From: an uncultured delta proteobacterium
GTDB lineage: Bacteria; Desulfobacterota; Binatia; UBA9968
Assembly: GCA_963745835.1 (NCBI GenBank)
Contig: CAVUZH010000016.1
Span: 32,001-96,000 of the forward strand
DNA length: 64,000 nt
Direction of reading: 5' to 3'
This document shows, piece after piece, positions 1 through 64,000 of this stretch; positions within the stretch are counted from its first letter, which is position 1; each line of letters begins with the position of its first letter. Under the pieces are notes generated by a model that did no database searches, was not told where the DNA came from, and worked only from the letters and a program-made list of their open reading frames with translations. Position numbers and translations under genes: made by a program.

Positions 1-830
1 TTTTCCCTCTGGCTGCGGTAACGGCTTCAGCCAGGACCTCCACTGTCGCTAGGGTGTTGTCGAGATGCCGGCCCCCGTGATTAGAGACGATCACGCCTTC
101 GAGTCCCATTTCTGCGCATAACTCGACGTCCTCTCCGGTCATGATGCCTTTGGCGACAACTGCGAGATCGGTTTGCGATTTGATCCATTCTAAATCTTTC
201 CAAGTAGCGGCCGGATCGGATCCTCCTTCGGAGCCGGCAGGTCTCGGCGCACTGGCAGCGTTCGCTGCTGTTGTTTGATAGTTGACACCCCGAGTCCTTC
301 GATAGTTGTTTCTGATGTTGCGCTCACGCTTGGGCGGCCACTGCGAGTCCAGAGTGACACAGATTGCTTCATATCCCGCTCCTTTGGCGCGATCTAGCCA
401 GCTTCTGGTCAGGCTCCGGTCGCGAAACGGATATAACTGCAGCCAGAGATGACCGGGAGCGGCTTTGGCCAATTCTTCAAAGGATGAATTGGAGTTGGCG
501 CTGACAGCCATGATGGTACCCCTTGCCGCAGCGGCGCGGTAGGTGGCGAACTCACCGTCAGGATGTGCCTTTTTATGCCCGCCGCAAGGCGCGATCAAAA
601 CCGGCAGCTTCACCTTGGTTCGGAGCACCGTGGTTGAAAGGTCTAGAGCACTGACATCGCGCAATATTCTCGGCCGCAAGGCCCAGGATTCATAGGCGCG
701 GCGATTTCGTTGGACGCTGATCTCGTCGGTGGCGCCGCCGGCAATGTAATCGTATTCGCTCTTTCGGCAGACGCTCCTTGGCGATAGCTTCGAAGTCAAA
801 CAGATTAATGGGTGTCGAGCTCGTGCTCAT
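1..830 (-). CDS. FMN-dependent alpha-hydroxy-acid oxidase/L-lactate dehydrogenase family protein (frameshifted, runs off window start)
   Basis: Manual translation from ATG 830 (GGAGG RBS at 836-840): MSTSSTPINLFDFEAIAKERLP..YDYIAGGATDEIS..LRPRILRDVS..PVLIAPCG..WLQLYP; near window start VAKGIMTGED and GVIVSNHGGRHLD, hallmark motifs of the family. Confidence 0.85.
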
Positions 831-928
831 GTGGACCTCCGAGAAAAAACCGTGGGTTTAATGACGATAAATGGAAAGGTGCAGTGAGGTTCTTATTTCG
901 GGTTTTAGCTTCTTCGTCTAACCGGCTC

Positions 929-1177
929 TTATTTAGCTTTTAGTTGTCGGTCGTTGTCTTTAAGAAAAGATCGGATCTCATCGGCGTAGTCGAGTAGCCT
1001 AACCCATTGCTCCTTGTAAAGGGTCACAGGGAACCTGCCAAGTCCGTAAATCGACAGGCCGCCTTTTTCGCTGACCTTTAGCCGCAACTGACCGGGTTTT
1101 CGTTCGACCTGTTCACGCAGCGCTCGGTTTTCCGCCTCCAGGCGCGCCAGCTTCTGCTCAGCTGTTTCTTCTGCCAT
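929..1177 (-). CDS. small conserved hypothetical protein (coiled coil + KVSEKGG..YGLGRFPVTLYKEQW motif)
   Basis: 82-aa ORF with GGAGG RBS; motif recognised from uncharacterised proteins of soil bacteria. Confidence 0.7.
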   Translation of the reverse strand: MAEETAEQKLARLEAENRALREQVERKPGQLRLKVSEKGGLSIYGLGRFPVTLYKEQWVRLLDYADEIRSFLKDNDRQLKAK

Positions 1178-1396
1178 AATTCCTCCGATGTTTGCGCTGT
1201 ATGTTCCAGCCTCTAGATTGTGAACCCGACTAGGTTACGACTGCGATTGCCCAAGAACTCTCATATCGCAAAGCAGCCGAGAACGCGAGATCGTTACATG
1301 AGATATCAGAGAAGCAACCGACAGCCAGGCGCGAGACAAACGCGCTACGTAAGAAGTTGTTCATTGGAGAGTTTTAGCATAGTAGGAAATTGAACA

Positions 1397-2489
1397 ATGG
1401 CTCTCTCGATTAAGCCCCGCATCGTCGTCGAGGACGATATCTTTTCTGCGCGTCATCCAGATCGTTCTTGATCCAGCTGCCCCCGGCGATCTATTTGAAG
1501 CCTTTGCTCATTTCTGCGCGCATGACTTGCCGGATTTTCGGGGCTGGTGCGACCGGACCCGCGGCCGTGTGCCTCATTTGTATCCGGCCGATGTCCGGCT
1601 CGTTCGCGACCCTGACGAACTGCTAGTAAATATTCCGGGAGCGGACGCCCTCGTTGTTGAAGCGTTGCCGGTCGGCGCTCGGGAAATTGCCGCTGCCGGC
1701 ACTAACCTGCCAATCGTACAGAGAGATGGCACCATCACTCGACACATCGACAAGACAGCATGCAGCAGTGCCGGTATTCAAGTGAAAACACTGCGGCGCC
1801 GCGCCAATATTTCCACCGCCGAACAAGCTTTAGCGCTGATGCTAGCTTTGGCTCGCCAGCTCAATCAGAATGCCAATCTAATCAGCCTCGAGCAACTCGA
1901 GACAGCGGGCTATACCCCAACACAGTACGACCGATTGCGCACACCCAACGGTAATTGGGCGCGGATCACCGGATTGAAGACGCTTTTCGGACGGCAACTC
2001 GGCATCATCGGATTGGGAGAAATCGGCCGGGAGCTGGCGCTTCGAGCAGCCGCGCTGGGGATGCGAATGGTTTATCATCAGCGACACCGACTGACATCGT
2101 CGGAAGAACAGCACTATCAGGTAAGCTATTCGAGTTTGCAGCAGCTCCTAAAGACATCAGACTGCATTAGTCTGCATCTCCCGCGCACAGTGGAAACCCG
2201 CGGCATTATCGGTCACCGTGAGCTTGCCATCATTCGACCCGGCGCAATGCTGATCAACGTGTCACAGCCTTCGCTCATTGACCGCGCCGCGTTACTCGAG
2301 GCCCTGGAGTCAAATAGGCTGGGAGGTTTCGCCATGGATGGCTTTTACGAAGAACCGGCACGCGCGGACGATCCACTGTTAAAATTCAAAAACGTTATCA
2401 TCACCCCTCATCTTGGCGGTTCACCCCGCTTCAATTCTCTTGACGACATAGAAGAGCTGCTGGACAATCTGGCTAAGGGCTTGTCATAG
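1397..2489 (+). CDS. D-isomer-specific 2-hydroxyacid dehydrogenase (NAD-binding)
   Basis: GIIGLGEIG Rossmann motif, SLHLP, TPHLGG; ATG 1397 (MALSIKPRIVVEDD) joins the 1527 ORF via a frameshift near 1441. Confidence 0.8.
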
Positions 2490-2676
2490 ACCAATTTGCC
2501 AAAAACTTTTTTAAGCAAGACATGGCAGGGATAAGCGCGGCTATTCGGCGCAACCGGTAATAAGCCGGGATAATCCTGGTCGTGAACTTGATAGCCGTGG
2601 TAACTCCGGTTTATATATACAGGGCAAGAATTTTGTCAGGCGTCCAAGCGACGATTGTTTATCATAGGAGGTAGCC

Positions 2677-3762
2677 ATGAGCAGTTCGTTGGCAATCAGA
2701 ATCATCGATGGCGATGGTCATATTATCGAAGATCACGCCGGAATCATCGCCCATATGGAGTCTCCGTATCGGGAAATCGCAAACCGCAAGGGTATCGTCT
2801 TTCCGCCGCTAGATCATCTTCACGCCGGCCGAGCCGTGGAAACACCGCCGCAGCGAGACCAGCGCCCCAACGTGGGACCTAAGGGTTGGCTCGACTTTCT
2901 CGACGATGTCGGAATCGAATGGACGGTGCTCTACCCGACCACGGCTCTTGCTTACGGCAAGATCGTCAGTTTGGACTATGCTGTAGCCGCTTCTCGCGCC
3001 TACAACGACTGGCTTCACGAAACCTATCTTAAATACAATCCGCGGTTTAAGGGAATGGCGATCATACCGATGCAAGACCCGGAAGAAGCCGCCAAAGAGC
3101 TGCGGCGCGCGGTAACGGAGTTAGGAATGCTCGGCGCGATGATGCCGTCGAATGGTTTGGCACAGCCCCTAGGCTCCAAAGCGTACTGGCCGATTTACGC
3201 CGAGGCCGACCGACTTGGCTGCTGTCTTGCGGTTCATGGAGGAGCGCACGACCGCTTTGGTATGGATCACATGAACATGTATGTACCGGTGCATGCATTA
3301 GGTCATCCGTGGGGGTTAACCTTTAATTTCGCGGATATCGTTTACAATGGCATCTTAGAGCGTTTCCCGCGGGTACGGATCGCATTTCTCGAAGGCGGAG
3401 TCGCATGGCTGCTGTTACTACTGGAACGGCTCCACGCATCACACGAGACCCACTTCCAGTATATTCCTCCGTCCGAGTTCGGCATACGAGAAGAAGAGGA
3501 TCCTAGTCAATACATCAAAAAACAAATCCACAACGGGCGCTTTTTCCTCGGCATCGAAACCGAAGAATTGACCCTACCTTTTGCCATTAAGATCGTCGGC
3601 AACTCGCCGTTCCTCTACTCGTCTGATTTTCCACATGAGGTAACCCATGAGAGCTGCAAGCATGATCTCGGTGAGCTAATGGAGAGTGAGGACATCAGCG
3701 GGGAAGACAAAGCCGCGATGCTGTACAAGAATGCCGAAAGCTTTTATAGACTCCCGCTATAA
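2677..3762 (+). CDS. amidohydrolase_2 family protein
   Basis: IIDGDGH, AYNDW, AVHG, FLEGGVAW, YSSDFPH motifs; GGAGG RBS. Confidence 0.9.
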   Translation: MSSSLAIRIIDGDGHIIEDHAGIIAHMESPYREIANRKGIVFPPLDHLHAGRAVETPPQRDQRPNVGPKGWLDFLDDVGIEWTVLYPTTALAYGKIVSLDYAVAASRAYNDWLHETYLKYNPRFKGMAIIPMQDPEEAAKELRRAVTELGMLGAMMPSNGLAQPLGSKAYWPIYAEADRLGCCLAVHGGAHDRFGMDHMNMYVPVHALGHPWGLTFNFADIVYNGILERFPRVRIAFLEGGVAWLLLLLERLHASHETHFQYIPPSEFGIREEEDPSQYIKKQIHNGRFFLGIETEELTLPFAIKIVGNSPFLYSSDFPHEVTHESCKHDLGELMESEDISGEDKAAMLYKNAESFYRLPL

Positions 3763-4007
3763 AGATAGCCAAGCGAGACTTGAAGCATCGTATCCGCTTA
3801 ACTGTCCTGGGTGTGCACGATCGGTGAGATTCAGGTCCCCGTGACTAAGGTCAGGATTTCGGAAAGTAATCGCTTCAAAGTTGTACTGGTTCGTCGGGAA
3901 ATTAGTTCAACCGTGCACGTGATCCTTATCGAGTCTTGGGGCACGAAGAATCCTTATTTGTCGTCTTTTGCTGAATCAACTGCCCACTCCAACATGGAGG
4001 ATTACCT

Positions 4008-5093
4008 ATGAGCGATTGCCGCGCTGCCGTTATCACCGCGCATAATCAACCGCTGACGATCGAGCGAGTACCGATCCCCGATCTCGAGCCGGGAGCGCTG
4101 CTGGTAAAAATTGCAGCCTCTACTCTCTGCGGAACGGACGTACACCGTTGGCATGGACCGTTAGGCGATGGAGATACCTTACCGATTATCACCGGGCATG
4201 AACCCTGCGGTTATATCGAAGAGATCCATGGAGAGCGGACTGATATTTTCGGAAATCCAATAAGCCGCGGCGATCGTATTGTTTGGAGCTACGTTGCCTG
4301 CGGAAGCTGTTATTATTGCAGCGTCGCGCTGCAACCGTGTATTTGCCCGGGACGCGCTTCCTGGGGCCATAACCGCAGCGACCAGTACCCTTACCTGCTT
4401 GGTAGCTGCGCTGAATACATGTACGTGCCCGCTCCGTGCTTGATTATTAAAGTGCCGGAAGAAGTCTCCTCCGCTTCGGCGGCAGCTTCAGCCTGCGCCT
4501 ACCGCACGGTGATGCATGGCTTTGATAGGCTCGGCGCAATCAAAAGCAATGAAACGGTAGTGATCCAAGGTAGCGGGCCACTGGGTAATTTCGCTACCGC
4601 AGTGGCCAAAGATCACGGCGCCAAAAAGGTATTGGTCATTGGCGCGCCCGCCGCCCGCTTGGAAGTCACCAAGCGTATGGGAGCGGATGGGGTGCTGAAT
4701 TTGGAAGAGGTGACTGATGCGAAAGACCGCCGGCAATGGGTTTACGATCACACCGAGGGTCGCGGCGGTGACGTTGTCATTCAGGTGGCTAACAATATGG
4801 CGGTGCCCGAGGGGCTCACATTGCTTCGGGGCGGGGGGCGCTATTTAAACATCGGCGCCGGCGGCAAGGCCAATATCGCGGTTGAGCGCTTGCCGCAGGA
4901 AATGACCTTGCTAACGGTCAGATCCGCCGAACCGCGCCATTGGCTGCAAGCAATTGATTTTCTGGCCTCGCGCAACAGTAGATTTCCGTTCGAGGAAATG
5001 ATTACGGCACGCTACGATCTCGAGCACGTGAACGAAGCGCTACAAGCGATGGCGAGCTACCAAGTCGTAAAAGCCGTGATCGATTTTCACTGA
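4008..5093 (+). CDS. zinc-binding alcohol dehydrogenase (MDR family)
   Basis: CGTDVH, GHE, CGSCYYC..C structural Zn motif, GSGPLG. Confidence 0.9.
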   Translation: MSDCRAAVITAHNQPLTIERVPIPDLEPGALLVKIAASTLCGTDVHRWHGPLGDGDTLPIITGHEPCGYIEEIHGERTDIFGNPISRGDRIVWSYVACGSCYYCSVALQPCICPGRASWGHNRSDQYPYLLGSCAEYMYVPAPCLIIKVPEEVSSASAAASACAYRTVMHGFDRLGAIKSNETVVIQGSGPLGNFATAVAKDHGAKKVLVIGAPAARLEVTKRMGADGVLNLEEVTDAKDRRQWVYDHTEGRGGDVVIQVANNMAVPEGLTLLRGGGRYLNIGAGGKANIAVERLPQEMTLLTVRSAEPRHWLQAIDFLASRNSRFPFEEMITARYDLEHVNEALQAMASYQVVKAVIDFH

Positions 5094-5272
5094 GCTTTAC
5101 AGTCACGAGCAAAAAGCTTTTTCCGGAGCTAAAGACCGCGAGAAGGGCTAGTCAGAAAGGAGATGAGATCTAACTGCAAGCAACAGTAAAACCGAACATC
5201 AAGGAAGCTTGAGACACTTCGCCTCTGATTCAGATAACAGAGATCGTTAAAGCAACTGACGGGATGTTACGA

Positions 5273-8200
5273 CTATGCTTCCGCGGAGCTTGGAAGCTCT
5301 TTAATTTGTCCGGCGGCGCCACCCGTTGGCAAAGTCACGCTGAAAACTGAACCCTTGCCGATCTCACTCTGCATGGACACTCGTCCGCCGAGCAGTTCAG
5401 TGAATGTCTTAACGATGTAAAGCCCGAGTCCTATGCCGCCATGTTTTCGTGTCGTTGAGCTATCGACTTGTTGAAACATTCCAAAGATCGTTTCCATTTG
5501 CTCTCTGGGAATTCCCATTCCGGTATCCGATACCAGTATTTCAATCGCGCGATCTTCTAGAATCTCGCGCGCAGAGATAGAGATGCTGCCCTCCTCAGTG
5601 AATTTAAGCGCGTTATTGATCAGATTCTGAATCACGGCCTTGAGCTTTTCATCATCGCTGTTCAGAAAGGGCAAAGTGCGCGGGTAATGCCAGTTAATAA
5701 CGACTTCTTTTTTAGCAATGGCATAACTGGATTTCAGCTCGTCGAGGAGAGCACAAAGATTTACATGACGGCAATTCACCTTGGCCGCGCCGGCCTGTAT
5801 CGTCGTGACCTGCAACACCTGATTGATCATGCTCAGGAGATCCTTGGTTTGGCTCACGATCTTTGCCAACGCCTTATCCTGCTCGGGATTGATATCGCCG
5901 AACACCTGCGACTGGATCAGTTCCGTATAACCTTTGATGACGTTCAAAGGGGTTCGCAGTTCATGGGAAATGATGCCGAGAAACTCGTCTTTTCCTTTAT
6001 TGGCCGTCTCAAGCTCCACACTCTTTTGCTTAATCTGAGAAAAAAGGTTCGCGTTACCCAGGGTGATACCCAGGTTGTAGGCGATCGACTTGACCAACTG
6101 CTGGTCGGCTTCCGAAAACTTGTGCGGCTGTTTGCCGAGAAAATTCATGACTCCCAAACCTTCGTTTCTAACTTTTATCGGAATCAGAAAGGAACTGCAA
6201 AACCGGCCCGCAGCATGACTTTATTATGGGCCATCTTGGGTATACATAGAATCGCTCTGCATGTCTTCGGCGATCATCGGCTCTCCCGTTTCGAACGCTT
6301 TCCCCACGCGCCCCTCACCGATGCGGTAAGTCTTCACCAGTCGGATATTTTCCGGGAAGCCGGCGTGAGCCGCTAGACACAGCTCTTCAGCGTCACCCTC
6401 GCGCAGGTAGATGCGCGCGGCGTCAAAACCGAAGATGCGTAAAACCTCATGCATGCTCTTATCCAAAGCAGTATTGATATCAAGAGACTCGCTGCCGATT
6501 GCAGCGATCGAATAAAGAGCAGAAAGTTCTTTCGCTTTCGTGGCGGTTTGCTGATAAAGCGTGGCGTTCTCTACAGCGATACCAATCTGGTTGTTCATGG
6601 ATTGGAGTAAATTGACTTCCGCGGCGTCAAGTTTTCGCGGTATCTTTCCCGCACAAACCATGGCTCCCCAAATTTTAAGTTTAGTCTTGATCGGGAACAT
6701 CCCAAAGAAACGAGCTTGAGCTCTCAGGGCATTTCTGCTGTCGGTCAATGCAAGATAATTAGGATCATGCGCAATATCCTCGCAAATGAACGGCTCTCCC
6801 GTTTCGGTGACCCTGCCGATAATAGACTCGCCGCGCCGAAAGCGCACAGTTTGATTCCAAAACTCCGATTTGGATTCAAAACCGGCCTTGACATGCAACT
6901 CGGTCATATCGCCATTGAAAAGAAAAATACGCGTCGCCTCAAAACTGAAAATCTCCGTTACTTTGTGAATAGCCTCTTTTAAGACGACGTCGAGATCCAA
7001 AGACTGGGTGGCGGCAATCGTTAATGAATGTAACGCGGCAATTTCGCCGCCGCTACGTTTTGCCGCTTATAAAGCTTGGCGTTATGTATGGCTAAGGACA
7101 ATTGTCCTGCAAGACGTTTTAGGAATTCTATTTCCTCGCCGCTAAAGGATTGCCCTTCCTTGGTATAAAAACCAGATACGACCCAATATTTCGTCTTTGG
7201 CGATCAGCGGCACGCCATCAATCAGGAGGCCAACCCGAACCTTCGGGCAAAACGGCTGGTATGACGTGGATCGGTTTGCGTATCGGCTACGGTGAGCGGC
7301 TCTTTGCTGTCCAGAACTAGCTTGGCAAACCCGCGCAATGATTTCGAATACCCCTCACGCAAGCGGTCTCGTCGATATTCCTGCACGCGGTGGGTTCCAG
7401 TTCGCCGGTTCTGTTATTAAGCAGCCGGACCGTAGCAACGACACCCGGAAAAGCCATGTCAATTTTTTCCAGCAATTGATTGAGCATCGCGGTTAGATCC
7501 AGAGTCGAGGCAATCACCAAATCCATCTGATGAAAGGCCCGGGTTCGTTCGAGGCTTCTCTGTATCTGTTCTCTTGCTTTGGCGGCTTCCACGCGCCGCA
7601 TTTCTAGGATCTCGGCCATTTCATCAAGAGCAGCGGCGAGTCGACCGATCTCATGATCCGCGTGAAAGAGTCCGGTGCGCGCACTGAGCTCGCCTTTGCC
7701 GATTTTTTCCGTGGTCGCCACCAGCGCATTTAACTGCCGCAACACAAACATCTCGCTACCGACCCATGCGGCCAAGAGCGCCAAGAGTCCGACGATCATT
7801 AAGGCAGCTAGATTTCTCTTCAGAACCCAGCTGGCTTCACTCAAAGCGATCTCACTGGGAATGCTCATACTGATTTGAAGATCGCTCTTCCCTGTTAGAT
7901 CGCCAAACGACTTGTAAGCGTAAAGGTGTTCCTTTCCGTCCGGTCCAATTCTTTGAGCGATCCCCTCGCCGCGACCTGAAGAGTTTTGAGACAAGCCGCT
8001 CTCAACGGCCGGCTTTCCAAGCCACTGTTCAGGATTAGGGTGACGCGCCAGAATGGTGCCTTTACGGTCAACGACGGTGAAAGTATAACTCTCAGGAACC
8101 TGTGCCGCGGCGATGATTGCGCTCAGGGAAGCCAAATCGAGCCCGGCAAACACAATACCATCCAGTTCACCGCCGGCGTCGAAAGTCGGATAGGCCATAT

Positions 8201-8669
8201 TCAGGCTGGCCTTGCCGCTCACTCGCCCTATTTGATATTCACCGAGCGCGAAAGCACTGCTCTGAACGGCGTTTTTAAAATAAGCGCGATCAGCAACGTT
8301 GATCGGGTTGAGGATAGGTCGAGCACTACAAATCAGGTCTCCATTGAGGTTTACGACGCCCAAGTTCGTGTAAAGGGGATATTCTTTGATCAGTCCGGAC
8401 AGCTGGCTGTTACACGCTTGCCGATCATCTTTACGCATCGTAGCTAGCCGGGATAGTGCAATGAGCAAATGGCGGGTACTTTCGATTAACCGCTCGTGAC
8501 TTGCGACCAAGACCCGCACAGCTCGAAGCGCTTCGCTCTCTGCCGACGACCTGGCTAACTGCCGCTGTTCAGCGGCACTGTAAAGAATAAGCCCGAGAGC
8601 AGGTAGAACCGCTAACAAAACGAGTTGAATTAGCCTTGCTCGAAGACTTCTGTGGTTAGACGCGGGCAT
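5273..8669 (-). CDS. membrane sensor histidine kinase: Cache + HAMP + multiple GAF + HisKA + HATPase (split by several frameshifts)
   Basis: 7317-8669 has TM-Cache-TM-HAMP (HEIGRLAAALDEM); 6224-7000 has GAF repeats; 5273-6157 has SHELRTPL, NLINNALKF, DTGMG, GIGLGL. Confidence 0.85.
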
Positions 8670-8748
8670 ATCTTGGTCGCCGCGCCATCCTCTTGACTGC
8701 AAATAGCAGCAATACCGGTTAGATGGGCGCTGGCCTGGCTGACTTAGG

Positions 8749-8763
8749 GCAAAGGGTATGCCA
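8749..8763 (-). promoter_or_regulatory. putative sigma54 (-24/-12) promoter of the histidine kinase
   Basis: Minus strand TGGCAT-ACCCT-TTGC, ~80 bp upstream of ATG 8669. Confidence 0.5.
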
Positions 8764-8889
8764 CAGCCGATGATCTGTAACTTCCGAATATTTATGAAAA
8801 GTTTTAAATAAAGAGCGTACGACGTGGGCAGTACTTGGCAATAAGGGACATTTAACGACAGGATGATGCGGTGAGCTACGAGTGCAGGT

Positions 8890-8938
8890 AAAAAAAAGAG
8901 GCCGGATAGGCTGCTAAGCTCTAGCAACTCATCCGGCC
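8890..8938 (-). terminator. Rho-independent terminator after the DUF1328 gene
   Basis: Minus strand GGCCGGAT..TGCTA/TAGCA..ATCCGGCC stem followed by TCTTTTTTTT. Confidence 0.7.
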
Positions 8939-8965
8939 CCATTATTGGTAAATCCGCAATACGGT

Positions 8966-9133
8966 TCAGACGGGTGGCGTACGCCTACCCATAACCAAGC
9001 TCACTAAAAAAAGAACCAGAAATACAACAAACAGAATCCAAGCGATCTGGGTCGCCGCGCCAGCAATCCCCGAGAGGCCTAAAAGCCCAGCAATCAGACC
9101 AATGACTAAAAATGTAATACTCCAGCTCAGCAT
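8966..9133 (-). CDS. DUF1328 (YtjA-like) small membrane protein, 55 aa (below ORF-track cutoff)
   Basis: [55 protein letters not shown]; AAAGGAG RBS. Confidence 0.85.
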
Positions 9134-9208
9134 GTCAGTTCTCCTTTCACTTAACTTTGGTTTCTCCTCTTACTACACCCACAGCACTGGTAATAGCTTC
9201 AACCTTGC

Positions 9209-9772
9209 TTAACCAGCCTCTTCCCTTCCACTCTCTTCCGGCAATAGTTCAATCCGAACCAGTGTCAACCCGGATTCGACAAATCCCAAAGCGTTAGCAG
9301 CCGCATGTGATACATCAATCACACGCTGACCGATATAAGGGCCTCGATCATTGATCTCTAGTTCAACAGTATTGCCATTCTGCAAATTAGTCACTTTCGC
9401 TTTTGTCCCCAGCGGAATCGTTTTGTGCGCCGCCGTCAGTTTGCCCTGGTCAAAAATTTCTCCACTCGCGGTTTTCTTGCCGTGAAATCCAGGGCCATAC
9501 CACGAGGCTTGGCCACGAATCACTTTTTTGTGCGCCCTCTCGCGGCTATTTTTTTGAGGCTGTAGCTTGGGCCGGATTTGAGCGGGTTGGTTGTTTGTCT
9601 TACCTGAGGAGTCGTCCAGAGTCGCCGCTTCAGCTGACTGCGCCTGTTCTAACGGAGATCCCGGGATGACGCCGCCACCCTGCAGCAGCGATGATACAAG
9701 TAAAACGACCAACCCGATTGGCGCCTCTTTCTGACGAGAAGATACGTCGTTGATTTTTTCACAAGCCAGCAT
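9209..9772 (-). CDS. rlpA: septal ring lytic transglycosylase RlpA family protein
   Basis: GQASWYG..GKKTASGE..TAAHKTIPLGT..INDRGPY..RVIDVS DPBB motif. Confidence 0.85.
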   Translation of the reverse strand: MLACEKINDVSSRQKEAPIGLVVLLVSSLLQGGGVIPGSPLEQAQSAEAATLDDSSGKTNNQPAQIRPKLQPQKNSRERAHKKVIRGQASWYGPGFHGKKTASGEIFDQGKLTAAHKTIPLGTKAKVTNLQNGNTVELEINDRGPYIGQRVIDVSHAAANALGFVESGLTLVRIELLPEESGREEAG

Positions 9773-9854
9773 GCTCTCTTCCTCCAGTCGTCACTTAGGC
9801 GTAGTGCGGAGCAAGTTCCTAGCGGGCAATTTCTTCATTGTTGTTAAAGATAAG

Positions 9855-9869
9855 GCAAGAGGCGTGCCG
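9855..9869 (-). promoter_or_regulatory. putative sigma54 promoter of rlpA-DUF1328
   Basis: Minus strand CGGCAC-GCCTC-TTGC, ~83 bp upstream of the rlpA start. Confidence 0.55.
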
Positions 9870-10146
9870 GCATCATAACTACGCGCTATAAGACCGCGAA
9901 TTTAGAGCCGATTTTCGCACCTGTACAAAGCAATGATGGGCTGGCACCTGTACTGAATCTCCTACAAGGACCTGCCTACATTGGAAATTAGGATTGAGAG
10001 GTAACGAGAATGAAACAGCAGAATTTATTTATTAATCGAGCGTTACAAGGCGGGAATCGAGACTGACCCGAAGCGGATCGCGAATGTGTCTTAGCAATGA
10101 CACACTCAACGTGCTGAGCTTATTAGAAAAGATCTAATCAACATGT

Positions 10147-11897
10147 TCATGCTAAAGGATCCTTGCAAATAACGTTTAGCAAAGCTTGGCGCTTTTCTTC
10201 CTTTACGACTTTCAACGCCTGTTGCAGCGCGCCCGGAAGCTCTTCTGGTTGTTCGACACGCTTGGCGTACGCACCGCACGCTTGCGCCGTCAATTCAAAC
10301 TTTGGCGATGGGCTCAAATCTGTTCCCGGGAAGTTACGCGTCTTTTGCGCGACGCCGTCAGGAAAGAGTCCGCGCGCGGCATTGAGGCTCGCGTTCCAGG
10401 CTTGGTTGTTGTAGACCACGGTGAGAAAGGGAATCTGATACTTTTGCGCGGTAAAATGACACGCCGTTGGCGCACAGAACATATACGAGCCATCTCCTTC
10501 CGCGGCAATGACAGTTGCGTCAGGCGCTGCCAATTTGATGCCGATGGCGGCACCCAGACCCCAACCGAGATGACCCGCCAACGGCGTGCCGAATTGGGAA
10601 CCCGGCCGGTTCAAATGGATCACATCGGCAAGTCTCGAGGTCACGGTTTCATTGACAACGATGGTTTTTTCATCCATCACATCACCGATACATTTTGACA
10701 CCCACAACGGACTCATCGGCTTTTCACTCTTGACTGCGTTAATACTGTCCTCGATTCGGCGCCACATTGCTTGATGTTCATCTGCTATCTTCTTACGTCG
10801 GTCATCAAATCTACTCTGCTCGATCTTACTTGCTTGTAGCTTGGTTTTAATCATCGACGTCAACACCGGCAAAGATATCTCCGAGCAACCGGTTATGGGC
10901 AAATCGGCAGGAAAGCCCCAGCCGGGAATCGCGGTAAACAATGGATCGCGTTCGAGATGAATAATTTTCGCTCCGCCTCGGAGAAAACTTCGGCTAGGCG
11001 GCTCCCACGGCACATCGGTATCAATGAAAAAAAGCACATCGGCGTTTTTTGAATGCTAGCGTAGTTTGTACCCCGAACGTAAAGCGGATGGTCGGTCGGA
11101 AAGTTGAGATAATTCATTTGTTGGACAACTGGAATGGCAAGGATTTCAGCAAGGCTTACAAGTTGCGGCACCGCTTCGGGATTGCGCCCTAGATATTTCG
11201 TCACGATCAGTGGATTTTCCGCCGCAATCAGAAGCTCCGCGGCTTGTTCTAGTGCGGCATAATCGCCCTGGATCTTGGTCGCGGGCGTCAAAGAATCGGG
11301 CGACAACTGCGTGGACTGCAAGGGTTCGCACAACCATTCGCGCGGCAACGTCAGATAAACCGGACCGCGTGGCTCGCTCATCGCGATCTTGAAGGCGCGT
11401 GAAACGATAGCAGCGAGGTTTTGATTGGTTCTGAGTTCATAGTCCCATTTGACGAACTCGCGGACGATGTTTCCTTGATCACGCGACTCCTGCCGCCAGT
11501 GAATATTCTGGCTTTTACCGCCGAGCAATTCACCTTCGGTAATCGGCGTCCTGCCCGCCACCAGGAGTATGGGGACATTTGCCGAATGCGCATTGATGAT
11601 TCCTCCCAACGCATTAGCCGTTCCGGGTAACGTGTGCACCAACACCATTTGCGGCTTTTGAGTCACATTGTAATATCCATGCGCCATCGACACCGCCGCC
11701 AACTCGTGCGGTACAACGATGGGTCGAATATCATTAGGGTCTTCGTTCGCGGTCTTGGCCAAGGCTTCAATGATCGGGCCATGATCGGTTCCGGTATTGG
11801 CAAACAGATAACGGACCGTGCCTAACGCGCGCACCTGCGCCAAGAACGCCTCCGCCCCGGTAGAGACCGGCGTTGATCCTGCTCTTCTTTCACTCAT
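10147..11897 (-). CDS. thiamine pyrophosphate-requiring enzyme (acetolactate synthase/benzoylformate decarboxylase-like), frameshift near 11040
   Basis: N-half: ANTGTD, PHELAAVSMAHG, GPVYLTLP; C-half: GDGSYMF..NN TPP-binding motif. Confidence 0.88.
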
Positions 11898-12207
11898 GAA
11901 TGATTCTCTTTTCCCGCCTAATGGCGAACCGGATTAGATGAGGGAGGGGATGAAAGCTGATCCCGCCTATGATTCATCTTTGAAGATTTTTGATTCTCAC
12001 GCCACTCTTGGCAGACTACATGGGAAGCTTCGAGGGCGTCAAGTCGGGATCGTCTTGGACTCATCGCTAACCGCACATGAGCTCGATCATCGCAGATGAC
12101 GATAACGAATGGCGCAAACGATCTTGACAAAGTTTTCCTAAATGAAAGATTAAGCCGATCATCGACTTCGGCTAACTCTCAACTAAGAACTAGGAGGAAG
12201 ATAGATA

Positions 12208-12444
12208 ATGGATACGTGGAGACCGGAAGAGATCGGTGCCACCGCCGGGAAGGTTTGGAACTTTTTGCATAAGAGCGGTGAGTCAAGCCTGACCGCAGTG
12301 GAACGCGGCGTCGGCGCTCCGAAACAGCTGGTGTGCATGGCGATAGGCTGGCTTGCGCGGGAAGGTAAAATTGCGCTACGCCAGGAAAAACGCACCCTAC
12401 AAGTATGTTTAACGGACGAAGCCCAAAATTCTCGAATGAATTAA
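12208..12444 (+). CDS. DUF2582 winged helix-turn-helix protein
   Basis: IGATAGKVWNFL..AIGWLAREGKI signature; AGGAGG RBS. Confidence 0.8.
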   Translation: MDTWRPEEIGATAGKVWNFLHKSGESSLTAVERGVGAPKQLVCMAIGWLAREGKIALRQEKRTLQVCLTDEAQNSRMN

Positions 12445-12542
12445 ATAAATCACACCCGATCCGTCCTGTGCATCCGCCCAGAAGAGATGAAGCACGCAGA
12501 TAAGATTTCTCGTTAGCAAAATGAATAAGGAGAGCGTGGGGA

Positions 12543-12911
12543 ATGCAAAAGAAAATTGTCATTCATGCTCGAGCCGTCTTTTGTCGCCATGAGTCTTTCG
12601 ATGGCCGGGAGTCCTCTTTTCGCACACCACGGATGGAGCGGCTATGACGCAAGCCGACCGCTAGAATTAAAAGGAAAAATCATCGATTCGGGATACGAAC
12701 ACCCGCACGGGTTTGTCCGCCTTGAAACTGAGAGTAAAACATGGCTCGTGGTACTGGCGCCACCGTCACGAATGGAGCGCAGGAATCTGCCCGCAAACTG
12801 CTGGTTCCGGGTACCGAAGCCACGGTCGTCGGTTATCCGAGCCGGACAGACTCCATCGAATTACGAGCGGAACGTATCCGCATCGGCGGCCGTAGCACCG
12901 AGTTGCGATGA
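12543..12911 (+). CDS. DUF6152 family exported protein (frameshifted)
   Basis: Signal peptide then AHHGWSGYD..YEHPHG..APPSRM; shifted frame ends VVGYPSRTDSIELRAERIRIGGRSTELR*. Confidence 0.7.
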
Positions 12912-12952
12912 CCTTGCGGCGGGTATTTGCCCGTCTTGTCGTGTAGTGGATC

Positions 12953-13447
12953 ATGCATTTGTCTGCTGGCCCGGCCTGGCTCGTTTGGCTCGAATCGACG
13001 CCACTGGCCGAAGCGATGCGCCAATGGCTATGGCTGTATCCCATAGTTGAAATCATTCACATTTTGGGATTGGTTGTGCTGGTTGGCGGCGCCACCCTGT
13101 TCGATTTAAAACTTCTCGGATTTTCTCCGTCCTTGCCGCTCCAGGGACTCGCGTGCGATATTCTTCCCTGGGCTCAATGGAGCTTGCTCGCCATTATTCC
13201 TTCAGGCTTACTGATGTTTATTGCTCACGCCACAGAGATGGCAAGCAACCCGGCGTTCCAAGTCAAACTGTTGTTGCTGGCGGCAGCGGGCCTCAATGCA
13301 CTGGTGTTTCACAAGAGACTATTTCCGACCCTCGGCGCGTGTGATCGCGGCGTACCTCTACCGCGTTCAGCTAAAATACACGCTGTCGTTTCGTTGTCTC
13401 TCTGGGCAGGGGTGATTACGTGCGGGCGCTTACTTGCCTACCTGTGA
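12953..13447 (+). CDS. DUF6644 family 4-TM membrane protein
   Basis: WLESTPLAEAMR..YPIVEIIHILG..SGLLMF..NPAFQVK..GRLLAY. Confidence 0.75.
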   Translation: MHLSAGPAWLVWLESTPLAEAMRQWLWLYPIVEIIHILGLVVLVGGATLFDLKLLGFSPSLPLQGLACDILPWAQWSLLAIIPSGLLMFIAHATEMASNPAFQVKLLLLAAAGLNALVFHKRLFPTLGACDRGVPLPRSAKIHAVVSLSLWAGVITCGRLLAYL

Positions 13448-13540
13448 GATCCCAGCAAGCGCAATAAAGATTCGAAATACCTGATAACGTTTGGAAAGAG
13501 CTTCAAAACAGCGCTCATTTAGGTTTTCAGACGGCTCTCG

Positions 13541-14257
13541 TTACGCGTTTTCTAGCACTTTTCGCAGTTTGTCAGTGTCAACGATGATCCGCCGGCCTTG
13601 ACGCGAAATTATTTCTGCACGGTCAAACTCGTTTAGGTACTCGGTCACCTGCTGGCGCGAACCACCGACGATGCTGGCAATGAGTTCATGACTTAAGTTT
13701 AATGCGATCAAAATACCCCGCGGATCAGTCGTGCCGAAACGATCCGCCAAGTCGAGCAGCTCGACAGCTATCCGTTTACGCAAATCCAGACCTATTCCTT
13801 TGATGCAGTGAATGTACCGGCCATGTCCCGGATCGAGAGCTGCCGCATACCACGGCAGAAAAGTTTCGTAGGCGATCCCTAACAAACTCTCGATAAAGAA
13901 CTGCGGCTTAATGAGTCCTAAACTGCAGTCTTCAAAGGCTTCACATCTGAAAGGATGGCGTTTTTGAGGGAGGAACGAATCGAGTCCGAAAAATTCTCCC
14001 GCTGACAGTAAACTGACAACGGTGTGCCGCTCATTGATACTGATATGAGAGACACTGACGACCCCTGCCAGAAGCAAGTAAACCCAGCGTGCATGTTCGT
14101 CTTGGTCGAAAATGATCTCAGATTTTTCGAAAGTTCTGACGGTACAATGGTGTGCCAGTTTTTCCAACCTTTCAGGTGAAAACCTGGCTAAGTTTTTAAG
14201 TCGCTGGAGATTTTTTACATCGAGACAGTTCATATTGGCGTGCGCGCTAAGTCGCAT
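13541..14257 (-). CDS. Crp/Fnr family transcriptional regulator
   Basis: cNMP-binding domain (IFDQD, GEFFG) plus C-terminal HTH (LSHELIASIVGGSRQQVTE). Confidence 0.88.
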   Translation of the reverse strand: MRLSAHANMNCLDVKNLQRLKNLARFSPERLEKLAHHCTVRTFEKSEIIFDQDEHARWVYLLLAGVVSVSHISINERHTVVSLLSAGEFFGLDSFLPQKRHPFRCEAFEDCSLGLIKPQFFIESLLGIAYETFLPWYAAALDPGHGRYIHCIKGIGLDLRKRIAVELLDLADRFGTTDPRGILIALNLSHELIASIVGGSRQQVTEYLNEFDRAEIISRQGRRIIVDTDKLRKVLENA

Positions 14258-14397
14258 TTACCTGCCAGCTACAATGAATAACAGACCGATCTGGTTCCGA
14301 CAAAGGCGCGTGATTTTCTTTCACTTCGGTAAAGATTGGATCCACGGATCGTCACAATTGCTCGCAGTAGTATATAGTACGATTGAACAGATGATTC

Positions 14398-14413
14398 TGT
14401 CAGATCGCCGACA
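14398..14413. promoter_or_regulatory. candidate Crp-family (CooA-type) operator TGTCA-N6-CGACA
   Basis: tgtca-gatcgc-cgaca ~140 bp upstream of the Crp/Fnr gene. Confidence 0.4.
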
Positions 14414-14616
14414 CCATATCGAGGAGACAGTCACCCGTTAATGGCTGACAGCCACTGCCTGAGCTGTTTGGACGTCGCGACATACTTACGGTCCCGGGAG
14501 AATACGACGGGAGTCGAAGCTTAACCGCGAGATTATTGGTTTAGGCAGTATCGCAGGCGCGAACGGCTAAGCATCAAGCCTACCCTGGTCCATGAATATC
14601 AATCGTGCCGGGGCTT

Positions 14617-15724
14617 TCAAAACTTCACCCTCCCTGCATACCCGGTCATCTCGACATAACCCGATCCGGCAATGGGCTTGTTTCTGATCATTCCGTCAAT
14701 TTGCACAGCCCCTTCCCAATAAGTGACACGCGTGCTGCGGTTGGTGATTAGTTCCTGCTCTGCGAATGGCGGGACAATTTGTAACTCGATCTGCTCGGAA
14801 GGAACAATGACTTTCCACTTCATCGGATACTCGGCGCCGCTCTTCGGGCTTTTCCAACGATCTAAGACTTCGACTCCGATAGTCCTTGATGGTCAGATTC
14901 CGTGTTCTCCCAGCCGCATCGATAATCGTTCCGTGTGAGTACGGATCGACCGAGCCATCCTTGCGGCGCATGAGATAAAGCATGAGTTCGCTTTGATTAT
15001 CGAGTTGAATACTGAACCAGTCCCAGCCGACCTGATCTGGGCCGAGCTGATTGCTGCCAAACTCGTGATCCATCCAGCTCAAACCGCGAACCTTCTCCTT
15101 TTTACCATCCCGTATTAGTTCGCCCTGAGTCTGCATTCGGGTCAACGAGTAATAATAGGATGCGTGACCTTCGCCCTCACCTTTTTGGCTGTAGCCGTTT
15201 TGACCGTGCAGGACCGGCGGCTTTAGCGATTTGAGCTCGAGCCGAAGCTCCGTGCCCCGGTCGTTCACGACAATCTTATGGTTGTTCCGATCGCCCTCGA
15301 GAGTCCAGTCTTCGTTCCATACATAAAAACGCTCAGCCTTGGCGCCGGCCCTGTCACCGAGGCCGCGATTGATCCGCTCACGAAAGAGAAAATCTCTGGC
15401 ATCGATGTTCGAAAGCGCGAAATGTGCCATGTACAATTCGGTAAAGAGCGGCGGTTTGTCTTTGATGTCTTTCTGACGATCGCGCATGCCGAAGCGAAAG
15501 AATGTCACCTGATAACCGAAGCGCTGGCCGCTTTCCGCTTGAAGATGGCCGGTATAGTACCACCATTCGGTCCTGAAATCCGGATGTGAATAATGATCGG
15601 CAGGAAACGAGAGTGCTCTTCCGGGGAGAGCGAGCTTATATGTGAATCCGGTCGTCACCAGAAGAATGCTGACGAGTGCCGCGATCGATGCAGAAAGCCT
15701 GCAGTAGTAGAGACAATATTTCAC
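14617..15724 (-). CDS. AttH/CrtC-like lipocalin-domain secreted protein (frameshift near 14870)
   Basis: FPADHYSHPDFRTEWWYYTG, SWMDHEF, GWDWFSIQL, YWEGAV, GYVEMTGY. Confidence 0.85.
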
Positions 15725-15763
15725 GATTTGCAGAGCCGTTTCGACTAATGTTATAGGGAGCCT

Positions 15764-16597
15764 ATGAATTCAAAATACACTCGTGAAACACTCCTCACAA
15801 CTGCCGAAGATTTGCACAAGAAATTGGGCTTTGAGGATCTTTGTTTGATCGATGTGCGGCCGGCGGAGGACTTTGCCGGCGGCCACCTACCGGGCGCGGT
15901 CCACTTTGATGTGTTCGGTCTGAGCCTCATCGATACGAGCGACGCACCACTCAAGGCCTTCATGCACATGATCCATCACATTTTCGAGCTGCGCGGCATT
16001 AGCGAGAAAAACGAGGTGGTTGTGTATGAGAATCAGTCCGGCATGCGCGCCGCACGGGCGCTGTGGTTCTTAGATTATCTCGGCCATCCCAATGCGCGCA
16101 TGCTCGACGGCGGCATGCAGGCCTGGAAAGCGGCAGGGTTTGCGACTACCACGGAGGCGACTCCCCCTAAAGCCGCCAGCTTTAAAATCAGCGAACGCCG
16201 CGATGTGCTCGCTACGGCACAAGACGTCCTTCAATCGCTCAACAAAAAAGAGACTGCAATTCTCGACACCCGCAGCCGCTCCGAATATCTTGGCACGCAA
16301 ATTCGAGCGGCCCGTGGCGGAGCTATTCCTGGGGCCATCCATATTGAATGGACCGATAACCTGGACAACAGCGGCAAGTTCAAATCCGCCACCGAACTGC
16401 AAGCAATGTACAGCCGGGCTGGCATCACTGCGGATAAAGAAGTGATCCCGTATTGCCAGGGCGGATACCGCTCCGCGCATAGCTACGTCGCGCTGCGTTT
16501 AATCGGCTTCCCTAGGATCCGCAACTACATTGGTTCCTGGAAAGAATGGGGTGACCGCACCGATCTGCCGATCGAACAGCCGGCAGCAAGCAAATGA
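15764..16597 (+). CDS. tandem-rhodanese sulfurtransferase (TST/MST family)
   Basis: GHLPGA, LDGG, IPGA, active-site loop CQGGYRS, YIGSWKEW. Confidence 0.9.
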   Translation: MNSKYTRETLLTTAEDLHKKLGFEDLCLIDVRPAEDFAGGHLPGAVHFDVFGLSLIDTSDAPLKAFMHMIHHIFELRGISEKNEVVVYENQSGMRAARALWFLDYLGHPNARMLDGGMQAWKAAGFATTTEATPPKAASFKISERRDVLATAQDVLQSLNKKETAILDTRSRSEYLGTQIRAARGGAIPGAIHIEWTDNLDNSGKFKSATELQAMYSRAGITADKEVIPYCQGGYRSAHSYVALRLIGFPRIRNYIGSWKEWGDRTDLPIEQPAASK

Positions 16598-17565
16598 CTC
16601 TGTGCCCGGGGAAAATCCACGATCGTCCTTTTACTTTTTGCTCTCGATTTCCTGGCGGCCTCTCCGTTATTCGCAGCCGAAACACGAAAGACCACGTTTT
16701 CTTATTCCGCGGTAAGTATGACTTGGTTTCCCGTTAAAGTGGCCGTGGAGAAAGGTTTCTTTCGAAACGAAGGTCTGGATCCTCAGCTGATTCAAATGAA
16801 CGGCAATGTCGCGACGGTAGCTCTGGCCAATGGCCACATCGACTTCTCATTGAACATTTCCCCTGTGCTCAACGGCGCGATCCAAGGATTAGGGCTGAAG
16901 CTTGTCGGGGTCCTCAATATCCGCCCGTTATTTTCTTTGGTCGTGCGTCCGGAGATCCAATCAGCCACCGACTTAAAGGGTAAAGTTTTCGCGGTGAGTT
17001 CCTTCGGCAACACACAGGCGATTCTTACAGAGAAACATCTTCAGCACTTGGGATTAAAAAAAGGCGAGTACCAATTGCTGGCCATGGGCGCCACCCCATC
17101 GCGGATCGCCGCCATTGAAAAGAACATCGTCCAGGGCAGCTTGATGCCGCTGCCGGCCAACGTTCAAATGGAAACCCGGGGCTATCGCATCTTGGGCAAT
17201 ACCGCGGAAATCGTTACCCATCCGATCGCCGGTCTTGGCGTACACGAAGATAAGATAAAAAAAGATCCGGATACGATCAAAAAGACGCTGCGCGCTTGTC
17301 TGCGAAGTCTCCAACTGTTGCAGAGTAACCCCAAGGAGACACTCAAGATTCTGATAGACTGGACCGGCACTTCGGAAAAAGACGCTCTGCGATCCTTGGG
17401 GCTGGCCAAACCAGGTTTCAGCAGGAATGCCTGGGTAGCCGACGATGACCTCAGCCTGGAGTGGAGTTTCATCCAACAACAGACTAAAGAACTAACGTGC
17501 CGGTTTCCGTCGCGCACGATATGACGCTGCTTAAAGAGGCGCAACGAGACCTCAAGATCCAATAG
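16594..17565 (+). CDS. SsuA/NMT1/THI5-like solute-binding protein (frameshifts at both ends)
   Basis: ATGA overlap with the sulfurtransferase; VAVEKGFFRNEGLD, DLKGKVFAVSSFG. Confidence 0.8.
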
Positions 17566-17580
17566 GAAGAGGAGAACAGT

Positions 17581-18528
17581 ATGCGTAACCTAGATCTGCT
17601 CGCCAGTGATTCATCTCATCTGCCGTTTCTGTTTGTCTTTAAGGAATCCGGTGTCATGGAAAAGTATGGCTATGAAATCGACCTTCACATCGTCGGCGGG
17701 GCCAAAGCGCCGACGATGAAACATCGCGCCAAACTGGCGTTAGCTGGAGAGATTGATTTTCTCAGCGGGCTACACCACGAAACTTATCGAGAACGGGCCA
17801 AGGGTGAAAAGCGGTTAACCTACCTGGCCCAGGCGCAAAACAACTGGGACGACCGGCTCGTAGCGGCGCCGGCTATCAGGAGTATCCAAGATTTGAAAAA
17901 CAAGAAGATTGTCTGCCACTCCAAGGCGCCCTGCGTGTCCGGCAATTTGCGCGCGGTTCTGGAGAGTTGCGGGCTTAATGCGGAGGAAATTAAAATCGAT
18001 GTGATCGACGACAGATCCGGTAAATTCTTGGATTTTGTCGATGAAATCACTTCGGGCAAAGCCGTCGCCGCACTAGTTGATATGCCCTTCGATCTTTACG
18101 GAATCAAAAAGGGATTGCATGTAGTCGATCTTCCTGATCGACCGGTGATTCACAACACTACGCTATTGGCCACCAGCGACTACATCAACGACAATGAAGA
18201 AACGGTTTATGCGTTTCTCAAGGGTTTTATCGAGGCGCTGCATTTTTTTAAAACACAGCCCGACAAAGTCGTAACGATCTTAAAGAAAAATTTATCCCAG
18301 CGTTTTGGACTGGAAGAAGAAGAGTACTATGTCCACCTTCAGCGCGAGTGGGCGAAACTCCTTTCGAAGAAGCCGTATCCGCTACCCAGCGCGATCCAGA
18401 ACGTCTACGATCTCGATGTCGGCAAAGATCCGGCGATGCGTCATATCGGCCCCATGGAACCGTGGGATCTTCATTATCTGCGCGCCATTGACGACACCGG
18501 GTTTATCGACAAGCTCTATGCGGCTTAA
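17581..18528 (+). CDS. SsuA/NMT1-fold protein lacking a signal peptide
   Basis: GVMEKYGYEID, SIQDLKNKKI, FLKGFIEALHFFK, GFIDKLY; no hydrophobic N-terminus after the AGGAG RBS. Confidence 0.7.
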   Translation: MRNLDLLASDSSHLPFLFVFKESGVMEKYGYEIDLHIVGGAKAPTMKHRAKLALAGEIDFLSGLHHETYRERAKGEKRLTYLAQAQNNWDDRLVAAPAIRSIQDLKNKKIVCHSKAPCVSGNLRAVLESCGLNAEEIKIDVIDDRSGKFLDFVDEITSGKAVAALVDMPFDLYGIKKGLHVVDLPDRPVIHNTTLLATSDYINDNEETVYAFLKGFIEALHFFKTQPDKVVTILKKNLSQRFGLEEEEYYVHLQREWAKLLSKKPYPLPSAIQNVYDLDVGKDPAMRHIGPMEPWDLHYLRAIDDTGFIDKLYAA

Positions 18529-18592
18529 ACCGCTTTCATGAAGCTCAGCGTTATGCCAGGCGATGGCTATGGGCAGGATTCTGCTTGAAAGC

Positions 18593-19125
18593 TCACGACG
18601 GCTTTTCGCTATAGGCAGCGGGTTGCGCCATTTCCCAAAAGTACAACGTGTGCACGTTGCCCGCTCCATCACGGTAGGATTTCGCGATCTTCGGGCGGTC
18701 AATCGCCATATCGAAGGTGTACGATACGACGCGAGCACCCGGCTGGAGCTGGGCGCAGCAATAGAGGTTTTAACGCGGTATTGCCATCATGAGATAGGTA
18801 TAAAGTCACCACACTGGCGGAGGACAACTCGGCCGTCATGAAATCCTGATGGCGGACTTCCACACGTTGCTCCAATTTTTCTTGGTTAATCTTCTCACGG
18901 GCCAGTTTCACCAATCCCGGATCCACCTCAAACCCCACGGCTCTGACTCCTATCTTTTTGCTGCGGCAATAAGGACCCGGCCATCACCGGAGCCGAGGTC
19001 ATAGAGTAGATCGCCGTTTTTTACGCCTGCCAGGGTTAAAATCCGATCGACAACTTCTTGCGGCATTGGATCGAAAGGCGCCAACTGTCGAGGAAGCCTC
19101 AAAATTCTAGTAATTGACTATCCAA
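18593..19125 (-). CDS. class I SAM-dependent methyltransferase (several frameshifts)
   Basis: Stitched frames give LAPFDPMPQEVVDRILTLAGV..YDLGSGDGR..SSASVVTLYL..PGARVVSYTFDM. Confidence 0.75.
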
Positions 19126-19427
19126 TCGCGTAAATCCTCCCTTTAGCAGTTAAGCGCCTTCTTCGGAATAGAGGGACCTCGCTGACAGAAGTATCGATTC
19201 CAGTCGCCCCATTTCGACACATTCGTCTGCCGAGACTGTGCCCGATTTTTCTGGAGAAATCATGCAGCAAGCGATGATGAATAATCCTCGCACATAATCT
19301 GACGCAGCGAAATATTTCCCAACCGGAAGCCCTATCACCGGAGAACGGGAAAGTTTTTTACAGACAATTTAGCGGTGACAGGAGTTCAGCAGGGCGATTG
19401 CTCTGCTAAATAGGTAGAGGAGATGAT

Positions 19428-19760
19428 TTATCGCGACTCTAATAGCTCAGAGTCGGAAGCGACCGACGAGGTTTCTATGATAGGTCGAGTAGTTCTACCA
19501 GCGATAAAAAAATAACTCAACGAAGCTATGACTATAACAATCAGGGCATTCGTAAGCATGTCTACCCACAAAAGCTTATGCGTAAGACGCTGCTCCGTGC
19601 GATTATTGACACCCGACCGAGAAGAGATGGTTTGAACCGGACTATCAACAAGGATGCTTCCCGACATTTGCGGTTTTTCGGCGCACCAAACCGGTGATGT
19701 TCCGGTCGCCGGCTTGAGGAGATCTTTCTCAATGGATTTTAACCGGCTGGCCATGTTCAT
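19428..19760 (-). CDS. hypothetical membrane protein
   Basis: 110-aa ORF with one C-proximal hydrophobic segment; GAGG upstream. Confidence 0.4.
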   Translation of the reverse strand: MNMASRLKSIEKDLLKPATGTSPVWCAEKPQMSGSILVDSPVQTISSRSGVNNRTEQRLTHKLLWVDMLTNALIVIVIASLSYFFIAGRTTRPIIETSSVASDSELLESR

Positions 19761-19772
19761 AGCATTAAACCT

Positions 19773-20042
19773 CTAAGAGTTTTGTCTCTGAAGAGCCGCG
19801 GCTTTTCTGGTCACACGGAGGCGGGCAGCAGAGCGGTGAAATTCGCTTTGCGACACGGCGTCTATGCCAGCGTCGTTGGAGCGCTGAGAAGATTTCGACC
19901 GGAATAACTGCCAGTCAAGGTAGTGATCGCATCTACCGCAAAAACCGTTAATGCGCCGCATCCAAGCACTACAGTCGACTAAAACAACCACAAAATCGTA
20001 GTAGCATCTCGGACACCTACGTTTGTTGAGATATTTAAACAT
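19773..20042 (-). CDS. small zinc-ribbon protein (CPRC..CGRC)
   Basis: MFKYLNKRRCPRC..INGFCGRCDHYLDW; similar to 20756-20947. Confidence 0.5.
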   Translation of the reverse strand: MFKYLNKRRCPRCYYDFVVVLVDCSAWMRRINGFCGRCDHYLDWQLFRSKSSQRSNDAGIDAVSQSEFHRSAARLRVTRKAAALQRQNS

Positions 20043-20101
20043 TACTACAGCAGATTCGTCTTTCTCGTGCGCATTCCGTTGCGCCACGCGTATCGTAAAC
20101 C

Positions 20102-20422
20102 CTAGTGAATTGTTATTGCAGTTTCGTTAGCTGCCTTGCGCTTCTTCATGATAACATCGCCTTTCAATCTAAAGATTCTTCCTCGACTACCTCTTTGATT
20201 GGCGATATTCATGCTCATCACTGCGCGATCTAAATCTGGTTCAAAGAACGCGGTATTCTCTTCCATTTTGAACGTAATCATGAACTCTTCGATTGGAATC
20301 GCCCAGGGATCATCGACACCTTCTAGCCGGGTTATCTTGTTAATCGCGTCTCGCTTGCTTCGAGCCGCTACAATGGAGCACTGACCGGCAGTTTTCTGCC
20401 CCACTACCAAAAAGAGTTTCAT
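20102..20422 (-). CDS. hypothetical protein
   Basis: ATG 20422 with GGAGG RBS (MKLFLVVGQK..). Confidence 0.5.
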   Translation of the reverse strand: MKLFLVVGQKTAGQCSIVAARSKRDAINKITRLEGVDDPWAIPIEEFMITFKMEENTAFFEPDLDRAVMSMNIANQRGSRGRIFRLKGDVIMKKRKAANETAITIH

Positions 20423-20755
20423 CCGATCCCTCCGCTGAGTGTATACCGTGAAAAGCAATGGAAGTGCCAAAAATGGAGCCTCCATTAATAGCGCATTTGC
20501 CTACGGCCGGCGGTCAAATGATGACAAGCTTGTCAACCCGTGAACGCTACGTTACATTTTTGTCCGCCACGATATTGTGTTCTAATCAGATATTTAGTTC
20601 GGCCTGTGGAGTTCCACAACCAACAAAGCTCCCAGCACCGCGTCTAGTCGTACTGTGGCGCTACTTACCACCGCTTTCAGCACGTTGGTTTAAATTCATT
20701 GATAACAACTTTGATCCCCGGTTGTGGCGCCTGATCTGCAGAGTTAAGCTGAGAT

Positions 20756-20947
20756 ATGGCTAGATACCTCGCTCGCACGTGTCCGCGGTGTGGAAACGAT
20801 TGGGGTGTGTTTATTGCGGAGTCGAAACGCGGTCGGACTTTCCGGCCGATCCATGCTCTCTGTGCGGGCTGCGGTTATGAGATTGCTTGGGCTCTCATCA
20901 TTTCCCTAGTACGTAGTCAGAGCCGGTCTGACGGCAATTTGAAATAA
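20756..20947 (+). CDS. small zinc-ribbon protein (CPRC..CAGC)
   Basis: MARYLARTCPRC..IHALCAGCGYEIAW; paralog-like to 19773-20042. Confidence 0.55.
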   Translation: MARYLARTCPRCGNDWGVFIAESKRGRTFRPIHALCAGCGYEIAWALIISLVRSQSRSDGNLK

Positions 20948-21070
20948 ACGCGGGCGATTAAACAAGGCCAACGGCGCCGGCGCACTGCTGTGTTATTTGA
21001 CTGACGTCCCAAGGGGATCTGCCGGATTGCAGAAACTTTGCGGGTGCGTCTGCAATCTTAGTAGCAAGCT

Positions 21071-21538
21071 CTAATCGCCTTTCAGCTTCCGCTGCAGTTC
21101 GTCAAGCAGCATCAATTGCCCTTCCAGGATTTTTTCTCTGGCGAGTTCTATGCTGAACCATCCGGCTCGATCCACTTCCGGAAATTCCTTACGTCTGCCG
21201 GAGCGCGGCGGCCATTCCATTGTGAAAGAATTACTTTTTATGAATTCCGCTCTACAATCGCCTTCCACGGCCCATGCGTGTACTAGCTTGCCGCCCGCCT
21301 GCCGCACCGGACCAAGAGCAATGAAACTGCCAATTACCGCAAATCCTGTTTCCTCTTGAAACTCGCGCTTGGCTGCTTCGAAGGGATCTTCACCCTTGTC
21401 AAATTCTCCTTTGGGTATCGACCACGCTCCAACATCTTTGTTCTTCCAAAACGGACCACCCGGATGCACGAGAAAAATCTCCAACTTAGAAGCACAGTAT
21501 CGATACATCAGTATGCCGGCGCTTTCTTTTTTGGCCAT
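21071..21538 (-). CDS. NUDIX hydrolase
   Basis: HPGGPFW..WSIPKGE..AAKREFQEETG Nudix box..FPEVDRA. Confidence 0.9.
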   Translation of the reverse strand: MAKKESAGILMYRYCASKLEIFLVHPGGPFWKNKDVGAWSIPKGEFDKGEDPFEAAKREFQEETGFAVIGSFIALGPVRQAGGKLVHAWAVEGDCRAEFIKSNSFTMEWPPRSGRRKEFPEVDRAGWFSIELAREKILEGQLMLLDELQRKLKGD

Positions 21539-21679
21539 CTTCCTTACTCATCCAAACAGGTTTACAGAGCTGTTCACGACAAGCATCTCACGGCAGTGGG
21601 AAAATCATTGGTCTATGGTTTAGCGATTTTGCTAAAAAGATAAAAGAGATTAAGGATAACCGCGAATAATTGAAACCGA

Positions 21680-22771
21680 ATGCGTATCATCGTTCATATC
21701 GATATGGACGCGTTCTACGCGGCAGTAGAGGAGCGCTATAACCCGAGCCTGCGTGGAGTTCCGGTGGTCGTCGGTGCTGATCCTAAGGAGGGACGCGGAA
21801 GAGGTGTGGTGACGACGGCTAATTACAAAGCGCGGAGATTCGGCATTCATTCGGCCCTGCCGATCTCGCGCGCTTGGCGACTTGCGCAAGCGGCGTGCAA
21901 ACGAGGCGAAGCCGAAACGGTATTCATTCGTTCAAACTTTCAGCTTTACGAGACGGTTTCCAGCCGGATCATGCAGATCTTAATGCGCTCGGCGGATGCC
22001 GTTGAGGAAGCCAGTATCGACGAGGCCTACCTGGATGTCTCGTCGCTCGATTCCTTCGACGCGGCTCTAGAGCGCATGGCGGCGCTCAAGGCGGAGATCT
22101 TCGAGAAGGAAGAGCTCGGCTGCTCTGTTGGGATTGGCCCGAACAAGCTGATCGCCAAAATCGCATCCGGCCTAAATAAGCCTGATGGGTTGACAACCGT
22201 AACTTATGAGGAGGCTCGGGAATTCATCGATCCTCTTCCAATCCGTGTAATTCCCGGCGTTGGGCCCAAGGGCGAAGCCTTTCTGCACCAGCAAAACATT
22301 CGACTGGTGAGAGAACTACGAGAGATCCCGGAAACGAGGCTGACACAGTGGTTTGGCAGTTGGGGGCTGCGTCTGTTCGAAAAGGCGCAGGGGCTGGATG
22401 ATTCTCCAGTGTCGAACGAGTGGATACGAAAATCGATAGGCGAGCAGGAAACCTTCGAGCAGGATAGCCGAGAGCTCGCTGTGGTAAGAGAGCAACTTTT
22501 TGGTATGGCAGAGCGGGTTGCTACAAAATTCGGGAAAAGTGAATTTTCAGGATTTCGGACTATGACACTGACCGTGCGCTTCTCTGATTTTGACACTCGC
22601 AATCGTTCTCGAACCATTAAAAATGGCGTCCGGGTCGATAGCACCGGAGAAGCGTTGCAACTGATCAAGAAGGAAGCGCTGGAGCTTCTGTTACCCTTTT
22701 TCGATGCGCGGGAAAACCCTCGGGGCAAAGCGATCCGGCTGATCGGTTTGCGTTTCGAAAAACTATTTTGA
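21680..22771 (+). CDS. dinB: DNA polymerase IV (Y family)
   Basis: HIDMDAFYAAVE, NYKARRFG, SIDEAYLD, AKIAS..KPDG. Confidence 0.93.
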   Translation: MRIIVHIDMDAFYAAVEERYNPSLRGVPVVVGADPKEGRGRGVVTTANYKARRFGIHSALPISRAWRLAQAACKRGEAETVFIRSNFQLYETVSSRIMQILMRSADAVEEASIDEAYLDVSSLDSFDAALERMAALKAEIFEKEELGCSVGIGPNKLIAKIASGLNKPDGLTTVTYEEAREFIDPLPIRVIPGVGPKGEAFLHQQNIRLVRELREIPETRLTQWFGSWGLRLFEKAQGLDDSPVSNEWIRKSIGEQETFEQDSRELAVVREQLFGMAERVATKFGKSEFSGFRTMTLTVRFSDFDTRNRSRTIKNGVRVDSTGEALQLIKKEALELLLPFFDARENPRGKAIRLIGLRFEKLF

Positions 22772-22976
22772 ATTCACGAAAGCTCGTAGCTCTTCGAGTT
22801 TCAGCGGAGTTCCTGCGACCAGCGCTCCGGGAGTTTTGCGGATCTGAAAAGAAATCAACAGTTGGCTATTTTCAATAGATTGTCGGATGACGCATCCGGA
22901 TTAAGAGTCAGTAATCCGGACGCTCCCGTGCTCGAATTGATTGGGTGTAGAAAAACGGCTCTGCCTGATTCCGCCC

Positions 22977-23767
22977 TTATCCGCGTTTACCTTCGGCCGC
23001 GAGTAAGCGAGCAAAATCCTGGGCCGCCTTCGGTTCAGCGCGCCGGTGCACGCTCGCGCTGATTTCGCGATTGCGCAGCAATCCCACAAGCCTTTCTGAA
23101 TAACAAACCCGCACCAGCTCATTGCGCGCTTTCGCTTTTTCCCCGGCATGAAGATCGTGCAGCGCTTGGGCAACCTCCGGGCCGGAGGCCCAGGATGCTC
23201 TGAAGACAAGCAACCCTTCCTTGTTGATGATGAACACTCCATTAGCTGAGCCTCGATAAACGTTTCGGACTGTATTCTCCGGGGTATCCACGAGTATGTG
23301 AAATGCAACTTTCTCTTCCTTCTTCAGCCGCAGAGCATTCTTCACGCGCTCCTCAATGGTGGTGGGCTGGAGAATATTTTCTCCCGGATGCGGTTCCCTG
23401 GTATAAACTAGGAAGAATTTGAAACCTTTTTTCTTATATTGAGCGTGCAGGGAGCGGATCGACGGACCTCCCGCTCTGAGTTGGGCGACCGTGGCGCCGC
23501 AGGTCACGCTGCCAACATCAAAACCACGTAAGACTTGCCACGAAATCTAGAGAGCCGGACTATTTTTCCGCCGAGATCGAGCAATGAAAAATCCGGAGCT
23601 TCTGTCCCGACTCGGACGTCGTGCACGTTGAAACGTAAAGCGCCTTCTAAACGATGCGCCGGAAACCTGTCGAGCGTCGCCGTTTTGTCTTTGATTGGCC
23701 GCCTCTTCTGTTTTGCCGGGCGCCCCCCCGCACAACGTACTCGCGCCAGTGCGACACAGGCGATCAA
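22977..23767 (-). CDS. thioredoxin-fold deiodinase-like/redoxin protein (1-nt frameshift near 23515; start uncertain)
   Basis: APDFSL..VVLM(F)GSVTCG..FFLVYTREPHPGE after restoring one T. Confidence 0.7.
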
Positions 23768-24133
23768 GCGTCGGCCACCGGACGCGCCACCCAGGGGGCG
23801 CTGATTACCTGGAACGCTATACTATGATTGGTGTTGGCCCATCTAGGTTGACCAAGCTCATGCCTCCTTCGCTGAAGGCCAGGATTTGGGGCTTCAGTAC
23901 CACAATCGGATCGCGTACCACAATCCCAAGCCGCTTGTCAGGGCGCCGTCCAATCCGGATAAAGCCATGCTGGTCTCTCCTGACAAAATCCCTATTGATT
24001 CTGTCTATTGACAGAAAAGATTGCAGATACTAAGCGTACAGCGAAGAAGCAGACAGAGCTTAGAGCCAGGCCGCACCAGTGCAACTCCATACTGAACGAT
24101 CAGCGGATTGCGAGCCAGGCATCGGGGAAGGAT

Positions 24134-25285
24134 ATGGCAAGAAACGGTTTCAAGATCCTCGATAGCGATATGCATGTTTTCGAGCCGCATGATCTTTATT
24201 TGAAGTACATGGACCCCAGATGGGGCGATCGTATACCACGAGGCGAGCCGAGAAAAAGACACGGCCAGATTAAGTTTACCTATGCCGATGGCAAGCCGAT
24301 TCGGCCATCAGGCACGCAGGTCTTGACCACCACTTCGCCAAAGACCGATCCGGCAGAGAGCGCGCCGGGAGAGGCCGAAGTGGCTCATCGTTATGGAGAT
24401 CCTTTTAAACGGGACTACGATGCTATCTCTCAGCTGGGCGCGATGAACGAAGAAGGACTCGACGTCGCGGTTCTGTTTCGCACGTTTCCGCTCCATTGCG
24501 ATGACAGTCTTGAGCCGGAGTACGCCAACGATCTTTGCCGCGCGTGGAATGATTGGATGGCGGATTTCTGCAAAGCCGATCCGAAAAGGCTGCGGCCATC
24601 GGCGCTGATCACTCTGCACGATGTCGATTTGGCCGTCGATGAAACTCGCCGGGCGGTTACGCAATTGGGGGCGATCGGTTTATGCCTCGTCCCCGAGCCC
24701 GCTAACGGCCGCCATATTCACGATCGCTATTACGATCCCGTTTGGCGCGAAGCGGAAAAGCTCGGCGTGCCGATTTGCTTCCATCCGGCCGCAAATCCTA
24801 ACACCGAACAGGTAGTTCACCGATTCAAGGGACACGCCAATGAAGCCGTGCTGATCAATGCGTTCCGCAATCCGGTGGAATTGATGCTTGCTGTGGGCAG
24901 CTTCTGCGCCGGCGGTGTTCTAGAGCGGTTTCCTCGATTGCGCGTCGCTTTCCTCGAGGGAAACTGCGGCTGGCTCCCCTGGGTACTTTACCGCTTGGAC
25001 GAAAGATGGGAGCTCAGGAAGAGTTATACCAACGAGCCCCTCAGCACAAAACCAAGCGATTACTTTATGCGCCAGTGTTTTATTTCGGTGGATGTTGAAG
25101 AAGATCTGGTCGGTGACGTGATCAGAAGAATTGGCGACAACAACGTGGTGATCTCCACCGACTATCCGCACGCGGACTCCCACTGGCCCGACGCGGTGAA
25201 TCACTTTATGGCGATGGAGATGCCAAGCAGCGCGAGAAGGAAGATTCTCTGGGATAATTGCGCGCGGCTTTATGACGTGAACTAA
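24134..25285 (+). CDS. amidohydrolase_2 family protein
   Basis: MARNGFKILDSDMH, AWNDW, FLEGNCGW, STDYPHAD. Confidence 0.9.
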   Translation: MARNGFKILDSDMHVFEPHDLYLKYMDPRWGDRIPRGEPRKRHGQIKFTYADGKPIRPSGTQVLTTTSPKTDPAESAPGEAEVAHRYGDPFKRDYDAISQLGAMNEEGLDVAVLFRTFPLHCDDSLEPEYANDLCRAWNDWMADFCKADPKRLRPSALITLHDVDLAVDETRRAVTQLGAIGLCLVPEPANGRHIHDRYYDPVWREAEKLGVPICFHPAANPNTEQVVHRFKGHANEAVLINAFRNPVELMLAVGSFCAGGVLERFPRLRVAFLEGNCGWLPWVLYRLDERWELRKSYTNEPLSTKPSDYFMRQCFISVDVEEDLVGDVIRRIGDNNVVISTDYPHADSHWPDAVNHFMAMEMPSSARRKILWDNCARLYDVN

Positions 25286-25317
25286 ATGCACCAACGCGGA
25301 AGAATACTTTGGAGCCG

Positions 25318-25542
25318 CTACTTCTTGACAAAGAGCTTTGTAAATAAGCGTTCGGATTCGCGCAACCCCTCATCCGTTAACCTCACGGACTTCGCTTTGC
25401 CGACAGGATTAGAAATAAAACCCTTCTCATGGAGCCGGCTCATTGTATCCCAATCGAAGCTCTTCCAGGCCCTCTCATCATGAAGTGTTAAATAGAGTAG
25501 CGCGAGAACCGCCTCGTCGATCTTTTCTGTATCGAAATCCAT
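25318..25542 (-). CDS. DUF6429 family protein
   Basis: KIDEAVLALLYL..RAWKSFDW..RLHEKGFISNP..KAKSV. Confidence 0.8.
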   Translation of the reverse strand: MDFDTEKIDEAVLALLYLTLHDERAWKSFDWDTMSRLHEKGFISNPVGKAKSVRLTDEGLRESERLFTKLFVKK

Positions 25543-25608
25543 TGTCCCCACGTAGCCGAAGAGGCGATGCGCGCTGAATTGGTGATATCTGATTCCAGGT
25601 CAGCGATG

Positions 25609-26644
25609 CTAACCTAGCGCCGGCCTCACCTGCCGCGCGAACCGTTCCATCGACTTGAGAACTTTCTGCTGATTCAAGCCGCCGAAGTGAAACGTTAAAC
25701 CGATATGGGTCGTGCCGACGCACTTGAATTACCTTTTTGATGATGTGTGCACAAGTTTCCGGCCCACCGAAGACTCCACGGGCATCTCGCACCATCGCGT
25801 CGTAATCGAGATGCCCAAAAAGACGTTGGTAGGCTTCACTGTTGGGGTCGAGATTGAGAGCAGAAAGTGCAAATCCGCGCCATCGATTCCAATGCTCGAT
25901 AACCTCAACGCGGGCAGCCCGATCATCGGCTGCGACATATGCCGGATACATCACAAAAACATCTTTATCTTCCACGCTGTGGCCTGCCTCACGCAATGCG
26001 TCCCGATACTCTTCGATGCGTGGACGTTGTATTTCATTACTGGCAATCCATGGCAATGTCAGTAGGTGATGGCCCCGACGGCCGACCATCTGAAAGCTTT
26101 CAGGATCTTTGTGTGCCGTAACATAAATCGGTGGGTGCGGTTTCTGTAGCGGTTTGGGGTAAACCGTGAGCTTGGGAAAAGTGTACTCCTTGCCTTGCCA
26201 CTCGAATTCTCCGCCTGTCCACGCCTGCATTATAATATCGAGCGCTTCGGGCAATCTCTGCTGGGCCGTTTTCCAATCGGCATTAAATACCATGTACTCA
26301 GTCGGGTGCATCCCTCGTCCAGCGCCAAAATTGACCCGACCTTTTGAAAGAAGGTCGACCATCGCAAATTCTTCCGCGATACGCAGGGGGTTATGCATCG
26401 GCACAATCGACACCGCAGCGCCGAGGCGCATTTTTTTTGTTCGTTGCGCCGCTGCGGCAAGAAGCACCGGAGGGCTCGGCATCATGCCCCCGAAATAACG
26501 AAAATGATGTTCGGTCACCCATAGTGAATCAAAACCTAAGCTCTCCGCTAAATCGATCTGCTCGAGCCAGTGCGTATAGAGCTCGGGGCTTTCGCCATCG
26601 AGTTCCGGCACGTAAGTGTTCAAAAGGTAATAACCAAATTTCAC
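25609..26644 (-). CDS. LLM-class flavin-dependent oxidoreductase (frameshift near 25720)
   Basis: GTG start with AGGAGG RBS; GFDSLWVTEHHF, NPLRIAEE, GRVNFGAGRG, PKPLQKPHPPI. Confidence 0.88.
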
Positions 26645-26806
26645 GGATGCGACCTCCTGCTTGTCAGAAACTGATCCAATCATTACATTTCATATCGCCT
26701 CGCAATCAACGCGAAGACAGCGATAAGCACATGCGATGAGCGCGCTATGATTCACGACATCAACTTCCAGAATATCGTCCATGGCTTGTAGCCCTCGCTG
26801 AGAACT

Positions 26807-27838
26807 CTAAGTGCCATGCGATTGCGCTTTGAACCCGGCGACGGTTGCCCGCCAGCCGTCTTCATTCTCGCCGGGTACGATCGGGAAATAGTAGCTCACC
26901 CGATCCAATAAGCCATCATATTTTTGCAGTACTTTTCTCGGGAGCTCGGCCCAGGCGCCGCGCAGTGCGAAGGCATCGAGCATGGTATCGGTAACAAGCG
27001 ACGGCATGCCATCCCATTGGCCGCGCGCCGCCAAGTTCCTCAGCTGCTCGGCGGTTTCACCCCAACCTTCGATCTCAAACACCGGCCGGTACGGCGGCGT
27101 ACTGGCATAGAATGCAATCTGCTGGCGAATCTCGGACTCGTAGCGCGGAACTTGGTTTGGATCATCCGTTGGGATAACAAAGATACTGCTCGACAGCTCG
27201 ATAGTTTGGCGCTCCCGGCCGCCCTTTCTCAACCCGAGTTGAATATGCGGCGAGATGATTTCTTGAAGATAACGGGTCGTGTGCAGCGGATGAACGTGAA
27301 AGCCCTGGCACAACTCGCCGGCGAGTTGGCACATGCGCCGGTTCACTCCGGCAATATAGATCGGGATCAGATGGTATTCATGCGGCTGTGGACTAAAGAA
27401 TGGAGTCATCAAAGTCAGCTTAAAAAACTCGCCCTGAAAGTTCAGCCTGGTGCCATTTTGCCAGCAATCCCAGATGGCCCTCAAGGCCAAGATCACCTCG
27501 CGCATTTTTTCTACCGGCCTTTCCCATTTAACACCGAAGCGCCGCTCGTTGTGCCCTTTTACTTGGGTGCCTAATCCCATAATGAAGCGGCCCTTGGAAT
27601 AACGCGCCAGATCCCAAGCGGTGTAGGCTAAGATGGCCGGACTGCGGGCGAATGCTACGGCGATACTTGTTCCCAGGCTCAGGTTTCGGCTATGCTCCGC
27701 GGCGAGAACCAGCGGCAGGAACGGCTCATGGGCGGTTTCGAAAGTCCATAGTCCGTCGAACCCCGCTTCATCTGCAAAGCGCGCCAGCGCCGGCATTTGG
27801 CGCAGATCGTGAACTAGCAGGCTGGCATCAATCTTCAT
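26807..27838 (-). CDS. TIGR03617-like probable F420-dependent LLM oxidoreductase
   Basis: ETAHEPF, IAVAFARSP, GLGTQVKGH, LMTPFF, QIAFYASTPPY. Confidence 0.85.
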   Translation of the reverse strand: MKIDASLLVHDLRQMPALARFADEAGFDGLWTFETAHEPFLPLVLAAEHSRNLSLGTSIAVAFARSPAILAYTAWDLARYSKGRFIMGLGTQVKGHNERRFGVKWERPVEKMREVILALRAIWDCWQNGTRLNFQGEFFKLTLMTPFFSPQPHEYHLIPIYIAGVNRRMCQLAGELCQGFHVHPLHTTRYLQEIISPHIQLGLRKGGRERQTIELSSSIFVIPTDDPNQVPRYESEIRQQIAFYASTPPYRPVFEIEGWGETAEQLRNLAARGQWDGMPSLVTDTMLDAFALRGAWAELPRKVLQKYDGLLDRVSYYFPIVPGENEDGWRATVAGFKAQSHGT

Positions 27839-28013
27839 CGCATACCATCCAAAGCTGCTCCCGCTTAGCAATAAAGCGCAAAGCTGAAATCTCGCACTTG
27901 GTCTTCACACTAGCATCAAAGCGGGAACGATCCTTGACTAAGATTATCTAACCAATACAATTGCTCCCGGCCATACTCGAGAACCAACAACTGGATAAAG
28001 GACGTCAATAGGC

Positions 28014-28997
28014 ATGAAAATACCTTTTTTTAAAGCATTCCTTTTTAGCCTAGTGTCCATTGCGCTGCTGATCACGCCGGCCTCGCTCAGAGCTCAAGAT
28101 AGGCCGTCTCCGGAAAAAGTCCGCATCGCGGTCGCCACTAGCTCATTGGCTTTTCTCGTCCCCTTCGTCGCCAAGGATCGCGGATTTTATCTGAAACATG
28201 GCGCAGATGTGGAACTTATACAAATGCGTCCGAATATTGCGATGGCTGCGCTAATCAGCGGCGATATCGATTATGTCGAGCTTATTGGCTCAATAATTCG
28301 ATCCTCGGCGAAAGGTCTGCCGGTCAAGGCGATCTCTACTAGCATCAAAGCACCGTTCTTTAGCATCGTCGCCCAACAAAAATATAAAACGATGAAAGAC
28401 CTGAAAGGCGCTATCATCGGCCTCACCTCCATCGGCGGCACAAACCACGTTAGCACACGCCTGACCCTCAAGCATTTCGGCATGGATCCTGAGAAAGACG
28501 TCAAGCTCCTGGCCATCGGTGACGAACGACTCATGTACGACGCCTTCAAAATTGGACGCGCCGATGCGGTCGTCGTTGCGCCGCCTTTTTCCGTCTTGCT
28601 AAAGCGCGAAGGTTTCCCGCTCCTGGCTCATACCGCGCAGTATGTCACCATCCCGTTTTCCGGCCTCGGCACAACCAACGACAGAATTAAAAACAGCCGG
28701 CCGCAAATTAAAAAATTGCTCAAAGCCGAAATCGAAGCTCTGCGATTCATTCAGGCCAGCGCCCAAGGGACAAGCGAGGTCATTCGCAAGCGTTTCAACA
28801 TGGACGAAAAATTGGCGCGTGAATCTTACGATGTGGTGGTCGATGCCTACAGCCGCGACGGCCGCGTGCCCCTGGACGGCGTCGACATCTTGCTGCAGAT
28901 CGAAAAGGACGCAAAACAAATCGCTCCGACAGTCACGCCGCAGATGGTCGTCGAACCGTCATTGATCGAAGAGGCGTTGAAGGAGCTGGGACGGTAG
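28014..28997 (+). CDS. SsuA/NMT1-like solute-binding protein
   Basis: Signal peptide; VAKDRGFY, KDLKGAIIGLTSIGG. Confidence 0.85.
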   Translation: MKIPFFKAFLFSLVSIALLITPASLRAQDRPSPEKVRIAVATSSLAFLVPFVAKDRGFYLKHGADVELIQMRPNIAMAALISGDIDYVELIGSIIRSSAKGLPVKAISTSIKAPFFSIVAQQKYKTMKDLKGAIIGLTSIGGTNHVSTRLTLKHFGMDPEKDVKLLAIGDERLMYDAFKIGRADAVVVAPPFSVLLKREGFPLLAHTAQYVTIPFSGLGTTNDRIKNSRPQIKKLLKAEIEALRFIQASAQGTSEVIRKRFNMDEKLARESYDVVVDAYSRDGRVPLDGVDILLQIEKDAKQIAPTVTPQMVVEPSLIEEALKELGR

Positions 28998-29186
28998 CCC
29001 TGTCGAGCATCGATCGTGATTCGGACATTTTCCATTCGCCACTCGAATTTGTCTCGCCCGATTGTTTCAAACAATCATTAACGACTAGTAGATCTACCCT
29101 GATGGCTGCTGTGGAACAGGATCCGTCGATGTAGTAAATGCCGGCGGCCGGAACGATCCCTACGTGTTCGGCAAGGAGTCGCGACG

Positions 29187-30401
29187 ATGGCCACGAGAAA
29201 AAATAGAACAATCACGGATGCCGACTTGGCCCGGGTGGGGCCGGACACTCCTGCAGGACAGTGGCTCCGTCGTTACTGGTTAGCGATCTCCCGTGCCGAA
29301 GACCTCAAAGACATTCCTCTCGGAGTCAAGATTCTTGGCGAAGAGTTGGTGCTGTTTCGCGATGATCGGCAGCGGCTCGGTCTATTGGGCAGACACTGTG
29401 CACACCGCGGCTCGTCACTGGAATACGGGGACATCGAGTGCGGCGGCATTCGCTGCCCGTATCATGGTTGGCTTTATGACGTCGAAGGCCAATGTCTCGA
29501 GCAACCCGCGGAACCCAAAGACAGTAAATTTCATTTGAAGGTTAAACAGCTTTGCTATCCGGTGAAGGAACTCGGAGGTCTCATCTTCGCTTACATGGGT
29601 CCCGACAGGAAATCCCCCCCGCCCTTGCCTAGATACGCAACGCTGGTGCGCAATGACGGAAAGCTCTTCCACGAAGCGACTCGTCAGTACGATTACAACT
29701 GGTTCAATTTCTTTGAGAATGCACCAGACGTCACTCATCTATCGATCCTGCACAAAAACAGCGGCTACGGAAAACAAACCTGGGGTAACAATTTTTTTAA
29801 TTATCATGACATTCCGCCTTTCGAACCCGTTGAGACGGAGTTCGGCGTGAAGGCGGTTTCGCGAAAACCCGGCCCGACGCCGGATACGGAATATGTCCAT
29901 GAGCTCGGCGCCTTTTTACCCGGCATTCTCGATCTCGGCAGCGTGAACAGTACCGGCAGCGAAGAGCCTGACAATGAGCATACGATCTTTCTCACGCCTA
30001 ACGACGACGATCACTTCATGTTGTTTTCCATCGATTACTATACCGGTTCCGATCCGGATTTTTTCGATAAAATAATGGCAAGGCGTTACGGACCCGCCAG
30101 AAAAGAGGAGCCCAAGGAGTACGACCGGCGCAAGTACAAAGCATGGAAAAGCAGCATCGCACTGGAAGATATCGTGACGCAGGAGACGCAGGGGACTCTG
30201 GGGACGCGTCACGAACAACTCGGTTACGCGGACCGGGGCGTGATCATGTTGCGCCGGATGGTCCGCGAAGCAATCGCGACGACGCTCGAAGGTGGAAGAC
30301 CCAAAGGAGTTTTCAGCGACAAAGAAACCGACAGGATCATTGATTTTGGCTGCTTTACGGGGATAAAGCCGAAAGCGACTACAACAGGGCGACGTAAATG
30401 A
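29187..30401 (+). CDS. Rieske non-heme iron oxygenase (phthalate 4,5-dioxygenase-like alpha subunit)
   Basis: CAHRG..CPYHG Rieske motif; ENAPDVTHLSILH mononuclear Fe motif. Confidence 0.88.
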   Translation: MATRKNRTITDADLARVGPDTPAGQWLRRYWLAISRAEDLKDIPLGVKILGEELVLFRDDRQRLGLLGRHCAHRGSSLEYGDIECGGIRCPYHGWLYDVEGQCLEQPAEPKDSKFHLKVKQLCYPVKELGGLIFAYMGPDRKSPPPLPRYATLVRNDGKLFHEATRQYDYNWFNFFENAPDVTHLSILHKNSGYGKQTWGNNFFNYHDIPPFEPVETEFGVKAVSRKPGPTPDTEYVHELGAFLPGILDLGSVNSTGSEEPDNEHTIFLTPNDDDHFMLFSIDYYTGSDPDFFDKIMARRYGPARKEEPKEYDRRKYKAWKSSIALEDIVTQETQGTLGTRHEQLGYADRGVIMLRRMVREAIATTLEGGRPKGVFSDKETDRIIDFGCFTGIKPKATTTGRRK

Positions 30402-30471
30402 AGCGACCGCGCGATCTGCGCGACGGCAAGGTAAATCGGATCGCAAGGTACATGAGGAAGAGGTTATTCTT

Positions 30472-31507
30472 ATGGTGAAACAGACAAAACCGATCATTCG
30501 CGCTGGTTTTCGCCGCGACGCTTGTGATCGTTTCGGGAGCAACCGCGCGCGCGCAAGATACTTACAAAGACAAAACTCTTACTTTTATCGTCGGCTATTC
30601 GCCGGGCGGCACCTACGATCAATATACCCGGCTGATCGCGCGCCACATCGGCAAGTACCTGCCCGGAAATCCCAGCGCAATCGTCGAGAACATGCCCGGC
30701 GCCGGCGGCATCATTGCGGCCAATCATCTTTACAACCGAGCGAAACCGGACGGACTAACCATCGCCGCCTGGGCATCACCGCTGATCCTCCAACAGATCA
30801 TGGGCAATGAAGCGATCAAATTTGATGGTCGCAAAGTTGGTTGGGTTGGTATCCCCGGCCCTTACGATACCGCCTGTCACTTCAGCCAGGAAAGCGGCAT
30901 CAGAACGGTGGATGACTGGTTTGCGGCCAAACGACCGATAAAGATTTCTTCGATCGGACCGGGAACGAGCCTTTCCGATGTTCCCAAGCTTCTGAAGGCC
31001 GCACTCAACCTGCCGCTGGAGATGGTCGAAGGCTACAAAGGCGGCGCCGAGGCTAGGTTGGCGGTTGAAAACGGCGAGGTCGATGGCTTGTGTGCTTCAT
31101 GGCAGGCAACGAAGGTCTCCTGGCGCAGTCAGATAGAGTCGGGAAAAATCCGTGTCGTATTACAGGCGACTCAAAAATCGCATCCTGACCTCACAAACGT
31201 TCCGCTAGCGATGAATTACGCCAAGACCGAAGAGGCCCGAACACTTCTGCGTGTTGCAGACAACGTACACGTCTACCAATTTCCGTATTCCGTAGCGCCG
31301 GGTACGCCGCCCGAGCGCCTGCAAGTTCTTCAGCAAGCTTTCGTCAAAACACTACGCGATCGTGAGCTAGTGGCGGAGGCCGATAAGGCCCAGTTAGAAG
31401 TCGAACCGATCGATGGAGCGACCACGGCCAAGACATTCGCAAGTCTCTATGAACTGACACCGCCGCTGATCGCTAAATTAAAGGACCTTTTGATACCGAA
31501 ACGATAG
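30472..31507 (+). CDS. tripartite tricarboxylate transporter substrate-binding protein (TctC/Bug)
   Basis: VGYSPGGTYD, ENMPGAGG, PDGLTI, GYKGG..GEVDG; frameshift in the signal-peptide region. Confidence 0.88.
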
Positions 31508-31657
31508 GCACACGGCTCGAGAGTGCTGGCTAGTGCGATTTCTTTGTGGTCTTCGCCTCTTGGCGTGAGTGACTACAGGAGAGTCCGTCGCCTGCGGCAA
31601 AGCTGCGAAAGAATGCCAAGGGTCCGTGGTAATTCCGACAGGAGGACGCGGCGCAGA

Positions 31658-32534
31658 ATGAAAAAGGATCGTCGTTACCGGTGGCAGCGGTAGGTTGGGA
31701 CAGTTCGTCATTCGTGAGTTGCTGGCCCACCGTTACGAGGTTCTCAGTCTCGACAAAGTGGCGCCGCGGGAAAAATTGTGTTCGACCTGGATCGCCGACC
31801 TGCGCCACGCCGGGGATCTGTTCGAAGCGACCAAAGGCGCCTACGGTATTGTCCATCTCGGCGCCTATCAAGCGCCCAATCTCGCGTCGGATGCCGAGAC
31901 CTTTAGCAATAACGTGACCGCGACTTACAACCTGCTGCGCGCCGCTGCTGATTTAGGCGTAAACAAAGTCGTGATCGCGTCGAGCACCGCGGCCTTCGGT
32001 TTCATCTATGCGAAAAATCTTGGAGCGCCGGATTATCTGCCGCTCGATGAAAGTCATCCGTCCAAGCCGCAGGACGCTTACGGTCTTTCCAAAGTTGTCG
32101 GCGAGCAGATCGCCGATTCCATCGCGACGGTACATAAAGGAATGACGATCAGCAGCCTGCGCTTTCCCGGAGTGAACTTCGATCTCTCCTACGCGAGCTT
32201 TAGGGACAGGTGGCTTAACCCGCCGGCGCGGGCGAGTGGTTTTTGGACCTATATCGACGCGCGCGACGCTGCGATGACCTGCCGATTAGCCTTGGAAGCA
32301 AATTTTCGTGGACACGAAGTCTTTATAGCGTCGGCACCGAACAACTGTATGATACAACCAACCTTGGAACTCATCAGAAAGTATCTCCCAAAGGGCGCAA
32401 AAATAAAAAAGGTATCCGGCTCACATTGGAGCTGCGTAGATTCAGCAAAAGCCAAGCGAATACTTGGATTCAAGCCGAACCACGTTTGGCAGGATTATCT
32501 GAAACAGGAGCAAAAACTTGCTACTTCCCGATAA
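31658..32534 (+). CDS. NAD-dependent epimerase/dehydratase (extended SDR)
   Basis: (MKK)IVVTGGSGRLG after a frameshift; YGLSK catalytic motif. Confidence 0.85.
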
Positions 32535-32617
32535 CGCAGGTCTCAGCGAATTTCAAATTGCTGTTCGTTTTAGATTCGCTTCCTTGAGCATTCGGCTCCT
32601 CGGTTGAATTGTTGGAA

Positions 32618-34220
32618 CTAACCCCCAAGTTTCTTTACCGGAACCCGTTGCTGTGAACGCTTCTCGCCGGTCTCGTAGTGTTCTCCCTTGACGGCCGCCT
32701 GCGCTTCCGCTTCATCCTCATCCGACCACAAACCCAGATTGTATCCGAACCACGGGTCTTGCGGCTTGAGCTTGGGCAATTCCAGACGTTCCCATAGCTG
32801 TTTAGCGCGTTCCATATATTCTTTTTTCGGCAGCGACACCGGTGGATAATCCCACTTGCGTGTCGCATCGATCAGCATCGCAGAAGCGCCGGCCAATTCG
32901 TTTAATGAGTTGTCCAATTCTTTGCCCGGCGGAAATACAGACGGATCCATTTGCGGCGTGCGATTGCGAATGATCAAAACATCGCGGTGTGGCTGCATCC
33001 GAAAGGCCAAAGCCCAGAAAAGAGAATCGAGATTGCGCGGGTTGATATCTTCGTCGACGGCGATCACCATCTTGCCCGTGGCGGGATTGTAACCCACCAT
33101 GCTGTGCAGCGCCTGCCAGACGTGCGCCTGGTTGATCTTTTTCATTTTGATCACACAAATCTGCCGCACGGCGATGCTGTGAAAGGCGACTTCGACGATC
33201 CCTGGGATGTTACATTGGTCCCGCAGAAAGCGCAGATAGTTTCCTTCAGCGGCAACCTGACGCATGACGCTCGACTCGCTAGGCGGCATCTGGCTGATGA
33301 TAGTGGCGAAGATCGGCTTTTTGCGGTGCGTGATGCACTTCACCTCGAAATAAGGATTGAGCAATCGTTCGGCAATGTAACCGGTGGACTCGCCGAACGG
33401 GGCTTCCGGCTCCAAGAACTCCGTGGAGATTTCACCTTCGATTACAATTTCGGCGTTCGCCGGCACGAGCAATGTCATGGGTGATGCACTTGACGACTTC
33501 AATCGGCGCGCCGGCAAGGCCGCCGGCGATATCGAGCTCGCTTACGCTAAACGGCACTCGAGCCGGCGCGGTATAGGCCACCGATGGCGGGGCCCCGATG
33601 ACCAAAGCGGCTTGTAGGGGTATGCCGCGCTCCTGGCATTTGCGCCAATGATAGCCGCCGTGATTGCTCGAGCTCAGAAACACACCAGTGCGGATCGGAC
33701 TCTTGATATGACCGCGGTAGTTGCCGATGTTGATCAGTCCGGTCTCGGGATCTTTGGTAAACCAATGCGACGCGGTAGTGAAAGGCGCGCAGTCGTAACC
33801 CGGCGTTGAAATCGGAATCGGAAATTCACCCAGGCCGCCCTTTTCCAGCAATGACGCCCCCATGTGAACTTCTTCGTGCACCGGTGCGTTCTCGACGACC
33901 TTCGGCGCGATCGGCTGGCTCTGCGCTTTGCTCCAACGCTCGACGATCTCCTCTGGCTTGCACTGCAATCCGAAGCCGTAAATTTGTCGCGAAGCGGCCA
34001 AGGTTCCGACCACCACCGGGATGTCGTACTTGCGTCCTTTGACATCAATGACGTTAGTAAACATGAACGCACGCCGTTCTTCTTCGGAAAGCCCGCGAAA
34101 CTGCCAGCGCACCAGCGGCATGAGCTCGGTGTCCTTATTGATTTGCTCATCAATCGTGACCAGCAATCCCGCTTGGTCCAGCGCCGCGATGTGCTCTCTC
34201 AAGTCCTTAAAATATCCCAT
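32618..34220 (-). CDS. UbiD-family prFMN-dependent (de)carboxylase (frameshift near 33470)
   Basis: DLREHI, NIGNYRG, VPANAEIVIEG, EAPFGESTG, QMPPSES, IDATRKW. Confidence 0.9.
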
Positions 34221-34324
34221 ACCCAGTCTCCTTAACCTTACTTTAGTCACTGGTGATATTTGATTTCCCGCTGGAAAGCCAGGGCAACAGGAGCGACAAT
34301 GGGCCTGAGGCTCGCCCGAAAATC

Positions 34325-34428
34325 TGTCACCCTGAGCGCCAGCGAAGGGTCTGCTTTTTGCGCCGTATTTTGTCTAGCCCAACCGAAACGCAAGCAGATT
34401 CTTCGTCGCTCCGCTCCTTACAATGACA
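34325..34428. repeat. REP-like extragenic paired inverted repeat
   Basis: TGTCACCCTGAGCGCCAGCGAAGGGTCT..AGATTCTTCGTCGCTCCGCTCCTTACAATGACA imperfect hairpin arms. Confidence 0.65.
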
Positions 34429-34553
34429 CGATGACAGATACGGCAAGGTTAGGGGTCAGTGGATTTACTTTGCGCGATTTCCTCGGCGCGGGATGTTCGG
34501 ATTTGGTTGTGGCTGCACCGTCTGGGTTTGTTGTTGTAGAGGGTTCGAATTTC

Positions 34554-36132
34554 TCAGAAACCTAGGGCGCAGCCGCCTTTGCGCGGATCCGATCCGCCCA
34601 CAAATGCGCCGGATTCGGAATGAATGACAATCGCGTGCGCGCCGCCGAAGCTTTCTGGATTGCCGCCGACGACTTCGTGGCCGCGGCGGGTCAATTCATT
34701 TTTTACGCTTTCGGAGAATTCCGGCTCCAATCCAACTTTCGTGCCCTCGATGTGATTGAAGCGTGGTGCTGAGATCGCTTCCTGCGGGGTCATGCCGAAA
34801 TCGATGATGTTTGAGATAAGCTGCACCTGTACCTGAGGCTGCACGTGCCCGCCCTTCAACCCAAGCGCTGCATACGGTTTTCCGTCGCGCAAAATCATGC
34901 CCGGCATCAGGGTATGCAGACAGCGTTTATGCGGTCCGATACAGTTCGGATGGTTTTCGTCCAGAGAAAACAAATGGCCGCGGTTCTGCAGGATGATCGC
35001 AGTGTCAGGCTCGACAACGCCGGAGCCGAAACCCATGAAATTGCTTTGAATGAAAGAGACAAGATTGCCTTCGCGATCGGCCGCGGCAACATATTCAGTG
35101 TCCGTACCCGAATCTGCATTTTGGACGTTGGCCCCGGCTCGATCCATTCGAATCCTTGCCCGTTGCGCCTGCAGCGTGTTTTTCAGACAGAAAGATTGGT
35201 GACTGTGATTTTCATAAAATCCCGATCCGCTATATGTCGATCGCGGTCGGCAAAGACCAGTTTCTTGGCTTCGATCATCAGATGCAACCTATCTGCGCTG
35301 TTTCGCCCGATCGATTTTAAATCGAAACCCTCGAGAATTTTCAGCATCGCCAAGGCGACGAACCCCTGAGTGGCGGGAGGCAACTCATAGACATCGTAGC
35401 CGCGGTAATTGGCTGTGATCGGCTCGACCCAATCGGAACGATGAGCCGAGAAATCTTTGAGCGTGAACAGCCCGCCATTCTTTTCAGAACAGCGCACGAT
35501 CTTTTCCGCGATGGTGCCCTTATAGAAGATATCGGCACCGTTTTCGGCAATGCGCCGCAGCGTTGCTGCCATACGCGGGTTCTTGAAGGTCTGACCCGCC
35601 TTCGGCGCGCGGCCATCAATCAAATAATTGAGTCTCGCACCTTCGTCAGTTTTCAACCTCGCTTCCGACTCGTGCCACGACTCTGCCGTCAGCTCGGCAA
35701 CCGGAAACCCTTCGTCTGCGTATTGGATCGCACTCTGCAAAACGTCGCTCGAGCTTTAGCCTGCCATGAGAATTCAACAGAGTCGCCCATCCATCCACCG
35801 CTCCGGGCACAGTGACGGAATGGATTCCTCGCTGTGGCATCTCCTTGAAGCCGCTCTTACGGCAGAACTCCAAATTCACTCCATACGGCGATCTCCCGCT
35901 CGCATCCAGGGCCTTGAGAGCCTTGTCTTTGGCAGAATAGAACAGTGCAAAGGCATCGCCGCCGATTCCGATCGAGCTCGGCTCGACAACGCCAAGCACC
36001 GCCGCAGTGGCAATTGCTGCATCGATGGCATTGCCGCCGTTCATCAAAATCTTAACGCCGGCTAAGGTCGCGAGCGGCTGGCTGGACGACCACCATGCCG
36101 TTTTTTGCTATTGTTGAAAATTGTTCCGCCAT
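34554..36132 (-). CDS. ggt: gamma-glutamyltransferase family protein (several frameshifts)
   Basis: GGNAIDAA, GIGGD, VPGAVDG, N-terminal nucleophile DTEY..ADREGN, QNRG, GSDPRKGG. Confidence 0.88.
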
Positions 36133-36257
36133 CGTTCTCTTTATGAATGGACCATCCGCAACGAGCTGCTTGTATGGATAGACGGTTCCAATGTTCTCCG
36201 AACTAGTCGTACCCGAATGTTCTTATGGAGGCAGTATCCGGTCGCTCGCTTCGTCAA

Positions 36258-36611
36258 TCACTTCGGCCAGCGCCGGCTGACGGCCATATCCACCCAGTGG
36301 CCGTCGGGATCTTGGATCCGATGGTCAGAATCTTTGTCAGCCTTAGAGTCGATCTCGGCGGCAAATCCCGATTCGTCCAGCCTTCGTTTAATATCTTCGA
36401 GGTCATCGACCTCGAAACCGAAATGGTTGATGCCTTCTTTTTGTTCGTCTCGTTTGACCTCAATCAACGCGATATTCACGTCGCCATCGGACATGTAAAT
36501 GGCGCCGCCAAAACCACGCTTGGGCTCCAGGCCAAAAACCTTCTGATAAAATTCGACCATCTTTTCACGATTCTTCGTCATCACGGCTATGTGTCTGACT
36601 TTTGGACGCAT
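36258..36611 (-). CDS. VOC/glyoxalase family protein
   Basis: VRHIA..FYQKVFG..GINHFGF..DPDGH. Confidence 0.85.
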   Translation of the reverse strand: MRPKVRHIAVMTKNREKMVEFYQKVFGLEPKRGFGGAIYMSDGDVNIALIEVKRDEQKEGINHFGFEVDDLEDIKRRLDESGFAAEIDSKADKDSDHRIQDPDGHWVDMAVSRRWPK

Positions 36612-36641
36612 GCTATTTGCCTCCTTCTTTCTTGGTATTTT

Positions 36642-37768
36642 TTAGAGCTGGTATAATCGCGCTGCATTCTCCCACTGGATCAATCGTCTTTCACTCTCTG
36701 GCAGATCGGCAAAGCTCTGCTCTGCTCGAGCGCGGGTGTTGGGCCAAGTGGATGTCGCCAGTGGAAAATTGCTCGACCACAAGATATTGGTCGAGCCCAG
36801 ATAATGCCGGACCCGCAGGCTCATTCGATCGTACCAGCAGGTAAAATAGCATTGTCGTCCAAACAGCTCCGACGGTTTGAGCGGGTAACCTTCCGACGGC
36901 AACCCGTCGGCATCCGACTGGTAATCGGCGTACTCAAGCTCATAGGCGCCCCAGCCGAGCGAAGCTTCAGCGAACACGACTTTCAGGTTGGGAAAACGGT
37001 GCAGCACGCGCGAAATGATGAAGTTGGCAAGCACTGCAATCGAGCTTACCGGGCGGACCACATGGCTGAAAGCAGCAGCCAGCGCTGGCGAGAAGTTCGC
37101 GCCCGGCTGCAGCTGTATCTTCGTGGAGGCGCCCGAATGAAAGCACAAAGGCAAACCGAGCTCCTCACAAGTGGCCCAGAGCGGATCATATGCCGGCTCG
37201 TTGATATGCGGCACCGCGCGGAGCTCCATCGGCGATGCCGGGTAGATCACACCTTTATGCCCCTTCTCTGCGCAGCGCTTGATTTCGGCGATGGTTCGCT
37301 CCAAGGGCCAGATCGGAACGATACACTGCGGCACAAACCGTGGACTGACATTAGCCCATTCTTCTATGAGCCAGTCGTTATAAGCTTGCACACAGGCCAA
37401 CTCCAAATCGGCATCGGCGAGCTTGCCGAAAGCCTCGCCGGCCAAACCGCCGACAATCGGATAAAGAACGGAGTAGTCGACGCTCGTCGATGTCCATCGC
37501 CTTGAGACGTGCCGTAGCGCTAAAAGCCATCTCCGGGACATCGCTCCAGCGCTTCGGCTCTTGGACACGGTCGGCCATGAGCGCCCCGGCGATCGCGAGC
37601 GGGTACGGATGCTCTTTCGCCGATGACCCAGCACTGGGTGCCGTCGGCCTGCTCTTCGACATGAGGAATGCGATTGCCCCATTTTTGTTTTGACATTCGC
37701 GACGTCCAAACCTCAGGATGTTCCTGAACATGGTCATCCGCGCTAATAAACCCGTACTTCAATTCCAT
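36642..37768 (-). CDS. amidohydrolase_2 family protein (frameshifted)
   Basis: MELKYGFISADDH; AYNDW; CFHSG; WSSNFP. Confidence 0.85.
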
Positions 37769-37796
37769 AATCAATTAGAGAGCAGGCGCTCTGCGC

Positions 37797-38946
37797 TTAA
37801 TTCAGTCGATAGAGCCGGGCCGCATTGCGAAACAGCATCTTCTCCCGGTCGGCGATGGGAACGCCTGCCAAAGAATGTTCCACCGCGGCCCATGAGTTCG
37901 GATATGTAGACGTGATATGCGGAAAGTCAGATTCCCAGAGAATATTGTCGATGCCGATATAATCGCGCATCTGTATGCCGACTGTTTCAAACCAGAAGTC
38001 GATATAAATCTGCCGGCGGAAGAGTTCGCTCGGCCGATTGAGAATCCCCTCCGTCCAAAGATGTCGCCTTTCCCATTCGTAGTCGCAAGCTTCCAAGACC
38101 GAGCTCACCCACCCCGCTCCGGTCTCGGCGAACACCCAATTAAGCCGCGGGAACTTTTCCAACGTTCCGGAAAATATCAAGTAAGGGACAATTTGTGTAG
38201 CCGTGCAGAAGTTGCGCAATGTGGAAACGCAGTGTGCCTGTCGGTTGGTGTAACCCTTCCATTGCGGCAACGATAACTTGCCGGCCAGGCCGGCCGACGC
38301 GTGTAGATGAACGGCAACACCCAGCTCCTGGCAGGACTTCCCACAGCGGGTGCCAAAACGGATCCGCCAGATTTTTCTGTCCTTTCACCGAGACGCTGGG
38401 ATCTCCGAGCATGTTGATGCCGCAATGACCGGCGGCCACCGCGCGTTCGACTTCGGCGACGATCGTCTCGATGGGACTCATGAACGGAATGGCCGCAAGC
38501 GGGATAAAGCGCTGGCTTGCCTGACGGAACTCGGCGAGCGCATCGTTATAGGCTCGTACGCACGCGAGCTCAAACTCCTCGTCATCGTAGAAGAACGTTG
38601 CTCCGGGTCCGTTCGGAAACAGCACTTCGGCATCGACACGATCACGATCCAAAGCTTTGAGCCGACTGATCGGATCATAGACTTCCGGCGGCACCTCTTC
38701 CCAGCGCTGCGGGTAATAGCCGCGCTTGTCCATTGCCGTGGGGCAATTGCAAACATTGCCGCCCTGAATCTCGCGGTTAACGGACCAACGCTCCACCGGG
38801 AATGAGAACTTTTCATCGCGCACTTCGACGATGTGAGGGATACGATCTCCCCATTTTTGTTTCGACATCCTGCTCGTATAAGCGTCTTTGCCGAGCTGCC
38901 CATGCGAATCAGAACTGATCAGGCCGTACTTTATTTCCATGCTCAT
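37797..38946 (-). CDS. amidohydrolase_2 family protein (frameshift near 38335)
   Basis: ISSDSH; DAEVLFP; FAETGAGW; WESDFPH. Confidence 0.85.
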
Positions 38947-38974
38947 CCTAGCGAAACGACAAAAGATCGTTGCC

Positions 38975-40087
38975 TTATTTTGTTTTTTGGTCGTTTATTG
39001 CCGCAGCTTTCTTAACGAAATCAAAAACCGGAGTCAAATCCTGCCATTCCGGGCGGCTGACATCAAAGTAACGCCTGCCCTCAACGAGCCTGTATGCAGG
39101 GTCGACATCGTCTTTTGGAATGTCGATCCTCCGCGAATTTACTCCTTCATCGGAGGTCCCTTCTTTCTGAACAGCAATTTGACCCTTTCGAGAAAGATAC
39201 CAGTTGATGAAAATTTTGGCGGCATTCGGGTGAGGCGCTTTGTTGGCTAAACTTAGTGAGCCGCTAAGAGAAATACGGCCGCCCTCTTTCCAAGCACTGG
39301 TATCGAGAGAATCCACCGGCAAACCCTGCTTCTTTGCTCTTGCGATCTCATTGTTTCTGCAACCCAAACAGATGGCGAACCTCCCCTGAGCGAGCCAGTC
39401 CATCATCTGCCGCGGGTCGCCACTGAACGTTACATCCATGCTGCCAAAAAATTTCTTGAGAAATTCCTGACCCAGCTCTGGATGATAGTAAAGGAACTGC
39501 AATGTCGAACCCATCGTGGTGGACGTGGGGGTTAGAGAAACGATCTTTCCCTTCCATTTGGGACTTACAACATCCCAGTAGGATTTGAATTCGGAAGGGC
39601 TTACCAAATTACTGTTGTAATCAAACACCGAGCTGGGGTTGGAGAGATAGACAAAAATATACTGCCGTTCGGGATCAATGAACGGATGCTCCCCTCCTAG
39701 CCATTTTGATTGATCGAGCACCTCCGGAAGAATGAGAGTGGATTTGAGAGGATCTAAAGCCTTCGCGCGGTACAGCACATTGAAGCTGGTGTTAGAGCCG
39801 ACGGCAACCACGTCAGCCAGATATTTTCCGGCTCTTTTTTCTGCTATGATCCTCGTTGCTACGTCTGATGATCTCCCTCCGACCGAAGTTAATTTGATCT
39901 CGGGATATTCCGTCTTGAAGGATTCCAAGACTCGTTCGTAAGTAGAGGCATAGACGGTGATTTGCCCTTCTGCCTTCGCAGCCGCCAATGTTTTTTCCCA
40001 TTCCTTTTTCCAGTCGGTCTGACCCAGCGCCGCTCCCGGCACGATCGCGGAAATCAGAACGAACCAAGAAATAAAAAGAGCAAGCAT
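38975..40087 (-). CDS. extracellular solute-binding protein (Fe3+/thiamine-type cluster)
   Basis: Signal peptide; AAAKAEG, PKWKGKI, APHPNAAKIFINW. Confidence 0.85.
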   Translation of the reverse strand: MLALFISWFVLISAIVPGAALGQTDWKKEWEKTLAAAKAEGQITVYASTYERVLESFKTEYPEIKLTSVGGRSSDVATRIIAEKRAGKYLADVVAVGSNTSFNVLYRAKALDPLKSTLILPEVLDQSKWLGGEHPFIDPERQYIFVYLSNPSSVFDYNSNLVSPSEFKSYWDVVSPKWKGKIVSLTPTSTTMGSTLQFLYYHPELGQEFLKKFFGSMDVTFSGDPRQMMDWLAQGRFAICLGCRNNEIARAKKQGLPVDSLDTSAWKEGGRISLSGSLSLANKAPHPNAAKIFINWYLSRKGQIAVQKEGTSDEGVNSRRIDIPKDDVDPAYRLVEGRRYFDVSRPEWQDLTPVFDFVKKAAAINDQKTK

Positions 40088-40295
40088 TTTTGTTATCGCG
40101 CTCGGCCATCGTCGCTCTCTTCTACATTAGTTTCTGAATGAAACAGATTAATGTGAGCTCGCGTTGCCGCCGCTGCGAAATCAAAACTGACATCATCGGA
40201 TCCCGCAGCAGGCTGCTATCTCGGGCTGTGGGTTGATGATCGATTATCGGCTTGAATCTTGTTTATTCAATTGCAACGGCAACGGGCCGCCAAGC

Positions 40296-40994
40296 CTAGG
40301 CCGCCTTCGATTCGGCAATTCTTGACATCGCCGTCGCCAACGCGCTGCGATAGGCGCGGTCGACGTCGAGACTATCGCGCGCGGCTTGAATCACCGCCTG
40401 GGCGATTCTCTCATCGGTGATGTATTTGTCATAAATCGGTTCGAACATATCGGAATGGTCTTCATCGGCAACCATGTGCACTTTCGTGTTCGCATCGAGG
40501 CTCTCCACCGTGCCACCCAGGTCGGCGACTTTCTTGTGGGCCAACCGCGCGGTAAAACCGCCGCCTTTAACGATGGCGGGGTTGTTTTTTCTCTCGGTAA
40601 TGTGATTTACGGTTAAGCTCTCAATCCATGGACGCGTCGTCGCCAGATGCATCCATGCAAAGAATACCGCGCGGACAGCTGGCAGCAGATTCGATTCCGC
40701 CGTAGCTTCAGCCATTTGCTCATCGGTCAGATGCGCCGATCCCAAGCGTTTGTCGAAGATCAACTCATCCTTTTCATGTTCCCAGATAGCCCGTTTAACA
40801 TCGAGCGGAGCTCTCACCGCCGCCGCTCCCCAACCATCACGACGGCTTTTGATGTAGTGCGGATAGTGCAGATCGAGAATTTTTTGCCGTTCCGGAGTCA
40901 GTTTTACCGAAAAAAACTGCCGGTATTCCGGCGTTTCGAAATGCCGGTTCACCATGTCATCGAGCTCTTGTCTTGTTTTAGGCCACAAACTCAT
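40296..40994 (-). CDS. heme-oxygenase-like diiron protein (CADD/PqqC-like), divergent paralog 1
   Basis: HEKDE..H, ITER, VHMVADEDHSDMF ligand pattern. Confidence 0.7.
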   Translation of the reverse strand: MSLWPKTRQELDDMVNRHFETPEYRQFFSVKLTPERQKILDLHYPHYIKSRRDGWGAAAVRAPLDVKRAIWEHEKDELIFDKRLGSAHLTDEQMAEATAESNLLPAVRAVFFAWMHLATTRPWIESLTVNHITERKNNPAIVKGGGFTARLAHKKVADLGGTVESLDANTKVHMVADEDHSDMFEPIYDKYITDERIAQAVIQAARDSLDVDRAYRSALATAMSRIAESKAA

Positions 40995-41082
40995 AGTTAC
41001 CTCCTGTAGGGTGTTCTAGTTATTCAGTGCGAAGTTACTTCATGGCGATAGCGTATTCTCTACTGTTAGTGGTAGCGCAAAC

Positions 41083-42114
41083 CTATGGCATGCCAAAGAC
41101 GTCGCGATACAGCTTCAAATACTGTTGGGCGTCTTGCGCCTTCTCCGGATGAAGCACGATTCGTTTGAAGCCCTTGATCAGCCTCGGCGGGTTCGGTTCG
41201 ACGCCTTCGCGCAAGGTCACACGGCTGAAGCTCTGCAATAACTGCTGGCCGGCCTGGGAGAGAATAAAGTCGATAAACAATTTGGCAGCGTTGGGGTGGG
41301 CCGCCTTGGAGCCGAGCATAATCCCGTCGAACTTGATGATCACGGGCTCCAGGTTTACCCAGTCAACCGGCGTGCCTTGGGATTTCGACCACTCTATCGT
41401 GTGAGTATAAGCGATGGCCAGAGGAAACTCCCCGACGGCCAAAAGTTGCGTGCGCTGCGTATTGCCACGCCCAACGATCGGATCCTGTGCGGCGAGTTTT
41501 TTGAGATATTCTGTTGCCGCGCCGCGGCCCCACGCCTGACCCAGTCCGACCAGAAGCTCGTATCCTTCATCGTCGACCGAGATTCTTTTGCCTTTCCATT
41601 TAGGATTTAGCAGGTCCTGGTAGTTTTTAGGAGCCTCTTCACGTTTAATCTGCTGCGTATTAAACCCAAGTCCGGTCGGCAGCGCATAGGTACCGGTCCA
41701 AAATCCGTCTTTGTCTTTCAAATCGTTGCTGAAGTGGCGTCGCTCAGAAGACTGGTACGGCGCGATCAATTTTTTCTCTTTGAGCTCGAAAATAAATTCC
41801 GGCGTCGTTTGCGAAACCACATCCCAACTCGACCGTCCGGCGCGCGCTTCCAGCAGGATCTTGTTATGCAGCCCGACACTGCCGCTGCGCCAGTAGTTCG
41901 CTTTGATGAAAGGATAAAGCCTCATGAACTCATCGACGATCTTTTGCGACTGATCCTGAGCGATCGTGCTCCACCAAAACAGCTCGCCTTCTTTTTTTGC
42001 CGCCTCGATAACTTTGGGATCGGCAAATGCGGCTGACGGCATTACCCCACAGAAAAATAGTGAGAAGCAGAAAACTGGAATCCAGGGGAAGCGCCTAACC
42101 AATGTATGAATCAT
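41083..42114 (-). CDS. extracellular solute-binding protein (Fe3+-type cluster)
   Basis: Signal peptide; EAAKKEG, LLNPKWKG, AAHPNAAKLFIDF; ATGA overlap with the M20 gene. Confidence 0.85.
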   Translation of the reverse strand: MIHTLVRRFPWIPVFCFSLFFCGVMPSAAFADPKVIEAAKKEGELFWWSTIAQDQSQKIVDEFMRLYPFIKANYWRSGSVGLHNKILLEARAGRSSWDVVSQTTPEFIFELKEKKLIAPYQSSERRHFSNDLKDKDGFWTGTYALPTGLGFNTQQIKREEAPKNYQDLLNPKWKGKRISVDDEGYELLVGLGQAWGRGAATEYLKKLAAQDPIVGRGNTQRTQLLAVGEFPLAIAYTHTIEWSKSQGTPVDWVNLEPVIIKFDGIMLGSKAAHPNAAKLFIDFILSQAGQQLLQSFSRVTLREGVEPNPPRLIKGFKRIVLHPEKAQDAQQYLKLYRDVFGMP

Positions 42115-43401
42115 GAAGACGCCTCTCTGTTGCATACGTCCAGCGCCGTCAGAGCAAAGACTTTCGCTACTTTCACTACGTCGTCAATGTTCTGATATTC
42201 GCGCCCGCCGGTGTTTGTGGCGGTGTCGGCTGGGCCGGGGTCCATAATTGATCGCCGGAATTCCGAAGTGTGTCAGAACGCTCGCGTCAGAATCGATCGC
42301 GCCGTACACATTTTGCGGGTCTTGGCTATAAACCTCTTTGTGAGCGCTTTGAACAGACTTGACGAGTTGGTGATCAGGCTCGATCTCTGCCCCCGGCACC
42401 GTTAGATAAAACTCGACATCGAAGTCGAATTCAGGGTCCTCGCGGCTAAGCTCTTTCTTCAGCCGGTTCAGAAGCTGCACGATGTCTCTTTTCAATTCGG
42501 CAGGCGCCTGTTTTGTTCTAATGTCAAGATAGAGACTGCAGATCCCCGATGGTCTGGCCAATCTCCAAGGTGTGCCTCCTTGAATCGCAGACATTCTCAC
42601 CACCGGCTTTGTTTTCATCGTCGGATATCGATTGTAAATTTTTTCCTCATAACCAGGGATCCAGGCCTTCAGGGCGCCGATAATTTTAAGCATTCGGTCT
42701 ATCGGATTGATTACGTGCGCTGAGTAGACCGTGTTAGCGGTCACCCCATAAGTCGAGATCTTCACCCATTGGGGGCCGAAATGGCCTAGCCTGATAACAC
42801 TGCCGGTAGGCTCCGCAACGATGGCCATGTCCGCGCTGTAACCGTGCGTGACCAGATAGTGAGTGCCTCTGGTGTAGCCGCGAAGTTTGGGCTCTTTGTA
42901 TTCATCAACCGATGCCATGATGATCTCTCCGATGACACCCGCCACCATCAGATCGCCCCGGAGCTTCACACCCGCCTTCTTAATGGCCTCCGCCGCGATC
43001 GTAAAGGCAGCCACGCCCCCTTTCATGTTCGTCGCTCCAAGACCGTAAATTCTGTCATTCTCAGCCACAGCGTGGGCACCAGAAGACACCGTCGGCAGGA
43101 GGCCGTACCCTCCTTTTAGCCCTACTTTTTCACGTCCGGTGAAGGTGGTGTCCATATGGCCGTTGAACATGAGGCTAAGACCGGAGCCATCGCCTTCCAA
43201 CACACCCACAGCGTTGTACCGGTCCTGGTCGGCCTCTTGTAGGATTGCTTTCAATCCGACTTTCTCGAATCGGTCAGCGAGATATTTCGCGATCTCCGCT
43301 TCCTCTCCTGTGGGGCTACTGATATTGACCAGATCGGTTAGAAGTTTTGCGGTTGTTTGCTTATCAATAAGTTCCAAGACACTTTTCGTTTCGTCGGCCA
43401 T
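42111..43401 (-). CDS. M20 (ArgE/DapE-like) metallohydrolase with atypical ligands (frameshift near 42230)
   Basis: SPTGEE, FNGHMDT, YGLGATNMKGG, AEPT; shifted frame ends GEYQNIDDVVKVAKVFALTALDVC..*. Confidence 0.8.
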
Positions 43402-43416
43402 CGTTCTCTCCTTGGT

Positions 43417-44400
43417 TCATTTGTTGTAAAGTTTGTCCGTAAAGCCTTCCTGGACTAATTTATCAATGATGCTGTTGTCAAAAATTTTTACTCCCTGGGG
43501 CGCAGACTGGCCAACCATCGCAAGAATGGTTTCCACCGCTGCGGGCTCGATTCGCGGGATTGGATCGAAGTACTTGAGAATATATTCATAATGCATCTCG
43601 GGCGAACCACCTCTCTGTCTCATGTACTTTCCCAGGACATTCAGTGCTTGCTGCTTCTGCGTTCTGAGTCTGGCTACGCCCTCGGTATAAGCCATGACGA
43701 TTCTCTCGACTGACCGAGGAGATTTTCGATAGAAATCGCTGTTTACAGCCAGGAAATCCGCCGAAAATGGGATCTGCAGCTCGGCCGCGTCGACTAAACT
43801 TTTGGCCTGAGGTCCGGGCGCTTGAGTGCCCACTCGACCATCGGCCATGCGCGCTCGAAAGCCGATATCCGCTTCGACTACACCCCCAAAAGGGCGCACA
43901 TTTACTTTCCCGTCAAGACCGAGTTTTTTTAGCATTAACCGAGTCATAAAATCCGTGACGGAACCAAACCGGGTGATTGCTATGGTTTTGCCGTTCAATT
44001 GCTCAGGTCTGACTATCTCGGGCTGAACCCACAACGCCATTGAAGGCCGGCTCGTGTTGCACCCAACGGCTATGATGGGCGCGTTTTTTAGAATAGCGGC
44101 CACGACGGCATTGCTCGCGCCGAGCCCGGCCTGGATGCTGCCTCCGACGAGCGCCTGAATGACCACCGCCCCAGAGCTGATATAAACAAGATCAGCGCTC
44201 AAACCATGCCTCTCAAACGCTCCTGTCTCCTTGGCCATCCAGACCCCGGCCATATCGGGACTAATCGACGAGTAACCGAACGTGATTTTTTCTTCGGCGG
44301 GGTGTCCCGATCCGGGCCCTATGAGAAACATAGCCCCGAGGAAAGGAAAAATAAGCCTCACTGGTGAAAGGCTGCTTTTCAACAATTTTAAGTGCTTCAA
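43417..44400 (-). CDS. SsuA/NMT1-like solute-binding protein (HDO-associated subfamily)
   Basis: GVWMAKETGAF, ASNAV, TRFGSVTD, EGFTDKLY. Confidence 0.85.
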   Translation of the reverse strand: MKHLKLLKSSLSPVRLIFPFLGAMFLIGPGSGHPAEEKITFGYSSISPDMAGVWMAKETGAFERHGLSADLVYISSGAVVIQALVGGSIQAGLGASNAVVAAILKNAPIIAVGCNTSRPSMALWVQPEIVRPEQLNGKTIAITRFGSVTDFMTRLMLKKLGLDGKVNVRPFGGVVEADIGFRARMADGRVGTQAPGPQAKSLVDAAELQIPFSADFLAVNSDFYRKSPRSVERIVMAYTEGVARLRTQKQQALNVLGKYMRQRGGSPEMHYEYILKYFDPIPRIEPAAVETILAMVGQSAPQGVKIFDNSIIDKLVQEGFTDKLYNK

Positions 44401-44427
44401 CGATTTGAACCCTACAAATCAGACCTC

Positions 44428-45420
44428 CTAGGGTTTCCAACCTTTTGCCGCTAATTCGTCTCGAACCTTTCTCGCAACCGAGAAGTTGTACATCCTGTCC
44501 AATGGCGGAGGCTCCTTGATTCCCACGCGCTCGATGACATTCTCGATGGACCTTTTCTGCAAAGCTTCATTGATCGTTCCATCACGGGTGGTGCCCGGCA
44601 AAATCAGATTATAGAGCCGTCCAGCGAGATCTTCTTTGCTCTTTAGAAAACGGGCCAAGGATGAGACGGAACCGGCTCGGTTGCTGCGAAAATAAAAAAG
44701 TCCTTTCACAGTCGCCCGGACAAGCTTTTCAGTCACGATAGGATCGGCTTTGATCAGCTCTTGTCGCATGAAGATGCTTCCCTGCACTTCCACCAGATCC
44801 TGCTCAATGAAAGAGACTAGCTCGCGAAATCCGCCGTCCTGGGCCATGAAGTTTCCCGGCGCCGTGAGCATCGTCGCGTCAACGGTCCCGGCCTTCAGCG
44901 CAACAAAGCGGGCCGTTCCCGCGCCGATCGCCATGATGGCGACATCCCGGCCGCCCTCCATACCATACTTTTTCAAGAAATCGCGCAGCAGCGAATCCGG
45001 TCCGCTTCCGATGCTTGAGACTCCGACTCGCTTCCCCTTGAGATTCTCCACCGAGCGGATGTCCTGCTTAGCGTACAGCCAATACTGAGGCCGGTAGAAA
45101 GTAACAAAAAGATATTGAAGCGGAGCACCGCGCAGAACCGGCAGCAGTCCTGCCCCTCCCGTGCCGACAAATTCCACGTCGCCGCCGATCAATGCTTGAG
45201 TAGCTACGGCCGCGGGCATGACGATTAGATCCAGATCCAATCCTTCCTCGCGATAGTAACCCTTCTCCCGGGCGATCACGAAAACAATCGACGAAGGAGA
45301 AATAGAAGGGATGGCGGCGTGGACTTTTCGAAGCCCTTGGGCTTCGGCCGTGCGCAACGATTCGAGGATGAGCCAGGAAAATAAGAGAAGACCAAAGCGG
45401 AATGGCGCGCTGCGATGCAT
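44428..45420 (-). CDS. SsuA/NMT1-like solute-binding protein
   Basis: Start MHRSAPF with signal peptide; IAREKGYYREEGLD, LKGKRVGVSSIGSG. Confidence 0.85.
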   Translation of the reverse strand: MHRSAPFRFGLLLFSWLILESLRTAEAQGLRKVHAAIPSISPSSIVFVIAREKGYYREEGLDLDLIVMPAAVATQALIGGDVEFVGTGGAGLLPVLRGAPLQYLFVTFYRPQYWLYAKQDIRSVENLKGKRVGVSSIGSGPDSLLRDFLKKYGMEGGRDVAIMAIGAGTARFVALKAGTVDATMLTAPGNFMAQDGGFRELVSFIEQDLVEVQGSIFMRQELIKADPIVTEKLVRATVKGLFYFRSNRAGSVSSLARFLKSKEDLAGRLYNLILPGTTRDGTINEALQKRSIENVIERVGIKEPPPLDRMYNFSVARKVRDELAAKGWKP

Positions 45421-45424
45421 CGTG

Positions 45425-46138
45425 TTATCTGGCCGGGAACTTTTCCTGCGCCGCGGCAATGCCCTTACGAAAGATGGCATTGAAAGCCAAGGAATCCTTG
45501 GCCGCTTGAATCGCGCGCTTTTCCTTTTCGCCGGTGGCATATTGGCTGAGAAAAGGCAAGAACATATCGCTGTGCTTTTCGTCCGCCTGACTGTGCGCTT
45601 GCATGTTGGGAATTTGCTTCCAGGTAAAGCCCAACTCCTCCATCCATTTTTTCGCCATCCGCGTCGATTGACCGCCGCCGAGATCGCCCAGCAGCCGATC
45701 ATCGTTGCACCACTCGGTTATGGTCATCCCCGCCAGTCCTTCAATCCAGCTGATTTCGCTGGTGATCCACGACCAGGCATAGAGGACCGCCCGTGTCTCC
45801 GGCAACGGCTCGGCATTGAGAATCTGCTCGGGCTCGAGGCCCACTGATTTTCCCTGGTTGATGATCAGATGGAGATGGCCATAGTCGGAGAAATCATCGC
45901 GAATGATTTCCTCATATTCGTGCTCCAGAATCCGTTGTTTGATGCCCAGCATCGGACAATTGGCCGAAACGTGCGCCCAACAGTCGCGCCGATGGCGCAC
46001 GTAGAGACTTTGCTGCGTCACCATGATGGCGGCTCGCGGTTTGGTCATCTTGATCGAAAAATAATGCTCCAACTCGGCGAACGGATATAATCGCGCACCA
46101 AATCCCCCAAACATCTCATGCCATTGTTTTTCGTTCAC
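45425..46138 (-). CDS. heme-oxygenase-like diiron protein, paralog 2
   Basis: GTG start with AGGAG RBS; RHRRDCW..NCP, HEYEE..GH, TEW, AHSQADEKH. Confidence 0.75.
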   Translation of the reverse strand: MNEKQWHEMFGGFGARLYPFAELEHYFSIKMTKPRAAIMVTQQSLYVRHRRDCWAHVSANCPMLGIKQRILEHEYEEIIRDDFSDYGHLHLIINQGKSVGLEPEQILNAEPLPETRAVLYAWSWITSEISWIEGLAGMTITEWCNDDRLLGDLGGGQSTRMAKKWMEELGFTWKQIPNMQAHSQADEKHSDMFLPFLSQYATGEKEKRAIQAAKDSLAFNAIFRKGIAAAQEKFPAR

Positions 46139-47151
46139 GATTTGTCTCCTTTGTAGAGCTTGTCGATGAAGCCTTGCTGCGACCAACCGATCGACAATGG
46201 CTGTTGTCGAAGAGTTGCATTTTGGGCGAGCCCGACTGGCCAACCATCTCTAAGACCGTTTCGATCGCTGCTGGATCGACACGCGGAACAATCCAGATAC
46301 TTGGTGACGAAGTCATAGTGCTGCTCCGGCCGCCACCGCGCTGCCCCATGTACTTCTCGAGCATTTTAAGCGCCTGAGCCTTTCTAGTTTTGAGCGCCGC
46401 GATACCCTCGATATAGGACGGCGACGATAGCTTCAACGGATTTTAGGCGATTTTCGATAGAAATCGTTGCTCACGGCCAACAGGTTCATCGAGAAAGGAA
46501 TGCCCAGCTCCGCCGCATCGACCAACAACTTGCGCCTTCGGACCTGGCGCCTGTGAAGCACGCGCCCTTCCGCTTGCCCGGCGCGAAAACCAACATCCGC
46601 TTCAACCACTCCGCCGAACTGCCTCAAATCCACTTTGCCATCAGATTGCCAAGTTTGCGCATGATCAGCCGGGTGACAAAGTCACTGGTGGAGCCGAAGC
46701 GAGTGATCGCTAGCGTTTTGCCTTGTAAGCTGCTCGGCACGTTGAATATCCGGCTGGACCCAAGAGCGCATGCCGGGCCGGCTGGTGTTACTGCCGACGG
46801 CGATCATCGGTGCTCCTTTGATGAATCGCCGCCACCACCGCGTTGCTTGCGCCCAAAGCCGCATGAACACTGCCGCCGACCAACGCCTGAATTGCACGTA
46901 GCCCCCGAGCTGATTGAGACCAGATCGACGTTGAGTCCGTTGCGATCAAATGCCCCGATCTCTTTGGCCATCCAGACTCCGGCCATGCTAGGGCTGATGG
47001 AAGCATAGGCAAAAGCAACTTTCTCTTTGGGAGCGTCCGCTGAGAACGCGCTTTGTGACGACAGCAGCAAGAGCAGAACTAGTATGGCAAACAAAACACA
47101 CCGCAGGCTCAAAGCTTTTAGGTATATAGTTGAGTTAAAAAAATCTTGCAC
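46135..47151 (-). CDS. SsuA/NMT1-like solute-binding protein (HDO-associated subfamily; many frameshifts)
   Basis: Fragments GVWMAKEIGAF, ASNAV, FGGVVEAD, IPFSM, PRVDPAAIE, GFIDKLYKGDKS*; stop overlaps the next GTG. Confidence 0.75.
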
Positions 47152-47265
47152 TGACGGAAGATGTTGACTCCGCGCTATTCAACCTCAAGCGGGCATGGGT
47201 CGACCGGAAAACTCGATTCGAGTTATTCCATTGTCGTGCCTAAAGCACTTTAACATGATGTTCCA

Positions 47266-47982
47266 TCAGTCAGGTAGCGCCTTCATGGCGCCGGCAAGAC
47301 CCTTTTGATAGAGACGGTACAACTCTTCGGATTCTTTTGCGGCCTGCAATATCATCTCTCGGTTCTCGCCGGAGCCGAACTCCTCCCAAACCGGAAGAAA
47401 CATATCGACGTGACCTTTGTCGGCTTCGCGGTGTGCCTTCCAGTTCGGCAGATCGTCCCAGGTGATGCCCAGATATTTGACCCAGAGATTTCCCATTCGC
47501 GCCGAGTGACCGCCGCCAATATCGGCCAAAAGGCGATCGTCTTGGTTCCATTCGGTCATGCTCATTGCCGCCAAACCTTCGAGCCAGCTTTTCTTCTTGC
47601 ACATCCAACCCCACGCATACAAGGTCGCGGCTGTAGTCGGGATCGGCTTAGCTTGCAAAATATCCTGCGCCGTCAGTCCGATCGGTTTTCCCTGACGTAT
47701 GATCAAATCCAAATGACCATGCTCGGAGTGCGCATCGCGGATCATCTCCTCGTACTCGTGCGATAGTATTTTCTGCTTCACCGCCAGCACCGGGCAGTTT
47801 CCTGAAACATAGGCCCAGCAGTCGCGACGATGACGAACGTACAGGGAAAGCTGCTTTAGGATGAGCTGTGCCCTCGGCGTGGTTATCGGGATCGAATAGT
47901 ATCGCTCCAACTCCGGCGAAGACATCGTCGCGCGAGCTAACTCCCCGAACGCCGCGTTCCAACCGTGCGCATCCATAGTCAT
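47266..47982 (-). CDS. heme-oxygenase-like diiron protein, paralog 3
   Basis: RHRRDCW..NCP, HEYEE..GH, TEW, AHREADKGH. Confidence 0.75.
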   Translation of the reverse strand: MTMDAHGWNAAFGELARATMSSPELERYYSIPITTPRAQLILKQLSLYVRHRRDCWAYVSGNCPVLAVKQKILSHEYEEMIRDAHSEHGHLDLIIRQGKPIGLTAQDILQAKPIPTTAATLYAWGWMCKKKSWLEGLAAMSMTEWNQDDRLLADIGGGHSARMGNLWVKYLGITWDDLPNWKAHREADKGHVDMFLPVWEEFGSGENREMILQAAKESEELYRLYQKGLAGAMKALPD

Positions 47983-48053
47983 TCTCCTCGATCTTCAAAA
48001 CAACGCCGCCCGGTTGGGCTGTGGAGTGTGCGGGGAATCTCTGAGGCTCTCGG

Positions 48054-48761
48054 CTAAGCGAACTTTGCCATCTCCTGCGCGATTCCCGCGCGGAATATCT
48101 TCAGCAACTCCATCGACTCTTTGGCCGCTCGGTAGGCAAGCGCTTCCTTCTCGCCGATAGCAAACCTTTCCAGATCTTCCAAAAACATGTCGCTATGCTC
48201 TTCGTCCGCCTCGCTGTGAACTTTGAAATTCGGCATTTGCTCCCAGCCAAAACCAAGATCGTCCATCCAGCGCTTGGCCATGCGGCTGGAGAGTCCGCCG
48301 CCGATATCCTGGAGCAAACGATCATCATTGGCCCACTCGGTGATGGTCAGGGCGGCCAAACCTTCGATCCAACTCTTCTCTCTCGTCATCCATGCCCAAG
48401 CATACAGAGTGGCGAAAGTGGTCGGCAACGGCTCGACTTCCAAAACTTCGTGGGGCGAGAGTCCTAACGCTTTTCCCTGCCGGACGATCAGGTCCAGATG
48501 CCCATGCTCGGTGTATTCATCCTTGATCACCTCGCCATATTCGTGCTGCAGGATCTTTTGCTTCACCGACATCTGCGGGCAGTTGCCGGAAACGTGCGCC
48601 CAACAATCCCGACGGTGTCGAATAAACAGTCCCAATTGCGTGATGAAGATTTGTGCGCCGGGTCGCGTGATCTTGACCTGAAAATAGCGATCCAGTTCCG
48701 GTGCGCGCATCGCGTCACGCACCAGCTCTCCCAGTCCCCGACGCCACTCAGCTCGCTTCAT
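48054..48761 (-). CDS. heme-oxygenase-like diiron protein, paralog 4
   Basis: RHRRDCW..NCP, HEYGE..GH, TEW, VHSEADEEH. Confidence 0.75.
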   Translation of the reverse strand: MKRAEWRRGLGELVRDAMRAPELDRYFQVKITRPGAQIFITQLGLFIRHRRDCWAHVSGNCPQMSVKQKILQHEYGEVIKDEYTEHGHLDLIVRQGKALGLSPHEVLEVEPLPTTFATLYAWAWMTREKSWIEGLAALTITEWANDDRLLQDIGGGLSSRMAKRWMDDLGFGWEQMPNFKVHSEADEEHSDMFLEDLERFAIGEKEALAYRAAKESMELLKIFRAGIAQEMAKFA

Positions 48762-48775
48762 GCGGATCTCCCTCG

Positions 48776-49753
48776 TTATTTGTAAAGCTTGTCGACGAAG
48801 CCTTCTTTGATGATCGAATCGATGATGCTGTTATCGAAGAACTCGTTCAGCGAGCTATCCTTTTTGCCTTCCCAATTGAGTACGGTTTGAATCACCGCCG
48901 GGTCTGTTCTCGCGTTACGATCCAAATATTTGACGGCATAATCGTAGGCTTCGTCCAGTGAATCACCGCCTCCGAGGAGATATTTGGCTAGAACTTTATA
49001 AGCGAGGTCTTTTCTGTTTCTAAGCCCCGCGACTCCTTCGATGTAAGCCTTAAGCATAGCCTCCACCGTCCTCGGAGAACTTTTGTAGAAGTCCCGCTTG
49101 ACAGCGATCAGATCCATCGAGAAAGGAATTCCCATGTCGGGCAAATCAACTAACATGCGAACCTTTGGCCCGGGCTTCATGCTCCGTACAGCCCCGGCGA
49201 TCATCCCGGTGCGAATAGCAGTGTCGACCTCCCGGGTGCCACCCATCGGTTGAATTTTGACCTTGTCCTGGAGTCCCAGCTTTTCGAGCACGAATTGGGT
49301 TAAGAAATGCGTCGATGAGCCATGCCGGGTAATGCCCAGGACTTTTCCTTGAAGCTGCTCCGGTTTGGTGATCTCAGGCTGAACAAATAAACTCATCGCC
49401 GGCCGGTTGGTAATGCTGCCGACCGCAACAAGCGGCGCGCCACGCAGAATCGAGCTGACTACCGCGTTGCTAGCGGCCACGCTCATATCGAGATTGCCGC
49501 CTACCATCGCCTGAACCGTAACGCTGCCGGAGCTAATGTAGATGAGATCGGCCTTGACGCCATGCTTCTCAAAAGCTCCCATCTCCTTTGCCATCCATAC
49601 TCCGGCAAAGATCGGGCTGACTGCAGCATACGCAACGGTTACTTTGGGCGGCGTCTGCGCCGTTGAAAGTCCGGGCGCCAGAACCAGAGAAAACGAAACA
49701 AGCGCTGCGTCTAACCGAACTAGACAACGAACAATCGACATCACCGTTATCAC
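48776..49753 (-). CDS. SsuA/NMT1-like solute-binding protein (HDO-associated subfamily)
   Basis: GVWMAKEMGAF, ASNAV, IPFSM, EGFVDKLYK. Confidence 0.85.
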   Translation of the reverse strand: MITVMSIVRCLVRLDAALVSFSLVLAPGLSTAQTPPKVTVAYAAVSPIFAGVWMAKEMGAFEKHGVKADLIYISSGSVTVQAMVGGNLDMSVAASNAVVSSILRGAPLVAVGSITNRPAMSLFVQPEITKPEQLQGKVLGITRHGSSTHFLTQFVLEKLGLQDKVKIQPMGGTREVDTAIRTGMIAGAVRSMKPGPKVRMLVDLPDMGIPFSMDLIAVKRDFYKSSPRTVEAMLKAYIEGVAGLRNRKDLAYKVLAKYLLGGGDSLDEAYDYAVKYLDRNARTDPAVIQTVLNWEGKKDSSLNEFFDNSIIDSIIKEGFVDKLYK

Positions 49754-49851
49754 ATGCGCCTCAACGCTGCCGTCCGAGTAAGGCGAGACCCGATACTTTG
49801 ACGCGAGAACCTGCCAACAGGTAACACAAAGAATTCTCTCAATGCAGGCTG

Positions 49852-50190
49852 CTAGATCGGCCAGCCGTGCTCGGAAACGTCAACGCGGTTCCCTTCGACA
49901 TCTTTGATCCAGCTTTCCGCAATAGCTCCGTAGGTGTTGTCCTCGGCTTTGGTATCGGCAATTTTCTCGATCTCTTTGACGCTTTCTACCTTGAACCCAA
50001 AGTGATGGATCCCCCATGGATATTTCTCACTATGGATGAGAGCGAGATCGAGATGGCCGTCGGATAGATAAATAGTTCCCCCAGGCCGCCGATGTTTTTC
50101 TTCCATGCCGAAAACTTTTTTATAGTACTCTGCGGTCTTGTCGAGATCTTCGACGTTGATTGCGATATGTCTGATTCTTGGTTTTTCCAT
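49852..50190 (-). CDS. VOC/glyoxalase family protein
   Basis: IRHIA..YYKKVFG..YLSDG..GIHHFGF; paralog of 36258-36611. Confidence 0.85.
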   Translation of the reverse strand: MEKPRIRHIAINVEDLDKTAEYYKKVFGMEEKHRRPGGTIYLSDGHLDLALIHSEKYPWGIHHFGFKVESVKEIEKIADTKAEDNTYGAIAESWIKDVEGNRVDVSEHGWPI

Positions 50191-50220
50191 GACAATCCTC
50201 CTTGTCTGAATGTAAATTGA

Positions 50221-50934
50221 TTAGCTGAGAGGTATTTTATCCATGGCCCGGGCCACGCCTTCACGATAAAGCCCAAACAGAGCGAGCGACTCTTTGACTG
50301 CGGCGAGCGCCAGTTCTTCCTTCTCGCCGGTGGCATAGTCCGAAAGAAACGGCAAAAACATGTCGCTGTGCTCTTCATCCGCCTGCGAATGCGCGACGAA
50401 ATTCGGCATGTCGCGCCACGCCAGTCCCAGGTCATCCATCCAGCGCCGCCCCATCCGGGTAGAGTGACCGCCGCCGATATCGTTCAAGAGACGGTCATCA
50501 TTGGTCCATTCGGTAACCGTCAGGGCGGATAAGCCTTCCACCCAGCTCTTAGCGTGCGTCAGCCAGGCCCAAGCGTAAAGCGTCGCGGTCGTGCTTAAAA
50601 GGGGTTTGGTGTCGACAACCTCGCGGGCGGTCAAGCCGAGCTTTTCCGCTTGGCGGATGATCAGATGAAGGTGGCCGAATTCTGAATACTGATCCTTGAT
50701 CACTTCGCCGAACTCGTGCCTTAGAATGGCTTGCTTCACCGCCATCACGGGACAATTGGCAGACACCAGCGACCAGCAATCACGCCGGTGGCGAATGTAA
50801 AGTCCCAGTTGCGTGATCATGAGCTGCGCCCGCTGCCTGTTCATTTTGACGGAAAAATAATATTCCAGCTCCGGCGAGCGCATGTGATCGCGCACCATCT
50901 CGCCGATCGCCTTTCTCCACTGCTCAACTTGCAT
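50221..50934 (-). CDS. heme-oxygenase-like diiron protein, paralog 5
   Basis: RHRRDCW..NCP, HEFGE..GH, TEW, AHSQADEEH. Confidence 0.75.
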   Translation of the reverse strand: MQVEQWRKAIGEMVRDHMRSPELEYYFSVKMNRQRAQLMITQLGLYIRHRRDCWSLVSANCPVMAVKQAILRHEFGEVIKDQYSEFGHLHLIIRQAEKLGLTAREVVDTKPLLSTTATLYAWAWLTHAKSWVEGLSALTVTEWTNDDRLLNDIGGGHSTRMGRRWMDDLGLAWRDMPNFVAHSQADEEHSDMFLPFLSDYATGEKEELALAAVKESLALFGLYREGVARAMDKIPLS

Positions 50935-51017
50935 CCTTGTCTCCTCGATTTGCTTGCTTATTTACGCGGCTTTCAGTCAGCCATCTGTCTCCCTATATCC
51001 GATAATCGCTGCGCAGC

Positions 51018-51998
51018 TCAAGGCTTCTTGTAAAGCTTTTCAATAAACCCTTCGCGCACCATCTTATCCACCATCGAGTTGTCCGCGAACGTCTCGAGCG
51101 GTACTCCCTTTTTGCCGATGAACTCCAAAATCGAATCGATTGCTTCCGGCTCAACCCGCGGTGTTTTCTCGAGATACAAAATCGAATCCTGATAGATCTC
51201 GTCAATTTTCTTCTGATCGCGCAAGCGGGCATACTTGGCGATGGCTTTGTAGGCTCGCTCCTTTTGGAAATGAATTGCCGCTACCCCTTCCGTATAGGCG
51301 CGGACCATGCCGTCGACCACGTGCGGGAAGCGCTTTAGATCGTCGCGCGAATGGGCAACAACATCCATCGAATACTGAAAACCCAGGTCTTCGAGCTTGA
51401 GTAATAATCGTGGCTGCATACCGGCATCAACACGGAGGCTTGACGTGACAGCGCCGGCGATCTGCTTGTTTTGAAATGCCGCGCTGACTTCGATGGTGCC
51501 GCCCATCTGACGCACACTGACGGCGTTTTCCAAGCCGTATTTTTTGAGCAGCATGCGGGTCAGATTGTCGGTCACCGAACCAAAGCGTGTCACACCGATG
51601 GTCTTGCCCTTGAGATCTTCGATGCGGGTAATTTCCGGTTGAACCCAAAACCGATGATACGGCCTGTTCGCCGTGCTCAACACCGAAACAAGCGGCGCGC
51701 CGCGCAGAACCGCCGCGATCACGGCGTTGGTTGCGGCGACGCCGCCGACGATGTCGCCGCCCAACAATGCTTGCACCGTAGTCGGACCGGACGAGATGTA
51801 GATCATTTCGGCATCGATGCCGTACTTTTCATAGGCGCCGATCTCTTTGGCCATCCATGAGCCTGCGGCCATGGCTCCGACTGTGGAATAACCGAAAACA
51901 AGTTTTTTTGTTTGCGCGGCAAGCTCGGCGGGCGTGAATAGCAATGCGCAAACGCCGATCATCAAGGTGGATCTTAAAAAGTCTCTTAACAACCGCAT
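51018..51998 (-). CDS. SsuA/NMT1-like solute-binding protein (HDO-associated subfamily)
   Basis: WMAKEIGAY, ATNAV, TRFGSVTDNLTR, EGFIEKLYK. Confidence 0.85.
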   Translation of the reverse strand: MRLLRDFLRSTLMIGVCALLFTPAELAAQTKKLVFGYSTVGAMAAGSWMAKEIGAYEKYGIDAEMIYISSGPTTVQALLGGDIVGGVAATNAVIAAVLRGAPLVSVLSTANRPYHRFWVQPEITRIEDLKGKTIGVTRFGSVTDNLTRMLLKKYGLENAVSVRQMGGTIEVSAAFQNKQIAGAVTSSLRVDAGMQPRLLLKLEDLGFQYSMDVVAHSRDDLKRFPHVVDGMVRAYTEGVAAIHFQKERAYKAIAKYARLRDQKKIDEIYQDSILYLEKTPRVEPEAIDSILEFIGKKGVPLETFADNSMVDKMVREGFIEKLYKKP

Positions 51999-52453
51999 CT
52001 TTTTCCTTTCGTGTTGGTGTTGATGATCGAAGGACAACTCAAACATTGCCGGGTCTCCAGACCTCCAGCGTCATTAATCCACCTGGCCATCAAGTCTCGA
52101 TCGACTGCCTGCGAGATGAAGTTTTAATCCTAATCCGACAATAGTTCACGTTCACTTAGTCGGTTAGCAAGGCCAGCGAGGCCGGAAACCGTGGGCACGT
52201 GAACGCACAGGTTGTCTGCAGGCCCTGCTATCTGTATCACCACCCGCGGTGGCTTGGGGAGTGGCCCTCAAGGCACTGTCCCATTGCCTACGGTTGTAGG
52301 GCTCGCGGGCCCCGCCCCTCTGAAAAAATGTCGGATTAGGGTTAAATGCTGGCCCTCTAGCAATCGACTCGACGCTGCAAGATTGAGAAGGTTCGTTCCC
52401 ATGGATGCGATGAGCCGTATGACTGAACCGTCGAAGCTGACAAGAAAATCTTT

Positions 52454-53188
52454 CTACAACGCAGGACTGATCAATTCACGCCGAAGAAATTCAGTTACCA
52501 GTGGCCAGGCAAGATCCGCCAGATACGGTTGGTAGCCATCCGACTCCGTCGAAGCAAAGCCGTGATTACCGAAATGAAAGTAATGCCATTCCAACGGCTG
52601 TCCGTTGGCGTGAAAACTTTCCATCACCTTCTGTTGGATCGCGAACGTGCTGGTCCGGTCGTTGCCGCCGTACAGAACCATTGAAGGACATTTGATCTCA
52701 CGGGCGGCATCGTAAGGGTGGCGCGGTCTGATCGGAGTTGGCAGCTCTTCGCGCACCGATGGGTAATAGGCGACAAAGGCGCGCACGGCCGGCATCGCCG
52801 CGACAAAATGAATACCGATGCGCCCGCCCATGCAATAGCCGATGACACCCACCCGCGAACGATCAACGTCGTTGCGTGAAAGGCAATAACGCCATCCCTG
52901 ATCGATGACGCGGACGAAATCCGGATCGGGTGTCTTATTTTGGATTTCCGTTCCCTTGTCGATGTGGGTTTCGGCGGGATAACCGAGCATGTGATAGAGA
53001 TTGGGAACAACCGTGGTGTAACCCAATTGAGCGAATCTATAAGCGGCAGTCTTGAGGTACCCGGTGAGACCGGAGTGCTGGTGAATCAACAACAGCGCGG
53101 GGCCCTTCTGCGCCTGCTCTGGATGGGCGATGTAGCCTTCGACGCCGTCTTTCTCTTGCGACAATCTGCGCGTTTTAATGGTTGTCAT
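52454..53188 (-). CDS. dienelactone hydrolase family protein
   Basis: GYCMGG nucleophile motif; GNHGF. Confidence 0.88.
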   Translation of the reverse strand: MTTIKTRRLSQEKDGVEGYIAHPEQAQKGPALLLIHQHSGLTGYLKTAAYRFAQLGYTTVVPNLYHMLGYPAETHIDKGTEIQNKTPDPDFVRVIDQGWRYCLSRNDVDRSRVGVIGYCMGGRIGIHFVAAMPAVRAFVAYYPSVREELPTPIRPRHPYDAAREIKCPSMVLYGGNDRTSTFAIQQKVMESFHANGQPLEWHYFHFGNHGFASTESDGYQPYLADLAWPLVTEFLRRELISPAL

Positions 53189-53206
53189 CGTTTCAGCTCC
53201 TGATTG

Positions 53207-54187
53207 CTAGGACTTCTTGTAAAGCTTTTCGAAAAAGCCCTCCCGAGTAAGCTTCTCGACAATTGAGTTGTCCTGGAAAGTCTCGGCGGGAATCCCCCGT
53301 TTGCCCATAAATTCCAGGATTGTTTGCACTGCCTCGGGTTGGGCGAGTGGGATACGATCCAGATATGTGACCGAGTCGCGATAGTGATCTTCGATTTGCT
53401 TTGGATCACTGAGATGCCCGTACTTGGCGATGATCTTTAGCGCGCGGTCCTTGTTCTGATTCATGAACGCCACACCTTCGGCATAGGCACGGACAATTCC
53501 CTCGACCGTTTCCGGACTGCGCTTCAATGTATCGCGGGATACCGCGAGCATGTTCATCGAATATGGAATACCCATGTCGACCATATTGACCAGGATCTTC
53601 GGTACGGTTAGAGAAGGCCCGCGCAGTTCGCCGGTAACGGCGCCGGCGATCTGACGATTCTGAAATGCCGCCGCTACTTCCATGGTTCCGCCCATCTGGC
53701 GCACGTTGACGTTGCCTTCCAGTCCATGTTTTCGCAGCAAGATGCGGGTCAAGTTATCAGTGATCGAGCCGAAGCGCGTGACACCGAGAGTTTTTCCTCT
53801 TAAATCTTCGAGCCGGTTGATATCCGGCTGGACGAACAGCCGATGATAAGGCCGGTTGGCGGTTCCGCCGACGGCGACAATCGGCGCGCCGTTCAGAACT
53901 GCATTGATAACCGCATTGCTCGCCGCGCTGCCGCCGAGCAGATCGCCGCCGATCAGAGCCTGCACCACCACCGGACCGGAAGAAATGAAAATAATATCCG
54001 TCTGGATGCCGTTCTTCTCGAATGCGGCGATCTCCTTGGCCATCCACACGCCGGTCGCCATCGATCCCACCGAGGAGTACGCAAACTTCAGACGTGATTG
54101 AGCTTCGGCGACGGAGTGAATCTGAACGCCGAGAAAGATGGACACCACAAACACCGCGGCTTTCCAAAGCTTCAATCCAAGGCTCAT
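53207..54187 (-). CDS. SsuA/NMT1-like solute-binding protein (HDO-associated subfamily)
   Basis: GVWMAKEIAAF, ASNAV, TRFGSITDNLTR, EGFFEKLYK; close paralog of 51018-51998. Confidence 0.85.
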   Translation of the reverse strand: MSLGLKLWKAAVFVVSIFLGVQIHSVAEAQSRLKFAYSSVGSMATGVWMAKEIAAFEKNGIQTDIIFISSGPVVVQALIGGDLLGGSAASNAVINAVLNGAPIVAVGGTANRPYHRLFVQPDINRLEDLRGKTLGVTRFGSITDNLTRILLRKHGLEGNVNVRQMGGTMEVAAAFQNRQIAGAVTGELRGPSLTVPKILVNMVDMGIPYSMNMLAVSRDTLKRSPETVEGIVRAYAEGVAFMNQNKDRALKIIAKYGHLSDPKQIEDHYRDSVTYLDRIPLAQPEAVQTILEFMGKRGIPAETFQDNSIVEKLTREGFFEKLYKKS

Positions 54188-54286
54188 GGCTGATCCTTTC
54201 GCACAAGTTGATACGATGTTTGCTTCAGGCTCGCGAGCCTCAGCAGCAACGAACAGCACAAAGTCGAATGTCTTTCATGTTTACTG

Positions 54287-56551
54287 TCAGGTTCGTGACC
54301 GGTGAACGGAAGTTGTGGGTCGCCCGGCATCTTTGATTGCGCGCCAGACTTTTTCCGGGGTCAAAGGCAGCGTCTTGATCCGCGCGCCCGAGCACCAGGC
54401 GATCGCGTTGGCGATCGCCGGAGCTACCGGAATGATCCCGCCTTCGCCCAAACCCTTGGCGCCGTACGGTCCAGGACCGTTAGCATCTTCGATGAGAATG
54501 GAATCGAATTGCTCGGGCACGTCATCGAAGCTCGGCACTTTGTAATCGACCATGCCGGCATTGATGATTTGGCCGCTATCGAATTGATAAGCCTCATAGA
54601 ACGTGTGTCCAATACCCATCATCGCCGAACCCTCGTCCTGGCCCTCGCAGTGCAGCGGATGCAGCGCTTTGCCGGCATCGGCTGCCGTCACGTACTTGTG
54701 CACGTGTACTTCTCCGGTCTCCTGATCGACATCCAGCTCCACCGCGCCGATGCCGATTTCCCAGAACAGCGGATTTGCCGGAGTGGGCGCCATGCCGCTA
54801 TGGGCGTAACCGCGGCCGACAAGCTCGCCTCCCTGCATGGCAAAATGCTTGTGAATCAATTCGCCGTAAGAAACTTTCTTTCCTCCGGCTATGGCCTGGC
54901 CATCTTTCAGAGTGATAGCTTCCTCCGGCGATTCGAAGTGTTCCTCGGCGAGCTCGAGGATCTGCCGGCGAGCATCGTTTCCGGCTAACTCAACTGCTTT
55001 GCCCATGACAGTCGTCGAACGGCTCGACCCGGTGGAGCGATCAAACGGCGTGAAAGCAGTGTCGATGGGGCGGATCGTGACCCGCTCCAGCGGCACCGAC
55101 AACTCTTCAGCAACGATCTGGCTCATAACTGTCTTGGCGCCCTGCCCGAGCTCCACCGTTCCACACAAGAGAACCACGCTGCCGTCAGCGAGCACATGCA
55201 CCGTTGATGTCGAAGCTAGAGGTGCTCCGGGATCGGTGGTGCCAAATCCCACGCCCCGACCCCGGCCGGTTTTGCTGAGCGCTCCATCCCAGCCCAGCTT
55301 GTCGGTGACGAGTTTCAGTCCCTTAGCGAGATCGGCATCCAACGGTTTGAGTTTGGGTCTAATCTCTTCGCCTTTCTTGACGAGATTCTTTAGCCGTAGC
55401 TCAACAGGATCGAGCCCGAGCTTTTGCGCGATGATATCCATCTGTGACTCGGTGGCCCAGGCAGTCTGCGGCCCGCCGATGGAACGGAAAGAAGCGGCGG
55501 ACACCGTGTTCGTATAGACACAGTAGGAGTTGATCTTCAGATTAGGATAGCGGTATGGCCCAAGTATGCGTGTCAAAGTTCGACCGGTCACGATTGGACC
55601 GGTTTCAGCGTAGGCGCCGGTATTGAGATAAATCTCCGCCTGCTTGGCAAGCAGGGTGCCGTCTTTTTTCACGCCGGTCTTGAGCTTGCATTGGACCGCG
55701 TGACGTCGGCAAGTCACCATCGCTTCAGCGACATTGAGTGCCACCCTAACCGGCCGTTGCGCTTTGCGCGCCAGGGCAACCACAAGCGGCTCGATCTTTC
55801 CTCCCGACTTGCTGCCATAGGCGCCACCGACGAAATTCACATGGACGCGGATCTTCGACAGCGGGTAATGATATATTTCCGCAATCTCCTGCCGCACGCC
55901 GAATGGGTGACCGGTCGACGTCCAAATATTGATCCCGTCGCTATCTACCTCGGCAATCGCGATGTGCGGCTCCATCGAGTAGTGATAGATCATCGGAAAC
56001 TCGAAAGTGTCCTCGAAGATCTCGTCGGCCTCGGCAAAGCCGCTTTCCACGTCGCCTTTGACAAGGTCGGTCTCGAAGCAAATATTTTTCTCGGCAAATT
56101 CGTGAATTCGCGGCGCGCCGGCTGCCAACGCATCCTCTACGTCGATAAGCGCCGGCAGCTCCTGGTATTCGACGGCGATCCTGGCTAACGCCTCCTCCGC
56201 GGTAGCCCGATCGACGGCGGCAACCGCCGCCACCGGCTGGCCGGCAAAGATTACCCGGTCCACCGCAATGATCGGGTGATCTCGGTTTTTTCCGCGCCCC
56301 ATGTACGGGCTCACATCGCTGAAGTCTTTGCTGGTGATCACAGCGATCACGCCAGGCAATGCTTCTGCTTCCCGTGTATCTATCGAGAGGATGCGCGCAT
56401 GCGCGTACGGACTGCGCAGAAATTTTCCTTCGATCATGCCGGGGACGATAAGATCACCGGCATACCTGGCCCTGCCGGTTACCTTGTCGGCGCCGTCAAC
56501 ACGCCGGACGGAAGTGCCGATGATGGAGAAATTACGCTTTTCTGCCTTCAA
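54287..56551 (-). CDS. xanthine dehydrogenase-family molybdopterin-binding large subunit
   Basis: RSPYAHARI, VGGAYGSK, FRSIG, ELGQG, GAKGLGE. Confidence 0.9.
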   Translation of the reverse strand: MKAEKRNFSIIGTSVRRVDGADKVTGRARYAGDLIVPGMIEGKFLRSPYAHARILSIDTREAEALPGVIAVITSKDFSDVSPYMGRGKNRDHPIIAVDRVIFAGQPVAAVAAVDRATAEEALARIAVEYQELPALIDVEDALAAGAPRIHEFAEKNICFETDLVKGDVESGFAEADEIFEDTFEFPMIYHYSMEPHIAIAEVDSDGINIWTSTGHPFGVRQEIAEIYHYPLSKIRVHVNFVGGAYGSKSGGKIEPLVVALARKAQRPVRVALNVAEAMVTCRRHAVQCKLKTGVKKDGTLLAKQAEIYLNTGAYAETGPIVTGRTLTRILGPYRYPNLKINSYCVYTNTVSAASFRSIGGPQTAWATESQMDIIAQKLGLDPVELRLKNLVKKGEEIRPKLKPLDADLAKGLKLVTDKLGWDGALSKTGRGRGVGFGTTDPGAPLASTSTVHVLADGSVVLLCGTVELGQGAKTVMSQIVAEELSVPLERVTIRPIDTAFTPFDRSTGSSRSTTVMGKAVELAGNDARRQILELAEEHFESPEEAITLKDGQAIAGGKKVSYGELIHKHFAMQGGELVGRGYAHSGMAPTPANPLFWEIGIGAVELDVDQETGEVHVHKYVTAADAGKALHPLHCEGQDEGSAMMGIGHTFYEAYQFDSGQIINAGMVDYKVPSFDDVPEQFDSILIEDANGPGPYGAKGLGEGGIIPVAPAIANAIAWCSGARIKTLPLTPEKVWRAIKDAGRPTTSVHRSRT

Positions 56552-56852
56552 GTGAAACCTTTCCTCTTGCCTAGTTCATCAGAACTGTGCTTGGCGGTTA
56601 CCCAGGGACGATTTGCAACAATAGCCTTCGTAAACCGACGAGCTGTAAATACATCCTTCCCGTATATTGGCGCTAAATTCCTGTCAAGCTCTCTGGCCAT
56701 TTGACCATCATCTATCGCGGCACAAAAGGCGCAAGTCGATCACAAGCGCGGCGTCGAGTTTGTTTTTTATTTTTCCGATTTAGCTTTCATCTTCTGTGCG
56801 AATCCTTGAGCACCCCATCCATAGATGCGATGATGGCCATACAATTCATTGA

Positions 56853-57848
56853 ATGCCTCGTGAAACGACACTCTCATTGCGCAGCTATATCTCGAGAACT
56901 CTCCTGCTGATTTTATTCAGCTCGTGCAGTGTGCCGGCGCCCTCCGGTTTGGTTCAATTGCGCCCTTTTCAAATCGAGTCGAAGGAGAACCAACGGACGG
57001 AAATCGATGGGCTGATACTGTTGGGCGCTTTCGAACTCCGCTCGCGACATCCGCAATTCGGCGGCATTTCCGGACTGAGCATAGGCGCCGACGGCAGGCT
57101 TTACGCCGTCTCCGATCGCGGCTATTGGCTTTCTGCTCGCATGCGGCATGACAGCGAAGGCGCCCTAGTAGACCTGCTCGATTGGCAAATCAAACCCATT
57201 TTAACCCCGGAAAGAACTCCCACCGATGGACTGCTGACGGACTCGGAAGCGCTCGCCGGCGCGCCGGACGGGTCGTTCATCGTCGGCTTTGAACAGACCC
57301 ATCGCTTGTGGCGCTATCCGCCGCCGCCGATGACGTTCGATTCCCCGGCGCAGGCAATCCCAGCTCCGCACGATCTTGCCAAAGCGCCGCGCAACGGCGG
57401 TCTTGAATGCGTTACCGTTCTCCCCAGCGGAGAAATTCTCACCCTTGCGGAAGAACTGCAAAACAAAGACGGCAGTTTCAAAGGCTGGCTCATCGATGAC
57501 CAGCAAGCGGTGGAGTTATCTTACTTGCCAAGCGCCGGCTTTCGAGCATCGGATTGCGCGGCGTTGCCAAATGGCGATGTCATTGTCCTCGAACGGCACT
57601 TATCGATATTTCTCGCCTTTTCGGCGCGCCTGAAGCTCATTCGAGCTGCGAGCATACGGCCGCATGCTATGCTCAACGGTGAAGATCTGCTCCGGCTCGA
57701 TCCGCCGCTTCGGCTCGACAATTTCGAGGGTATCGCAATACAGGAGGATGCAGCCGGAACTTTGATCTACCTCATCTCGGACAATAACTTCCAGCCGTTC
57801 CAGCGCACACTGCTGTTGCAATTTCGCCTTCCTCGGACCGCTTACTAA
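56853..57848 (+). CDS. esterase-like activity of phytase family lipoprotein (beta-propeller)
   Basis: FGGISGL, SDRG, DSEAL, NGGLE, DNFEGI, ISDNNF..QRTLLLQF. Confidence 0.8.
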   Translation: MPRETTLSLRSYISRTLLLILFSSCSVPAPSGLVQLRPFQIESKENQRTEIDGLILLGAFELRSRHPQFGGISGLSIGADGRLYAVSDRGYWLSARMRHDSEGALVDLLDWQIKPILTPERTPTDGLLTDSEALAGAPDGSFIVGFEQTHRLWRYPPPPMTFDSPAQAIPAPHDLAKAPRNGGLECVTVLPSGEILTLAEELQNKDGSFKGWLIDDQQAVELSYLPSAGFRASDCAALPNGDVIVLERHLSIFLAFSARLKLIRAASIRPHAMLNGEDLLRLDPPLRLDNFEGIAIQEDAAGTLIYLISDNNFQPFQRTLLLQFRLPRTAY

Positions 57849-57876
57849 AGTAATCAGAGGTTGAAAAACTCTCTTC

Positions 57877-57930
57877 ACGGGCTGTTCAAAAGATTTCAGA
57901 GCCGAGGCGCCCGACGTTCGATGAGCTGAG
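57877..57930. repeat. left part of a ~125-bp hairpin/MITE-like repeat interrupted by the IS110
   Basis: Begins ACGGGCTGTTCAAAA, an inverted match to TTTTCAACAGCCTGT at 59487-59501; ends at the AG core 57929-57930. Confidence 0.75.
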
Positions 57931-57945
57931 ACTTTCTATGAGCCC

Positions 57946-57951
57946 TGTCAA
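57946..57951 (-). promoter_or_regulatory. outward-facing -35 box (TTGACA) in the IS right end
   Basis: TTGACA lies 15 nt from the core; pairs with the -10 at the left end on circularisation. Confidence 0.8.
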
Positions 57952-57969
57952 GCCCCATCGATTTTATTT

Positions 57970-59195
57970 TCACGCTGCCTGGCGCAATTTCTGTCGTGCA
58001 ATGTTGGCCAAGTGGTGGGTTTCGTCATAAGGTTTATGATCTCTCCACAGCACAAAAATAATTTTCAACCACTTCGCTCCCAAAGCCCGAAGTGCTTGGG
58101 GATGGCTGTGTCCTCTGGCCCGTTGGTCTCGATAAAAGGCCTTGGCCCACTGGCTGCGGTTTATCGAGATAAAAGCAAACCAGTAGACGGCGTAGCGCAA
58201 TTGTTTGTTACAAGAAAACCGAAACTCAACAATGCGACTCTTGCCACTCGATTTGGTCACCGGGACTGCTCCCGCTTCGGCCTGAAGGTGCTTAAAGGAT
58301 TCCCATCGAGCTGGGGCATCTCCCAGCTCGGCCCAAAGGGCCGGCAGCAACGTTCCGCTTTTCCCTCCCGGCAGCTTCTCCACAAGCCTAGCGGCCGGTG
58401 TAGAGGCGAAAAAACGTTCGACCTTGTCGCTGTACTTCTCAATGCTTCGCAGCGAAGCCTCAAGCTGATCGAGCAGCACTTCGAGCAACTGCGCCTTGGC
58501 TCTGACGACGTGATCGGGAACCACAAGTTGCGGCTTTTTCAGCTCCTCCCACCGCTTGGCACTGCGTGCTTTACCAAGATGAGGATGCTGCTGGGCAAAT
58601 CGGCTCCACTGCTTACGGCTAAGCTTCGAGAGCGCCGTTGGCGTCGAATACTGCTTGAGAAAGTCTACTGCTATACGAGCCTCCAGATCCCCAAAAACCT
58701 CCACCGGTCGAGGATAGTACTCCTTGAGAGTGAACTTGAGCTGATTGAGCAAACGCGTTTTGTGACGCACCATTCTTTGCTGATCCCGGGTAAGCAGCTT
58801 AAGCTCCTGGGCCTGCTCAGAGCTTGGCCGAAGGGGCCTGAGGTGACCGTGGTCGGTTCGAAGAAAGTCCGACAGTACCCAAGCGTCAAAGGGGTCGCTC
58901 TTGGATTGGCTCATGCGAAACCGGTCCCGAGCACGATCCAAGACCTTGGGATTGACCGGATAAACCACCCCCCATGATCCAAAAGAAAATCCACAATGCG
59001 CCCGTGGGGCTTCTCGATCGCCGCCCACAGCTCCACCTGCTCAGCTCTGCTCTGATTGAGCCAATGCGCCAACTCCGCCAGCCCTTCAGGGTTCTCTTGG
59101 ACTTTCATCTCCATTACCTTTATCCCGTTCTCGTCGCCACCGTAGAGCTGGTGTACTCGGTCTGCCCAATCTACTCCCAGATAGTATCGTGGCAC
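57970..59195 (-). CDS. IS110 family transposase/bridge recombinase (~408 aa, 1-nt frameshift near 58970)
   Basis: GVDWA, AIEK, KSDPFDA (DEDD RuvC-like); C-terminal AGAVPVTKSSGKS with the putative catalytic Ser; GTG start with AAGGAGG RBS. Confidence 0.92.
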
Positions 59196-59224
59196 TTTGT
59201 TGTCCTCCTTCTTTGCTTACTTTA

Positions 59225-59417
59225 CTCCAATAGCTGTGAACGGAACGTTAGCCTTATATCGGTCCTCGACGGGACAACTTTCCATAGAACTTTTGACTCC
59301 GTTCTTTTGCTGGTCGGGACAGTCTCAGCTAGATCCTCTAACGGAATCGCGTACGTAAGGTCCTCTAACCAGCAAGCTTCTTGGACGACAATGCAATATC
59401 TATCATCGAGTATGACT
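59225..59417 (-). ncRNA. putative bridge RNA (5' hairpin, target-binding loop, donor-binding loop); ends approximate
   Basis: Two stem-closed internal loops carrying 6-10-nt matches to the target flanks and element ends in the expected orientations. Confidence 0.82.
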
Positions 59418-59422
59418 ACAGT

Positions 59423-59428
59423 AATATA
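59423..59428 (-). promoter_or_regulatory. -10 box (TATATT) at the IS left end
   Basis: Immediately inside the core; gives TTGACA-17-TATATT in the circle junction. Confidence 0.8.
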
Positions 59429-59430
59429 AG

Positions 59431-59501
59431 GCGTACGCTTCAGTACGTTGAAGCGAGTCGGGCGAGCGCAACGAAGGCTATAAGTCTTTTCAACAGCCTG
59501 T
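59431..59501. repeat. right part of the interrupted ~125-bp repeat
   Basis: GCGTACGCTTCAGTACG internal hairpin; terminal TTTTCAACAGCCTGT. Confidence 0.75.
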
Positions 59502-59570
59502 CAGTGCGTTGACACTAATAGGTTTCCTAGAGTAAGCCTGAGCCAAATCGACCATCACTGTGTTCTCAGC

Positions 59571-60671
59571 ATGCTCGATAACCAACCGACCTATATTTTC
59601 GCCGCGGAGTATCTGAAGAACTTTTCCGCTGCGGTATTCATGCACTTCGGCATTTCGGCAGAAGATGCCGCGCAAGCGGCGGATGTGTTGGCAACAAGCG
59701 ATTTACGCGGCATCGACTCTCATGGCGTCGCGCGCCTGCACACCTACTTCGAAATGCTCGATTTAGGCAGGATCAATCCCAGCCCCAACATCCGAATCGT
59801 CCGCGAGAAACACAGCGTCGCAACGATCGACGGGGACAACGGTTTGGGTCTGGTGGTGGCGCCCAAGGCCAATGCCATCGCCATGGACAAAGCCGAACAA
59901 CATGGCTCGGGCTGGGTGAGCGTCTGCAACACCAATCATTTCGGCATCGCCGGCTACTATCCTTTACAGGCGCTCAAGCGCGATCTCATCGGCTGGGCGA
60001 TGACCAACACGACCAAACTAGTGGCGCCGCTGTGGGGCGCGGAGAGAATGCTGGGAACGAATCCGATCGCCATTGCTTTTCCGGGATACGAAGAGCCGCC
60101 CATCGTCATCGACATGGCGACCAGCGCCGTGGCTTACGGCAAAATCGAAATCGCGCTGCGCAAAAAGGAATCCGTTCCGAAAGGCTGGATCGTCGACCGA
60201 GACGGCCGCGACACGACCAATCCGCAAGAGATGATCGACGGCGGCGCGCAACTGCCGCTCGGCTCGGAAAGAGATTTAGGCGGTCACAAAGGTTATGCCC
60301 TGGCCGCGATGGTGGACATTCTCTGCTGCGTGTTGAGCGGCGCCAACTGGGGTCCGTTCGCCCCTCCCTTTGCGCTGCGGCAGGAGATTCCCGAGCGCTC
60401 GGTCGGCAAAGGCATCGGACATTTCTTCGGCGCCATGCAGATCGACGGCTTCATCGACAAAGACGAATTTAAAAAGCAGATCGATGAATGGATTCGAATC
60501 TTTCGCAGCACCAAACCCGCTCCCGGCACCAACGGCCCCCTGATCCCTGGCGACCCGGAGCGAGAGGCGGAAGCCATCAGAAGCAAAGAAGGAATTCCGT
60601 TACTCAAACCAGTTATTGATGACTTGATGGATATATCGAGGAAGACCGGGATACCGTTTGAGATGAAATGA
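59571..60671 (+). CDS. Ldh_2 (malate/L-lactate/sulfolactate dehydrogenase) family oxidoreductase
   Basis: DLRGIDSHGV, NHFGIAG, GTNPIA, DMATS, GHKGY, IPGDPE. Confidence 0.9.
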   Translation: MLDNQPTYIFAAEYLKNFSAAVFMHFGISAEDAAQAADVLATSDLRGIDSHGVARLHTYFEMLDLGRINPSPNIRIVREKHSVATIDGDNGLGLVVAPKANAIAMDKAEQHGSGWVSVCNTNHFGIAGYYPLQALKRDLIGWAMTNTTKLVAPLWGAERMLGTNPIAIAFPGYEEPPIVIDMATSAVAYGKIEIALRKKESVPKGWIVDRDGRDTTNPQEMIDGGAQLPLGSERDLGGHKGYALAAMVDILCCVLSGANWGPFAPPFALRQEIPERSVGKGIGHFFGAMQIDGFIDKDEFKKQIDEWIRIFRSTKPAPGTNGPLIPGDPEREAEAIRSKEGIPLLKPVIDDLMDISRKTGIPFEMK

Positions 60672-60763
60672 TGAGCTTCTTCGAAAAAGGACGGGAGCCC
60701 GGTCTTCGTTTGATCAAACGGCTTGTCTAAATCGCAACCTGAGCCAATTTCCCGATTCGACCG

Positions 60764-61155
60764 TTATTTTTTAGATTTCTCTTTGTCGGTTTCGGGCTCT
60801 GCCAACTCTTTTTCCAGTTCTTCTAGAGGCGGTAAGAGCTTCTCGACCGCTTCCTTGACCACCGGCAATCATGCTGCACGATCCGCCATATGCGTTTCAG
60901 ATCAATGCCTTCATAAGCGTGGATCAGAACGTCTCGGAAACCGGCCATCAGACCCATGAGATCTTGAGAATGCGCTCTACAGTATGCCTCAGGCACTCGT
61001 TTCGCCGCTTCACCAATAATCTCAAAATTGCGGATCACAGCATCCTGAAGCATCGTATCGTTGTGAAATTCTTTCTCGCCGCCCTTAGTGTAGCGCTCGA
61101 TTTTTTGCGCGCATTCCAAAATGTGGGCGAGGTCGACACGCGGATCTTTCTTCAC
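60764..61155 (-). CDS. HepT/DUF86 HEPN ribonuclease toxin (frameshift near 60870)
   Basis: DAVIRNFEIIGEA..RDVLIHAY (R-X4-H HEPN motif). Confidence 0.8.
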
Positions 61156-61430
61156 AAAGGCCTGGCTTCCTTCAAAATGCGCCGTTCCGATAAAAAAGGT
61201 GTCCCATGCTCACGATTCTGGCGATATTCTTCACCGCTTAAGATCGTTGGGGCAAGATTCATATCTTTAAGCGAGATCGATATCGAGAGACTCTTCGACG
61301 ATCCGGCGGTAAAGCGCTCTGTCCTTATCCTGAACTACCACCAAAACATCGAGATCGGACTCCTCGGTCCCTTCATCGCGCGCCCTTGACCAAAGAGACG
61401 TATCGACAACAGCTTGGAGCGAAATGCGGA
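61152..61430 (-). pseudogene. MNT (minimal nucleotidyltransferase) antitoxin remnant
   Basis: Stitched frames: LLSIRLFG(S)RARDEGTEESDLDVLVVV..; tail RRILKEARPL* overlaps the HepT GTG start; 5' end missing. Confidence 0.65.
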
Positions 61431-61843
61431 CCACATGCTCTCCGAGTTAGTCCGGGTCGCGAAACCCGGCGGACGGGGGGCGGTTATAGTGCGAGCGATC
61501 GATATCCCATTGGTGGTGAATGTCCCACTTCGCCCCGAGCTGAAAACCAAAGCTCAAATCCCCCCCGGGTTCGTAGGGGCACGGGGTGTGCCGATGCTAG
61601 CCTGTATCTACATTTTCATCAGGCGGGGCTGACGCACACGCAGATATGGCCGCAGTTTGCCGCCTCTGAGCAGCCCGATACGGCTCAGGCGCAGTTAGCG
61701 CACGGCGCTATTCTCTGTGCCCTTAGCGCCGAGGAAACGCAGGAGTGGCACACGGGCATGGCGCAAGCAGTGGCGATGGAACCTATTTTATTGCGCAGCC
61801 GTTTCACTGCGCCGCCGGAACAAAGGCCGAGACGCCGGGTTAA
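61414..61843 (+). pseudogene. C-terminal fragment of a class I SAM methyltransferase
   Basis: MLSELVRVAKPGGR motif, then ADASLY..FIAQPFHCAAGTK; SAM-binding N-half absent. Confidence 0.55.
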
Positions 61844-63024
61844 GTTCGAGGGAATCCTAGCGTGCGCGCTTGGTCTTCTGCGAGGAACCCTATGACCGGT
61901 GCGACAAGCTCCATGGCCTCTTCATGGGTCGCCGGAAGATGGTTGTAACCTTCGAGGGCCAGTAACCGAGCACCGGGAATTTTGGCCGCAAGCTCTCGTC
62001 CCCCGGAAAACGGCACGTGATCTCCTCTGCGGTGAATAACCAGAGTGGGAACCGAAACATTGGCGAGGATCGGCGTAACATCATCTCGTTTCTGCCTGAG
62101 AGCCATCAGTCGTTCCAATGCCTCACTAGATACCGAGAGCCGTAACCATCGCGCAAGCCTTTCGACATCCTCCCTTGTTCCGCCATGCGGCATCAATCGT
62201 TCTACCCTCATCTTAGAGCCAACTTCCCAACTGGCGCGCATCACGGAGATCGTGACCTCCCGTTGCCTCTTCCGCTCCCTACCGACAGGCTCAAGATCTG
62301 TTCCGTAAAAAACTAGTTGGCTTACGCGATTGGGATGCTTCGCGTAATAGCGCAGCGCCAACAGCGCTCCCCCGCACAGGCCGTACAACGGAAACCTTTC
62401 CAGTTTCAATTCATCCACGACCGCCTCAAGGTCGAGAACGAAATGGTGCTCCGACGACAGGGGGGCATCGCGGTCCGACAGCCCTGTACCGCGCATATCG
62501 AAGCGCACCAACGTATGGCGCCGCGCCAGCGCTTCATAAACTTCGGCGAGGGGTCCCTCGACCAAATCGGCTTCGAGGTGCGTTACAAGCTGCGGGGGAA
62601 TGACGATGGGTGGACCATCTCCCATCGTCGAATAAGCGATTCGCACGCCATCGGCAGTGCTGCAAAAGCGAATGTTCTGCGTTGTCGTTGCCGCGCGCTG
62701 AACGCCATTGCGAACGGGAGCTAAGAATCGATATCCCCGCCGATGCACCGTTTCAATAAATTTTGGCTTGGTGGATATATCTCCGAGCGCCTTGCGAATC
62801 TCGCCGATACAGACAGTCAAAACAGCGTCCGTGACTGCGATATTGGGCCAGAGGGTGTTGAGAAGCGCTTCCTTCGTGACCAACTGATCAGAGTGGTCAG
62901 CCAGATAGCGCAATAGAGAGAAGGCCTTGGGCGTCAGGCGGATCTGCTTTCCGTTTCGCAACAACCGTTCGTTGATCGCGTCCAGGCAAAACGGTTCAAA
63001 AACTAACTCCGTTTGTGATGCCAT
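61840..63024 (-). CDS. OmpR-type winged-HTH (Trans_reg_C) fused to an alpha/beta-hydrolase domain
   Basis: LTPKAFSLLRYL..IETVHRRGYRF; DGVRIAY..FDMRGTGLSD..GLCGG..NHL. Confidence 0.85.
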   Translation of the reverse strand: MASQTELVFEPFCLDAINERLLRNGKQIRLTPKAFSLLRYLADHSDQLVTKEALLNTLWPNIAVTDAVLTVCIGEIRKALGDISTKPKFIETVHRRGYRFLAPVRNGVQRAATTTQNIRFCSTADGVRIAYSTMGDGPPIVIPPQLVTHLEADLVEGPLAEVYEALARRHTLVRFDMRGTGLSDRDAPLSSEHHFVLDLEAVVDELKLERFPLYGLCGGALLALRYYAKHPNRVSQLVFYGTDLEPVGRERKRQREVTISVMRASWEVGSKMRVERLMPHGGTREDVERLARWLRLSVSSEALERLMALRQKRDDVTPILANVSVPTLVIHRRGDHVPFSGGRELAAKIPGARLLALEGYNHLPATHEEAMELVAPVIGFLAEDQARTLGFPRT

Positions 63025-63170
63025 ATTCCACTCCTACAGAGCTTAGAAGTATCTTCGACAAACTTTAGTTCTTCTTAAGGACTTCCCCTCTGCCGGGTCA
63101 TTAAATTCACAATCAAAGCTCCGGTTCAACAACGGTGCTCGAAAACATCATTCAGAAACGAGGAGGTAAT

Positions 63171-63644
63171 ATGAAAAACCATGTTCTCGCAATTGTTGCG
63201 GTTGGCATCGGTATCTGTTTTTTGGGAGTCCCTGTGACTTCGGCCCAACATGTCGCACACGTGATGATTACTCCCAGCGATCTCAAGTGGTCCGACGTGC
63301 CATCGTTACCGCCGGGAGCCAAAATCGCTGTTATAGAAGGACCGATGAACGAAGCCGTGCCGTTTACCGTCCGAATCAGATTCCCAGCGGACTACAAGCT
63401 TCCTGCGCACTGGCATCCGGCGGTTGAGCGGGTAACCGTTCTATCCGGCACCTTTCACATGGGCGTCGGCGACAAATTTGATCCACAGAAGACGACTCCT
63501 TTAGCTTCTGGAAGTATCGCGATTATGCAACCGAAGACGAATCACTTCGCCTGGACCAAAGAAGAAACGGTCGTTCAACTCAACGGAGTTGGCCCCTGGG
63601 GCGTCACTTACGTCAACCCGAAAGACGATCCGAGGACGAAGTAG
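63171..63644 (+). CDS. exported cupin-domain protein
   Basis: Signal peptide; PAHWHP..ERVTVLSG..HFAW; AGGAGG RBS. Confidence 0.8.
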   Translation: MKNHVLAIVAVGIGICFLGVPVTSAQHVAHVMITPSDLKWSDVPSLPPGAKIAVIEGPMNEAVPFTVRIRFPADYKLPAHWHPAVERVTVLSGTFHMGVGDKFDPQKTTPLASGSIAIMQPKTNHFAWTKEETVVQLNGVGPWGVTYVNPKDDPRTK

Positions 63645-63793
63645 AAACCGAAGTTGCGATAGAAACTTGCTTGACAGCTCAGGATTGGAAGTCCCCAAGC
63701 AATCCGGGCACACGTAAAAATACGCCCGGTTGATCTGGTGTCGGAAAGTAGAACTTCTTGAATTGGAGAAATCGTAGAAAAGAGGGCGATTCA

Positions 63794-64000
63794 ATGTCGG
63801 AATTCCATGAGGGCGGATGTGTTTGTGACGCGGTACGGTATCGCGTCAACGGCGACCCACAAACTGCGTACGTGTGCCACTGCACTTTTTGCCAAAGGCG
63901 TACCGGCAGCGCATTTGCCGTAATCGTCTGGTTCGAAGAGGAGAATGTCGAATTAATGGGCGATGGGCCAACTATCTACGAACATCGGGTCGATGAGAAT
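63794..64000 (+). CDS. GFA (glutathione-dependent formaldehyde-activating) family protein, partial
   Basis: [30 protein letters not shown]. Confidence 0.85.

What the first reader, a model, noticed from the sequence alone, without database searches (positions are those of the whole stretch)
59225..59417. Readable bridge RNA in an IS110 left end: guides match both target and donor
Seen: on the transposase strand the empty target is CGTACGC-CT-CAGCT and the circle donor is AGAAAGT-CT-TATAT. Loop 1 (stem 59307-14/59368-75) holds CGTACGC (59349-55, identical to the left target) and AGCTGAG (59324-30, reverse complement of core + right target). Loop 2 (stem 59238-44/59298-304) holds GGAAAGT (59277-83, 6 exact + 1 wobble to the left donor) and ATATAAG (59253-59, reverse complement of core + right donor). 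An outer stem (59226-34/59376-85) closes both loops. Established: this is the LTG/RTG/LDG/RDG architecture of IS621-type bridge RNAs. Inference: a natural, probably uncharacterised, programmable RNA-guided recombinase (~408 aa) with its own specificity. The mechanism class is known; novelty lies in this member.
Basis: partly seen in the sequence, partly recalled or inferred. Interest (0 to 1): 0.92.

Follow-up and report, generated by a model that had tools for sequence, protein, structure and literature searches.

The report
Natural bridge RNA in IS110 element
This is a real but ordinary member of the known IS110 jumping genes, which use a short "bridge" RNA to match both their own ends and their landing site; this copy has a broken enzyme gene, while two intact copies sit elsewhere in the genome.

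Summary
A 1502-bp IS110-family element lies on the minus strand at 57929-59430. No shuffle of 30,000 gave all four.

The empty target is seen directly. Sixteen unoccupied copies of the 14-mer (0.07 expected) all lie in one ~120-nt hairpin repeat, and all three element copies sit at that spot.

Among 69 non-redundant relatives the target loop tracks the flanks. The right guide matches 5/5 in 48 and 4/5 in 21. The left guide matches at least 6/7 in 49. No shuffle of 20,000 reached these values. Stems are kept.

The recombinase has both IS110 domains, the catalytic residues and the IS621 fold.

Additions: both handshake dinucleotides fit, the left donor guide is 9 nt, the left guides skip the CT core, and the circle junction would form TTGACA-17-TATATT.

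The window copy is frameshifted; two intact 408-aa copies exist.

Verdict: a new member of a known kind. In passing, an antisense reading frame spanning the whole element is kept open by codon avoidance, like hed of IS900.

The parts
57929..59430 (-). IS110-family element, 1502 bp counted with a CT core at each end
   Evidence: Junctions read. Three copies of 1502 bp are aligned. The empty sites carry a single CT.
59431..59437 (-). Left target (LT) CGTACGC in the flank
57924..57928 (-). Right target (RT) CAGCT in the flank
59431..59498 (.). One half of the ~120-nt hairpin (REP-like) repeat that holds the target, including a small stem-loop just 5' of LT
   Evidence: blastn gave 119 HSPs, 104 of them at least 100 nt. 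An empty copy folds with z = -5.05.
57868..57928 (.). The other half of the same repeat
57946..57951 (-). TTGACA in the right end: the -35 box of the promoter that a circle junction would form
   Evidence: TTGACA, 17 nt, TATATT across the joined ends.
59423..59428 (-). TATATT at the start of the left end: the -10 box of the junction promoter, and also the right donor (RD)
   Evidence: No sigma-70-like site was found in the integrated state.
59226..59416 (-). Predicted bridge RNA. The 5' end is inferred from the -10 box; the 3' end is taken as the end of the outer stem
   Evidence: One RNA-library contig of a relative covers 59220-59408 (weak).
59376..59385 (-). Outer stem, 5' strand. It pairs with 59226-59234 and closes both arms
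   Evidence: Helix 1: 83.6% of cells paired, 4 pairs with changes on both sides.
59307..59375 (-). Target-binding arm: stem 59375-59368/59314-59307, GGAC/GUCC (59363-59360/59320-59317), internal loop and inner hairpin (59348-59332)
   Evidence: helices 2 and 3.
59349..59355 (-). Left target guide CGUACGC, identical to LT and so complementary to the bottom strand. It is followed by GA, not by the core
59324..59330 (-). Right target guide AGCUG plus AG, the reverse complement of core plus RT
59322..59323 (-). Handshake dinucleotide AC of the target loop, complementary to positions 6-7 (GT) of the left donor
   Evidence: read against the IS621 rule in PMC11208158.
59238..59304 (-). Donor-binding arm: stem 59304-59298/59244-59238, GUU/AAC (59290-59288/59249-59247), internal loop and inner hairpin (59275-59262)
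   Evidence: helices 4-6.
59277..59285 (-). Left donor guide AUGGAAAGU, against ATAGAAAGT at the right end (57939-57931): 8 exact plus 1 G:T wobble
59253..59259 (-). Right donor guide AUAUA plus AG, the reverse complement of core plus RD
59251..59252 (-). Handshake dinucleotide GC of the donor loop, complementary to positions 6-7 (GC) of LT
   Evidence: LT position 7 is C in 66 of 69 relatives.
58911..59195 (-). N-terminal frame of the recombinase (GTG start at 59195; GGAGG at 59208-59204). It ends early because of the frameshift
   Evidence: PF01548, profile positions 1-70.
57970..59028 (-). C-terminal frame of the recombinase
   Evidence: PF01548 positions 73-155 and PF02371. One base is missing near 58970 compared with the two intact copies.
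58012..59429 (+). Antisense open frame. It is split in two in this copy (58012-58977 and 58974-59429); in the intact copies it is one frame of 472 aa from the first GTG

Best explanation
The region is the bridge RNA gene of an IS110-group insertion sequence.

Shown:
- A 1502-bp element bounded by CT is present in three copies, each at the same position of one hairpin repeat.
- Its 235-nt left end can fold into two arms closed by an outer stem.
- The 5' arm holds a left guide identical to the 7 nt left of the insertion point. It also holds a right guide complementary to CT plus the 5 nt to the right.
- The 3' arm holds the corresponding guides for the element's own joined ends.
- In relatives the first arm changes with the insertion site, while the second arm and the element ends stay constant.

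Inferred from the IS621 work (PMC11208160, PMC11208158):
- Excision joins the ends into a circle.
- This creates a TTGACA-17-TATATT promoter that transcribes the left end.
- A tetramer of the 408-aa DEDD/Ser recombinase binds the RNA.
- The target loop pairs with both strands of CGTACGC-CT-CAGCT, and the donor loop pairs with AGAAAGT-CT-TATAT.
- The top strands are cut after CT and exchanged, helped by the handshake dinucleotides AC and GC. The Holliday junction is then resolved.

The window copy has an intact RNA gene identical to those of the other copies, but a frameshifted recombinase gene. It could move only with enzyme supplied by the two intact copies.
For: 1. Four guide words lie in the right order and polarity. 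No shuffle of 30,000 gave all four.
2. All 3 copies lie at perfect-match sites. Sixteen more perfect sites are empty, against 0.07 expected. The genome also has 19 sites with 1 mismatch and 70 with 2 mismatches.
3. Covariation. A first test used 14 non-redundant elements from genomes, and 0 of 50,000 shuffles of flank assignment reached the observed value. With 80 metagenome loci added, 96 of 99 loci had the anchor, 79 were usable and 69 were non-redundant.
   - RT matched 5/5 in 48 and 4/5 in 21.
   - LT matched 7/7 in 21, 6/7 in 28, 5/7 in 19 and 4/7 in 1.
   - Shuffled means were 2.42 and 4.01, and 0 of 20,000 shuffles reached either observed value.
   - There are 23 distinct right-guide words.
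4. L060 and L061 are 97% identical in protein and carry one change in each target guide. Together these fit the repeat variant that has 10 copies in this genome.
5. Structure on 74 sequences: 94.0% of cells are paired, against 26-51% when the partners are slid. Eleven pairs have changes on both sides (0 of 500 shuffles).
6. The donor loop and the element ends are conserved while the target loop varies, as described for IS110 (PMC11208160 passage).
7. Recombinase:
   - PF01548 and PF02371.
   - NF033542 'IS110 family RNA-guided transposase', 149.1 bits against a cutoff of 140.
   - D9, E61, D101, D104 and S317 match IS621 D11, E60, D102, D105 and S241.
   - The best fold matches are IS621 and ISCro4, E about 1e-12.
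8. The junction promoter TTGACA-17-TATATT. Both hexamers and both element ends are kept in the relatives (alignment).
9. Contigs from RNA libraries of 3 studies hold relatives of the element at 90-99% identity, left end included.
Against: - Nothing shows the RNA, the circle or recombination for this element. The RNA-library contigs are unstranded, come from relatives and may hold DNA.
- No promoter-like site is found upstream in the integrated state.
- The single-sequence fold is no more stable than shuffles (z = -0.68).
- No Rfam family matches.
- The left guides do not pair with the CT core, unlike IS621, where the core is part of all four pairings.
- Left-guide matches are imperfect in many relatives (20 of 69 at 5/7 or less), and their register against the inner hairpin varies by up to 3 nt.
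- Relatives share ancestry, so the shuffle tests overstate independence.
- Most helix pairs are invariant, so structural covariation is modest.
- Four loci (L044, L045, L078, L132) lack a recognisable 5' half of the target arm and were left out.
Confidence: 0.9

Rival explanations
1. The system is real in kind but no longer mobile in this genome. On this view the three copies are relics, and the guide matches only record a past insertion specificity.
For: - The window copy is frameshifted.
- A truncated left-end fragment lies at C14:580170-580290.
- There are only 3 copies against 16 empty perfect sites.
- No promoter is found in the integrated state.
Against: - Two copies keep a full 415-codon open frame.
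- The copies differ at only 12 alignment columns of about 1500, and the left ends are identical over the first 246 nt. This points to recent spread.
- All catalytic residues are kept.
Confidence: 0.15
2. The complementary words act as DNA rather than RNA. They would be sub-terminal sites read by the protein, or would pair as single strands, as in IS200/IS605 elements. Alternatively the left end is conserved only as a 5' leader of the recombinase gene.
For: No transcript was shown here. The words lie in DNA that could also form the same hairpins.
Against: - The polarity follows the IS621 scheme, for which RNA was shown to be required: left guides identical to the top strand, right guides complementary to it (PMC11208160, passages).
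- NCBIfam places the protein in the RNA-guided family.
- The fold matches the RNA-bound IS621 and ISCro4 structures.
- The junction promoter faces into the left end.
Confidence: 0.03
3. The matches are chance, or the left end merely contains a captured copy of the target repeat.
For: The target words are short (7 nt), and one of them is allowed a mismatch.
Against: - No shuffle of 30,000 gave all four words.
- The two target words sit 18 nt apart and in opposite orientation, which is not the arrangement in the repeat.
- Covariation holds across 23 different guide words.
Confidence: 0.01

Closest known systems
IS621 of E. coli and ISCro4 (bridge recombinase plus bridge RNA; PMC11208160, PMC11208158; PDB 8wt6, 9t56)
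   Same: - CT core at both ends and a long left end.
- A 5' hairpin followed by a variable target loop and a conserved donor loop.
- Left guides read the bottom strand and right guides read the top strand.
- A handshake dinucleotide sits directly 3' of each right guide.
- The promoter is rebuilt at the circle junction.
- The recombinase is a DEDD RuvC-like domain plus a Ser-bearing Tnp domain, and the best fold matches are these two structures.
- The target lies in a repeated extragenic hairpin.
   Different: - Sequence relation is weak. PDB hits have E 7e-9 and 4e-8, mainly over the Tnp domain, and the fold alignment shows 17-18% identity.
- The protein is 408 aa against chains of 328 and 341 aa. 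The extra ~75 residues fall between the two matched stretches, at residues ~156-243.
- The left guides cover none of the core here, and 0 to 2 core positions across the clade.
- The left donor guide is 9 nt without the core.
- A helix with some covariation closes both arms. Whether IS621 has such a helix was not checked in a call.
ISPpu10 of Pseudomonas putida (bioRxiv 10.64898/2026.03.19.712850; abstract and outline only)
   Same: All insertions fall in copies of one intergenic repeat that has a stem-loop just 5' of the target. Here a 7-bp stem with a 6-nt loop ends at the first base of LT.
   Different: Whether the stem-loop matters for this element was not tested. The two were not compared by sequence.
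IS900 of Mycobacterium avium subsp. paratuberculosis and its hed ORF (PMC8141618 Introduction, citing Doran et al. 1997, which I did not see)
   Same: An IS110-family element with an open frame on the complementary strand that spans nearly the whole element. Here 80 of 83 relatives have an antisense frame of at least 400 codons.
   Different: - No sequence comparison with hed was made.
- This genome has moderate G+C, so the frame cannot be put down to codon bias.
- It runs over the bridge RNA gene, a link found in none of the 12 papers listed.

Membership tests
IS110 family, IS110 group: bridge recombinase with bridge RNA (IS621 type) | Recombinase with a DEDD RuvC-like domain (PF01548) and a Tnp domain (PF02371) | tested here: met
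   - both domains are found, and PF01548 is split by the frameshift in the window copy.
- NF033542 scores 149.1 bits against a cutoff of 140 on the intact copy.
IS110 family, IS110 group: bridge recombinase with bridge RNA (IS621 type) | Catalytic D, E, D, D and Ser | tested here: met
   D9, E61, D101, D104 and S317 are present. D101, D104 and S317 align with IS621 D102, D105 and S241; the chain numbering is offset by 2. E61 is assigned from the IE motif, because HMMER placed that column 2 residues off.
IS110 family, IS110 group: bridge recombinase with bridge RNA (IS621 type) | Fold of the solved bridge recombinases | tested here: met
   The model has mean pLDDT 71.9. The top 10 PDB matches are IS621 and ISCro4 chains with E 8e-13 to 3e-11 and TM 0.42-0.54. 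Nop5 and TasR follow.
IS110 family, IS110 group: bridge recombinase with bridge RNA (IS621 type) | No terminal inverted repeats; a CT core at both junctions and a single CT in the empty site | tested here: met
   The joints skip 1500 nt with 2 shared letters. Inverted repeats at the ends were judged by eye only.
IS110 family, IS110 group: bridge recombinase with bridge RNA (IS621 type) | Left end much longer than the right end, with the RNA in the left end (this separates the IS110 group from IS1111) | tested here: met
   The left end is 235 nt (59430-59196). The right end is about 40 nt, from the stop codon near 57970 to 57929.
IS110 family, IS110 group: bridge recombinase with bridge RNA (IS621 type) | Two internal loops, each with a left guide (same sense as the top strand) and a right guide (complementary), target loop first | tested here: met
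IS110 family, IS110 group: bridge recombinase with bridge RNA (IS621 type) | The target loop covaries with insertion sites across orthologues, while the donor loop matches the element ends | tested here: met
   (0 of 50,000 and 0 of 20,000 shuffles). One search shows the donor words and ends to be nearly invariant.
IS110 family, IS110 group: bridge recombinase with bridge RNA (IS621 type) | [quoted passage not shown] | tested here: not met
   RTG and RDG end in AG. LTG is followed by GA and LDG by UG. In the clade, elements with LT matching at least 6/7 are followed by:
- CT in 17
- C plus another base in 25
- GA or AA in 6
- TA in 1
. This is a detail of IS621, not a family criterion.
IS110 family, IS110 group: bridge recombinase with bridge RNA (IS621 type) | Handshake guides 3' of RTG and RDG pair with positions 6-7 of the other DNA | tested here: met
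   AC pairs with donor GT, and GC pairs with target GC. The rule comes from PMC11208158. LT position 7 is C in 66 of 69 relatives.
IS110 family, IS110 group: bridge recombinase with bridge RNA (IS621 type) | The circle junction rebuilds a sigma-70 promoter facing the left end | tested here: met
   TTGACA-17-TATATT. This rests on sequence only; no circle was observed.
IS110 family, IS110 group: bridge recombinase with bridge RNA (IS621 type) | The RNA is made, binds the recombinase and is needed for recombination | not testable with these tools
   Only RNA-library contigs of relatives were seen.
IS110 family, IS110 group: bridge recombinase with bridge RNA (IS621 type) | Match to a curated RNA family | tested here: inconclusive
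   No Rfam 15 match at E up to 1 in 57500-60000. Whether Rfam holds a bridge RNA model at all was not established.
hed-like antisense ORF of IS900-type elements | An open frame on the complementary strand that spans nearly the whole element | tested here: met
   The median is 486 codons. In most relatives the edges lie 0-13 nt from the right end and 2-62 nt from the left end.
hed-like antisense ORF of IS900-type elements | No start codon or ribosome-binding site of its own; expression depends on the host context | not tested
   In the intact copy the first GTG lies about 80 nt inside the right end. I did not look for ribosome-binding sites or host context.
hed-like antisense ORF of IS900-type elements | Sequence relation to the IS900 hed product | not tested
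   No IS900 sequence was fetched. Pfam finds nothing in the 472-aa product.

The most novel reading that the evidence does not exclude
The clade may be more than a two-part system. It may be a distinct subtype of bridge element that carries a third, overlapping product.

The subtype features:
- Left guides that stop short of the core.
- An outer helix that closes both arms.
- A recombinase about 75 residues longer than IS621.

The proposed third product is a protein read from the antisense strand across the whole element, including the DNA of the bridge RNA.

What the evidence shows is selection to keep that frame open. The three sense codons that read as stops on the other strand number 26 among roughly 34,000 recombinase codons of 83 relatives. 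That is about 0.08%, against about 2.1% in the host's long frames. Neighbouring NTA and NCA codons are used at 9-19%.

What the frame does is open. It could be a hed-like protein, or translation that affects the RNA or the recombinase.
Probability: 0.3. Interest if true: 0.7.

Novelty: new member of a known kind. Interest (0 to 1): 0.4.

Why it matters
This is a clean natural example of a bridge RNA system from uncultivated soil bacteria. The record titles of its relatives name Candidatus Binatia and similar bins.

What makes it a useful test case:
- Donor and target are fully defined.
- Two intact recombinase genes are available.
- About a hundred natural target variants sit in the same genome.
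- Dozens of naturally reprogrammed relatives are at hand.

It is only distantly related to IS621 and ISCro4. It could therefore serve to test which rules of bridge recombination are general: core pairing by the left guides, handshake pairing, and the role of a target stem-loop.

It does not change what is known. Bridge RNAs were already predicted for most IS110 elements.

The antisense frame kept open across the recombinase gene and the RNA gene is the one feature that current models of these elements do not explain.

Tried and rejected
- Rfam search of 57500-60000 at E up to 1: no match.
- Single-sequence fold: the stems are recovered, but z is only -0.68, so stability alone says nothing.
- RNAalifold on whole left ends: it paired the first 8 nt of the left end with the right donor guide. 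That is the guide-donor complementarity itself, not an RNA helix. I therefore cut off the first 10 nt (A3) and counted a structure that I named myself. Because that structure was derived from these sequences, the slid controls flatter it somewhat.
- Promoter scan of the integrated left junction: none found.
- RNA runs: only contigs were available, so they give no starts, strands or levels.
  - One 215-nt contig of X18 lies on 59220-59408. It has 10 loose letters at one end that look to me like the end of a sequencing adapter (recalled, not tested), and 16 diverged letters at the other end. It is a hint of a discrete left-end RNA at best.
  - Parts without cover mean nothing.
- DNA runs: 14 rows from 6 studies of soil or rhizosphere hold half or more of the sampled words.
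- Third-position test for a second coding constraint: identity at four-fold sites is 0.47 against 0.28 expected, at about 70% protein identity. This is compatible with ordinary unsaturated divergence, so it is inconclusive.
- One search reported '2 of 1504' long frames without antisense-stop codons. This came after an overlap filter by GC3 that can drop the true frame, so I discard it. The unfiltered count is 9 of 1526, two of which are the intact element copies. Of the other seven, one is an FAD-binding oxidoreductase, one has only odd partial hits, and five have no Pfam match and may be shadow frames themselves.
- Four distant IS110 genes on plasmids (about 34-36% identity) also have antisense frames of 409-614 codons. 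Their G+C is 62-72%, so this says little.
- The genome search in 40 relatives: 8 have a match at E up to 1e-40, a patchy spread as expected for a mobile element. One of the 8 is the unpublished G012. Nothing but this tally rests on it.
- The plasmid search found nothing above 36.2% identity among the 12 rows listed, and all 1228 records fall in the under-60% band.
- Literature: no paper holds both 'Binatia' and 'IS110'. Supplementary tables of PMC11208160 and PMC11208158, which list thousands of IS110 loci, were closed and may contain this clade.
- I did not build a covariance model. The anchor-based comparison already answered the question.
Full report
**What is there.** The finding lies in the 5' non-coding part of an IS110-family element on the minus strand of the window, at 57929-59430 (1502 bp counted with a CT at each end).
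- The recombinase gene starts with GTG at 59195.
- In this copy it is split into two frames, 58911-59195 and 57970-59028. Together they carry PF01548 and PF02371.
- The genome (7.28 Mb, 25 contigs) has two more copies, at C3:1197565-1199120 and C14:273430-274981. Both have an unbroken 415-codon frame that gives a 408-aa protein.
- The three copies differ at 12 alignment columns. The window copy lacks one base near 58970, which is the frameshift. The first 246 nt, meaning the whole left end, are identical in all three.
- No other relative of this recombinase is found in the genome at E up to 1e-5.

**The observation.**
- Shuffling the left end 30,000 times never produced all four words, and produced three of them 14 times.
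- The empty target does not have to be inferred. The 14-mer made of left flank, CT and right flank occurs 16 times unoccupied in the genome, against 0.07 expected. Each time it sits at the same position of a ~120-nt repeat that folds into a long hairpin (z = -5.05).
- The three element copies sit at that position in three different copies of the repeat, with unrelated DNA beyond it. They are therefore separate insertions.
- The genome also holds 19 sites with one mismatch and 70 with two mismatches to the 14-mer. All three full copies are at perfect sites.
- A truncated left end (about the first 92 nt) sits in a variant repeat at C14:580170-580290.
- Contigs from RNA libraries join the two flanks exactly across the element with two shared letters. 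This is the empty form in relatives.

**Anatomy of the RNA.** The description below is read on the transposase strand and supported by the alignment of 74 left ends.
- A 5' hairpin comes first.
- An outer stem follows (59385-59376 with 59234-59226).
- Inside the outer stem is the target arm. It has an 8-bp stem, then GGAC/GUCC, then an internal loop around a small hairpin.
- Next is the donor arm. It has a 7-8-bp stem, a 3-bp helix, then an internal loop around a GUCC/GGAC hairpin.
- In each loop the 5' strand holds the left guide.
- The 3' strand holds the right guide. It ends in AG, which pairs with the CT core, and is followed directly by two bases.
- In IS621 those two bases are the handshake guides (PMC11208158, passages).

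The handshake bases fit here. AC in the target loop is complementary to positions 6-7 (GT) of the left donor. GC in the donor loop is complementary to positions 6-7 (GC) of the left target.

Nine bases (59285-59277) match the last nine of the right end, with one G:T wobble. That wobble is shared by the four closest relatives examined, L031, L060, L061 and L063.

Unlike IS621, where the core is part of all four pairings (PMC11208160, passage), the two left guides stop at the core here.

- One scan of genome contigs gave 17 full-length relatives at 48-95% protein identity. One scan of metagenome contigs gave 80 more at 67-97%.
- I located guides and flanks with anchors sliced from the window file.
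- Of the 99 sequences examined (the window's own plus 98 loci), 96 had the anchor next to the right target guide.
- Seventeen more were dropped because a contig end cut a flank or an anchor was missing. These include L044, L045, L078 and L132, whose target arm lacks its 5' half. This left 79 usable loci, of which 69 were non-redundant.
- The five bases of the right guide are the exact complement of the five bases right of the core in 48 loci, and differ at one base in 21.
- The seven bases left of the core are found in the left-guide window at 7/7 in 21 loci, 6/7 in 28, 5/7 in 19 and 4/7 in 1.
- After shuffling which flank goes with which element, the means fall from 4.70 to 2.42 and from 6.00 to 4.01. 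None of 20,000 shuffles reaches either observed value.
- A smaller first test on 14 elements gave 0 of 50,000.
- There are 23 different right-guide words. Relatedness inflates such tests, but that many different word pairs cannot come from shared descent alone.
- L060 and L061 are 97% identical in protein and have one base changed in each target guide. The two changes together spell the most common variant of the repeat, which has 10 copies in this genome.
- The donor guides and both element ends are nearly invariant. This is the pattern described for IS110 elements.
- The register of the left guide against the inner hairpin varies. It covers both core bases in some relatives, one in most, and none in the window's type.

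**Structure.** For the structure I named on A3, 94.0% of 3172 cells form standard pairs, against 26-51% with the 3' partners slid by 1-3 columns. Eleven of 43 pairs show changes on both sides (0 of 500 shuffles). These include pairs in the outer stem, both arm stems and the 3-bp helix. Many pairs never vary, so the support is real but modest.

**The enzyme.**
- NCBIfam's model 'IS110 family RNA-guided transposase' matches above its cutoff.
- The catalytic residues of IS621 have counterparts: D9, E61, D101, D104 and S317.
- A model built from 8 sequences (mean pLDDT 71.9) finds the IS621 and ISCro4 recombinases as its ten best PDB matches, followed by Nop5 proteins and TasR.
- By sequence the relation to those two is weak (E about 1e-8).
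- Nothing in the plasmid collection exceeds 36.2% identity among the rows listed.
- About 75 extra residues lie between the two matched domains.

**Expression.** Joining the ends gives TTGACA, 17 nt, TATATT, with the -35 box in the right end and the -10 box at the start of the left end. Both are kept in the relatives. No such site exists at the integrated left junction. This fits the report that IS621 loci express little bridge RNA in the chromosome (PMC13626964, abstract). Direct evidence here is weak: contigs from RNA libraries of three studies hold close relatives of the element, left end included.

**Comparison and novelty.** This is an IS110-group bridge system, and every defining feature that sequence can test is met. 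The differences from IS621 are details:
- left guides that do not cover the core,
- a 9-nt left donor guide,
- an outer closing helix,
- a longer protein.

Bridge RNAs were predicted in 85.7% of catalogued IS110 elements, and covariation was shown over thousands of loci (PMC11208160). This is therefore a new member of a known kind.

- In the intact copies the strand opposite the recombinase gene is open for 472 codons from the first GTG. The frame runs on through the whole bridge RNA gene.
- Among the 83 relatives with an intact recombinase frame, 80 have an antisense frame of at least 400 codons (median 486). The next-best antisense frame has a median of 95.
- The open frame is the codon-aligned one, in which only the sense codons TTA, CTA and TCA give stops.
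- Those three codons are almost absent from the recombinase genes. TTA occurs 9 times and CTA 12 times among 3606 Leu codons. TCA occurs 5 times among 1964 Ser codons.
- In contrast, GTA, ATA, CCA, ACA and GCA make up 9-19% of their families.
- In the host's long frames the three codons make up 7.4%, 7.0% and 10.7% of their families, so 8.7 would be expected in 408 codons.
- Only 9 of 1526 frames of at least 400 codons have none, and two of those are the intact element copies.
- IS900, another IS110 member, is described as having such an ORF, hed. It spans the whole element, has no start signals of its own, and its function is unknown (PMC8141618, Introduction).
- None of the 12 bridge-RNA papers listed contains 'hed gene' or 'antisense ORF'.
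- I could not tell whether a protein is made. Pfam finds nothing in it, and the third-position test was inconclusive.

**Limits.**
- No experiment and no raw reads were available.
- The RNA ends are inferred.
- The relatives come from metagenomes.

Noticed in passing
window 58012-59429 (+); intact form at L002:1607-3025 (+): A whole-element antisense open frame is kept open by near-absence of the sense codons TTA, CTA and TCA. It is at least 400 codons long in 80 of 83 relatives (median 486). It overlaps both the recombinase gene and the bridge RNA gene. It resembles the hed ORF of IS900, whose function is unknown.
   Followed up: partly
window 57868-57928 and 59431-59498; an empty copy at L007:1458-1592: A ~120-nt hairpin repeat gives 119 blastn HSPs in the genome, 104 of them at least 100 nt. 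It serves as the landing site. A 7-bp stem with a 6-nt loop lies directly 5' of the left target, and the loop repeats part of the target word. The setting is similar to that reported for ISPpu10 (abstract only).
   Followed up: partly
L004:1500-1660 (G000:C14:580170-580290): A truncated left end of the element (about its first 92 nt, up to the inner hairpin of the target arm) sits in a variant copy of the repeat and is followed by unrelated DNA. It looks like a deletion relic.
   Followed up: partly
L060, L061 (metagenome loci): These relatives are 97% identical in protein and have one base changed in each target guide. Together the changes match the variant AGTACGC-CT-CCGCT, which has 10 copies in the window's genome. 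It is a natural case of retargeting within one repeat family.
   Followed up: partly
L044, L045, L078, L132: In these relatives the 5' half of the target arm and the usual left-end start cannot be recognised, yet the right guide, the donor arm and the right end are intact. They may be rearranged or shortened left ends.
   Followed up: no
window 59383-59391 with 59200-59210 (-): In the minimum-free-energy fold of the window's left end, UGUCGUCC upstream of the target arm pairs with the GGAGGACA that holds the recombinase's ribosome-binding site. This competes with the outer stem. I did not examine it in relatives.
   Followed up: no
window 57970: Besides the frameshift near 58970, the window copy has one extra base at the very end of the recombinase gene compared with the two intact copies.
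   Followed up: no

Follow-up and report, generated by a model that had tools for sequence, protein, structure and literature searches.

The closest described systems to the locus considered here are the insertion sequences whose recombinases are guided by a bridge RNA, principally IS621 of E. coli. In the published accounts the left guides of its bridge RNA pair with the bottom strand and the right guides with the top strand, where they cover the core and the right arm, and these are followed by two handshake bases (PMC11208158). Pairing of these bases in the post-exchange state promotes insertion, pairing in the pre-exchange state blocks it, and the asymmetry of the handshake thus favours insertion and disfavours excision (PMC11208158, PMC13626964). 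In wild-type IS621 one pair before exchange becomes three after it, one cognate pair being kept (PMC13626964), and covariation at position 7 over many IS110 orthologues was published as part of the same work (PMC11208158). The same concept appears as a design rule in IS622 and in engineered bridge recombinases, the rule being that donor and target are to differ at positions 6 and 7 (bioRxiv 10.1101/2025.05.14.653916). Finally, among solved structures the best sequence match to the recombinase studied here, and a weak one, is that of ISCro4 (PDB 9t56, E 7.4e-9), a likeness known from the recombinase alone.

The window, that is, the whole stretch of 64,000 nucleotides that was analysed, carries on its minus strand, at 57929-59430, an IS110-family insertion sequence with a CT core. 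Its likeness to IS621 extends over the whole arrangement: the recombinase gene is preceded on its 5′ side by the RNA, in which the target loop comes first and the donor loop second; the core is CT; the right guides are directed to the top strand of the core and right arm; two handshake bases stand 3′ of the core complement; at position 7 the donor T7 faces an A of the target loop and the target C7 a G of the donor loop; the donor loop's second base complements position 6 of its own donor; and exchange gains two Watson-Crick pairs. The differences from IS621 are the following: (i) the recombinase, of 408 aa, is only distantly related; (ii) donor and target share a G at position 6, and the pair count passes from two to four, and not from one to three; (iii) one linker nucleotide follows the target-loop handshake, where IS621 has four; (iv) the left target guide does not reach beyond position 7, and that of IS621 (A50-U58) extends over the core as well. 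Unlike what the IS622 rule prescribes, the element shares G at position 6 between its two partners, and by that rule it is not optimal. We hold it probable, at roughly 0.8, that the 5′ non-coding end of this element encodes an IS621-type bridge RNA with two handshake bases in each loop that match the post-exchange partners and that, by analogy, would favour insertion.

The ends of the element were set without using the RNA, from the alignment of its copies and from empty copies of the repeat in which it is found. The genome search returned three full copies, that of the window and two more at 99% identity (C14:273430-274981 and C3:1197565-1199120), besides a fragment of 120 nt and some thirty short matches that cover flanks only; in the alignment of the three copies the bounds of similarity fall on identical bases, with the same repeat around them each time, and the left non-coding end shows no differences among the three over its whole length. 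In an empty copy of the repeat (C18:273120-273151 and 273150-273175) the left and right flanks have two nucleotides in common, CT, and because the two halves of the empty site overlap by these two bases, they place the CT core at both boundaries of an element inserted into a specific sequence, with no further duplication. The coordinates of all features are collected in Table 1.

Table 1. Features of the insertion sequence and its surroundings (positions are those of the window; P5, P6 and P7 are positions 5, 6 and 7 of the target or donor).
Feature	Positions	Strand	Basis or remark
Right target flank CAGCT, positions 10-14	57924..57928	-	copy alignment, empty sites
Right CT core copy	57929..57930	-	copy comparison and direct reading
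Element right end, left-donor positions 1-7, AGAAAGT	57931..57937	-	P7=57931 (T), P6=57932 (G), P5=57933 (A)
TTGACA, candidate -35 hexamer	57946..57951	-	direct reading
IS110-type recombinase gene	57970..59195	-	domain matches, copy alignment
Donor-binding stem-loop	59238..59303	-	consensus structure
Donor-loop handshake G (59252), C (59251) and next base U (59250)	59250..59252	-	against target C7, G6
Right donor guide AUAUA (59259-59255) and core complement AG (59254-59253)	59253..59259	-	
Left donor guide GAAAGU	59277..59282	-	same sense as the element's last six bases; second loop, 5′ side
Target-binding stem-loop (basal stem, internal loop, top hairpin)	59305..59378	-	consensus structure
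Target-loop handshake A (59323), C (59322) and next base U (59321)	59321..59323	-	against donor T7, G6; U opposite A5
Right target guide AGCUG (59330-59326) and core complement AG (59325-59324)	59324..59330	-	
Left target guide CGUACGC	59349..59355	-	same sense as left-target positions 1-7; first loop, 5′ side
TATATT, candidate -10 hexamer	59423..59428	-	direct reading
Element's first bases, including right-donor arm TATAT (59428-59424)	59423..59428	-	homologues start alike
Left CT core copy	59429..59430	-	two-nucleotide overlap of empty-site flanks
Left target flank, positions 1-7, CGTACGC	59431..59437	-	P7=59431 (C), P6=59432 (G), P5=59433 (C)

The left target flank CGTACGC adjoins each of the three copies and recurs in 16 empty sites, and the complete 14-nt site, CGTACGC-CT-CAGCT, is present 16 times in exact and unoccupied form in the 7.28-Mb genome, against 0.05 expected by chance, and three more times occupied. 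Each of these sites falls in the middle part of a repeat of roughly 125 nt whose ends are inverted. Around the insertion this repeat is made up of 57860-57928 and 59431-59500 of the window, with the inverted ends GCTGCTGAAAAAG...CTTTTTGAGCAGC, and it recurs at 16 other places in the genome; in its form it bears a likeness to a REP or MITE-like element. The 120-nt fragment (L004, at G000:C14:580170-580290) corresponds to the first 120 nt of the element, cut within the target-binding loop, and adjoins a copy of the same repeat, with a left arm that differs by one base. Nearly the same target, ..GTACGC-CT, is also occupied by the homologues L099-L101 and L104, whose proteins are 73-97% identical.

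Homologues were drawn from 68 loci on genome contigs and 80 on metagenome contigs, and the fold was computed on an alignment of 50 non-identical left ends. The consensus of these 50 sequences is made up of two stem-loops, each with a basal stem, a large internal loop and a top hairpin, and of its 31 pairs 15 show compensatory changes; the left end thus bears a non-coding RNA with two internal loops, the target-binding one followed by the donor-binding one. The structure is taken from this alignment fold and not from the single-sequence fold of the left end, which is no better than that of shuffled sequences (z -0.83). A scan of 57800-59600 against Rfam, with E up to 1, matched no family, which we read as a property of a library without a bridge-RNA family and not as absence of the RNA, and a search of the element's own genome with covariance model R1 returned nothing beyond the three known copies.

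On their 3′ sides the two internal loops read AGCUG-AG-AC-U (the first) and AUAUA-AG-GC-U (the second), and in the window the guides match over 7 + 7 nt for the target and 6 + 7 nt for the donor, each on the strand expected of it. In the 127 of 149 sequences that could be parsed (148 loci and the window) the target guides vary with the flanks, and the donor guides and the element ends stay constant; the right junctions of the homologues were located through the guides, so that these matches are partly by construction, and the left guides and left arms had no part in that step. The core complement is AG in both loops of 126 of the 127 homologues and TG in both loops of the remaining one (L080), and here both junctions read CA rather than CT, a coordinated core change of natural origin.

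The left target guide is not in one register throughout the homologues. Often it ends in ..CCU and spans the CT core, as does the IS621 guide; that of the window and its near relatives ends at position 7, immediately before the top hairpin, and in alignment A2 (columns 24-35, corresponding to 59349-59355 of the window) position 7 of the target flank falls at column 32, 33 or 34. On the donor side, three near-identical loci (L046, L078 and L084) have T at donor position 5 of the right end and A in the left donor guide, and in L047 both are T.

The initial annotation of the window had assigned two short segments to an IS621-like bridge RNA, as its right-target and right-donor guides, extended at their 3′ ends into bases that match the partner DNA, and the junctions, the fold and the guide matches all bear this out. 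The reverse complement of 59321-59330, AGCTGAGACT, is identical to the plus strand at 57924-57933, which divides into right target (57924-57928), core (57929-57930) and donor end (57931-57933); that of 59251-59259, ATATAAGGC, is identical to the plus strand at 59424-59432, which divides into the left end of the donor (59424-59428), core (59429-59430) and target (59431-59432). In other words, the minus strand from 59330 to 59321, AGCUGAGACU, is the reverse complement of the top strand of the right junction, AGT-CT-CAGCT, and the minus strand from 59259 to 59251, AUAUAAGGC, that of the top strand of the left junction, GC-CT-TATAT, and the 3′ extension of each guide pairs with the non-cognate DNA, in the window and again in more than 100 homologues. 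In the repeat search these two matches are the two longest inverted pairs (I1 and I2) within 57850-59520; since nine other inverted pairs of 9-12 nt are found in the same 1671 bases, an inverted match of 9-10 nt is not rare by itself, and the significance of the two comes from their position at the junctions and from their conservation, not from their length. Once the 7-nt guide matches are given, simple arithmetic puts the chance of five more complementary bases at about 4^-5.

Taken base by base, all four nucleotides that follow the core complements on the 3′ side, two in each loop, pair in the window after exchange with the non-cognate partner, at its positions 7 and 6. The A of the target loop (59323) does not pair with target C7 before exchange and pairs with donor T7 after it; the G of the donor loop (59252) forms a wobble with donor T7 before and a pair with target C7 after. 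The second base is C in both loops (59322 and 59251), and as position 6 is G in the donor (..AGT-CT) and in the target (..CGC-CT) alike, each of these bases pairs with its cognate DNA as well as with the other partner. The total thus goes from two Watson-Crick pairs and one G-T wobble before exchange of the top strands to four Watson-Crick pairs after it, and given the G shared by donor and target at position 6, the gain arises at position 7 only. The suggestion that the handshake bases are set for the post-exchange state consequently holds for the sum, from two pairs to four, and does not hold for position 6, which is paired before and after; that position 6 pairs with cognate DNA before exchange in both loops counts against a post-exchange design.

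How far the same arrangement extends beyond this copy can be followed in the parsed sequences, among which a left flank of at least 7 nt was available in 112 and a recognisable right end in 119; the counts are raw, with shared ancestry left in them, and the 22 unparsed sequences of the 149 enter none of them. The target loop is Watson-Crick complementary to donor position 7 in 118 of 119 loci, to position 6 in 114 (with two wobbles and three unpaired) and to position 5 in 109 (one wobble, nine unpaired), compared with 4, 38 and 41 of 112 for the same bases against positions 7, 6 and 5 of the target flank, their partner before exchange. The donor loop is Watson-Crick complementary to target position 7 in 108 of 112 loci, with the other four in wobble and none unpaired, to position 6 in 44 of 112 and to position 5 in 32 of 112, and against its own donor end it has a wobble at position 7 (118/119) and a Watson-Crick pair at position 6 (113/119), so that the family fixes its second donor-loop base on its own donor and not on the target. 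After exchange there are more Watson-Crick pairs than before it in 105 of 109 loci, equal numbers in four and fewer in none; the passage is from one to three in 64 of the 109 and from two to four, as in the window, in 37. Ten of the 22 unparsed sequences match covariance model R1 (25 sources, 13 hits) and were kept out of the counts; their alignments show the same motifs around both handshakes, with the exceptions of L072, which has C as the third target-loop base, and L069, which has G as the second donor-loop base. The complementarity is therefore conserved across homologues.

An alternative to a handshake of two bases in each loop is that the one of the target loop has grown to three, A-C-U with donor T7, G6 and A5, made possible by the linker of a single nucleotide, while the second base of the donor loop stays on its own donor. 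A target-loop handshake of three bases was already raised as a possibility in the initial annotation, and U59321 is indeed complementary to donor A5 in the window, as U is opposite A5 in 109 of 119 homologue loci; moreover, only one nucleotide lies between the two-base handshake and the stem, where IS621 has a linker of four (U83-U86). If the alternative were true, the direction would depend on position 7 and on a position 5 specific to the donor, and sites for the whole family would be confined by the fixed donor-loop G to those with C, and rarely T, before the CT core. The partners are otherwise invariant, though, and conservation alone explains such a match. In the 11 loci in which either side has changed, the pair is kept by a double change in one (L060, C opposite G) and as a U-G wobble in another (L070), and it is lost in the other nine (four U-T, three of these near-identical, four C-A and one A-A), which does not agree with a maintained third pair. 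The donor loop argues in the same direction. Its U (59250) does not match target C5 and does match A5 of its own donor, and any gain would thereby be cancelled: the G-C-U of this loop meets its own donor with a G-T wobble, a C:G and a U:A pair, and the target with G:C and C:G pairs and a U-C mismatch, so that, with all three bases counted, the fit of this loop to its own donor is no worse than that to the target. In most homologues the equivalent base is G, able to pair with the C at the closure of the internal loop, which identifies it as a scaffold position. A handshake of three bases is thus unlikely; most likely the third base of the target loop is a linker rather than part of a pair that is maintained.

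With the handshake of two bases in each loop retained, the question becomes what holds its partners constant. At position 7 both of them are nearly invariant in the 127 parsed homologues, and there is no true covariation; the comparison of homologues is uninformative at this position precisely because neither side varies. The family-level observation that speaks most for the pairing is another: all 112 flanks have C or T at target position 7 (84 C and 4 T among the 88 distinct targets, as against 163 C among the 440 bases at positions 1-5), next to positions 1-6, which vary freely, and a strict C or T is what a fixed G in the RNA can accept. It may be that position 7 is conserved for another reason, such as a protein contact or a preferred site of 3 nt. 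Of the 88 distinct targets 38 have G at position 6, a base that makes up 78 of the 440 at positions 1-5; relatedness is not corrected for in this comparison, which shows a preference and not a rule. Four loci carry G as their second donor-loop base, and target position 6 is C or T in all of them, compared with 30 of the 69 loci in which that base is C (Fisher p 0.04), a weak hint that the second donor-loop base might covary with target position 6.

An explanation in which direction owes nothing to the complementarity, A-C-U and G-C being a fixed scaffold and donor T7 and G6 and target C7 being held by something else, for instance by contacts of the recombinase beside the cleavage site, would agree with two partners that are nearly invariant and show no covariation for pairing and with a second donor-loop base that does not track target position 6, but it is very improbable in view of the strict C or T at target position 7 amid free neighbours, the enrichment of G at position 6, the four loci just mentioned (weak as they are) and the structure and mutagenesis of IS621, in which, as published, the same positions pair and set the efficiency.

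If the IS621-type handshake is accepted for this element, the course of events would have been as follows. The target loop would present guides for CGTACGC on the left and for CT-CAGCT on the right, and the donor loop guides for the element's own ends, AGAAAGT and CT-TATAT; the gain in pairs after exchange would pull the exchanged strands onto the non-cognate loops, as it is described to do in IS621, favouring insertion and leaving the integrated element as a poor substrate for excision. Because the recombinase is only distantly related to that of IS621, we infer this mechanism by analogy, and the effect on direction would come here from position 7 alone. The mechanism itself has already been published (PMC11208158, PMC13626964), and the present element is a further example of it which leaves its understanding unchanged. 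What it adds is that the handshake rule known from IS621 can be read from the sequence in a distantly related family of recombinases, and that this family offers a natural set of 88 distinct targets, with position 7 fixed and position 6 only preferred, which would be of use in choosing or programming bridge recombinases of this family.

The recombinase gene of the window is divided between two overlapping frames of the minus strand, 58911-59195 and 57970-59028, on both of which PF01548 (the DEDD domain of IS110) is matched, with E values of 1e-18 and 1e-5; a match to PF02371 (Transposase_20, E 1.6e-10) completes the combination of a DEDD RuvC-like domain with a C-terminal Tnp domain. In the alignment of the three copies a deletion of 1 nt in the C run at 58968-58973 breaks the frame in the window copy alone, the other two copies of the genome having an intact recombinase of 408 aa, and relatives' contigs in four public runs have the extra base at the same run. 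The window copy has thus a broken recombinase gene and an intact RNA region, and it could move only if other copies supply the recombinase. Five residues, D9, E61, D101, D104 and S317, are invariant among 18 recombinase homologues and would be the catalytic ones; the IS621 recombinase in the PDB is a distant match (E 4.4e-8) over residues 242-395, about 150 residues. Within the gene, AGAAAGTCT at 58658-58666 of the plus strand is the inverted partner of the right end and core at 57929-57937 (pair I7 of the repeat search), probably by chance.

The contigs of the four public runs contain no joint of the right end to the left end such as a circle would give, in a search of contigs only, and where their joints leave out about 1500 bases, what they show is the repeat in its empty form, which does not prove excision. 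Two of the runs (X15 and X16), metatranscriptomic libraries labelled as ice metagenome, have contigs that cover near-full-length relatives, the RNA region included, at about 95% identity; these are no demonstration of transcription, as they may derive from DNA carry-over. When the right end is joined to the left end, TTGACA and TATATT come to stand on either side of a spacer of 17 nt (15 nt and the CT core), a near-consensus candidate promoter that would form only in the circular element, and among the 96 homologue loci in which it was counted TTGACA is the commonest hexamer at that spacing.
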